A stretch of DNA of 54,475 bases from Girardia tigrina. Lineage: Eukaryota. The DNA lies in contig MQRK01200681.1 in assembly GCA_001938485.1 (NCBI GenBank), positions 1 through 54,475 on the forward strand, read 5' to 3'. Shown piece by piece: positions 1 through 54,475 of this stretch (positions are counted from its first letter, which is position 1; every line of letters starts with the position of its first letter). Under the pieces are notes generated by a model. That model did not search any database and was not told the origin of the DNA. It was given only the letters and a program-made list of their open reading frames with translations. A program made the translations under genes and the position numbers.

Positions 1-1494
1 AGTACTTTTCAACTTTCTGCGTCCAATGAAAGTCTCCACTGGAACATCTTTAAGGGTAAGAGTGCGTATACAAAAAACAGTTTGTCTTCTTAAATCTGTT
101 GCTTCATCAGCCATAACTGCAATGTGGGAGACCGATCTAACGGATAACATCAAATAGTAGGTGGACATGAAATAGTAGGTGTAATGAATTTTTCAAAAAA
201 TTTTCCACCTACTATTAAAATATTAGGTGTATCGTTTTTAAAGCAATTTATAAAAAAAATATTTTTAAAAATGAAAAAAGAATGAAAAAAGAATCCCAAA
301 AAGAAACTGATCACAGTGATAGTGAAGAAATATTAACTGATGNNNNNNNNNNNNNNNNNNNNNNNNNNNNNNNNNNNNNNNNNNNNNNNNNNNNNNNNNN
401 NNNNNNNNNNNNNTCAAAACAAAAGCACCAAATAGTAGGTGTAAACCAATATTGGGCGCCTTTTCAATTTTTTTTCCACCTACTATTAAAATAGTAGGTG
501 TCCTACTATTTCATGTTATCCGTTAATTTGTTTTAGTGTGCGTGTTTCTAAATGTTATTTTATGGCTTGCAAAATCTCATCAGAAATGTCATGAGAAAGA
601 TAAGAAACAGTGTCTACTATTTTTTTCAATAATATTATTAACAACATCACAATTTGAATGCAAACATTTATTTACAACACAAACAGATTTTTCACAACAA
701 TTTTCAGTGGTCATCTTTCTTTGATTAATATAGTTTTTGATTAAATATTTAAATNNNNNNNNNNNNNNNNNNNNNNNNNNNNNNNNNNNNNNNNNNNNNN
801 NNNNNNNNNNNNNNNNNNNNNNNNNNNNNNNNNNNNNNNNNNNNNNNNNNNNNNNNTTAATTTTTAAAAATATTAAATTTAATAAGTTAAAATCGTTTAC
901 TGAAAATATTATTAAAATTCATAATTACCAAACTTTAATTAATTAGTACTTTAATTTAATATCATTAAATTAATTGCATTAGATTCAAATAATTAATCAA
1001 ATAACATATCAATCCCATCTGGGTAGGAGAGTCACAAATCTAAACAGCATAAAAACAACAAACTTACAACATTCACAATTATCCCTCACAAATATTAAAA
1101 TAAAAAAAAACAATTTTAACAAAAATTTTTACAAAAAATGTTAATTAAAATTTAAACAAGTGTTCAACTTAATTAAAAATTATTGGAACTTAATAATAAA
1201 TTACATTTATATTTAATATAAGTTAATTGGAATTTAAAAAAATTTAATTTGAAATTAAGAAATGTTAATTTGGGTTTCAAAAAACTTAATTGGAAAATAA
1301 AAGTTTAATTTGAAATTAGAAAAGTTTAACTTGAAGTTAAAAACCTATATATTTTACTATAAATTAAATTTTTTTAAATACTTTTTCATTTTATTTGTAA
1401 TTTTAAAATAATTTAAAAATTTTTTTAACAATCTGTAAAAAAGTTGGAGGGGGGGGAATTTCCCCCCGCCCAGAGAGCTCTGGCGGGAACACTG
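1..1494 (-). mobile_element. hAT transposon remnant (ZMYM1/DUF4371-type transposase), runs off window start
   Basis: Minus strand reads YLSHDISDEILQAI...SHIAVMADEATD...VETFIG once the MITE at 140-523 is removed; CAGTGTTCCCGCC terminus at 1494. Confidence 0.6.
140..523. mobile_element. TA-flanked MITE (Tc1/mariner-type) with internal AAATAGTAGGTG repeats
   Basis: TIR ACGGATAACAT(C/G)AAATAGTAGG at both ends; TA duplication; contains an N gap. Confidence 0.75.
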
Positions 1495-1865
1495 ATTTAA
1501 ACAAACTTTAAAACTAGGATTTTATTTTCTTCGATAGTCCTCGAGATGAGGAATCGATTCCATACAATAATGACTAGTAGCTATCACTAAGGTCTTGCTT
1601 TAGACACAATTCATTTGGTAACTTAACTTTTACTCTTTCAGGGATATCGAGAGACATCATATTTTACTCATAATTGCAGCAAACCATTTCTCCTTTTGAT
1701 GAGAAAGTAATATATTTCATTAATTTAAGGGAGTTAGAGAAACATAATTTGAACTTAATCAAATTAATCGAGAGTCGCTGTCGTAACTTTATCTAACTTA
1801 AAATATTGCTTGTTAATTAGTTTGTTTAAATAAAATTTTAAAATTAAAACATCATTTTGTTTAAG

Positions 1866-2019
1866 GTTTCAAGATTTATGTTTGAAGGTCGAGAGATAAA
1901 ACTTATTATGACTTGTGCAGCATTTATCACTATGAACCCTGGTTATGCTGGTCGAACAGAATTACCTGATAATTTAAAGGCATTGTTTAGGCCGATAGCC
2001 ATGATGGTTCCTGACTACA
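1866..2019 (+). CDS. DNAH6: Axonemal dynein heavy chain (DNAH6-like), first exon in window (AAA1 C-part)
   Basis: ag|[51 protein letters not shown]|gt; conserved dynein AAA1 motif, near-identical to the DNAH6 sequence as I recall it. Confidence 0.9.
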
Positions 2020-2067
2020 GTTAATACTTAACCATTTATACTTATTTTGTTTACATATTTTGAATAG

Positions 2068-2339
2068 GATTAATTGCGGAAGTGATTCTTTATTCCGAAG
2101 GCTTTGAATCATCGAAAACATTAGCTCAAAAAATGACTCAAATGTATAAATTGTGCAGTGAACAATTATCACAACAGGATCATTACGATTTTGGAATGAG
2201 AGCACTCAAATCTGTTTTAGTAATGGCCGGTCAGCTCAAAAGAGAAAATCCAGATAAACCAGAAGATGTCGTTTTGATTAGAGCTCTCAGAGACAGTAAC
2301 TTGCCCAAGTTCTTGAAGCAAGATGCTGAATTGTTTAGA
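2068..2339 (+). CDS. DNAH6: DNAH6-like exon 2
   Basis: LIAEVILYSEGF...QLSQQDHYDFGMRALKSVL...DSNLPKFL; AG/GT boundaries and phase match. Confidence 0.92.
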
Positions 2340-2553
2340 GTAAGTAATGAGACTTTAATTAAATTAAATATTGAAACTAATACTATTTATGTTATGGAAG
2401 TTTGCTCTTTGGAAAAAATGGTTAAATTGTAGTATGAAAACTATTTTGTAATTTTTTTAAATTTAAGAAGGAAATGTATTTATTAATCATAAAAATAAAT
2501 CCAACAAAAGATATTTTAATTCATTGTTTAAAATGTTTTGTGAAGAGGAAATA

Positions 2554-3354
2554 CAGTCCACTCTCGTTTCCGGGGCATTCTTTATGGTGGGGCACCTTGA
2601 TTTCTGGGGAAATTTTGGTTTTTGGGGCAAGTTTTAAGATAATCACACTATTACATATTATTTATATTGTGTTTTTATTCCAAAAGTACAATTATGTTTC
2701 GTTTTTTTGNGTATATTTTTTAACCTAAAATAATATTTAATCTTGGTCTGAAATAAGTATCAAAATTTCCCCAAATTTAAAATATTACCAGCTTTTTTTT
2801 TAAAAAATAATGAATAAACTTTTAGTATTCTATTAATTAACTGTTTATTTTTTTAACTTGTGCTTTCGTTAAACATTATGCCAACTAACAGAAGTTTAAA
2901 TCGTTATTAATTGAATATTATTACAAAAATATTTCTAACTTGGTGATAAGAAATTTATTCAAAAAGTTAATTTGAAAGTAACTAAAGACAAAGGAGGCCG
3001 AATTTTATTATCGGATTGTTGTTGGAAGTGTGTGGTAATTTATAAAGAAAAATCATTAAGTTATGATAAACTAAAGCAGGGATGGGAAAAACTTAAAAAA
3101 NTGGAAAATGTTAATGAATATATACCTTTTGATGTTCAAAAAGAATACATCAAGTTTAGAATGCAATTTAATAATTTTTTAAGGAAGGAATTTAAATTTG
3201 GGAAAACAATAACTGATTATTTTAAAAAATTGGAATAAATTTTATTTAGCTTTTCAATGTTTTTTAATTTTTTGGGTGTTTTTTGGTTTTTGGGGAATTC
3301 TTGGTTTTTGGGGCAAAATTTGATATTTTTTGCTCCAAAACCGAGGGTGGACTG
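2554..3354. mobile_element. Non-autonomous Tc1/mariner/pogo-type element
   Basis: Imperfect TIRs CAGTCCACTCTCGTTTCCGGGGCA / CAGTCCACCCTCGGTTTTGGAGCA; TA on both flanks. Confidence 0.75.
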
Positions 3355-3645
3355 TACATAGAATAAATTAGTATGTCTTATCAAGCAGCTAGAGGCAATT
3401 AGAATCTTCATAAATTAACAAAGATTGAAAAATCGAAGTTCAGAAAAATTTTAAATATCAAACTTTTAAAAATTTATTAAAATAAAAACAGTAAAAAGAA
3501 TATTGAGAAATAATTTTAAAATGATATAAAAATGAGTAAGTAAGTCTATAAAAAGGAAAATTTAACAGAAGAAAGTACCCTTTCAAGATTATTTCCATTT
3601 TTAAAACTGCCTAGTTAAACCCTTCAATATTTGTATTATATAGAT

Positions 3646-5035
3646 CAGTGTTTCTCAAAGTCCATAACTATGCGACCACAAAAATTAATGTGCAATGATT
3701 TTGCGACCTCCCCCATGTTTGATTTTCAAATTTTTGCATTAATATTTAGAAAAAAGGTTTTTTATATACATACTATTAAAAAGAAAAAGTTAAGCAGGTA
3801 CATACATTAATTAAGCATTAATACTAAAATAGTTAATTCAAATTTTTATTTTGACAATACATAATATAGTAATAATACATTCACATTTTTTATTTATATT
3901 TCAAGTCCTAAAGGCTTTTATATTGTTGATGCTCTTTAACCAATTTATCTACTCTTCCTTCTATTGAATTATTCAAACTAATTCTCATATTCTGCGTTAC
4001 ATTAACAAGCCTATTTCGATTATTTGTTTTAGGTCTACTAACACAGAAAATCCAGCTTATGCTAAATATGTAGTAGAAAAAGGAAAAAATATAGCCTTTT
4101 CGCTTAACATTGTGTATTCTTCCTGAACTTCCAACCAAAATTTGGTCAAACTTCTTTGTTTAAATAGTAATTCAAAACTTTTATCTGTTGATAATTCAAT
4201 TAAACGCTCTTCGTCTAATGAAGACAGAAAATTGTTTTCGCATTGCATGAATGGATTCTGTATTCACATATTACAGGTACGAATGTCCTGGGAAGGAGGA
4301 AAGTAGATGGCAAATTTGTTTTTTAATTTTAGTAAATGAGCTTTTATAGTAAGTTTTGCAACACCAATTTCTTTAAAATTCAATATGTTTTTCCATCATT
4401 TCCACAAAATTTGGTAACATGTCGAAAGTGTTATTTTTAACTCTATCTAACCAAATATCTGGCTTTTTTGAAAGGCTTCAATTTTGTTATTTCAAGTAAA
4501 AGATTAGTCATAGTACCCTGTATAGATAAATTCAGTTCATTAACTAGTAAAAATACATCAGCCAGATAAGCAACATAATTTTTAAAATTATAAAAATTAA
4601 AATTTAAGTATTAAGTAATTTTAAGTATAATTTAAGTATTAAAATTTTGACGAATAAATAATTAATTTTTTAACAAAACTATTTTCATTGAAATTTGAAA
4701 TTTTTAAAACTTGAAAATTTTGTTATATTTTCCTTGGAAGAAAGCAAATTGAAATATTTTAAAATTTCTGATCAACATGCCTACTTTTTAATTACATACA
4801 TAGTTTTGCCTGCAAATTTTTGTCACAGTTTTTCGTTCCAGAAACACAAATTTCTTTAATATTTTCTGGCAGGAAAAAAATTTTCAAATATTTTTGAAAT
4901 TTCTGATAAAAATTACAATTTTTATACACATTGTAATTTACATATATTAGAATTTATTTTTTCATTATCGCGCAACTACTTTTATACTGTCCGCGACCAC
5001 ACTTGTGGTCGCGACCCCCGGTTTGAGAATCGTTG
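3646..5035 (-). mobile_element. hAT Buster/Charlie-type deleted element
   Basis: 8-bp TSD ATATAGAT; CAGTGTTTCTCAAA terminus; transposase C-terminal remnant LIELSTD...FWLEVQEEY...PFSTTYL. Confidence 0.85.
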
Positions 5036-5699
5036 ATATAGATGATGCGTTTTATTTTTTTGAAGTTTTTAATATAATTATTTGACTTAATATATGCCTA
5101 CAAATAATATAAAATCTTTGTGTTACTTTCTTTATCTTTCCTCCGATCTGCTATTAATATGTGAAATCATTACCAACAGATAATATTATCTGCTTCAGAG
5201 TTCAGGAAATTTGGTCTCATTCTGAAATAATAAATTTAATAAAAAGTTATTTCCCATACTTTTTTCCTTCTTAAAATGGTTGTGGACCTTTCTACTGCAC
5301 AATTGGAAAGGACAATCAAATGAAAATTTTATGCTAATCAAAATGGTTGATCTAAATATATTGTAAAAAATTTATTATAATATGAGAATCATTTGAATTG
5401 ATTATTTTTACTATTTTCTATTTTTATAAACATTTTTCATTATTTTTGACAAGTAATGAGAAGTAAATAAACAAAGAAACAAATAAATTCGAGTTTGTTA
5501 ATTTTGAATTATTTGTTTATTTTTTGAGAGGACAAATATTTTTCTTTATATTATTTCTGGTTCTTAATTTATTATTGCTTCTAAAATTTATTAAATGAAA
5601 GACATTAACTAATTTTAATAATAATAATTAATTAATAATTAATTTTAATAATATATTTGTTAATTTAAAATTTTTTTAAAGGAATAATAATATTAATAT

Positions 5700-7075
5700 T
5701 AATAACATTTGCGCCTGCAACGTCTGAGAGTCCACCACTGAAAGAATATGTTTCTGATGGTATGCGAAAATTCCGCTCCGCAAAACACATGGTAAAGACA
5801 TAAAACACAATGGACGCCCACATCCACTGATAAAAGAGCTCAAAGGCATTCAATTGAAGCTGATCCGACCCAAAAAACGCTCGAACTCGCCGCTGAACTC
5901 CAACCTTCACATATAACCATTATTTGGAAACTTTGAAAGATGAACATGAAAAATAACCGTGATCAAGAGATTCCGCTTGAACTCAATGAAATGAAAAATA
6001 ATCGGAAAATTAACGACTGTTCTTGGCTATTACCAAAATTGAACTATTATGAATTACAACGGATTTTAAGGTTGTATACGATAACCGGAAACGCAAAAAC
6101 CAATAACTGAGTCCAGGTAAACTTGGAAAACGGACTCCTTGAAGTGATCCGCGTCAAAAAAGGGATTTTGTTTGTTAGGTGGATGACTTAGTGACCTTTT
6201 CACTGAGAACTCCTTCTACACGGTCAAATTTTAACCTCTGAAGTTTACTTCACCCAATTATNNNNNNNNNNNNNNNNNNNNNNNNNNNNNNNNNNNNNNN
6301 NNNNNNNNNNNATAACCATTATTTGGAAACTTTGAAAGATGAACATGAAAAATAACCGTGATCAAGAGATTCCGCTTGAACTCAATGAAATGAAAAATAA
6401 TCGGAAAATTAACGACTGTTCTTGGCTATTGCCAAAATTGAGCTATTATGAATTACAACGGATTTTAAGGTTGTATACGATAACCGGAAACGCAAAAACC
6501 AATAACTGAGTCCAGGTAAACTTGGAAAACGGACTCCTTGAAGTGATTCGCGTCAAAAAAGGGATTTTGTTTGTTAGGTGGATGACTTAGTGACCTTTTC
6601 ACTGAGAACTCCTTCTACACGGTCAAATTTTAACCTCTGAAGTTTACTTCACCCAATTATACTGTGTTCAGACCGCTTTGCGTGTTCGTAGTTGATTTTC
6701 AACAAGATAACTCTAGCCCTGATGTTTCACATCGGACTTTCCAAAAACTTGATGAATTTGGTTGGGATGTTCTTAAACACTAAACCAGATAGTCCAGATG
6801 TTGCCCCTCCGATTATCATTTATTCCGGTCACTGGAACATTTCCTTCGCAGATTGAAATTCTTCTCTTCATTGAAGATGAACACGTGGAACAGGCAGTTC
6901 AAAAGGTTTTCGATCTGAAAACGCCAGAGTTTACCACCTCGGAATTTTCTCATTGCAAACTCGTTGTAGAAGAATAATCGAAAATAATGGCGATTGTATT
7001 AATGAAAAATTTATTTTAAAAATTTTACTTTTAATAAAATGTTAATTTACTGACTAAAACTTTGTTCCAACCTAA
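5700..7075 (+). mobile_element. Degenerate mariner element
   Basis: IEADPTQKTLELAAEL, IPLELNE and SPDVAP/DYHLFRSLEHFL motifs; 3' TIR ...TTCCAACCTAA-TA; 5' limit approximate. Confidence 0.75.
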
Positions 7076-7821
7076 TAATAATAATGATAATAATATTAAT
7101 AATACTCATTTTATGTTCATCTAAAAAACTTAATTTTAATTAAAAAATATAATTATTAAAAACAAGTTTCTTTCTAGTTTTTATTGCTATTAACAAATAT
7201 AAAGAAATCAATATCTTTTTCATAATAGTTATCCATCATAGTTTGTAAATAATTTCATCTCTTTTAAGTTCTATATGATTTCCTGAGACTAAAACAAACA
7301 ACAAAAATCACTAGTTTGTTAAAAAATTATTTTACTTATTAAAATAGAAATAAAATAAAAAAATCGATTAATTTAATACAATAATAAAAAAATTTTTCAA
7401 CAATTTAAATAAAAAAACATTTCAAAAATATAAATAAAAAATAACAATTTATATAAATAAAAATAAGATTTTCTTAAAAGAAAATAAACAATTAAAATAT
7501 TTTTAAATAACTCATGTGTTACATACTGGTTGCTATACGGAGTAGCTTATTGAAATTCGGTTCAGCAGATGCTGTGAATTTGTAATTCTATTGTCTTCAA
7601 ATCAAAGACTTTTTTTACTTTGATGATCAGGATTGTGATACAAGATGAAATTGATTTTCAAATCAAGCTTCGGAAGCCATTCTTAATGGCTTATTTATTG
7701 TATGTTTAACTTAGGGTACTGTGCTCTACATTGACCCTTCGAGACAATGGTCAATAATTCAACATTTCAATCAAGATAAACTTCATGCTACTTTTGACGC
7801 AGTGACTGCGTAGTCACGCTT

Positions 7822-8361
7822 TCATGTCAAGCTGTTAATTGTATTATTTTGTCCATTGGATAGGAAGCCGTGTCTCCGCGATATTTTAGAAAGAGAAGAA
7901 ATGTTCGTTGATTTATCATACGCACTCAGAGATTCTCCTCGTTGAATTACATCGTGAATGTTTTTCACTATCATTCTTTGAATACCATTCAAATTTGAAT
8001 TTATTTGAGTAAATGTTATTGGTGTTCGAGTAACTGTATATTTATTTTGAGCATTTTGAATATCTTTATCGAACTCAATAAATGCATATGGTCTTAATGC
8101 CATTTCAAATCTACTGCCATATTCATTGTGAAATTCACCTATAATATCAGTCAACAATATAAATGCCACCTTGTTTGAAAACTCCTTTTCAGTTAAGAGG
8201 ATACAATAAATTCCTCTATCAATTAAATAATGAAAGATATATAGATCACTTTCTATGACACAAACTGAGTGAGATAAATTAGTCATTTTTAATTTTTTTA
8301 TCTTTTGTATTGAAACCGGTTTACGCGGAATTATTTCAATATCTGTTATTAAGTAAATCAT
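7822..8361 (-). CDS. SEC22: Intronless SEC22-like longin R-SNARE lacking the C-terminal transmembrane anchor (nested, antisense; possibly a pseudogene)
   Basis: FHYLIDRGI...AF...EF...RPYAFIEFD..IQ and IQRMIVKNIHDVIQRGESLS match SEC22 longin and SNARE motifs; ATG at 8361 chosen by alignment to the SEC22 N-terminus. Confidence 0.7.
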   Translation of the reverse strand: MIYLITDIEIIPRKPVSIQKIKKLKMTNLSHSVCVIESDLYIFHYLIDRGIYCILLTEKEFSNKVAFILLTDIIGEFHNEYGSRFEMALRPYAFIEFDKDIQNAQNKYTVTRTPITFTQINSNLNGIQRMIVKNIHDVIQRGESLSAYDKSTNISSLSKISRRHGFLSNGQNNTINSLT

Positions 8362-9418
8362 TTCCCCAATTGAAGACAAAACTTTTTCAAATATTTTTAT
8401 TTTTAAGAAACCTTTTTTTATTGAATCAAATTTACACTTTATTTTTGAACAGACATTTTTTTTTACCATTTGAAAACATCGAAAATTCTGTCTTTTTAAA
8501 AATTGATTTGAATTGTGACAACAATTCACAATAACAAATTAACACACATAGCACACACTTTCAACCAATCAATTATTTAACATATCATACACACAAACAC
8601 AAACATACACTTACCAGACATTCACACAAGCCAATCACCAAATAAAAAACATACCTGATCATATTGCAATTACATAATTCCACGCATACATAATTTCACA
8701 AAGGAGGCTGACAATTCATAATTTACATTTTCCTCGATTGATTTGAAAAACCATTTATGAATACATTTCACTAAATTCGACTAATATCAGAATTCAACTG
8801 TAATTGTCNTCGTAATGGAATAAAGAGCTCAATTTTCATTATTTAATTTAATTGTTTTATGTTCAATTATTTAATTTATTTATTTTCTTTTCGTTAATTA
8901 CTTATTTTAATTTAATTAAANATTTATTTAATTATTTTAATTTATTTTAATTGATTAATCTAATTATATATTTTATTTATATTTTACTGAAACTGGCAAA
9001 AATGTTCGGTCAAATCAGCAATTCTCCGCTCCATCCGCTTTACACAGAAATACACACAGTCGACGTGCGGAAATAAATTTCATTAAGATAAGTCTTAACA
9101 AACTATTGTTATATTATGACAAAAAGAAAAGCTATCGATTAATCCAGTTAAAAAATGTCGAATTCAAAGGGTTAAAATGCTTTGGTTAATATTTCAACAA
9201 ATTTTCAGAATTGTCCTTCAATTGAAAAAAGTAAAAAACAGACATTCATGAACTTCGACCATCGCAATAGTTCAGAATATCTATCAAATTTAGAAGCAGA
9301 ATTCTGAAATACTGAAAACTCAAAATTACATAATATATTACGTTGTGTACCAACTAAGTAGAGAGCCTACCTTAGACAAACTAATCTAATTCAAATGAAA
9401 TTTATTTTCCATAACAAC

Positions 9419-9745
9419 TGTTGGGTTCAGACATATTTGACGAACTCGTATTGAAATCGAACTAAAGATGGAGATAGGATACTTGCAAATTTTTATTTCA
9501 GTACAAATTTCTCTTTTCCGAGGAACATTATTTTCTATTCACAAACCTTTATAAATACATCTGGTGTAATATAAATATAAATACGTTAACATTTTAATTT
9601 AAATTTTACAATTTTCAAATTAACAATTTCTCAATTTTAGAGTTTTCACAATTTTTAAAATTTTACAAATTTAGTTTCACAATTCTAAAATTCTTTAATT
9701 TTAATTATAAGGTTTATAACCTTTAGTGAGCACAAATTCCTAACA
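9419..9745. mobile_element. Solo LTR
   Basis: TGTTGGG...CCTAACA termini; exact 5-bp TSD ACAAC. Confidence 0.65.
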
Positions 9746-10479
9746 ACAACTAAATTACAATAGCCTCATTTCTTGTATTTCGTGAAAATAGTGCATATTA
9801 CAGACTTCCTTTTCAGCCTTGATTAGTAAACTCTGTTGATACACAAGCCTGTCTCATTAAAGAATCATGGCTTTTGCCTCTCAAAACGTGTTGATCATGA
9901 CAGATTTTTTGTAACACATTGAAGACAGAATTTTTTTGAAGGCCATTCCCCTGGAAGCTTCTTATCTTTAGACTCTCATCTTCATTCTAGTACATAAAGA
10001 GCAAGAGGTTTGTTATTCATTTCTATAATATTCTGCAAGAAATGGAATCAAACACGTTTAAATATATCCAATTTCTCCACGCAGAAAATCAAACGGTGGT
10101 TTTGCATTTCCACTGTTGAAACAGGCGCTGCAAACCCGAAACTCAACCTTCGAATTCTAGATGTTTCAGTTTAGGACTCTAGAGTACATTTGCTGACATT
10201 TAAGCGCATTGTTAGTAGTGTAATATTTATTCTTCATTCAGCACCATTTGTTTGAAGTTCTCCGGTATTTGTACTTCTCTTTATGTTCATTATTTCTTGA
10301 CAATTTTACTATAATTATTGTAGTAGTTGTATACTTTCTTATAGTTAAATAAGCCTCCGCCGTCTGAACGGATAACTGAGTATTGTAGAGACTTCTGTAC
10401 CAGCATTGGTGTTTCGGTAGTGAGTCATAGACTCTGTATCGGATAGAAACCAGAAATAGACAATACATAGCCTAATGAT

Positions 10480-11049
10480 TTTCTCGCACGGCTGTAGATG
10501 CAAGAATGCAAGCTTTCAGTGCATGGGCACGCTTCGGTTTCCCAGTCAGAAAGGACCAGTCATGATCCCTCGTACCGTGAGTCTGTAGAGCTTTGGCTGT
10601 GTAAACACGTTTCGTACAATGAATAAAGGGACCGGAAATATCCCAACATCATTTGTATTACTTAACCGAAAGTCGAGGACCACCCTTGGAATCACTCCTG
10701 GGTCCATCTCCGCGGTACCATCGAGAGGCACTGACAAATCATGCATCGCGATCTGGTTCGAAGATTTTGTACATCCTTCATCTGCGTTATTTTGTGAAGC
10801 ATTAGTGCCACTGATACTGTCTTGGGTTCGGTGATCGATCAATAAATGTCTCTTTAACCATCCATTTGTTTTATATGTCTTGTGACAATTTTCCATGGGA
10901 CATTTGAAATGTTTGTCACCAGTCTGACGCTGCGGCGTCGTGATCGTATGTAAGTTTTTAATGTGTCTTCTTAGTTCCTTCTGTTCCGCAAAATCTTTGA
11001 AACAAGAAGTATAAGTGCATTGCACTATTTTGATACGTGACTGGAGCAT
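10480..11049 (-). pseudogene. C2H2 zinc-finger ORF, frameshifted
   Basis: CTYTSC..F....ELRRHIKNLH and CPMENC..Y....WLKRHLLIDH; a third finger-like motif (PFIHCTKRVYTAKALQTHGTRDH) follows in another frame. Confidence 0.55.
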
Positions 11050-11569
11050 TTTCGGGTACTCTTTTATATAGATTAAATTATAAATTATATAGTTAAATTG
11101 TATAGAAATACATTTTCTAAAAAAAAATTCGCAAATCATTTGAACATATATGCATAATATGCACTTCAATTATTTTATTTTTTGATTTTGTATTTGTCTT
11201 GGTTAGTAAAATAGATGGAAAATTGTGATAATGAATATTATAAAACTGGCGTCGAAGTTAACATTAAAAAGCATTTTCAACAACTTTTATAAATTTGGAT
11301 CTGGTGAAAATTTTGTTAATTACATTTGTGCAGTAGCTCGAGTTAATGTTTTCATAATTTTATAATTAATATTTAATGATTTTTGGAAAAAGTCCAAATA
11401 TGTGTGGTTTCATAAAAATATATTATTTATGACAAATATTATGTTCTTCATAAAAGCACTTTTATGTCAAAATTAATTCTTTAAATCGTGAATTGTCATT
11501 TGTAGTTCAAAAGTTTTTTTAGACTCTTAAATTATAGAAAGTTTATTTTGTGAAATTATTTTTTTTATT

Positions 11570-12570
11570 ATTGGGTTTTAGGTACAATCCATAATTTGGT
11601 TCCTATCCATGCTTTACCAATATTTAAGACTATTAAAAAGATAGGTAAAAATCTGTGTATGTTTTTAAAGAGTTCAAAATGAAATGTAAATTGGCATAAA
11701 TGTATATCAACGATGCATATGATCAAGAAATCTCTCATGAACGTACAGTTTAACGTTGGTTTCAAATATTGAGTGAGGGAAATGAGATCTTTGACAATGA
11801 AAAAGGTCGTCCATGTAATTATGCTATTGACAACTATCAATTGAAAGCATTATTCTCAGCTAATCTACGTTACTGAACCACTTTCCAGAAATTAGGAAGT
11901 CAGGAAAGCTTGACGAATTGGTGTTACATGAAATAAACGAAAATCAAAGAAAACGTACCGTTTTAAGGTGGGTAATGTACTTCGTTTTCGAAACAAAAAC
12001 TACCTTTCACTGAAAAGCATTGCGATATGTTATGAAACGTTGATTTTGTATGACAAGCAACGGTGATCCGCCCTACAGATGAATGAATAATACGACAATT
12101 GCATCAAAAATGTCAAAGTAATACTTTTGTTAGTGTACAACACAAGTGATCTACAACAACTTTCAAAACCATATAGAAAAGGTAACGTCAGTGTTCGCCA
12201 TATATCAACAAATGATTATGTTTTCTGCGCGACATCGCTCGACCCTATGTCTCACGAATGACCTGGCAAAAGTGGAACGAATTAGTCTATGAAACTCTAC
12301 CTCACCCACCATGCTCTTCAGACCTATCGTCCACTAATTAATATTTCTTTAATGTATTTGAACAACATTTTTAAACATCGAGAATTGGCTCAAAACACCT
12401 AAAGTAAATTTATCCCTTCCAGAACACAAATATTTGCGCTACTAGAATAAATAAACTTGGATCTAGTTAACAAAAATAAATAGATCTTAGTAGCTTTTAT
12501 TTTGATTAATAAAGGTTTTCTAAACTGATATATGCTGTTTTAAAATTAACGGCTAAAGGTCACAATTATA
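11570..12570 (+). mobile_element. Highly degenerate mariner
   Basis: ERTV*RWFQ...GRP, LVLHEI and YETLPHPPCSSDLS motifs; limits approximate. Confidence 0.65.
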
Positions 12571-13419
12571 TTTTACTTTATATAATATTTATATTTAAAA
12601 CTCAGTATTATTATTTAATAATGACATTTAAAATGAGCAAAATAATGATTTTTTAACTTTAATTTCTGTTGTTATAAAAAGGTTAAATATTTAAAATTTC
12701 AAATCTTAATTATTGTGTGAAACATTGAAAATCCTTTTACAAGATTATATGTACCATAAAGTAGCGAAGCTTAGTATTTATTCCTTGTATTATATATCCT
12801 TATCTTGTTTTTTCAACATAAATTCGAGGCATAACTTTTCAATGAGATTTGAAAATTAATAACAACGACACATTATTAAATCAAAACAGAATATAATGAT
12901 GGTTAAAAAAATATATTCTTGAAATATAATTAAATAAATAAACTACTGGTAAAAGCTTTAAAATTTTATATTTCTTGTTCTTCTTTTATCCAACAACATA
13001 AATTTGACTAAAACAAAATTCATACATTTCAGAATATATTTCGACAGATCAAAAGTCATCGTCAGATCACTAACTGATTTATTGATTCATTATTATATAT
13101 ACGATTGATGATTATAAAATATGTTGCATGAAATCGTGCTATTCAAAAATTCTTAATAAGCTGTTTGACGCTGTCGTTTGAATATTGATTTTAAGTCAAT
13201 GTGACATAATTAAAAATGCTTCACATGACACTCTCCGAATAACTATCAAAATATCATAACGGAATCTTGAAATTATCGATTTTAATATCACTTTTGCATT
13301 TTCCATTGTTCAGTAATATGATTCTAGCCCTATTTTCGACCGTGTTTTTGAATTCGTTAATTAAAATTGCAGACATTTTCTCCTATGAATGTAATATTGC
13401 ACCTATTAGATTGATATTC

Positions 13420-13518
13420 TGTAGAATGAGACATATTATTTTGTTTGAATATTCTCGATTTTAAAAATCATTCTTTTGTCATGAAAATAAATCATTATTT
13501 GTCGTTGCTGGAATTACA
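13420..13518 (+). repeat. 5' LTR (99 bp)
   Basis: Direct repeat of 17155-17252 with about 7 differences. Confidence 0.95.
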
Positions 13519-13530
13519 AGCTATCCGGGC
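13519..13530 (+). promoter_or_regulatory. Putative non-canonical primer-binding site complementary to tRNA-Lys(UUU) nt 1-12
   Basis: AGCTATCCGGGC directly abuts the 5' LTR; reverse complement GCCCGGATAGCT equals the conserved 5' end of animal tRNA-Lys(UUU). Confidence 0.7.
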
Positions 13531-16500
13531 AAATATGGATCTAAAAATGTTATTGGCCGTTATTCCTCGATTCGACGGAAAATCGACTCCAATTAGAGAA
13601 TGGAGAACGAAGTTCGAAATCATTGCCGGATGTCAGGGAATTTCCGATCCCAAAGAGTTGGCTAAAATCTTACCGTTATTCCTCGAGAGAGCGGTATTCA
13701 AGATCTATGAAAATATCAATGAGAAGCAGGGAAGCTACGAGCAAGTAATGTCACTTTTGATTAAAGCGTTCGATGTAGATGAGTTCGGCGCTTTTGAGCA
13801 GTTTTTGGATCGTTAATTGAAAGTCGGTGAGACCGTCGATGAGTATTGCGCTGAAATTAATGAAATTGCTCGACGTATTGAAAATTTACCCATATGTGCC
13901 TTTTGCAATGGCCTGCTGGCGGATGTCAAGAGGGAGATCAGACGAAGCCAAGTTACGTCGCTCTCGGAGATGCTGAAGCTGGCCAGGGAGCTACTGAAGG
14001 TCGAAAGGAGTGGCCTAACGGACGTATCGATGGTCGCGCCTCGAGCTAACATCTCAGGAGAGCGTGGTGGTTTCAATTCTGGAAAGGCTAAAGCCTACGC
14101 TAGGTCACATGTATCAGATGACAGTGAGGTCAGATAGGCGGAAGGAAACCGTTCGAAAGACTCCTCACCGTTTTCAAAGTTCAACGTCAGAGGCTTTAGA
14201 TGCCTCCAGAAAGGCCATTTTGTCTAAGAGTGTAGGAACGGCTAAAATGTAAATCATTCAATGATAATGGTCATTCTGCCAGAAATTTTCATGCGAGAAA
14301 CGGGTACCGGAGTACGTCACAGTAGATACCGGATGTACTCCTGGAGCGAAGTTAATTACCAGATCTCTAATTATAAACGGTCGTGAGTTAATTGATTCTG
14401 GCGCGTCTAGAACCATTGTCGTTGGTAAATCGAAGAAATTTGACAGGTGGATCACAATGATGGATGTCAGTAAAGTGCGAGCCTCGGAGAGTAAATTTGA
14501 GGTGATAATCGGTGATGTTAAATGCGTTAGGCGGGTTTTGATTGTTGATAAATTGCTACCGGGGTTTAACGCCATCGTTGGTCTCGACGTGATCCAACAG
14601 CTGGGGGTATGACAATTGATAAAGAAGCGGTTTTTGGTTGTGAGAAAATGGATTGCATCGCGATTGATGCTTGTGATAGAGAAAGGGTCGACCGTTTAAA
14701 AAATACTGAGAAGAATTTTGAAGTATCATACGACCGATATTGGAGGCTGAAATGGAAATGGTCAATAGGGGAGGAACCCAAATTTGATTATCAGTGTGGC
14801 AGTTACAATGTTAGTAAATCCGTCAAAGACAAGTTTCAGGAGGTAATGGAACAGTGGGTTGAGAAAGGACTATTCAATATTGTATGATGAACAAAGATTC
14901 GGGCCTCCTAAGTGCACTATTCCAATTTTTCCGGTCGTTCAGGTAAATAAAGACAAGATCAGACCTGTTTTCGATTTTCGACATATTAATGAAAATGTGG
15001 ATGGGTATAATGGCAACAGTGCAGTTTGCTGTGAGATGCTCCGGAAATGGAGAAAAAATTCTAGTAAGTGTGCAATGTTAGACTTAAAGGACGCGTACAT
15101 GCAAGTGTTCATTGAGGATGAAATGTTACCGTATCAAATAGTGTTATATAAAAAAAGAAGTATGCATTAACTAGAATAAGCTTCGGGTTGAATGTGAGCC
15201 CAACTGTTATGACAAAAATTGTGGAGAAGGTGCTGTCAATGAGTTCCAAGATTAATGAAGCTGCTGACGTGTATATAGACGGTATTTTTGTGGACGAAAG
15301 TATTGTACCAGTAGAAAAAGTTAAAGATCATTTGCTAAAATATGGATTAGTCTCGAAAGATCCGGAGAAATTTTCAACAAGAAACATCCATGAGAGTGCT
15401 GGGATTGGAGTGTTTCGAGACAATTACGGCACGCTTCGCTGGAGACGGGCAAACAGATTGCAGTTAGATCTAGACGAGGTAAAAACTAGGCGAAATCTGT
15501 ATTCCTTCTGTGGACAAATCACCGGAATCAACAACGTTTGCGGATGGTTACGTGTTGCAATATCGTTTCTTAAACGTCAATCTACCGGAGATTGGGACAG
15601 TTCGATTCGCGAAGAATTGAAGAAAGCGATGGGAGATATGGTAGAAAAAATAAAGGCTAATGATTGCGCTAGTGGAACTTGGTCTGTGAAGGACCAAGGT
15701 CCTTTGGTGTGATGCTAGTACGTTGGTGCTGGACGTTTGTTTAGTTGTAGATGGACAGAGAATGCCTCTTGGCTTCGTAAAGTGAACGACTGCTTAATTG
15801 AGTTAGAAGCGGCTGTAAAAGGGTTAAAACCTAGCGATTGCATGGGTTTTTTTGGATATTGAGTTTAGACTCGACAGTCAGGTTGTTTGTGGATGGATAT
15901 CGAATGTGATCGATAACGTGGAAAGAGATAAGATTAAGGCGGTTTCTGAACTATTGATTCGTAGAAGACTCAATCTACTCAAAGATATTGTTTCCGAGCA
16001 TAATTTGAAGCTGCGTGTGGTCTACGTCAGGTCTGAGAAGAACGATGCTGACATCTTAACGAGAATCCCTTCACAATGGTCTTTTTTAAGTCGCCCAACG
16101 GAAGATGACAATGTTCTAATGGCTTCCTTAGAATCGGATATCGAGAGATTTAAACAGATTCATGACGAAACGCACATGGGACTCCAGAGATCAGTTTTTC
16201 TAACGAAGTAATTTAACGTTAACATCAGCGATGAAAAAATTCAGCAAATCATCCTTCAGTGTAACCGGTGTCAATCTATCGATCCAGCACCCGTTCGATG
16301 TGAAAAGTGGAGTTTGGATGTCGCTGAAACTTGGAAAAAAATAGCAATTGATGTTACAAAGTTCGAGAAGTCCAGGTACCTCACAATCATTGACTGTGGG
16401 CCGTCGCGATTTGCAATTTTGAGACTCATCAGAGATGAAGGAGCACAGGAAGTCATCAAGAATCTGAGAAATGTATTTTTCTAACTTGGAGCCCCTGCCG

Positions 16501-17154
16501 AGTTATTAGCAGATAATTATTCGTCTTTCCATTCCGAAGCTTTTACTGCTGAGATGAAGCCCTGGAATATCAATGTCGAGCCGTGAATAGACCGAGTGGG
16601 AATGGTAATTTCGAAAGGAGCCACCGGACCGTCAAGGCGTTAGCCGCGAGAGCTGGAAAAAAGGATCCAGGGAGCGGTTTGCTGGATGAATAACACCCCC
16701 CCGGAATAAACAATAGGCCACCAGTCAAATTTCTGTATGGATATAAGCCTCGATTGAAGTTGATCGTTAACTTAACCGATCAAGCAAGTAAGGGAACCCT
16801 TTGTTCATATAAATTTAGAGTGGGAGAAAATGTTTAGGTGAAACCAAATCAGATCCAACGTTGTAGTGAAAAATGGACAGAATGAGTCATCAAAGAAGTG
16901 ATTAGTCCTGTTAAATTTCTTGTCTCCATCAGAAACGTCGATTCATTGCGTCATGTCACTGACCTCCGACCGCGATCCGAGTTGATTGTCTCGGAGCTGA
17001 TTGATTAGCCTTTTCGTGAAGACGAATCACCGAGCGAACATACCACCACGATTCCAGTCGACACTGAATCAGTTGTTCGAGAGTGTCGACCTCCTAAGAA
17101 ATTTCAGGACTACGTTTCATGGGACGATATAGATTCTGCCGAATCTGGGGGAGA

Positions 17155-17252
17155 TGTAGAAGGAGACATATTATTTTTTTGAATATTCTCGATTTTAAAA
17201 ATCATTATTTTGTCGTTGAAATAAATCATTATTTGTTGTTGCTGGAATTACA
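17155..17252 (+). repeat. 3' LTR (98 bp)
   Basis: Preceded by polypurine tract, followed by TSD TATTC. Confidence 0.95.
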
Positions 17253-17762
17253 TATTCATAAACAATATTAAAATATAGGGTAAAGGATGTGATAGACTGA
17301 TTACTGAACATTATCTACGTTTGTTACGCTTAAATTATTCATCATAATAACAGTGATAATCTTTAAGAAATAATAATTGATCTTTCTTAATAACACAATT
17401 CAAATAAAATTTCGATTCTCTTTTTTACTTTACTCAAATCCAGATCTCTAATGATTTTAATACAAGATCTTCTAAATTGCCATGCTATATTTTGCTTAAA
17501 TAACTTTAAATATAAAACAAATTCTAAATTAATTCAATTATTTAAATCTCAACTTATCATGTATAGTTTTTCGTTTTAAGTGACACTATAATAATTAATA
17601 ATAAATTTTAATAGATTTTGGAACATATATTAAAATAATTAACCTTTCCTAATTGCAGTTTAAATTTTTTATTGAAAAAAATATATTTTTCATTCTCTTT
17701 TAATTTTTTATCGGATTTAAAGTGGAAGTAATTTGATAAATTTATTAATTTGTTTCATTCAG

Positions 17763-17987
17763 GCCATTCTCCAAGACTTATTCCCGGGCGTTGAACTACC
17801 AGAACATGATTATGGTCGATTTAAAGAAGAAATAGAACACGTTATTGAAGACATGAATCTTCAAATTAATGATAGTCAAGTTTTAAAAGTTATTCAGTTC
17901 TATGAGACTTTAGCAGTTCGTCATGGTGTGATGTTAGTTGGTCCAACTGGTGGAGGAAAAACTACCGTTTATAATGTCTTAGCAAAA
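17763..17987 (+). CDS. DNAH6: DNAH6-like exon 3 (AAA2 P-loop)
   Basis: AILQDLFPG...VRHGVMLVGPTGGGKTT. Confidence 0.92.
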
Positions 17988-18036
17988 GTTACATACTATA
18001 AATGGAAAATTTAATTTGATTTAATTATTTGTTTAG

Positions 18037-18216
18037 GTTTTAGGCAATCTTAATGCAGCTGGCTTTGCTGAGGAACGACCTGACTATCAGCCAGTCAAAA
18101 CGTATATTCTTAATCCCAAATCAATCACAATGGGTGAATTATATGGAGAAATAAATAAGCTCACTCTTGAATGGCATGATGGTTTAATGCCGTATATTGT
18201 GAGAATAACTTGTGTG
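18037..18216 (+). CDS. DNAH6: DNAH6-like exon 4
   Basis: [31 protein letters not shown]; not in ORF track, translated manually. Confidence 0.9.
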
Positions 18217-18266
18217 GTAAGACTCAAATTCTATATTCATTCATAATTCTGTTGACTTCGATTAAG

Positions 18267-18518
18267 GATACAACGCAAGACCATCAATGGGTCATTTGCG
18301 ATGGACCAGTCGATGCTCTGTGGATAGAAAATATGAATACTGTTTTAGATGATAACAAAATGTTATGTCTGGCAAATTCAGAAAGAATTAAATTAACACC
18401 ATATGTTCACATGTTGTTTGAAGTTCAAGATCTGTCTGTAGCATCCCCAGCTACTGTTAGTCGTTGTGGTATGGTTTATGTTGATCCAGAAGAGCTTGGT
18501 TGGCTTCCTTACGTCAAG
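18267..18518 (+). CDS. DNAH6: DNAH6-like exon 5
   Basis: [34 protein letters not shown]...[13 protein letters not shown]. Confidence 0.92.
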
Positions 18519-19239
18519 GTTAAGATATTTTCGATAATATATCATAAATTGATTAAATTAACACATAATACTGAATATATAATATTAAAAAAAACAGATT
18601 AGTCTTAAAATAACTTCATTATCAAAATGAAAAATTATTATGAACATTAATATTTCACAGAGGAGATTGTTTGCCATCATAACTCATAACTTTATTTATT
18701 TATAACCGTTATTATTGTTATATTTGTAGCATTATCAAACAGTCTATTGAATATACGTTTGGGTTCTTTGAGTACTTAATAATTTATGAGCGTAATTCAA
18801 AAGCAATAACTGAAATCTCAATAAGTTAAATGAAGAAGATTGACATGCAGTTTATTACAATGATTATTAAAATAACATTTATATTAGCAATTTCATAAAA
18901 AAATATTATTAATTTATTCTTCAAGAACATCGTTCTCAGAGGTTTGTTATACAGAATTCATTTGCATATCGAAAATAATAAAAAATAAGATAATATATCT
19001 GTTTTTATAAACATTATTTCAAACCATAAAAATATTCATCTCATCAATCTTCAAAGTAATTACAATTAGATTCTGTCAAGAAAGTACAGGGAATTGATCA
19101 TTTAAAATGTTCGCTTAAAGCAGTTGTCAGAATTTCTTTTATCCTTAAATTGACTCATATGTCGTCTATACTGAAGCCTAGTTTGAGCACTATCTGTAAT
19201 TTTGTTTGGTTACAGTGCTGAATATAATCAGTTCATCTC

Positions 19240-19880
19240 ATATGTGTTTTGCGAATAAAATTATTGAACAAAGAATTTGTCTCAAATTTTGGATTAAAAA
19301 TGGAATTTCGTGTCGAATCGCTAGAAATGTTAACCCATTTACACCGGCCGTCCTCGTTTGAAGACGCTTGAAAAAATAAACATACAGTGACTTGAGAAGA
19401 ATGTTTATGAAATTTTTCAAGTTTTATCACGTCTATATAAACAAAGTAACGAATCAATGACCTTACTTTACTTTAAATATGACTGTTTTTATCTATATGT
19501 TTTTGTATCATTTTACATCATACCCTCTCTAGTTCCTGTTTAGGCGTTAATGGGTTAATGAAAGTTTATGGTGAATTGATTTTTATCAAAACAACATGTT
19601 TATGGGTGGTATAACACATTCAAAAGCTGTCGAGATATGGTGGAAAATTAACCTGGACAACAACGTCTATAGCTGAAGTCAATATCGCTAAATAAAAGAA
19701 AATGGTGAGTGAAAATCATCATTTAAGTCTGAGAGAGATAGCCGAGAGAGAGACTTTCTGTGTCTCACAAATCAAGTTATACTTTTGCGCATGATTTTTT
19801 TGGCATGAGTCGCGTTGCTTCTCGACTAGTTCTAAACTTGAATTTTCTACAAAAACCATATTGTGTAAAAGTTACTAAAG
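19240..19880 (+). mobile_element. Mariner 5' remnant (HTH region)
   Basis: QRICLKF...ESLEML|MKVYGE...VYGWY..FK reads across the inserted MITE; limits approximate. Confidence 0.65.
19334..19554. mobile_element. piggyBac-like MITE
   Basis: TTAA on both flanks; TIRs CCCATTTACACC / CCCATTAACGCC (10/12). Confidence 0.7.
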
Positions 19881-19982
19881 ACTAAGTCGAAACAGAAACA
19901 AGTATTTTCATATAAAATTTTTTTTATTAAAAACCTTGCCTTTATTTTCCATGGTGTTTGCAAATGATGTTGGTGTATAAAT

Positions 19983-20400
19983 CAGTGTTTCTCAACCGGT
20001 GTGTCGCGATACACTAGTGTGTGGCGATTGGATCGGCAGTGTGTCGCGATGAATTGGTGTGTCGCAGGTGTGTCACGAAAAAATGGTGTGTCGCGATGAT
20101 TTGCTTGATAATATGCAATACTCTTAAATTTTATATAATAATTTTCAAGATTCAACTTTGTAGTGTAGAGTCTACACTGTAGAATGTATACTGTTATCAA
20201 ATAAAATCAATACGATTGCGGTTAACCATCCTCGATAAAACAGGTCTAAACATCAACATGGACTCTAGTGACTAGAATCTAGAATTAATACTTTGAAAAC
20301 CTCAAAGTTACATAATAACTTCGCTTGATAATAGGTGTGTCACAAAATTTCATGTATTGTGTCGAGTGTGTCATTCGGAAAAAAAGGTTGAGAACCTCTG
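19983..20400. mobile_element. hAT (Charlie/Buster-type) MITE
   Basis: 8-bp TSD GTATAAAT; TIR CAG(T/A)G(T/G)TTCTCAACC; GTGTGTCGC subterminal repeats. Confidence 0.85.
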
Positions 20401-21289
20401 GTATAAATACAACATTTTTTATTTTAATTTCACTGATTATTTCACTTTTGAATAATTATTTTGTGCATTTTCCTTTGATTTGTAAACATTCATGCATCTT
20501 CGTGTTTTGCATCAAGATAAAAAGAATGAAAGATAATTTGTTTGCAAAGGGAGATGAAGGCAAGGAAAACCACGTCACGGTAGATTAAAAAGGAAAATAA
20601 TTTCAACTTTTTTCTTTGATTATCACTTTCTAACTACAGCCACTTAAATGTAGTCTTACTTTTTTCAAGTTTTTCATTCAGCTTTAGTCAGTGATTCTTA
20701 TAATATTTAGCCGTTACTATTTACCTGTTTTCTTTTAATACCTTCTACAATGAAGTAATAAATGTTATGTTGAAAATTTTTTATTTTGAATGTATTATGT
20801 AGTCTCCAGAGCCTTGATCATCTTTTTTCTGTAAATTATTAACTAGTTCACATTTAGTTACTTTGCAAGATCTCATGCTTTTTGTCAGTTACGGGTTTCA
20901 CTTTCAGTTTCCTCTAGCCATCACTAATTAAATTAGTTTTTAAGTCGAAATGATCACTGTAGAAATTCTTGAAATATATCTTCACGACACTATTTTCAAA
21001 ATTTAATCTTTTGTTTTTTTGTGTTTTTATCTAAATGAAAAGTAAAAAGTTGAATAAATTTAGCAATTAACAATAATATAAGTAATGGATACCAAAAGTA
21101 TGAAATATTAATAAATGTATAAAAAATGTATTATATGATAAAAAAATTCCTAATAATTGTCAATAAACTCCAATAAAATTGACAAATTATTAAATAAAAA
21201 AGCTTAACCAATCGAAATTTCTTTCAACATCTTAAGTGTCACAATGAGTTAGTAATGGAGTAATCAAGACGTCAACATTACATCATTTA

Positions 21290-21620
21290 AAAACTCAATA
21301 ATTTTAGGATCCATAGATATTCTGTATAACGCTTCCTATGCTACTCTTTCCCAATAATTCTTAAATTTAGTGCACATAATTTTAAAATTTTGAGAAAATT
21401 TATCCCTCTTACAATGTTTTTTATGCACCTCAAAATTACTACCAGTTTCATTGGGCCTATGTTCTTCGTCCCTCTTAAATTGAAGATGAGAAGCCTCTCT
21501 TATGTATATTATCTATTGCCGATTGTGTTTTCAGTTTTTTCAGTACAAGATACTATTAGAAAAGGATTTTAAAATATTTTTAATCCTTCTCAAATGGACT
21601 CAGTTAGAACTTACCCGATT
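21290..21620 (-). mobile_element. Penelope-like GIY-YIG endonuclease remnant
   Basis: IYIREA...R..EH...H..HC...FKI......ER...EALY pattern. Confidence 0.4.
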
Positions 21621-22283
21621 TTTAAACTATTATTATATAAATTTGATCTTAATCTTCAACATCTGTATGTTTATTAGTACATTTTTTTAATTAATTTAAC
21701 AAATATTTATTTCGTTAGTTTTTCCATGATTGATTTTGAGTATCCGTTGTCATATAATAATTTGTTTAACTTGCCATTATGTATTGATTTACTTGATAGA
21801 TCTAGCTACACTTTAAAAATCATTTTTCAGATGATTAATTTATTAATTTTATTATTTTACTAATTTATTTTTTTTAATTGGTATCAAAATTGCTTTTAAA
21901 ACTTCAACTTAAATATCTGGAAAATTATTTTTATTTTTTATAATTTTCCTGAAATTCTTTGTAATATGATTTTTTCATCCGCTTTTTCATCTAACAATCC
22001 TTTGTATTTTGTACAACTTAAAAAATTCACCTTTTACAAAATTTGTGTATTCCGAAGTTACTTTTATGGTCCCCAAACATTTTGAATTAAACGAAATCTA
22101 GTGTTGTTGATGGTAGTCGATTAAATCAAGTTTTATATTTTCTAAATTTTCTAACTGGTAAAATAATATTATATTAATAATTATTCATTAACAATAAAAT
22201 AATACTAAATTTATTGAAAAATTTTTCGTCAAGCTGTATTATAAAAAAATTAAAAATATAAAAAAAATAAAAATATGCATTTA

Positions 22284-22371
22284 CCGTATATATCGGCGTA
22301 TAAGACGACTCCATCAGTTTTAGGACATTTTTTTATGGATATAAGATCGCCTTATACGCCTAAATATATAG
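22284..22371. mobile_element. 88-bp pogo/Tigger-like MITE
   Basis: TA-flanked imperfect TIRs CCGTATATATCGGCGTATAAGACGAC. Confidence 0.6.
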
Positions 22372-22529
22372 TAAATTGAATCAAAAAATGTTTTATTCTA
22401 TTGAACATGTACAATTATTTGGCTGTGATTATAAGACGAATTAGATTTTTTGATCAAAAATAAAATAAACCTCATCTTTTATTTGAATCAACATGTTTTT
22501 GCAAGCCAAAATCAATTAATCATTTTTAG

Positions 22530-22883
22530 ACATGGCTAAATTCTCAGTCCGGAAAATTAAAAGTAGAAGTTCGAGATTATCTTTTGATTATGTTTGAAAA
22601 ATATGTCGACGAAGGATTAAAATTTGCTCAAAATAAATGTACACCAACTATGGCTCAAGTGCCGATAGCGAAAATTCAAACTATGTGTAAATTGTTAGAA
22701 AGTTTACTCACCGGCCCTGGTTGTCCGAATATGAATACGGAAGCTCAAAAACTCAATCCTACAATTGCTATAGCCTTTGTATTTTGTTATGTTTGGGGAA
22801 TCGGAGGAAATTTGCACGAGTCTAATTGGGATAAATTCGATAACTTCGTTCGGAATAAATTTGAAGATAACGGTGACTGCAGA
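22530..22883 (+). CDS. DNAH6: DNAH6-like exon 6
   Basis: TWLNSQ...FVFCYVWGIGGNL; phase-0 joins. Confidence 0.88.
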
Positions 22884-22927
22884 GTATATTGGTTCATTTT
22901 AGTAACAAATCTATCTATGTCTATTAG

Positions 22928-23149
22928 ATGCCGACTCAAGGAGATTTGTGGAGTTCCTACGCTGATCTAGATACTCGAAAAATGGATTTGTGGGAGAAAA
23001 TAGTTCCAGCATTTAAATTTAATAAAGAAGTACCTTTCTTTGAGATGATTGTACCAACAGTCGATACAATCAGATTTGGTTACCTTTTGGAAAAATTATT
23101 ATACGTGAAGCAGAGTGTTCTTTTCACTGGTGCGACTGGAGTCGGAAAA
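22928..23149 (+). CDS. DNAH6: DNAH6-like exon 7 (AAA3 P-loop)
   Basis: IVPTVDTIRF...VLFTGATGVGK. Confidence 0.9.
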
Positions 23150-23197
23150 GTTAGTAAAATTATTTATAATTGTTTTTACAAACAAATTTCTCTTTAG

Positions 23198-23503
23198 TCT
23201 GTTGTGGCAAGGGGCACATTGAATAACATCAGTGAAAAGGCTGGTTATGTGCCGATATTTATCAATTTCTCCGCACAAACTAGTAGTAATCGTACACAAG
23301 AAATGATTGAAAACAAACTAGAAAAGAAACGCAAAGCAGTCTTAGGGGCACCAATAAATAAACGTGTGATAATATTCATTGATGATCTTAATATGCCGAA
23401 ACTAGACACTTACGGAAGCCAACCTCCGATTGAATTACTTCGACAGTACCAAGATTTCGGAGGATTTTATGATCGAGACAAACTTAACTGGATAACAATT
23501 CAG
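23198..23503 (+). CDS. DNAH6: DNAH6-like exon 8
   Basis: INFSAQTSS...IFIDDLNMPKLDTYGSQPPIELLRQ. Confidence 0.92.
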
Positions 23504-23668
23504 GTAAAATTACCTTGATTCACATTAAATTATAATTTTTAGTTGATTGATAGTTCAAGTGATATTATTATTAAGTAATAAATTATGAAGTCGAAGATTA
23601 TGATAAAATTTGTTCTTATTTGTGTTATATCAGCATGTGTGATTGTGTCTTATTATCTGCCACTAACA

Positions 23669-24150
23669 AACTAGTAAATCAAAAAAAATTATATATGCAT
23701 TCTTTATGCAGACAGAACTCTTCTTTGCCAACAAAATTTTAATTAAAAAAATATTTTCAAAGAAAACACAATAAAATTAAAAAAATTCTGTTGGCCAAAC
23801 AGATTTCCGCCTGCATAAAGCATGGGTATAAAAATTTTTTTTGAATTACCATTTAGTTTTTAAATCGGTTTACTGAACTTTATTTATTTTTCAATTGATT
23901 TTTTGCGTAATATAAACTACTTATAATTTATAAGTAGATGTTTTTCAATTAATATTGTTCAGGAACTTCGATGGGACAGGTTTTTTCCAATTCTGAGATC
24001 TTAAAATGTTTTTTTATCAAATTTTCACATTATCATTTATTGTCATCGAAAATGAGTGAGTGTGCAAAGTTTGGAGAAAATTGATTGAGTTAAAGGCCTT
24101 CAAAATTACGTTTCTAAATATATATAGTAAGCTAATATAAAGAATCGAAA
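23669..24150. repeat. Dispersed repeat with internal inverted repeat (Helentron/HINE-like); second partial copy at ~45284-45495
   Basis: Shared ACTAGTAAATCAAAA...CTTTATGCA.ACAGAACTCT...CGATGGGAC blocks in both copies; class assignment tentative. Confidence 0.5.
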
Positions 24151-24896
24151 AAGAAGGGAAAAACCTATTTAAAAATTGAAATCATATATTAACTTTCTAG
24201 TTAACCTTTTATATTTTAAAGGCTTATAGATCCGCAAAAGATTGTATCTTAGACTTTATCGTTATGAATGCCCTCCTGTTCAAAGGCCAAATTTTTAATT
24301 TCATAAGTAAATACAAAAATTTTTTGATAAATAAAAAGATCTTTTTCAATCTCTTCAAAGTTACTTTTCATATCACTTTCTTTTTTTATGGTATGTAAAT
24401 ATGTCTACAAAAGAAATTTTGTTTAGAGTTTCTAAAGGAAACAATTGTTTTAATTTGGAAAATGTCTTTTTAGAGTATCATTTAAAAATACTTAAAACTG
24501 AGAAAAATATTGTTCAAAACAGTGAATGTTTTCTTTTTTGACTGTTTTACTGGGAAAAACTTTAAAAATTAAGATTTCTGTTCAGTCGTAGGTGATTTGA
24601 ATTTCCATCAACATATTGTTCATAACTGTTTCATCTTCATATACCATTTTAAAGTATGAACACTCTATTCTAATCTCGACAGGTATAAATTAGAATTGAC
24701 TTGCAATGCACTTCTTTATTTTATAACATATTAATATCTAGTTTTTTTGGATTTAATTTCAATAGCTCCAAATGGTTCTCAACATTAGTTCTAATTTGCA
24801 AAAAAAATAAAGCTTGAAAGATGTTGTTTTAGTCATACTGTCTGTTTTTTAGATTTTTTTCCATTTTCTTTGATAAATATTATTTTCTGAAAACAG

Positions 24897-25200
24897 GATA
24901 TGACATTATCAGCTGCTTGTGGGCCTCCTGGTGGTGGTCGAAATCCAGTATCGGCTCGATTGCTGCGACATTTTTCAATGTTTTCCATTCCAGCTCCAAG
25001 TGAAATCAGTTTGAAACAAATTTTTACTTGTATATTATCCGGATTTTTTGTTGAATTTCCACAATCGGTGAGAAATTGCACTGAAAATATTGTTCTTGCA
25101 GCTGTTGAGATCTACAATCGTATGTATACTGACTTATTGCCAACGCCCGCCAAGTCTCATTACGTTTTCAACTTGCGTGATCTTTCCAAATGTATACAAG
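24897..25200 (+). CDS. DNAH6: DNAH6-like exon 9
   Basis: AACGPPGGGRNPVSARLLRHF...LLPTPAKSHYVFNLRDLSK. Confidence 0.92.
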
Positions 25201-25258
25201 GTAAAGAAATAAGCATTTTATAATTAACATTTATTAACAACTATTTCGGCTCAATTAG

Positions 25259-25422
25259 GTATTTTACAATGCGATCCATCCACAGTCAGAGATAAACCCG
25301 GAGTTTTTAAATTATTTTGTCATGAAGCTCAACGCGTATTTCACGATCGGTTGATAAATATGGAAGACAAAATGTTTTTCCATCAAATTGTTTCCGAAAT
25401 GGCGTCGAAATATTTCGGAGAG
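25259..25422 (+). CDS. DNAH6: DNAH6-like exon 10
   Basis: GILQ...LFCHEAQRVFHDRLIN; translated manually. Confidence 0.88.
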
Positions 25423-25471
25423 GTATGTTCTATTTATGCTTTAAATACCAGTTTGTTATGAATCAATTCAG

Positions 25472-25603
25472 AATATTGAACCAGAAACATTCGTTAAACA
25501 GCCAATTATCTTTGGAGACTTTTTGAAACCAGGACTGGAAAAACACGAAAGACTTTACGAACCATTGACTGACTTTGTCAAAGTTAAAAATATCTTACAC
25601 TCG
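25472..25603 (+). CDS. DNAH6: DNAH6-like exon 11
   Basis: QPIIFGDFLKPG...RLYE; translated manually. Confidence 0.85.
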
Positions 25604-26085
25604 GTAAATAAATCTTTTAAATCAATTTAAGATTTTTATGGTTGAACATTTATTTAATTATGGTTGAATCGGTTTGAATTTGATTTGCCAAACTTAAATT
25701 ATATGATATAAAAAATAATGTACATGGGGACTCAAAAGTCCTTTGACTATTTAAAATAAGATATCAAGTGAATATATGGCTGCAACGGAAACAATGATTT
25801 AACACAAGTAAAGGATCACTATTGTAACATGTTCACCAGTTGCTTTTCCAGATCCCTTTAGTTCATTTACTGTTCTCATATTCCTTGATTTTAGTGAAGG
25901 ATTGCGCGACAGAAACACATTGATGGTTTAAAATGTTTCACAAACAGCAATCTGAAGTGTTTTGGATATTAGATCAGATATTTAGTATCAAAAGACAAGA
26001 ATAAGTTGTACATAAATAGATATGGTTTTCTTAACACAAAATCTTGCGGAGATCTTTGAATAACATTTTTAAAGGGCTTGTTATT

Positions 26086-26873
26086 AAGGGCGCAATAAAG
26101 GTCAGCGTCGAAACCAAACACACAAAAGTGCCTTCCTTGAGAAACGATCTCGTTTCGCTACCGGTTTCGCCATTTGTCCGGGCTCCAACAATTGATTTTG
26201 TTGGTCTGGATTACTAAAGTAAACCCACTTTTCATCGCAAGCTACAATTCGACGGATGAAACTGTCATCGCGCGGATTTTCAAGCAATTTTTGACAAGTT
26301 TCGAAACGCTTTTCTGCTTGAATTTGTGTCAATTCATGAGGCACTTCTCGACATCGTCTATTGACCTTGCCAAGAGCGTGAAGGTGTTGCACAATGGATG
26401 TTTGAGGAATATTGAGTTTGGCCGACAATCTGCGAGTACTTATTGACAGATTTGTCTCGACGGCTTCACGAATTGCTCCGGAATCTACGGTGATAGGTCG
26501 GCCTGAACGTGCATTGTCTTCAAGGTCAATGTCGCCTTCGTTGAACCTTTTGAACCAATTTTGTGCAGTACGATTTGAGACCACATTATCGCCTTCAACT
26601 TCACATATCTTCTTTGTTGCTGCAGTTGCGTTTAAGCCCTGTTTCCAGTAATGGCGTAAAAGAACACGACTTTCAAAATTTTCCATAATTTTTCTAAAAG
26701 ACGATAAAAATTATATTAATGACTACTTAGAAGTTTTAATATATATTGTGATAGAGCAGTTCAAGAACTTTAAAAACATATAACACATGTATATAAAATA
26801 TCTTTATTTGGTAATAAGAAACAATTGAACAAAAAGATGTAGAAAATACGAAAAGACTTTTGGTTCACCCTAA
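26086..26873 (-). mobile_element. Internally deleted mariner with transposase ORF 26102-26686
   Basis: HTH, RSGRP, VPHEL and IVACDEKWVYF motifs; TIR TTAGGGTGAACCAAAAAGTC next to TA; catalytic C-terminal half missing. Confidence 0.9.
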
Positions 26874-27261
26874 TATAAGCTGCGGTCATCGACGTTCTCT
26901 GATCCAATCAAAATATATGGCCCTAAAGAGTACCGTTGTACGTTCTCTAAATTTCATAATATTCGACTGAGCAGTCATGAGCATGCGATCACTCGAGCTC
27001 ACGGTAGACCGGCTTAGGTAAAGTTGATTCTCGTTTTTGTTCAAATGGTTAATATTATTCGATCTCTGAATCGTGATCAATGTTTCAGTCTACGATTTGA
27101 GGCCGGTCTCGGCTTTTTCAACAAGACTCATGTTTTTCGAATCAATATCGTTTGCAGAATATCGCCTGACTGATTCGAAATCGATTACCATTTCTGCGAT
27201 AACCAGCCCAAATCTAAAAAAATTAAAAAGAATTGCATTTTTCAAAAAATTTTTTGATAAT

Positions 27262-27297
<36 letters not shown>

Positions 27298-27343
27298 AGA
27301 ATTAAATAGTATTATTTATTAAAGTATTATTGAGTAATAATGG

Positions 27344-27381
<38 letters not shown>

Positions 27382-29091
27382 TCATAGTTCTTTTTTAGTT
27401 TGAAACAACTGATTGAATTGATTATTTCTCTTTGAATAAATCCGGAATAGGACTGTTGAGAAAAAATAACAACTACAGCTTCTTACACATTTATATCGAT
27501 AGAAATAAAAGGACTCTTANNNNNNNNNNNNNNNNNNNNNNNNNNNNNNNNNNNNNNNNNNNNNNNNNNCTTTTTCAGTTTGAAACAACTTATTGAATTG
27601 ATTATTTCTCTTTGAATAAATCATTCATTTTATTACTCTTATATCAACTACCTTCGTCTATTTGTTTGTTTGTTTGTTAATTTTTTTATTTCTACAAAAC
27701 TTGCAAACAATTTTTCACCCATTTTATGTGGTTTGATTCAGCTTAAATTTCGCTCATTTTTGTTATCTCAATGACAACACATTAATCAGTTCAAAGATTT
27801 ACTAACTAATTGATTATTTAGTAATTTTTGTAAAAAATACTCAGCAATTATATACAGATGTGATAATAAATTAAATAGACGCCATGTAATTAAAATTTAT
27901 TTTATTTTCTATTTTTCATAACTTTATGAATTTGTAGGTACTGTTATAAATAAACATATTTTTGGATTCTTAACTAATTATAAATTATTAGTTTATTTCG
28001 TTGTCATAATGTGCAAAAAAGTAATAATATTCTGAACCTGTGGTTTATCACCATATAAAATAAGTTTCCAGTGAGAAAAAGAACTTTGGATGGTTTCAGG
28101 TTTAAAAACAACACTCAAAAGACCAGGCTATTTGAATCAGCAATTGGCGCCGAAATATTCAGCGAAATATTTTGAGCCGGATAGAAAATTTTTTTTCATC
28201 ATTATTTTACATTTATACCGCACTGAAATATATACCAAAATGCTAATGTTAACTCGACAATCATTTTCACCCCGACCAAATCGATCAAACAAGTCGTTTG
28301 AGTTGTGCACCAGAAATCTTGACTTCGAATCGATAGAATTGTTAAAAATCGAGATCAATTCAGTGAACTCCAAAAATCGGCACATTCACGCCGATTATAG
28401 AACACCATTTCAAATGAAACTCTAATCTGCAATAAAAGCCACAGAATTCTGTCCACTAAAATTTCAGTCGATCTTTGTGGTCTCAACTATTTTCCCCCAC
28501 AGAATTAAGGACAATATAAGTGTTTTTTTAATATTATAATTACTATTTTTAATTTCATTATTATTTGCTCTAGCATATTAATACAAACCATAACAACAAC
28601 AGTATCAACAGAAACAATAATAATAATAAATTCTAAAAACAGTTGCTTTTATGACCTTTAATTTTATATTATTATAAAGTTTATCATTGATAATAAGTAT
28701 TGAGTCAATTTAGAAAATATATTTTAAGTCATCTAATTTTACAATTATTTGAGGTATTTTGTTGAAAATACGTTATACATTAAAGCTATTCTAAGAATAA
28801 AATTATTATAAGAAAATTTGTTCGTAATTTATCAAATTAAATACTCATTGTTGTGGAATGAATTTGTCGTGCCTTAGATAATAATGAAACTTCCTAAATT
28901 TCTTGTTTTATTTTGAAAACATTGAATGTTAATTAAAAATATTGGTTAATTAAGAAGAAAAATCATCGACAACAAAAATAGTAACTGGCAAAAAAGAAAT
29001 TTTCTATCTCAGTTTTATACTGAAAACTTTTAACTATTAATATTAATGATAATAATAAAAATAATAATTCAATGTCATTGAATTTATTTGT

Positions 29092-30893
29092 TGTTAGGTT
29101 CGATATGAAAGTTTGAAGTCATAACACTAAAATTTTATTAATATAACAATTACAATAACATATTTTTCTGACAAATTTTCCAGGCACCATTTTTCTTTTG
29201 TACAAACCTTTTATACTGAATGTAATATAAAAATGAATACTTAATTTATTATTTCTTTATTTGGAATTTATAAAATTAATTTTTAACATTACTTTTATTT
29301 AAATTTTATCCTTTAAAGATTTTATTAAAATTCTTTACTTTTAAATCATTTTTGAAAAAAATCTTCATATCAGAAATATTTCAATTACAGTGGACTCAGC
29401 ATAAATCGAAGTGCCACATGCCAAAAAATGTCAAAATAGCCGTAGTTCGATATAGCCATAGTATCACCTTCCATTACTTAAGACTCAGTAATTTATCAAC
29501 CATTGTGATAATGATAAAATGAAAATCCTCATGGGATGAATTTTATAAAAGAAATTTTACATAATCATTTTTAACTAAAGAAGCTTTATTAATATGCATA
29601 ATAAACAATGAATAATGCAGAAGACATTATTAATAAACATTATTAGATTATGATCTCTAAAACAATGTGAATAACAAAAGCGGGGGAAATAATCAAAAAT
29701 TGATTTTTGTACTTTTTTTCAAATACTACTTGTTGAAATTAATGAGGTTGGTCGTCCAAAAGAAATTAAAAAGGGTGATACTATTGCAATCGACCCATTT
29801 CTAAGAAAGAAACAAACAATAACAACTTCAGAAAGAGCCGAAAATTTAAAAAACACAAAAAATTAAGAAGTCTCTCGAGATACCGTTTGCCGATCGTTAA
29901 AAAGACTGAAGTACGAAAGTTGCAAGAAATAGGAATCAACCTTTTTAAATAATAAGTAAATTGAACAAAAGATTAAAATTTGCATTGGAAAATGAAAAAA
30001 CAGATTAGAAATCATTAATATTTTCCGACGAATCAACTTGCCAATTATTTGCAAATAACATCAAGGTCAAAAAAATAGAAACCTCAGATTTCGAAAAAAT
30101 CGAAATTCTGTACTAAAATTAAGTTTTGGGGATCCATTAATTGTGTTTTATTAATGACAATTTCGACTCTGAAAAATATGTTGAACTGAAAAAAATTATT
30201 TAATACCATTCTCAAAGAATTCAAAACAAAAGTCTTTATTTCAACAAGATAATGCGCCTTGTAATGTTTCAAAATTTTAAAAAGCAAAAATTTTTATTTA
30301 TTTGGATGATTATTCCAAATGATTTCTTTTGATTTGTGTTTTTCGAGAGAAGATGAAATCACAGAATATTATATTTTTCAAAACAGTTTCCTAAAAATTT
30401 TGTAATTTTATACATTAAAACAATCAACAAAGTTATCACAAAATTGTTTTTTTTTAATTTTTTTAAGAAGTGTATTGACTTCGATATACGAATAGTAAAA
30501 TTTAGTTCTTACATTACAGTAACTTCGACATATCCGCCTTCGATATATACGGAGTGCACTGTATAAAGTTTCTATTTTAATAGTTGAACATATTTTTTTA
30601 AAAATCTTAAACTAAACTTTTCATTTTTATTTTATATTTTAATAAAATTTGAAATTTTATAATTATGTTTAAATTATAAAATTCTCATTTTAGATTTTAA
30701 TTTAAAATGTTTTTAAACCTACAATTTTCTAATATTTTAATTTATAAAACATTTTTTACTTTTAAATTTTCTCTGCTATTATTTTAATGATTTTTGTACT
30801 TTTTTCCTTCAAAAAATTTTCCTTCAAAATTTCCTTCATATATTTTAAATATTATAATTCAAAAATTTATGTGACTTCCCCAAAATCCTAAAA
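29092..30893. mobile_element. Degenerate solo LTR related to 9419-9745, hosting a nested Tc1
   Basis: TGTTAGGTTC...CCTAA(A)A ends; near-TSD TTTGT/ATTGT; shared ACAAACCTTT...TGTAATATAAA block. Confidence 0.45.
29388..30561 (+). mobile_element. Tc1-like element with degenerate transposase
   Basis: TIRs CAGTG(G/C)ACTC...ATCGAAG; TA flanks; GRPK, VSRDTVCRSL, IFSDES and QQDNAP motifs. Confidence 0.85.
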
Positions 30894-31345
30894 ATTGTAA
30901 AATTTGGTTAGAACATCTGAGAATTATTATTAAAGTCAATTTAGACATAAAATCAAAATTATATTATAATACGTTTTCAAAAAATAATTAAAAATAATAT
31001 GTTTTTGAGAAAATTTATTTTATAATCTTAAACAGGTATAAATTAAAATATTTATAATATTAACATTTAATTTCATGTCATAAATTCCCTATTATCAAAT
31101 AATTACACGTGTAATAAAAATTTTCCTTTTAATTTTGTCTAATTAATTTGATCATTCTTTGATAAATTTTCAAGAACATTTCTGAATTTCCAACAACCAT
31201 TAAACAAAAATAATATGAAGTTAAAATATTTGGCATTAATAAAATGATCGAAATATTATTGAAAAAAAATAATTAATTAAATTAAAAATAAATATTTATT
31301 AACATTTATTTAGGTTTCATTATTTTTTATTATTTTTTAAAATAG

Positions 31346-31506
31346 TATCAAGATGATTTCAATATGACATCTGTAAAAGAGATGAAATTAGTTTTCTTTA
31401 TGGATGCGATTGACCATATTGCAAGAATCGCAAGAATGATTCGTCAAGATCGTGGAAATGCTCTTTTAGTTGGAGTAGGTGGAACCGGTAAACAATCATT
31501 AACAAG
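31346..31506 (+). CDS. DNAH6: DNAH6-like exon 12 (AAA4 P-loop)
   Basis: [18 protein letters not shown]...[18 protein letters not shown]. Confidence 0.92.
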
Positions 31507-31589
31507 GTACGAATTAAAATATTTTGTTACTATAATAAATATTTCGTAATTAATATTAATAATAAATAGTGAGCTCTCAGAGATCAACG

Positions 31590-31960
31590 GCGAGAGATGA
31601 TGACTTCTTTTTTTGTTCATATTCATTTCACTGACAAAGCTATCAAAATCAGTGCACAAATCCGCTGTGGTCCAGACGGCTTTTCAACGAAGTCACTTCG
31701 TAGAGCTTTCTTATTTTCCCTACAGTCATTATATTGTTCCAAGTGATTTCTTTCTGTTCTTCCACCTGAAGAAAAACCAGAAATGGAAACAGTTTGCATA
31801 CAGATAAAAAGTGATGCAAGCAGCGATCTCATTAGCAAAACGTCTTAGCAAAAAGCCTTTTTCGATCTGAACAGACGGTGGGATGTGTACATAAAAAATG
31901 ATGCAGGCTGCGTGGAAAAGTAGCTTATAATCTCCAAAACATGCCAAAGAAAAACATGCT
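31590..31960 (+). mobile_element. Mariner C-terminal remnant
   Basis: FPYSHYIVPSDFFLFFHLKK resembles the YSPDLAPSDF motif. Confidence 0.6.
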
Positions 31961-32806
31961 TTTTTGGTAGGGTAGTCTCTTGAATTTTGACATCACTACA
32001 TATTTATGACTGAAAGTGGGATCAGTTTCAATGTTAATTGATTCCGCAATAAAATAAGTTGAATGCTGTACAACTTTGTATTAATATAGAAACTGCAATT
32101 GATTCTAGGAATAGGATAAATAAGTAGAATTCCGTTACAAGTTCCAGTATTTGACTAGTAATTCGGGTAGAAAAGAAATTTTGCCTGAAAAAATTTTCTT
32201 TTGAATTTTTTTCTGAGTTTTCTTTTTATTGTTGTCCTGCAGATTCTGAGGAAATGACTCTTATTAATTAGCTCTTAAATCACTGGAACCAGCAATAAAC
32301 ACCTCCTGGTACTTTTTAACAGATAACCAAAACCGATTGACGGTACAATATCTACTGTAACAAGCGTTGCTAAAAAAGCTTCAAAGGTAAATTTTCTCGT
32401 TTTTATTTCCAAGTTCAAAGTTTTTCTAACGAAATGACTTTAAAAAGTATTTTGCGTTTGGAGTGCATTTACTTCCTAGGTATGTAGCGGTTTAGGGGTT
32501 ACCAATAGATTAGGTTATTGTTAATTTTTGTGTCTTCCGCTTATCATAATTATTTAAACTAATATATATTTTAAAAAATCTTTTTTGTCCACGAGCTCAA
32601 TAATGGCACAGGGGCTTTAAAGTGTATTAAAACAGCAATGGTAGATCTCAGTGTCATAAGAGTAGAAAATTATAATTGTTTTATTTATAATCAATCAAAA
32701 GTGATGTGTTTTCAATAAGTTTTTCCTGTTAACATATTGGATGTTATAAACAATTACTATTAATATTGTTTTTATTTCAATTTTTATTTAATTATTATTA
32801 TTATAG

Positions 32807-33080
32807 ATTAGCCGCCTTTATGAATGGATATAATTGTTTTCAAATTGAATTATGCCGAGGTTATGATTATACTATGTTTCATACAGATTTGAAAAAAATG
32901 TATGAATGGACTGGAATAAACAATCAACACACTGTATTTTTATTTACTGACACGCAGATTGTAGTAGAAGAATTTCTTGAAGATATTAATAATATCCTAA
33001 ATTCTGGAGAGGTTCCAAGTCTTTTTGAACCCGATGAATACGAAAGAATGATTATTGGATGCCGAGCAGCTGCTAAAGAG
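32807..33080 (+). CDS. DNAH6: DNAH6-like exon 13
   Basis: VFLFTDTQIVVEEFLEDINNILNSGEVPSLF. Confidence 0.92.
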
Positions 33081-33122
33081 GTTCTCAAATACAATCTATT
33101 TCAAATTATATTTCTAAATTAG

Positions 33123-33368
33123 GCTGGAATTTCTGAAGGAAACAGAGACGGAATATACGAATTTTGTATTAATAGAGTTCGAAATAATCTTCATATAGTT
33201 CTTTGCATGTCTCCAGTGGGATCGTCTTTCCGATCTCGATGCCGAATGTTTCCCAGTTTGGTCAATTGTTGCACAATAGATTGGTTTACTGCTTGGCCGG
33301 AAGAAGCCTTATTAAACGTTGCGAAATCATCCTTTGAAAATATCGACTTGGGAGAAGACGAGATAAAG
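33123..33368 (+). CDS. DNAH6: DNAH6-like exon 14
   Basis: NLHIVLCMSPVG...FPSLVNCCTIDWF. Confidence 0.92.
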
Positions 33369-33556
33369 GTAACTTTTAAGTCTTTAAAATTGCTCAACTC
33401 TATTATAAAAATACTCTTATATTAACTACCTTTAGGATTGAATAACATTTAAAAGATTAAATTTTGTTTAAAATTATTCTAAAGAATTGGTATTTGAAAT
33501 TTATTAGTTTTGACCCAAAGAATATATATATTGAAAAGAAAATTGATAGATAAATT

Positions 33557-34667
33557 TATATCCTAGGAATAAAATGAAGACGATGCGTTTGGTATATCTA
33601 TTTTTGTATATCAACAATACCATTATCAGGTCAATCGACACTAACTCATTATACTGGACCAGGATTTTAACAGTTTTTTACTGGGAACCCACTTTCTGCG
33701 CACCCATTTCCTGACAATGCCGCTAAAATGAAACCTATTTTTCTTAAATGCATCTTTTTCAAACCATACGGGAAATAACTCTTAGTATTCATACCTATCA
33801 ATCAATAACTCTGGTTGACCAATGTACACGTGCACAGTTTCAACTTGATCTGTAGAAATGGGACTGTGATTATCATCAGAGTAATGAGTTTATGAATCAG
33901 TGCTGCATAGAGTAAGAGTGAAAATAGGGTAGCGAGCGACAAAAAGGATACAGTTTATCTCTAAAGTTTATTTATCCGATAAACCAGTTACATGTGGAGG
34001 TGGAGGAAGATGGATTTACACCACTGAATATTCTATGTAGGTGCCAACTTCATCTATTAATCAATGACTGGGCACCCAAAATTTCTTGTCAATTTTTAAT
34101 ATAATGCCCAGTTAGTATGTTAAAACATTGCCTGTACTGGACTCTACACAAATTAAAAACATTTTACCAATAAATCATTTGATTAAAATGTATTTAGTTC
34201 ATTTTTCTTAAAAAATTAGCAAAGGTACGCTAAATTCGATCCATTTCATTCTCTCAATTGAACCATTGGAAACTATCTATATCCGTTTGAGAAACCGATA
34301 TATGTAATCTATTTTTCCGAAGTTTACAAGGTAACTGAGTTATATGATAAAGATAAAAATCGATAGCCAATGAAAAGCTAATCTTTAAGATGAAAATTAT
34401 CAAATTCAATTCAATCCACATAATTTTAGCTTTCACATCAAGTCCAAAACAAGCCGAAATCTCATCGATATAATTCGGATGAAATGTCTGACCAAATGGT
34501 AGTCTGATAATAATAATAACACATTCGGAAAATGCAAGGTAACACACTGATAAAATACATTTTGTTTTGAATTTCTTCGTTCTTTCCAAATTGTTCACAA
34601 AATATTTGATTATGTGGATTGACCTGATAATGAGACTGTTATCGTCTTCTTTTTATCCCTTGTATAT
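33557..34667. mobile_element. Unclassified non-autonomous TIR element
   Basis: Long imperfect terminal inverted repeats (GAAGACGAT...CATTATCAGGTCAATC) in TA context. Confidence 0.55.
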
Positions 34668-35631
34668 AGAAGGTGTAAAATAGATAATCAGTGATAAAAA
34701 AAGAGAGAACACATATGTATCTACTGCATTTATTATACAAACAAACGAATGTTACATAAACAAATAATAAGAAGTACATATAATAAATCTTCTATTAAGA
34801 AGGTCTAATCGTTCAGGTACTCAAATTGATTGCCGCCAGTGTTAGCAATCTTTTAATAGTGAAAGAACACTCATTCACACTCAAAGATTTTCATCAGCAT
34901 AAATTTCTTGACAAGCTTTCAAAATGAACTGAATCATATCTTCAACTCTACGGGTCTTGTCCGACAACACCTTTGTAAGAAAGGCGTGTATGGCGTGTAG
35001 TGCGGACTATGTACATGTCCAGTCCTGATAAATACAGTAAATATATTTTTTTTCTCACTGTATTCATTCAAAGAATCAAACTCGAACTTATTTTAATCAC
35101 CTGAAAAAAGTTCCATCAATTGATGGACATTACTTTTTCCAAAAACAATTAGCGTTTTCATAAATGTGTCTCGTCATTTCAATCTTTGAAATACGTGTAT
35201 AAGTTTATTTTCTTTCTGCAGAATAAAATTATGTTGAAGTAAAATATTTTATATTGAAATTCAATATTTAAGGGTAAATTAATTATTATTATAAACTTAC
35301 AGATTCGTAGATACCCTATAGGTTAATATTACAAAAACCTTGATATTTTTCGAAGATTTTCCTTCATATGTTTTTAATGAACCACGAAAAGTTATTTTAG
35401 TTTTTTTACTAAAGATTTTGTGAAAGCAAATTTTCAACCTTTATTAAACAACAATACAGCAATTCCCATAACATTTCACAAGCTAGGCTACCTATTGGAG
35501 AGGTCAAATAAATTGGATTTATTTATTTTATTTGTAGATTTTTAAATTTAAATTAATTTCACAAATTAAACTGTAAATAAATTGATAAAGTAAATTTCAA
35601 CGAAATTCTTTTATACATTGTTATTTTTTAG

Positions 35632-35786
35632 GTAAAACTATCCCAAATGTGCACGGAAATTCACACCAGTGTTGCGAAACAATCGGACAAATTTTATGCA
35701 GAATTAAAACGTCATTATTATACTACCCCAACGAGTTACCTGGAATTATTAACTCTTTACCTGTCAATGCTTAGTGAAAAGAAACG
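35632..35786 (+). CDS. DNAH6: DNAH6-like exon 15
   Basis: ELKRHYYTTPTSYLELL. Confidence 0.9.
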
Positions 35787-36004
35787 GTATATATATTTAT
35801 CTATAATGTATCTAGAATTTAATGAGGAAGTATGAATAAAAAATGCTTAGTGTGAATAAATGAAGTTTAATTAAAGATATATTAACCATCGCATTTTCGA
35901 ATCCGACGCACTCGACCTCATCTGAATTTCTTAATTCTTAAATATTACATTAGTTATACTGTTTTATCTCCTTTAAGAAAAGTATTTTCTAATAGTCTTA
36001 ATTA

Positions 36005-37080
36005 TTAGGTTATCCTAAAAGTTCCCGGTAAATAATGAAATTACATTTTTTTCAAATTTCTTTTTGGCATTATTTATTTGATATTGATATATCGATTTAT
36101 TTATAGCATTATATGGAACTAGTAAATAACCCGTCATGTATGACGGATATAATTATATAGTTATATAATTATATAATTACAATTGTAAGTAGATAATTAT
36201 ATTAATAATAATTCATATGGAAAATTATCATGAATAATTCTGCTAATAATAATTTTCCATATGAATTATTATTAATATAAATATCTACTTACAATTGTAA
36301 GTAGATAATATGAGCGTTAGTGAAGCAGTGAGTGACATGGGCTTTTATAAGATAAAATACAAGATTACAAAGCTTCAAATCCGTGTGTTGCCGCGTCACT
36401 ATTGGAAGAAAGGCTTGACAACACGAGATGCTGCAAAGGCAATTTGCAAAATTGAAAGTACACAAACGGTCGGGAAAATTACGGCAATTGATTGTTTCAA
36501 GCGTTTCAATAAATGCAACTTTGACTTGAATGACAGTCCTCGTTATGGACGACCAACAAATTTGATAAAGATGACTTGCAAGCAGAGTTGGACATGAAGC
36601 CTTTGTCAAGTACTCGCGATTTGGCATTTAAGCTTGGAGTTGGCAAGTCAACCATACATTGGCATTTGAAGCAGCTCTACGTTGTACACAAGAAACCGCA
36701 TCTTGATCCACACGAATTCACCAAAGTACAGACCGATAAAAGAGTCTGAATTTGCCGACAACTGCTACAGAATCCTTGAGATGACCGCTTTTGGAAAAGA
36801 ATTGTGATATCGAACGAGAAGTGGGTCTACTTGGTCAACCACAACCGAGACAAGCGATGAGTTCTACAGGGTCAAGCAATGCCGTCAGTTCCAAAACAAG
36901 ATCGATTTGGCTTGAAAATCTGTATGGTACTTTGACCAGATCCGAGATCTTGCAGTCCGTTGGCAGAAAGTAGTCGAAAACGATGGACTGTACTTTGAAG
37001 ATTAATTGTTATTTATTTATTACTCAACGTGTTAATCATATGTTAGCTTTTCGTATTCTATTGACATTTCATATCGAAAT
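36005..37080 (+). mobile_element. Deleted mariner, same subfamily as 26086-26873
   Basis: TA-TTAGGTTATCC terminus; RHYWKKG, YGRP, DPHEF, SNEKWVY and RWQKVVENDGLYFED motifs. Confidence 0.85.
36119..36364 (-). mobile_element. Non-autonomous Helitron-like element (246 bp)
   Basis: Minus strand 5'-TC...CTAG-3' inserted between A and T with no TSD; GC-containing hairpin CCGTCAT-GT-ATGACGG (36131-36146) 8 nt from the CTAG end. Confidence 0.75.
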
Positions 37081-38973
37081 GGCTATAAATTTTCTTCCTT
37101 GTATTTTCATTAAGATCATTTTTTTATAAATGGGTTTCAACGATTTCAAAATATATTTTCTATTTTTAAAAATTAAAATTTACAAATCACAATAAAATAC
37201 TTTGTAAAATTGGACTTGTAATATAATTTTTCTCTTTATAAAGAAATATTATTGCAAAAAATATAATGAAACAGTTAACCGAGACAAAAATCTTGAGTGT
37301 CGAAGGGAGGATCCCATGAAAAACTCACTTTATAACACTGTTGTTATAACTTTTTAATGTTGTTTTAGATGAATACATAAATTACATATACACAAAAATG
37401 TATAAATTATATTACATGTACATATAAGATATATAAAGATATATTATTTTTTTACACGAGTTTATTTGTTTTTTATATTTATCAGAAAATATACAAACGA
37501 TTTTTATTAGCCAAAAATAATATCAAATATTACTAATTTAAAGTGATATTATTAGTTAAATTAATATTTTACGGGATCCACCCTTCAACAGTTGTAAAAC
37601 TTTTTCGAATTGTAAATTGATATTATTTCAGTTATAAGTGATTTATTTCAACTCTAGAATTATATTTTTAAAAACATAACTAATATTTTATTTTTATTTA
37701 ATATTAGTGTACAAATTTACCTCTGAAATTAATTAATTAATTAATTAAAAGCTACAATGGGCAATTAATTTAAATTTAAATATTTTATTCTTCTATTTTT
37801 ATAATTATTAAATTAAGTTTCAATTAAAGTATTATTGATAAAAAAATAAATGGATATTTATTTTAGGACATTAGAAAAGTTATTTTGGAAAAAGCCGCTA
37901 TGAAATACACAATTGAATAAATAAAAATAATTATTTTTTCAGTCAATTTATTATTAATATTTTAATTTAAAAATTAAAGATTAATACCTTATATTTGAAA
38001 ATTTAATTATTATTTTAACTTTGGTTAATTATGACTGTTTATTATAGATATATTATTCAATTTTATTTATATAAAAATCTACTTAAAATAAATTTATTGA
38101 TAAAGGATCTCTACGGATTAAATTTAAAATTTAAATTTAGAAAAGTTTATTTTAATTTATAAATATGATTATCTTCCAAGAACACTCGTCATATGGTCCA
38201 TTCCATTAGCTAATCTTAGTCAATCCACCTATTTCTTCGTTGGTTTTGAACCGCACCTGAAAGAAACACATTTTTAAAGGTTCAGAAGTTATATTTTCAA
38301 ATCCAACAAATAAATTGAAAAAATCATTTATTATATTCTTTTAGTCAATATCTATTCAGAAATTTATTTTACCTTCAGTTACATCAGTGCAATAATTTTA
38401 GCTAGTCAGTTTTTACTGACAATCAATTTAAATTTTATTATCGAAATTTCAATTATACCTTCTATGATCGTATTATCTTATTATTATGTTATTAAAATCT
38501 TTTACTCCATTCAAAGTCAGTGGACCATTCATTTATCGGTCGCTCTGTTTGTAAAGAATATCAACCTGTAGAAAATTATTTTTGATATTGATAAACCGCC
38601 CATGTCCTGTCTATCTTCAGAATAAATAACTCACACTCGAAAATTTGGTATAATTTGTATCAAGAAGAATGAAAAGAAATTTTTTTAAACCACTAAATAT
38701 TTTTCCGTCATCAATGACGTATAAATCTGTATCCTAGAGATTTTAAGAAGGAAATTATATCAATCGTCCTATAACAACCTTTTGTAATACAAATAACGAA
38801 ATAATCCCCCTTAATTCTCAAAGTATATCGACTTTAAAGTTTATATATATATATATTATATATATTATATATTATATATTATATATATTATATATATATT
38901 ATATATTATATATATATATATATNNNNNNNNNNNNNNNNNNNNNNNNNNNNNNNNNNNNNNNNNNNNNNNNNN

Positions 38974-39006
<33 letters not shown>

Positions 39007-39068
39007 AGTCTTGTGAACGCAAGTTTAGTATTTCGAAAATATAATTTGAATAAAGCTTTTTTTATATA

Positions 39069-39115
39069 ATTATTGGACATGTTTCGATGTTTGCATACAT
39101 CATCATCAGTAATTT
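39069..39115 (-). ncRNA. Minimal type I hammerhead ribozyme motif (Penelope-associated type)
   Basis: CTGATGA-T-GATGT/ACATC stem II-GAAAC-AT-GTC; stem I has one mismatch. Confidence 0.65.
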
Positions 39116-39622
39116 TTGGATGTTTAGTATATGAATATTGAATTGTTTGAAAAATACAATTTTTTACAATTTTAATAAATATAATTTACTTCAAAAGGTG
39201 ACAAAGAAATTAAACATTATTATTTATGAAAATATTATTGGGTAATAATGGAAAAAAATATTTTAATTAAAAATTTTAAGTATTGGAACAACCCCACCTC
39301 GCCCATTCTGAATGCCGATTGACGGGCGCAGTGTCCCATTAGTAGAGATTCACAAAACTGTCGTTCGTAATGTGAATATACATATATATATATATTAGAG
39401 ATTACAATGTGAATGGGGAATATTATAGTAGTTTATCAGCCTTTTATATTGTAGCTTTATCTAAGTTACTTATTTCGTTATTTCTTTTTATTTTTTGATA
39501 TTAGAATTTAAATAAATATATTTATTTACCACAATTACTGATTTTAAATTTGAAAAACAACAACAATGATTTTTCTATGATTTTAGTATGTTTAATAAAT
39601 AAAAGTTTTTTTAATTATTTAG

Positions 39623-39794
39623 ACAACTAGTAACAAGAAGAGACCGAGTTAAAAATGGTTTGACGAAGATTTTGGAAACCAATGAACTGATAGCAACAAT
39701 GGAAGTAGAACTTGTTGCATTAAGACCGCAACTAGAACAAAAACAAAAAGATACGGAAGCTCTGATGCAAAAATTAGGCACGGATCAAGAACAA
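39623..39794 (+). CDS. DNAH6: DNAH6-like exon 16 (stalk CC1)
   Basis: [25 protein letters not shown]...; translated manually, phase matches. Confidence 0.88.
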
Positions 39795-40467
39795 GTTCGA
39801 AATTATTATTTTATCGTGTGACTTGGATGAGTGGTTAATTTAAATATAAAAAATAATTTTAATTATCAAAATGTTTTCCAAGCTCGATCTCTTTTAATAA
39901 GACTTGACGATATATAAAACATTGGATTACAAAGAAAATGACTTACCTAAAATACCACAAAATATGGTGACCCGACAAAATAGCACCGATCATTATTTTT
40001 TATTTTCATTTAAAATTAATTTAAATGATATACATCAGTGATATGATTGTTAAATTATGAAAAGAAGTGATAAATAACTCCAATTTTCCCTACAAAATAG
40101 TTTTTTTATTTTCATTAACAAAAAATATCTTTATTTTAGAATTAGATATTTATTTATTTCAATATTTATACCAAGACACTGCAGTGAAAATGTCATTTTA
40201 TTCGTTACGAGATGTTGCTAGCTCTTTTATTTGTTCCACCTGTCTGTATAAATACTGTCTTTGAAGAACTGAATGATGTTATGTCAAATGTTTTTGAGAA
40301 TTTTTATGACAACTGGGATTACAATTATATTGGTCTTTCGAGACGATATAAAATTTAAATTTATCAAAGTTTATTTTATTTATAAATTTGGTTATCTTCC
40401 AAGAATACTCATGAAATGGTCCATTCCATTCTTAGTCAATCCATCTATTTCTTGGTTGATTTTATTT

Positions 40468-40562
40468 AGATATACGATAATTCTGTTATGGAAAAGAAAG
40501 CCTTAGAACACAACCTACCTCTGACCAGTGTTCGATTGAAACGTGCAGCTAAGCTTACAACA
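40468..40562 (+). repeat. 95-bp intronic copy of dynein exon sequence 43788-43882
   Basis: Direct comparison shows 3 substitutions in 95 bp. Confidence 0.9.
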
Positions 40563-40944
40563 ACTGACAACAACAATTTAAACCATTGTGATGTTTTTTT
40601 AATTTTTATCACAATTTTTTCATATTTTTGATAAATATTATTGTTATCAAAGACATGAATAGAATGGAATAATTTGGACGTTTTAGTTGCGTTTGTGTCT
40701 TGACAAAGGTCCGTAAGATCATAAGAAATATGTTTTCCTAAGTATACAAAGTTTATTGTAGATACGGTTTTTATTTCAATTTACTATTTATTGCATATTG
40801 ATATTTTTTCAGACTTCAAAGGATATAAAGTATATAAATTAATAAACTTATAAATTTCAACTAAAACTTGTATGAACTGAAACAAATTTTAAATAATCTA
40901 AATGAAATAAAATCATATTTGATTGTCAAAGTTAATAAGAATGT

Positions 40945-41141
40945 CCATTTTTACCACGTTTTACTTAACTTGCTTTGGGTTCTGTCTGTCTTTCTGTTTG
41001 TTTGTGATGTTTCACTTTTCATGCGCTTTTTTAGACCACTTCCACTCATCCGATCGTTCTGAAATTTTTTATGTAGGCTTCTTCTGCCTGACATTTTGAG
41101 ATTTTAGCATCTCTGCATCTCAAAAATGCTCTAATAAATTC
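40945..41141 (+). mobile_element. Helentron/HINE-like repeat start with (CTGT/TTGT)n microsatellite, cut by an N gap
   Basis: T-rich start, short motif and tetranucleotide microsatellite; class tentative. Confidence 0.35.
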
Positions 41142-43097
41142 NNNNNNNNNNNNNNNNNNNNNNNNNNNNNNNNNNNNNNNNNNNNNNNNNNNNNNNNNNN
41201 NNNNNNNNNNNNNNNNNNNNNNNNNNNNNNNNNNNNNNNNNNNNNNNNNNNNNNNNNNNNNNNNNNNNNNNNNNNNNNNNNNNNNNNNNNNNNNNNNNNN
41301 NNNNNNNNNNNNNNNNNNNNNNNNNNNNNNNNNNNNNNNNNNNNNNNNNNNNNNNNNNNNNNNNNNNNNNNNNNNNNNNNNNNNNNNNNNNNNNNNNNNN
41401 NNNNNNNNNNNNNNNNNNNNNNNNNNNNNNNNNNNNNNNNNNNNNNNNNNNNNNNNNNNNNNNNNNNNNNNNNNNNNNNNNNNNNNNNNNNNNNNNNNNN
41501 NNNNNNNNNNNNNNNNNNNNNNNNNNNNNNNNNNNNNNNNNNNNNNNNNNNNNNNNNNNNNNNNNNNNNNNNNNNNNNNNNNNNNNNNNNNNNNNNNNNN
41601 NNNNNNNNNNNNNNNNNNNNNNNNNNNNNNNNNNNNNNNNNNNNNNNNNNNNNNNNNNNNNNNNNNNNNNNNNNNNNNNNNNNNNNNNNNNNNNNNNNNN
41701 NNNNNNNNNNNNNNNNNNNNNNNNNNNNNNNNNNNNNNNNNNNNNNNNNNNNNNNNNNNNNNNNNNNNNNNNNNNNNNNNNNNNNNNNNNNNNNNNNNNN
41801 NNNNNNNNNNNNNNNNNNNNNNNNNNNNNNNNNNNNNNNNNNNNNNNNNNNNNNNNNNNNNNNNNNNNNNNNNNNNNNNNNNNNNNNNNNNNNNNNNNNN
41901 NNNNNNNNNNNNNNNNNNNNNNNNNNNNNNNNNNNNNNNNNNNNNNNNNNNNNNNNNNNNNNNNNNNNNNNNNNNNNNNNNNNNNNNNNNNNNNNNNNNN
42001 NNNNNNNNNNNNNNNNNNNNNNNNNNNNNNCTTGAATTTCTCGCATCTCAGCTATCAGAAAATTTGGGACAAATTGACTTCACAATTTACTTACTACAGT
42101 ATCTTCCAGCGTGTTATACATAGTCATTTTTCTTTTCTTTCACGCTTCTTTTCTATTTAGTTTTTATCAGTCACACGGTTTTTCCTAGAGGAGTGCTCTT
42201 TACAACTATTCAGTTGTAGATTTTGACATTTATATTTGTGAGGAATGTTCTGAATTGTTTGTTGTTTTATATTTTGAGTGTTGTGTGTTGATTCGTATTG
42301 TGTCTCTCCTATCCAGATGGCTGATTAATATTTTCTTTGATTCTTACTATTTGAAAATAATTTATTTTAATTTTAAAGTACAAATATTTAAAATATGTAT
42401 AAAATATAATATTTAGATATTCAAATGTAATATTTAATTTTTAATTTAAAATTTTTATTTAATTAATTTAATTAATAAAATTTTTAGATTTGATTTTAAC
42501 TAATGAGAGTTTTCATAAATAAATAATATTATAATTAGTTTCCAATTTGTTTTTAAAAAACTAAGATGACATAGAAAAGTATTAACCGTGAAAAAATGTC
42601 GAATAATAATGAAAATAGTTTAAATAATTGTTGTAATGACAATTCTACTTGTAATATTAAGAAATGTTCGAAAAATCATATTGATGTTTTAAATAATAAT
42701 CCTTCATTTCTATGTAGTCTTTTCAGCTGACAAACGATCACATTTATCTCAGTCTTTGTCAATTGCAAAAAATTAATTCGTGATCATAAATAAGATTTAA
42801 TGTTACATTTTTTGCGAAACCACTGTTCAAGGGGTCTTGTTCCTATTAAAAAATTAAAAATGGAAGTTTAAATAGCAGTGAATCGTGTCGCAGAGTTTTG
42901 CGAATTACGATTCGTTCACATTTATAATTTATACTAATATTATATTTTTACTATAAAATCACTTAGTAAATTTAAATCTTATGCAATAATATTCATCAAT
43001 ATAATTCGTCGTTTTTTTTATTTTGAATATTGTAAACACTAAAACATAATTTAACTTTTAATAAACTCTTGATTAAAATATGATGTACCATTGTTAG

Positions 43098-43342
43098 GCC
43101 GATATTGTCAGAGATAAAGTTAAAGAAGATGAAGCAGTTGCTAAAGTAAAAGCCAAAGAAACTCAAGCCATTGCTGATGATGCCCAGAGAGATCTTGATG
43201 AAGCTATGCCAGCTTTAGAAGGTGCTATTAAAGCATTGGATGCTTTAGATAAAAATGATATTGCTGAAATTCGTGTCTTTACAAGTCCTCCACAGCTAGT
43301 ACAGACTGTTATGGAATCAGTTTGTTTACTATTGGGCCAAAA
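43098..43342 (+). CDS. DNAH6: DNAH6-like exon 17 (stalk/MTBD)
   Basis: [52 protein letters not shown]. Confidence 0.9.
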
Positions 43343-43388
43343 GTAATATATAAAATAATTATATTCTCTGTTCATTGTGTTAACTTAG

Positions 43389-43634
43389 AACTGATTGGGC
43401 TTCAGCCAAATCTGTTCTTGGTGATCCAACTTTCCTTAAAAAGCTAGCTGAATATCCGAAAGATAATATTGCTGAGTCGTTACTTAAGAAATTAAAACGA
43501 TATATAGATGATCCTAATTTCACCCCAGAAAATGTAGAAAAGGTCAGTAAAGCATGTCGATCATTAGTAATGTGGGTACGTGCAATGGATATATATGCAA
43601 AAACTGCGAAAGCAGTGGAGCCAAAGAAGAAAAG
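43389..43634 (+). CDS. DNAH6: DNAH6-like exon 18 (MTBD)
   Basis: TDWASAKSVLGDP...VSKACRSLVMWVRAM...VEPKK. Confidence 0.9.
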
Positions 43635-43686
43635 GTTAACGGATTAAAGTGATTAAATGATTAAAATTGATTGAATTATTATTTAG

Positions 43687-44947
43687 ACTTGAAATTGCAA
43701 ACAAAGAATTGGATGAGGTTATGGCGAAATTAAGGCAGAAACAAGCTGAATTAAAGGCAGTCGAAGACAAGATAGCAGAATTACAAAAGATATACGATAA
43801 TTCTGTTACGGAAAAGAAAGCCTTAGAACACAACCTAGCTCTGACCAGTGCTCGATTGAAACGTGCAGCTAAGCTTACAACAGCTTTAGCTGATGAAAAA
43901 GAAAGATGGACAGAAAGTGTAGCAAAATTTAATGAGGAATTGGGAAATGTTGTTGGAGATGTATTTATCGGAGCAGCTTGTGTTGCTTATTATGGGGCAT
44001 TTACCAGCTCCTACAGACATGAACTATTAAACGGGTGGATTGCTCGCTGTAAAGAGTTAGAAGTACCAGTTTCTGAAAATATTTCTCTGATGGGTGTATT
44101 GGGAGATGCTTTTGAATTACGCCAATGGAATTCAGAAGGTTTACCACGTGATCAGGTTTCAACTGAAAATGCGATACTTGTTACTCGTGGTCGCAGATGG
44201 CCGTTAATGATTGATCCTCAAGAACAAGCTAACAGATGGATACGAAATAAAGAAGCAGAGAATCAACTGAAAATAATAAAATTGACCGAAGGAAACTTCT
44301 TAAGAACTCTAGAAAACTGTATTAGACTAGGAATGCCTGCATTGCTTGAAGATATAGGAGAAACTTTAGATCCAGCTCTTGAACCCATTTTATTAAAGCA
44401 GACTTTCGTAAAAGCCGGCAGAACATTGATACATCTGGGTGATTCGGATATTGAATACAGTAAAGATTTTAAATTATATATAACAACTAAGCTTTCAAAT
44501 CCTCATTATATGCCGGAGATATGTATTAAAGTCACGATTATTAATTTTACCGTAACCCCTCAAGGTCTTGAAGATCAATTACTTGGAGAAGTTACTCGTC
44601 TTGAACGTCCAGAATTGGAAGAACAACGAAACAATTTGATTATCCGAATAAATAACGACAAAAATCAATTGCAGTTAACAGAAAATCGTATTCTTAAATT
44701 ATTATTTGAATCAGAAGGAAATATTCTTGACCATGAAGATCTGATTAATACACTTAATGAATCCAAAGTCACTTCTGCGGAAACAACCAAACGATTGATG
44801 GAAGCAGAAGTCACTGAACAAAAAATTACTGTGGCCCGATCTAAATATATCCCAGTCGCAGCACGGGGCTCGGTAATGTATTTTGTGGTTGCCAATATGG
44901 CTGAAATCGATCCAATGTACCAATTTTCATTGAAATACTTCAAAACG
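43687..44947 (+). CDS. DNAH6: DNAH6-like exon 19 (CC2, AAA5)
   Basis: [16 protein letters not shown]...[14 protein letters not shown]...IDPMYQFSL. Confidence 0.95.
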
Positions 44948-46285
44948 GTAAGTAAAGTTTGAATATAAATAATAAAATTTACTATAGATATAGACTAACA
45001 AGTGTATTTGCTCTAAGTTCTCATATTAAAGAATTCAGAAAAGACGGTACACTTATTAGTCTATTAGAATTAAAATGCTCTGTTAAAATACCAAAGAAAA
45101 TAATAATTGGATTTAACTTTATAATTTTATTATGATGCTAAACGTTAAATAAAAGAATAAATAGAATATTATAATATATAATTGGATTTTTCTAATATGA
45201 CAGAAATTATAATGGCGGAGACTAGAACCGTTATGTTTACTTTATTTCATCAAGCTCTAAATATATTTGGAACATATATTAAAAACTAGTAAATCAAAAA
45301 TTAAATTTTTTATAACCATTCTTTATGCAAACAGAACTCTACTTTGTCAACAAAGTTTTAATTAAAAAAATAATTTCAAGAAAAGCACAAAAAAATAAAA
45401 AAAATAATATAATTTATAAGTAGATCTTCTTCAATTAATATTGTTCAGAATCTCCGATGGGACCATTTTTTTCACAATTCTTGAGACCTTTAAAAAGTAT
45501 TTTTTTCTAATACATTTTTTTTAAAAAATAATAATTTGTGATTTATAATTTTAAAATTATAAATTTCATATAAGAATTTTGAAAATAAATTTTGAAATAG
45601 ATTTTTGTACTAAAATTGAAATAAATAATAATTTCTAAAACTTAATTTTAATAAAATTAAAAAACAATGGCATTTTGAAATCATTAAAAAATATATAACG
45701 CCATTTTTCAACATTTATTTTAGTAATTAATTTCGTGGGTTTACCCACTATTTTCAAACTAAATTACAGTTGATTTTTGAAATTTATATATGATGATAAA
45801 TTATGATTATGCGATATTTGAATAGAGTAAAGTTTGAGACCTAATAATTTAAGACATTAATAAGATCAATGGATCCGAAAATTAATATTCAAACTTCACA
45901 CTCTACATCTCTGTTAAACATTTCCAAATAGAACCTTTATGACATAATCAATTGCACAATCACTTTCATCATATATAAGCTTTAAAATCCAATTTTAATT
46001 TTGTTTGAAAATAGCGGTAATCCACTGAAATAAATTCATAAAATAATGGTTAAAAATAAGGTTCAATATTTTTTAAAAAATAATCATTTTTGAGTTTTAA
46101 CATATTTTATAATATTTTAAATGATTTTGAATTTTAAATGTTTAAATGATTTTGAATTAATTGTTTTGATGATTTGAAAATTAAATAATTTTGATAGTTT
46201 AAAACTAAATATTTAGTACTTTGAAACTTTTGACCGTCAAACATATAGAAATACAAATGTTTAGATGCAAATATATAGTTTATAT

Positions 46286-48511
46286 CATACTTGGTACCCA
46301 GTTAAGATTTTTTAAAAAGTCAGTACTGGGTCATTTTTGCCAAAAAAATTATTTCTGGGTCAGTACTATGTCATAAATGGGTAGGTGTACTGGGTCACAA
46401 CTGGGTCAATGAATATTCTAAGAAATAATTTTAATAAAAAATATTAATTAAAAAAATATATATAAGAGACATCATCAAATATTTTTATTATAAGAACAAA
46501 GATTTCGAATTCTAAGCTTTTCAAAGCTTATTTTTGTCTTTCTACCGCTTGACAAATAGCCAGAAATAGAAAACATTCTTTCAACCGAAGCCGATGTTGC
46601 TTGTATGGACAAATACTCTGTCACATCTAGCCAAATATTTGTGTGTTTTTCCTTGTTTTGTGTCCAAAATTCTATTGCTTCAGCATTGAACAAAAATTTT
46701 GTAGTCTCAATTTATGAAATATATTGATTTATTTAAACCAATTTTATATTTTCCGGTTTATTGTTGCTTGAAAGAGTTCTTCTTTGGTTCTTGACTTGAA
46801 CTAGTGGCTGTTCAAGATTTGTATCAACATCTGAGTCCATAGATTCAAAAGTTGAGATTGTTAAAGATTTTGCCAAACCAAACATTTCATTTGTTAGTTT
46901 TACTGATTGCATTGGACTTAACAGAGAACAAATCAAATACATTTTATCAAAATTAACATGGTATTAATCAAAAAGATATTTTGTTTTCAAAGAAAGATGA
47001 GTTTTGAGATCAGTGGCTTCCTCTAAAAATTGTAATTTGTTTTTTATCATCCAATCAAGATGATCATGGATGTCCAGCAATTGGGGGATAACTCTGCTGA
47101 TTTGATTGCCACCTCCTTGAAGTACATTTGTTGCATCAAAAAATGGTTTCAAAAAGTTCTCTAGAGTAAGAAGTTGATTCCAATCAAATCCGATTTTATT
47201 ATTAAATTCTTCACAAGGAAGAACAATTTGAGATCTCATTGCAACAATTCTGCGACAAGTAAGATACAAAGAATTTCATCTAGTTGCTGCAACTTTGACG
47301 AGTTTTCTATCAGAAATATTATTCAAAAATTCAGTTTTTTTACATGATATTGTAAATTTTTCGATCAATTCAGTGACATATTGATTGATTTTGATAACTG
47401 ATGATCTGTTCAAAATATGCTTCAATGAGGAATTCAAAATATGAGCTACATATGAGATTCTTTTTGATTCGATATATTCATAATGATTTAATTCATGATT
47501 TGAATCATCACTTTCATTCTCTGATGAAATAATATCACTTTCTATGTCTGAAGTAGACTCTTCCATGGGAATCAACGTGATCTTCATAGGCAATATTATT
47601 GAAAATTTTTGTGGCCTTTGCAATTGATTTTATCATCAAAAGACTATTTGAAAATGCCTTTACAATATCTTCATCAGTTGTGATTCTTGAAATATTAGAG
47701 CAGTCAATATTCCATGAGGCGAGGATTTTGGAAAAGCAAAACAGAATTTTCTCTGATGCATGGGGTTGAGGAATTTTTTGAGGTCGAGAGCAATGTTTCT
47801 AACACAGGAACTATATGGAATTTGAATGGTAATACCAAGGAAAGAATCCGAATAGTTTTTCTTGGCCTATATGTCGACTGCAATTGAGATATTACCTGAT
47901 TTAATCAATTATTTGACTCTTACCTTTATTTTTAGAAATTCACTTTGAAGAAGCTGATTCAGGTCACTGTGAGAAGGAATCGATTCTTCATATTTTGGAT
48001 TGAGATGTATTAATAATTTTCGGAATGCCTTGGATTCAATAATGTTTTAACTTATTTGAGTGTGGAGGAAAAGTTCTGTGATTAGAGATCGAAATTGAGA
48101 TTTAAATATTTGAACATTGGAAAGGTATTTTAAAACTGTTGGTTCAGAGATTTTCACAGGTTTTGATTGCAGCTCCTCTTGAACATCGCTGTGACAGCTT
48201 GACAAATGTCGTTTTAATGTTGTGACATTTCGACCTTTGTTAAAGTAGTTGCAATGATCAATGTTGCATTCATATCCGTCAAAGCCATCTCTTTCTGTTT
48301 CTGAAAAGTATTCCCAGAAAGGGGCTTGTCTTTTAGGACCACGTTTCATTTTGAATCAAAATTTTTAATGCTATATTTAAACAAAACAATGGAAAAGAAA
48401 AATTACTTTCAATTATGTCTGAAATTGTAAAAGAAACTTAAAACAGATGACAAAATTTTCTTTTTAATCTATTTAATTTTCTTTTTCTTTGTTTAATTTT
48501 TTTATTTTTTA

Positions 48512-48557
<46 letters not shown>

Positions 48558-48698
48558 AATAGTACTAATTTTTGACCCAGTTGTGACTTATCCAAAAAAT
48601 TTCACAAACCGGGTCAGTACTGGGTCAGTCATTGTTACATATTTTGGAACTGGGTAGTCGGTAAGTACTGGGTCACTGGGTACTATGTACCAAGTATG
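46286..48698 (-). mobile_element. Full-length hAT transposon with pseudogenised BED-finger transposase (48349 to 46475)
   Basis: 12-bp TIR CATACTTGGTAC; 8-bp TSD GTTTATAT; CTGGGTCA subterminal repeats; FWEYF..C..C..TTLKRHL..H and ATSASVERMFS motifs. Confidence 0.93.
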
Positions 48699-49367
48699 GT
48701 TTATATATCAATAATCTTATTCTTCACATTCTAATTCGAATTAGAAAAAAATATCATAATATTATATTCTTTAATAATTCAGTTAATATTATATTTGTTA
48801 TGTATTTAAAGTTTTAATAAAGAGATTTTCAAATATTTATATATTTCTAAGTACTAGTAAAATGTTGTATAATGAATATTTTGTTACATACTAAAAACTT
48901 GCATACATTAAATCTTAAATATTTGAGAAGTAAATACCAAGGCGTTGTTAAAATCAAAATAAATACACCTTTGATGTTAGTTATTCTATCAACTTTACTC
49001 ACGTATTGATAAGTTAATGAATTTTTATTTTTTTTCAAATATTTTAATAAGGATTCGGTAAATGATGAACGATTTTCTACTACTTTATTTTTACGACTTT
49101 TTTCACCAATATAATGTAACTCCTTTCGGTCTTACAAATTTTATTATGCCAAATTAAAAATTAATATAAATTGAAGTCTTTTAGAAGCTTGAACTTATTC
49201 ACTTTTATTTGTAAAAATAATAACATATAACTTAATGAATTATTTAAATTATCAAAGGACCAAATTAAAAAGTTTTAAAAGATTCAACATACCTAATTTA
49301 TATTAAAAAAAGATTAATTACATAATAGTCAATGTGTCATAAATGACTTGTAATTTGAAATTTACTT

Positions 49368-49405
49368 CACAACTGATGATGCCGTAATGGTGAAACATGT
49401 TTTGC
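49368..49405 (+). ncRNA. Minimal type I hammerhead ribozyme motif
   Basis: CAA-CTGATGA-T-GCC(GTAAT)GGT-GAAAC-AT-GTT-TTG. Confidence 0.55.
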
Positions 49406-49647
49406 TAAATAAAAAACTTTTAAAATACCGTTTTTTCTTTATTTTCTTTATATATAATTGCATTTAATTTTAGGATGAAGACCATTCATGAATGTTAGAA
49501 ATGGTTCTTTGTGGGATTGATTTCTGAAAATTATAATATAATATTCACTTTAAGTTTTTCCATTTAAAATTAATAAAATTTTTCAAATCATAATATTAAA
49601 ACATTTGAAATATTTAAATATTCAAGTATTCAAATACTCAATTTCCA

Positions 49648-49695
49648 AATATTGCTGATGATGATGTATATAAACATCGAAACATGTTCAATAAT
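49648..49695 (+). ncRNA. Minimal type I hammerhead ribozyme motif
   Basis: TATTG-CTGATGA-T-GATGT(ATATAA)ACATC-GAAAC-AT-GTT-CAATA; stems I and II pair perfectly; palindromic AACATGTT in stem III. Confidence 0.75.
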
Positions 49696-50575
49696 TATAT
49701 TAAAGAAGCTTTAATCAAAATATTAAACTTGCGTTCACAAGACTATATATATATAACGACTTAAAAGTCATCCTATCGAATTTCCATTGATACACAGGCT
49801 GGTACCGTGTCTTATAATCACGTTTTGGGACCTTTGTGAGATGTTTTTTACATGATATTATATTATTTTGTTTCTTTCGAAAATGTCGAACAATCCAATT
49901 TCTAAGAATTAAAACCTCAAACTGCATAGATAATTATTTTCATTTATTCAACTATGTCTCGAATTATATAATCAAGTTATAATAAATCAATTATTCATAT
50001 AATATCTGTTTGAATTTCATTAATTTTCATTATTAATAATTAACTTCATTAATGTTTCCATAAATTCCTACATCATAAAAAAATATTTGTTACAAATTAA
50101 TTAGAAGAAAATATGAAAAAAAATTAATATAATTATAATAATAATAAACTTAAAAAAGAAAAAATGTTGGATATTAATGTCAACTAATTTAATTATATAA
50201 TTAAATATTTGAAATTTTAGAGTACCCTTACTTTACCCATTTTCAATGTTAATTAATCGGTTGAAGGGACTTATGAAAAGAATGATTCACAGAACTGTCC
50301 CTCATAATATGAATCCAAGCTCTTCTGTAAAACAGAAAACTCATCCTTCGAAACAGAAGAGATTCTAATCTTATAATCCATCCAGAGATCAAGAACCTTT
50401 CTCGATCGTCTTGATAGAAATTTTGAGACAACGATTTTTCTCTCCAAAATTTGCCTCCAATATCGTCAATGACATTGAGCTATTGGGCTCTTTAAAGAAT
50501 CTACCTAAACTAAAGAACCTATTGTAGTGACCCAGTCAATTATTATATATAAATTATAAATAGTAAATTATATAT

Positions 50576-50626
<51 letters not shown>

Positions 50627-50744
50627 AAAAAAATTATGTATATAAAAACAATCGATAAAAAAAATCATTAATNNNNNNNNNNNNNNNNNNNNNNNNNNNN
50701 NNNNNNNNNNNNNNNNNNNNNNNNNNNNNNNNNNNNNNNNNNNN

Positions 50745-50863
50745 GTTTTCTACAACCCAATTTATCAATATTCCCCCTGAAAGTGCTCTTCTTTATGTGA
50801 TCTATTTTCTCAAAATCTCGTTGTGCAACCGAATGATTCTCTAACGTTTCCATCGATATTGTT
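50745..50863. repeat. Direct repeat copy 1 flanking H3 (truncated by N gap)
   Basis: 119 bp identical to 51402-51520. Confidence 0.85.
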
Positions 50864-50893
50864 TAAATCTTTCTCAATACACGATATCAATAT

Positions 50894-51523
<630 letters not shown>

Positions 51524-52200
51524 ACAAAAGATCATTCCTTGAAACCTTTGAACAACAAACACAAATCTAAATCGAGATTTATCTGTGTCGTTCTCTCTCT
51601 CGTATGTGATTTTTTTTGTTATATATGTTTATTTATATTCTGTAAAAATAAAAGTTTTATACATATTTATCTTTATTTTTTTACGTTAAAGGAGTTCATT
51701 GAAACACGTTTTCAGTTAGCTCTTTTACACTTATCATTTTAAATATCTAGTTTTTGAAATTTTTAGACATTTTTTGTAAATATGTAAATCTGCTCAATTT
51801 TGCATTCATGTTTGATGTGGTTTCTTAATTTGCAAAAGTAATGATATTTAATTCTCACAATTTTCTTTAGGAAATGCTCTTCTTAATTTTCTTCAATTTT
51901 CTAGTCTATTCTTTATCAATTGAGTAAAATGCAAATTTTTATTTCATGTAACTCATAATCATTTGTTTCTTTCACTTGTTGAATTATTTCAGTAACTTCT
52001 GCATCTAATTGACTTTTCTTGAAGATAATGAATGAAGGAATTCTATAATATTAATTCTATAATTCTATAATATTAAATTTTAAGTAGAGTTAAAAGAGTG
52101 TTTCTAAAACGTACCATAAAAATATAAGTAAGGGTTGCTGTGCTATAAATTGGTAGATAAGGTGTCCAAATGAGTTTTTTAAAAATGTTTATTAAACAGC

Positions 52201-52244
<44 letters not shown>

Positions 52245-52643
52245 CTAAATATGTATGACATTCTTTTTTCAAATATCGAAAATGTATTCTTTAATATTGT
52301 AACGTCCCCTTAATTATATATTTAATTATCAATTTTTCACTGTTTAGGTGTTATTTAAAACAAAGATTTAATATGTAAATTAATTAAATTTTATCTGTAA
52401 TTCTATCTGAAATATAATGAAAAAACGGAACGCATTTACTGAATTAATGTATAATATTAGTTTACCTAAATTGTAATTTTAGAAATATTTACGTCAATAA
52501 TTTAATAAACATAAATTGAAATTACCATATTTAATTATCATATTAATTAATTATAATAACATATTTAATTATAAATAGAAACTACTAGTATTCTTTATAA
52601 TGATTAATATTCATGTTAATCTAATTAACTCGTTTTAATTTAG

Positions 52644-53730
52644 CTCTTCAATAATACCATTGAAAATAGTCAAAAAAGTCAAGATTTGGAAGAAAGAATC
52701 AAGATTCTTTTATCAGAAACCACTATATCAACGTATAATAATGTAGCAAGAGGTCTTTTTGAGAAAGATAAATTAGTCTTTTCTTTCATGCTGTGTAGTC
52801 AAATAATGCGCCAGTCTGGTACGATAAATGATGTTGAATGGGACTTTTTCTTGCGAGGAATTGGTGGGATCGAGAAAAAGCGACCAGAAAAGCCTAATTA
52901 CCCTTGGATATCAATGGGTGTTTGGAATAACCTTGTTGATGCAGCAGATACTGTGCCGGTGTTTGCAAACTTAATAAACGACATAATGTCGATGCATATA
53001 AGTGTTACAATTGGTGAATTAAGTATATCTGTAAACCAAGAAGAGAGTGACTTATATAAACCTTTACCTCCACAACCAACGGAGGAAGAAATCGAAAAAT
53101 CAAGAACTGATGCTAATTTTGCAAAAACGTTGTCAGGACATTATGACTTAAGATTGACCTCATTTCAAAAATTAATATTAGTTAAAGTTTTTTGTGAAGA
53201 AAAAATAATTCTTTGTGTTACTGAATTCGTGAAACTAAATCTCGGTCCACGATTTGTCGAGCCCCCACCAACAGATCTGCCACTTCTCTTTCAAGATATG
53301 AGCAAAATATCACCATTAGTGTTTGTTTTAAGTACAGGATCTGATCCTATGAGCCAATTCCAAAGATTTGCCAAAGAAAGAAACTATATGGAACGAGTTC
53401 AAGCTATTTCATTAGGTCAAGGACAAGGTCCAGTAGCAGAAAAAATGATGGATGCTGCCGCGAAAATCGGAGATTGGGTGTTTCTTCAAAATTGTCATTT
53501 GGCTGCTTCTTGGATGATAAGATTAGAAGAAATTGTTAAGAAAAGAGCTGAAAACCCGTACGAAGTTCATGAAGATTTTCGATTATTTCTCAGTTCAATG
53601 CCAGCTAAAACTTTTCCAATATCAGTTCTTCAGAATTCAGTTAAAGTAACCAATGAACCTCCGAAAGGTTTACGAGCCAATATTAAACGAGCTTTCAATG
53701 AAATGAGTCCTCAATTTTTCGAAACTCATG
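52644..53730 (+). CDS. DNAH6: DNAH6-like exon 20 (AAA6)
   Basis: RGLFEKDKL...[12 protein letters not shown]...ISLGQGQGP...[10 protein letters not shown]...[11 protein letters not shown]. Confidence 0.95.
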
Positions 53731-53774
53731 GTATATTAATTTATCAAAGAAACTCCTGTTTATTGTATTTATAG

Positions 53775-53980
53775 TGCTGGGAATGACTTGGCGAAAGTTG
53801 ATATTCGGAATATGTTTCTTTCATTCCATAATTCTTGACAGAAAAAAATTCGGTCCACTTGGTTGGAATATTCGTTATGAGTTTAGTGATTCTGACAGAG
53901 AATGTGCAATTCTTAATCTGGAAATGTTTTGTGCCGACGGAGTCATTCAATGGGATGCATTGATCTACATCACAGCGGAA
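53775..53980 (+). CDS. DNAH6: DNAH6-like exon 21 (gene continues beyond window)
   Basis: [19 protein letters not shown]. Confidence 0.92.
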
Positions 53981-54320
53981 GTATGGTTTATTTCGATTGT
54001 TCATAAATGTATTGATAATAAGATATTGTATATCTATATGGATAAGTAGTTCTTCTGTTGTTAAAGTATGCTATCAATGTTTAATTTTTATCTTTTTACA
54101 TATACTTCAATGAAAAACATCAGATGACTTCCAATCGGTTCAGCAGAAGCTGCGCAATTTTCTTTAACTCATTCAATCGCTGAAACTACTCTTTTTATGG
54201 GCAATCAAACTTTCTTGGATCAGTTTCTTTCTTATCTAAATTTCTTCCAAACTGATTTTCGTTTATCTCCCACATCCTTAAGGGCTTAAAATTTCAGATT
54301 GAAGAAAACTCTTGAATGTA

Positions 54321-54475
54321 TTAGGTGTATAACTAGTTTTTTGGATTTTTTTGCAGAGATAAGTTTATTTATATGACATAATAAGTTTTATTCTAATCAA
54401 AATATTTTCCATCGTTAATTATGACTTTCGACCATCTTTCAGGCAAATTATGAATTCCATCGAAAAAAAAGTTTT
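54321..54475 (-). mobile_element. Mariner 3' end
   Basis: FFFDGIHNLPERWSKVIINDGKYFD* plus TA-TTAGGTGT terminus. Confidence 0.8.

What the first reader, a model, noticed from the sequence alone, without database searches (positions are those of the whole stretch)
13519..13530. LTR retrotransposon whose PBS is complementary to the 5' end of tRNA-Lys(UUU): possible priming by a ~12-nt 5' tRNA fragment
Seen: the 5' LTR ends ...ATTACA and is followed with no spacer by AGCTATCCGGGC. There is no TGG (complement of CCA), the motif has no complement inside the LTR, and the gag ATG follows at 13535. Known: animal tRNA-Lys(UUU) begins GCCCGGAUAGCUCAG, a 12/12 match that ends exactly at tRNA nt 1; tRNA-Lys(CUU) differs at position 7. 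Known priming modes are the tRNA 3' end, the half tRNA-iMet of Copia/Ty5, and Tf1 self-priming. Inference: pairing places tRNA U12 next to the LTR, so minus-strand synthesis would need a tRNA cut after nt ~12 in the D-stem, either as a host 5'-tRF or trimmed by the element's RNase H. A chance 12-mer match at this fixed position is very unlikely even allowing for all tRNA 5' ends. I cannot check whether it has been reported for this clade.
Basis: partly seen in the sequence, partly recalled or inferred. Interest (0 to 1): 0.9.

Follow-up and report, generated by a model that had tools for sequence, protein, structure and literature searches.

The report
Retrotransposon primer site matching tRNA start
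A dead jumping gene in a flatworm genome, and about fifty-five relatives in worms, crustaceans and environmental DNA, carry beside their left repeat a 12-letter site that matches the first 12 letters of a transfer RNA rather than its last 18, pointing to a way of starting reverse transcription that I could not find described.

Summary
A decayed 3.8-kb LTR retrotransposon lies at 13420-17252, with 99/98-nt LTRs, a 5-bp target duplication and a polypurine tract. AGCTATCCGGGC follows the 5' LTR with no spacer, and the gag ATG comes 4 nt later. This 12-mer is the exact complement of nt 1-12 of published human tRNA-Lys3.

It is not a one-off. Every related locus that keeps the gag 5' region (about 55) has ACA|AGCTAT plus 6 nt at the same place. 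These include Trichuris suis, and barnacle and crab copies with 100% identical LTRs. One common variant is the exact complement of nt 1-12 of tRNA-Phe(GAA). Conservation stops at the LTR end and at tRNA nt 1. The variable letters correspond to acceptor-stem positions 4-7.

No locus contains the complement of its own 12-mer, so Tf1-type self-priming is excluded. A distant relative has a classical tRNA-Phe 3'-end site at the same position.

The best reading is a primer-binding site for the 5'-terminal 10-12 nt of a tRNA that is cut in the D stem. Priming itself, the cutting enzyme and the host's own tRNA sequences remain unverified. Ten full-text searches found no prior description.

The parts
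13415..13419 (+). left copy of the 5-bp target-site duplication (TATTC)
   Evidence: Same 5 nt at 17253-17257. Young relatives also have 5-bp duplications.
13420..13518 (+). 5' LTR, 99 nt, TGTAG...TTACA, with an AATAAA near its end
   Evidence: Direct repeat with 17155-17252.
13519..13530 (+). 12-nt putative minus-strand primer-binding site, complementary to nt 1-12 of a tRNA that begins like animal tRNA-Lys(UUU)
   Evidence: Same site type in about 55 related loci.
13535..14300 (+). gag (broken). The start is exact. The end is approximate, set by analogy with the 229-271-aa gags of relatives.
   Evidence: The N-terminal piece is 33-40% identical to relatives' gag N-termini. At least one in-frame stop. 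Relatives' gag lengths.
14600..16993 (+). pol (broken): PR-RT-DUF7047-RNase H-integrase order by similarity. Coordinates are the outer bounds of similarity.
   Evidence: tblastn of seven relatives gave 1-2 frame changes between aligned blocks and 2-10 in-frame stops, depending on the relative. Domain order of relatives.
15485..15655 (+). DUF7047 domain (PF23088) between RT and RNase H, the Pfam signature of this clade
   Evidence: E 3e-13. Present in all relatives scanned.
17147..17154 (+). polypurine tract GGGGGAGA
   Evidence: Abuts the 3' LTR. Similar purine runs precede the 3' LTR in L003, L085 and L086.
17155..17252 (+). 3' LTR, 98 nt
17253..17257 (+). right copy of the target-site duplication (TATTC)

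Best explanation
The 12-mer is the minus-strand primer-binding site of a compact (3.8-4.2 kb) clade of LTR retrotransposons. It pairs with the first 12 nt of a host tRNA. In the window that tRNA begins like animal tRNA-Lys(UUU). In relatives it begins like tRNA-Phe(GAA), or like one of at least six other tRNAs that share U8-A9-G10-C11-U12. Shown: the position, the clade-wide conservation, the exact matches and the absence of other pairing partners. Inferred: the annealed tRNA (or a 5' half) is cut in the D stem after nt 10-12. The most likely agent is the element's own RNase H acting at the end of the RNA:RNA duplex, as in Tf1, because RNase H leaves an extendable 3'-OH. RT then extends into U5. 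Plus-strand strong-stop DNA copies the primer to its natural 5' end, which would explain why the conserved block ends exactly at tRNA nt 1. The window copy itself is dead and only preserves the site.
For: (1) Element anatomy. (2) Exact complement of nt 1-12 of published tRNA-Lys3. (3) Of 84 sources, 52 carry ACA plus the 12-mer type. All other loci with a gag N-terminus carry a degraded or truncated version at the same spot (L005, L069, L080) or are the outgroup L003. L087 and L088 add two more variants. (4) Thirteen loci carry AGCTATTTCGGC, the exact complement of nt 1-12 of tRNA-Phe(GAA). (5) Conservation drops to background at position -4 and at +13. Free positions 7-9 vary, and these correspond to tRNA nt 4-6. 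(6) The same discrete variants recur in separate branches of an RT tree. Separate lineages from one sample share a variant. This is what matching to external templates predicts. (7) Young copies with 100% identical LTRs and 5-bp duplications, in Amphibalanus amphitrite and Petrolisthes manimaculis, have the site directly after the LTR. So does Trichuris suis. (8) No self-complement in the upstream 300 nt beyond shuffled controls. No reverse complement at up to 2 mismatches anywhere in 54 loci. (9) The gag ATG follows 0-34 nt later, leaving no room for another site. (10) The outgroup L003 has, 5 nt after its LTR, an 18-mer whose first 16 nt equal the human tRNA-Phe reverse primer, which is a classical 3'-end site at the homologous place. 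(11) Relatives encode an RNase H domain.
Against: No host tRNA gene could be read: there is none in the window or in 87 loci. Only two of about ten variants could be matched to a published tRNA. No data show a primer, a cut or a cDNA junction. A cut inside the D stem is not a documented tRNA processing site as far as I know. Two variants fit less well: L062/L065 end in CG rather than GC, and L088 reads best as 13 nt. The first two letters (AG) could instead be the two extra U5 nucleotides trimmed by integrase, so the primer may be 10 rather than 12 nt. The columns used to find the motif are conserved by construction.
Confidence: 0.6

Rival explanations
1. The site binds the tRNA 5' end, but the primer is a pre-existing host 5' tRNA fragment or half. 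The element's RNase H plays no part in making the 3' end.
For: 5' tRNA fragments and halves are abundant in animals (PMC3710361). The pairing evidence is the same as for the best explanation.
Against: Known 5' fragments are 14-35 nt and would leave an unpaired 3' tail, because the LTR end (ACA in 50 of 56 sites) cannot pair with tRNA nt 13-15. Many host tRNA nucleases leave a cyclic phosphate that cannot be extended (established knowledge). No fragment data were available for these hosts.
Confidence: 0.15
2. The 12-mer is a conserved leader signal with another role, and priming happens in some other way. Possible roles are tRNA or 5'-fragment binding for packaging, translation control or silencing, or mimicry of a tRNA 3' acceptor strand.
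For: Nothing here shows DNA synthesis from this site. The 12-mer contains the same letters as the 3' acceptor strand of the matching tRNA.
Against: It occupies exactly the primer-site position, where the outgroup has a classical site. Its borders coincide with the LTR end and tRNA nt 1. No alternative site fits between the LTR and the gag ATG. No self-primer exists.
Confidence: 0.15
3. Tf1/Tj1-type self-priming: the 5' end of the element's own transcript folds back onto the site.
For: The site length (12 nt) is close to the 11 nt of Tf1. The mechanism is known from fungi to vertebrates (PMC4600332).
Against: The longest match between the site's complement and the upstream 300 nt is 4-7 nt in 48 loci, the same as for shuffled controls. 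No complement at up to 2 mismatches anywhere in 54 loci, nor in the window.
Confidence: 0.03
4. A chance match, or a classical 3'-end site hidden in the start of gag.
For: A TGG is formed by the ATG plus G at 13536-13538.
Against: The gag start lies 0-34 nt from the site, and gag N-termini are not conserved at the DNA level. The 12-mer type is present in about 55 loci whose RT is only 35-45% identical in amino acids.
Confidence: 0.01

Closest known systems
Tf1 / Tj1 self-primed reverse transcription (fission yeasts; Tf1/sushi group)
   Same: The primer would be a short 5'-terminal RNA segment (11 nt in Tf1, 10-12 nt here) annealed to a site right after the LTR. It would be released by a cut at the end of an RNA:RNA duplex that in Tf1 needs the RNase H domain (PMC4600332 and its references 14-17). 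Plus-strand strong-stop synthesis can run off the primer's natural 5' end.
   Different: The pairing partner is not the element's own transcript but matches the 5' end of tRNAs. It acts in trans and the partner differs between lineages.
copia / Ty5 'half-tRNA' priming
   Same: A tRNA is used after an internal cut rather than through its CCA end (PMC5371799).
   Different: By established knowledge, copia and Ty5 pair with the region of initiator tRNA-Met that ends in the anticodon stem-loop. Here pairing is with nt 1-12 of elongator-type tRNAs, the cut would be in the D stem, and the primer is far shorter.
Classical tRNA 3'-end priming (retroviruses, most LTR retrotransposons; bipartite in Ty1/Ty3)
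   Same: Same position of the site and same use of host tRNA. The distant relative L003 has such a site for a tRNA-Phe-like 3' end. The window's 12-mer matches the other end of the tRNA (Lys3) that, by established knowledge, lentiviruses use through its 3' end.
   Different: There is no TGG. The complementarity is to the opposite strand of the acceptor stem plus the start of the D stem. The site is 12 nt rather than 18 nt.

Membership tests
LTR retrotransposon (general) | Two direct LTRs with TG...CA ends, a target-site duplication, and a polypurine tract before the 3' LTR | tested here: met
LTR retrotransposon (general) | gag and pol with protease, RT, RNase H and integrase | tested here: met
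   Met by similarity only, since the copy is broken. Relatives show PR-RT-DUF7047-RNase H-IN.
Ty3/gypsy (Metaviridae) | RT-RNase H-IN order with gypsy-type RT/RNase H signatures (Pfam RT_RNaseH families) | tested here: inconclusive
   The order is met. The eight relatives scanned directly hit only generic RVT_1, RNase_H/RVT_3 and rve plus DUF7047. Of the relatives listed, one carries PF17919, in a 1510-aa model (P0199). The nearest solved structures are retroviral integrases and RTs, at weak E-values.
Bel/Pao | Pfam Peptidase_A17, DUF1758/DUF1759 and DUF5641 signatures | tested here: not met
   None found in the window pieces or in eight relatives.
Retrovirus | An env gene and a classical 18-nt tRNA 3'-end site | tested here: not met
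   The 3.6-kb interior is filled by gag-pol. The site is not of the TGG type.
Tf1/sushi self-priming group | Site complementary to the start of the element's own transcript within the LTR | tested here: not met
copia/Ty5 half-tRNA priming | Site complementary to an internal stretch of initiator tRNA-Met | tested here: not met
   The complement equals nt 1-12 of the tRNA-Lys3 and tRNA-Phe primers, ending at nt 1. The copia side of the comparison rests on PMC5371799 and on established knowledge.
Proposed 5'-tRNA-end priming clade (DUF7047 elements) | ACA|AGCTAT plus 6 nt directly after the 5' LTR, complementary to nt 1-12 of a tRNA | tested here: met
   Window and about 55 loci.
Proposed 5'-tRNA-end priming clade (DUF7047 elements) | The host encodes a tRNA with that 5' end, and a cDNA is made from it | not testable with these tools
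   No host genome access. No tRNA gene in the window or loci.

The most novel reading that the evidence does not exclude
A fourth way of priming LTR-retroelement reverse transcription, used by a whole invertebrate and protist-associated clade. The 5'-terminal 10-12 nt of a tRNA, freed by a cut in the D stem, serve as primer. Lineages switch among tRNAs that share nt 8-12 (UAGCU). The mode evolved from a relative that used the 3' end of a tRNA-Phe-like tRNA, so the earliest switch may have been to the opposite strand of the same acceptor stem.
Probability: 0.55. Interest if true: 0.9.

Novelty: new variant of a known kind. Interest (0 to 1): 0.8.

Why it matters
The reviews I could read list three priming modes for LTR elements: the tRNA 3' end (bipartite in Ty1/Ty3), the copia half-tRNA and Tf1 self-priming (PMC5371799). 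A site that matches the tRNA 5' end would add a fourth.

To my knowledge, annotation pipelines look only for complements of tRNA 3' ends. They would therefore report these elements as lacking a primer site.

The finding also makes a question testable with existing data. Are 5' tRNA fragments, whose functions are debated, used by or aimed at retroelements, in the way 3' fragments are aimed at classical sites?

The invariant UAGCU next to the LTR suggests a sequence-specific cut. This gives structural work on the RT-DUF7047-RNase H unit a concrete question.

Tried and rejected
- **Host tRNA search.** ARAGORN and Rfam found no tRNA in the window, and ARAGORN found none in 82 loci. The host tRNA therefore could not be read.
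- **Look-ups of window ORFs** to find the source record failed.
- **Closest relative.** The nearest hit to the window element (P0001, 86% identity) sits on a 520-nt contig with no LTR.
- **Other relatives without usable context.** The Macrobrachium locus came without DNA. The Trichinella locus has no LTR pair.
- **Matching variants to tRNAs.** Paper searches for the other 12-mer variants, in DNA or RNA letters, gave only chance matches. Those tRNAs remain unidentified.
- **Odin retrotransposons** (PMC9040795) were considered as the clade's name. That paper mentions neither a primer site nor these hosts. DUF7047 occurs in no paper.
- **Arabidopsis 5'-fragment paper** (PMC11962134). It concerns a fragment with the same sense as a classical site, not priming.
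- I did not scan viral contigs with the element's proteins, because I could not tell whether that might fetch animal viruses. I searched one dynein exon by reference and did not join exons. N runs were left as they are.

Full report
**1. Observation**

The letters are as described. AGCTATCCGGGC occupies 13519-13530, directly after ...GGAATTACA, and an ATG follows at 13535.

The repeat search found the matching LTR end 3734 nt downstream. Alignment of the two regions shows that the LTRs are short: 13420-13518 (99 nt) and 17155-17252 (98 nt). They read TGTAG...TTACA and differ at 7 of 99 columns.

A 5-bp duplication, TATTC, flanks the element at 13415-13419 and 17253-17257. The purine run GGGGGAGA (17147-17154) abuts the 3' LTR. 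The element is therefore 13420-17252.

The 12-mer follows only the 5' LTR. It is unique in the window, and its reverse complement is absent at up to 2 mismatches.

**2. What the element is**

The interior (3.6 kb, 41.5% G+C in a 28% G+C window) is a decayed gag-pol.
- The reading frame from the ATG resembles the gag N-termini of relatives at 33-40% identity. It has at least one in-frame stop.
- Pol similarity spans about 14600-16993. It shows 1-2 frame changes between aligned blocks and 2-10 in-frame stops, depending on the relative used.
- Pfam sees only DUF7047 in the window pieces.

I searched 1.8 billion representative proteins with the longest open pol piece. This gave 557 relatives. Their architecture is PR-RT-DUF7047-RNase H-integrase, some with a CCHC gag.

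Bel/Pao signature families are absent. Gypsy-type RNase H families are absent from the eight relatives scanned directly. One of the relatives listed carries PF17919, in a 1510-aa model. The nearest solved structures are retroviral integrases and RTs, at weak E-values. The clade's placement among LTR elements therefore stays open.

Named relatives come from Trichuris suis and T. muris, Trichinella spiralis, and the crustaceans Macrobrachium, Petrolisthes and Amphibalanus.

The window's host is a flatworm. An axonemal dynein exon is 95% identical to unnamed entries and 73-75% identical to the trematodes Echinostoma caproni and Paragonimus westermani.

**3. The site in relatives**

- **Trichuris suis (L002).** Both LTRs end in ACA (CTCACA on the 5' side, CACACA on the 3' side). 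The 5' one is followed at once by AGCTATCGAGGC and then ATG.
- **Metagenome contigs.** A scan with an alignment of relatives gave 80 loci. Together with the other sources, 52 of 84 carry ACA (rarely TCA or ATA) followed by AGCTAT-NNN-GGC-like 12-mers. The gag ATG lies 0-34 nt downstream.
- **Loci lacking the strict motif.** There are 32. Of these, 28 have no gag N-terminus on the contig. L069 and L080 carry versions with 1-3 changes at the same spot. In L005 the first four letters are replaced near the contig start. L003 is a distant outgroup.
- **The two nearest relatives of the window's RT (L087, L088)** add further variants.
- **Young genomic copies.** Amphibalanus amphitrite (L085) and Petrolisthes manimaculis (L086) each have 100% identical LTRs, TG...CA ends, 5-bp duplications and a purine tract. 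Both have the 12-mer directly after the LTR.

**4. Match to tRNA 5' ends**

- The complement of the window's 12-mer equals the first 12 nt of the human tRNA-Lys3 forward primer and of a 19-nt Lys 5' fragment. L076 has the same variant.
- The complement of AGCTATTTCGGC (13 loci, including the young barnacle copy) equals the first 12 nt of tRNA-Phe(GAA) primers.
- The other variants gave no literature match. These are the complements GCCTAGATAGCT, GCCGCGATAGCT, GCCGTGATAGCT, GCCGGGATAGCT, GCCTCGATAGCT and GGGGGTATAGCT.

Among 48 distinct contexts, conservation falls to background at position -4 and at +13. The freely varying positions 7-9 correspond to tRNA nt 4-6 in the acceptor stem. The part next to the LTR corresponds to U8-A9-G10-C11-U12, which many tRNAs share. 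Some of those columns were fixed by the search pattern.

In an RT tree, the same discrete variants recur in separate branches. Separate lineages from one sample share one variant. This pattern is expected if the site is matched to a small set of external templates.

**5. Alternatives excluded**

- **Self-priming.** The site's complement matches the upstream 300 nt no better than shuffled controls do, with a maximum of 7 nt. No locus contains the reverse complement of its own 12-mer at up to 2 mismatches.
- **A hidden classical site.** The space up to the gag ATG is 0-34 nt and is not conserved.
- **The outgroup L003.** It shares gag, DUF7047 and the pol order. Five nt after its LTR it has an 18-mer whose first 16 nt equal the human tRNA-Phe reverse primer. 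This is a classical 3'-end site at the homologous place. It argues that the 12-mer of the clade occupies the primer-site slot.

**6. Mechanism (inferred)**

Pairing puts tRNA nt 12 next to the LTR, so a 3'-OH must be made after nt 12. If the first two letters (AG) are instead the extra U5 dinucleotide trimmed at integration, the cut falls after nt 10.

The closest precedent is Tf1, where an 11-nt 5'-terminal segment is released by an RNase H-dependent cut of an RNA duplex. The relatives here all encode RNase H.

A primer that begins at tRNA nt 1 lets plus-strand strong-stop synthesis end by run-off. This fits the sharp 3' border of the block.

The invariance of the UAGCU-complementary part suggests either a sequence requirement of the cut or a restriction to tRNAs with A9. 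It is established knowledge that G9 is often methylated on its pairing face.

None of these steps is shown by data.

**7. Literature**

Ten full-text searches found no report of an LTR element with a site complementary to a tRNA 5' end. A review lists only the 3'-end, half-tRNA and self-priming modes. The library lacks most subscription journals, so an older report cannot be excluded.

**8. Limits and conduct**

Host tRNA genes were not available. The tRNA identity rests on 12 nt, and the same 15-mer turned up in papers on E. coli tRNA-Phe.

Pieces were searched apart. Only counts and outer bounds of breaks are given. N runs were left untouched, and one dynein exon was searched by reference without joining exons.

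None of these strings was used as evidence.

**9. Verdict**

The feature is real and clade-wide, and it is best read as a primer-binding site for the 5' end of tRNAs. It is a new variant of tRNA-fragment or terminal-segment priming. Interest is high, and the mechanism is unproven.

Noticed in passing
L003:3566-3995 (ENA ERZ26858995 contig): A distant relative with DUF7047 has about 420-nt LTRs. Five nt after its LTR lies a classical 18-nt site whose first 16 nt equal a human tRNA-Phe reverse primer. This is the same acceptor stem as the Phe-type 5'-end variant of the clade.
   Followed up: partly
L004, L015, L016, L018 (metagenome contigs): Two copies of the LTR-end/12-mer junction lie about 4.0 kb apart on one contig. 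In many other contigs the junction sits mid-contig with pol wrapping around it. This suggests tandem arrays or repeat-collapsed, circularly permuted assemblies.
   Followed up: no
L002:3820-3847 and 8080-8108: In the T. suis copy about 28 nt of the 5' flank recur after the 3' LTR instead of a 5-bp duplication. The site lies beside a 106-nt tandem repeat (3604-3815).
   Followed up: no
window 26102-26686 (-): An ORF with the HTH_48 domain of Mos1/mariner transposases, probably a remnant of a mariner-type DNA transposon.
   Followed up: no
window 43667-44962 and 52686-53774 (+): Large exons of an axonemal dynein heavy chain (AAA_9, MT stalk, D6). A 98-nt stretch at 40468-40565 recurs at 43788-43885 (96%) beside an 889-nt N run (41142-42030).
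   Followed up: partly
window 50745-51520: A histone H3-like ORF (50894-51349, minus strand) is bracketed by two identical 119-nt direct repeats (50745-50863, 51402-51520) next to an N run (50673-50744). This may be a tandem histone unit or an assembly duplication.
   Followed up: no
window 5913-6611: Two 300-nt copies, 99% identical, flank a 50-nt N run (6262-6311). This looks like a gap-edge duplication in the assembly.
   Followed up: no
window 7822-8529 (-) and 10546-11169 (-): A longin/synaptobrevin SNARE exon and a C2H2 zinc-finger ORF lie upstream of the element.
   Followed up: no
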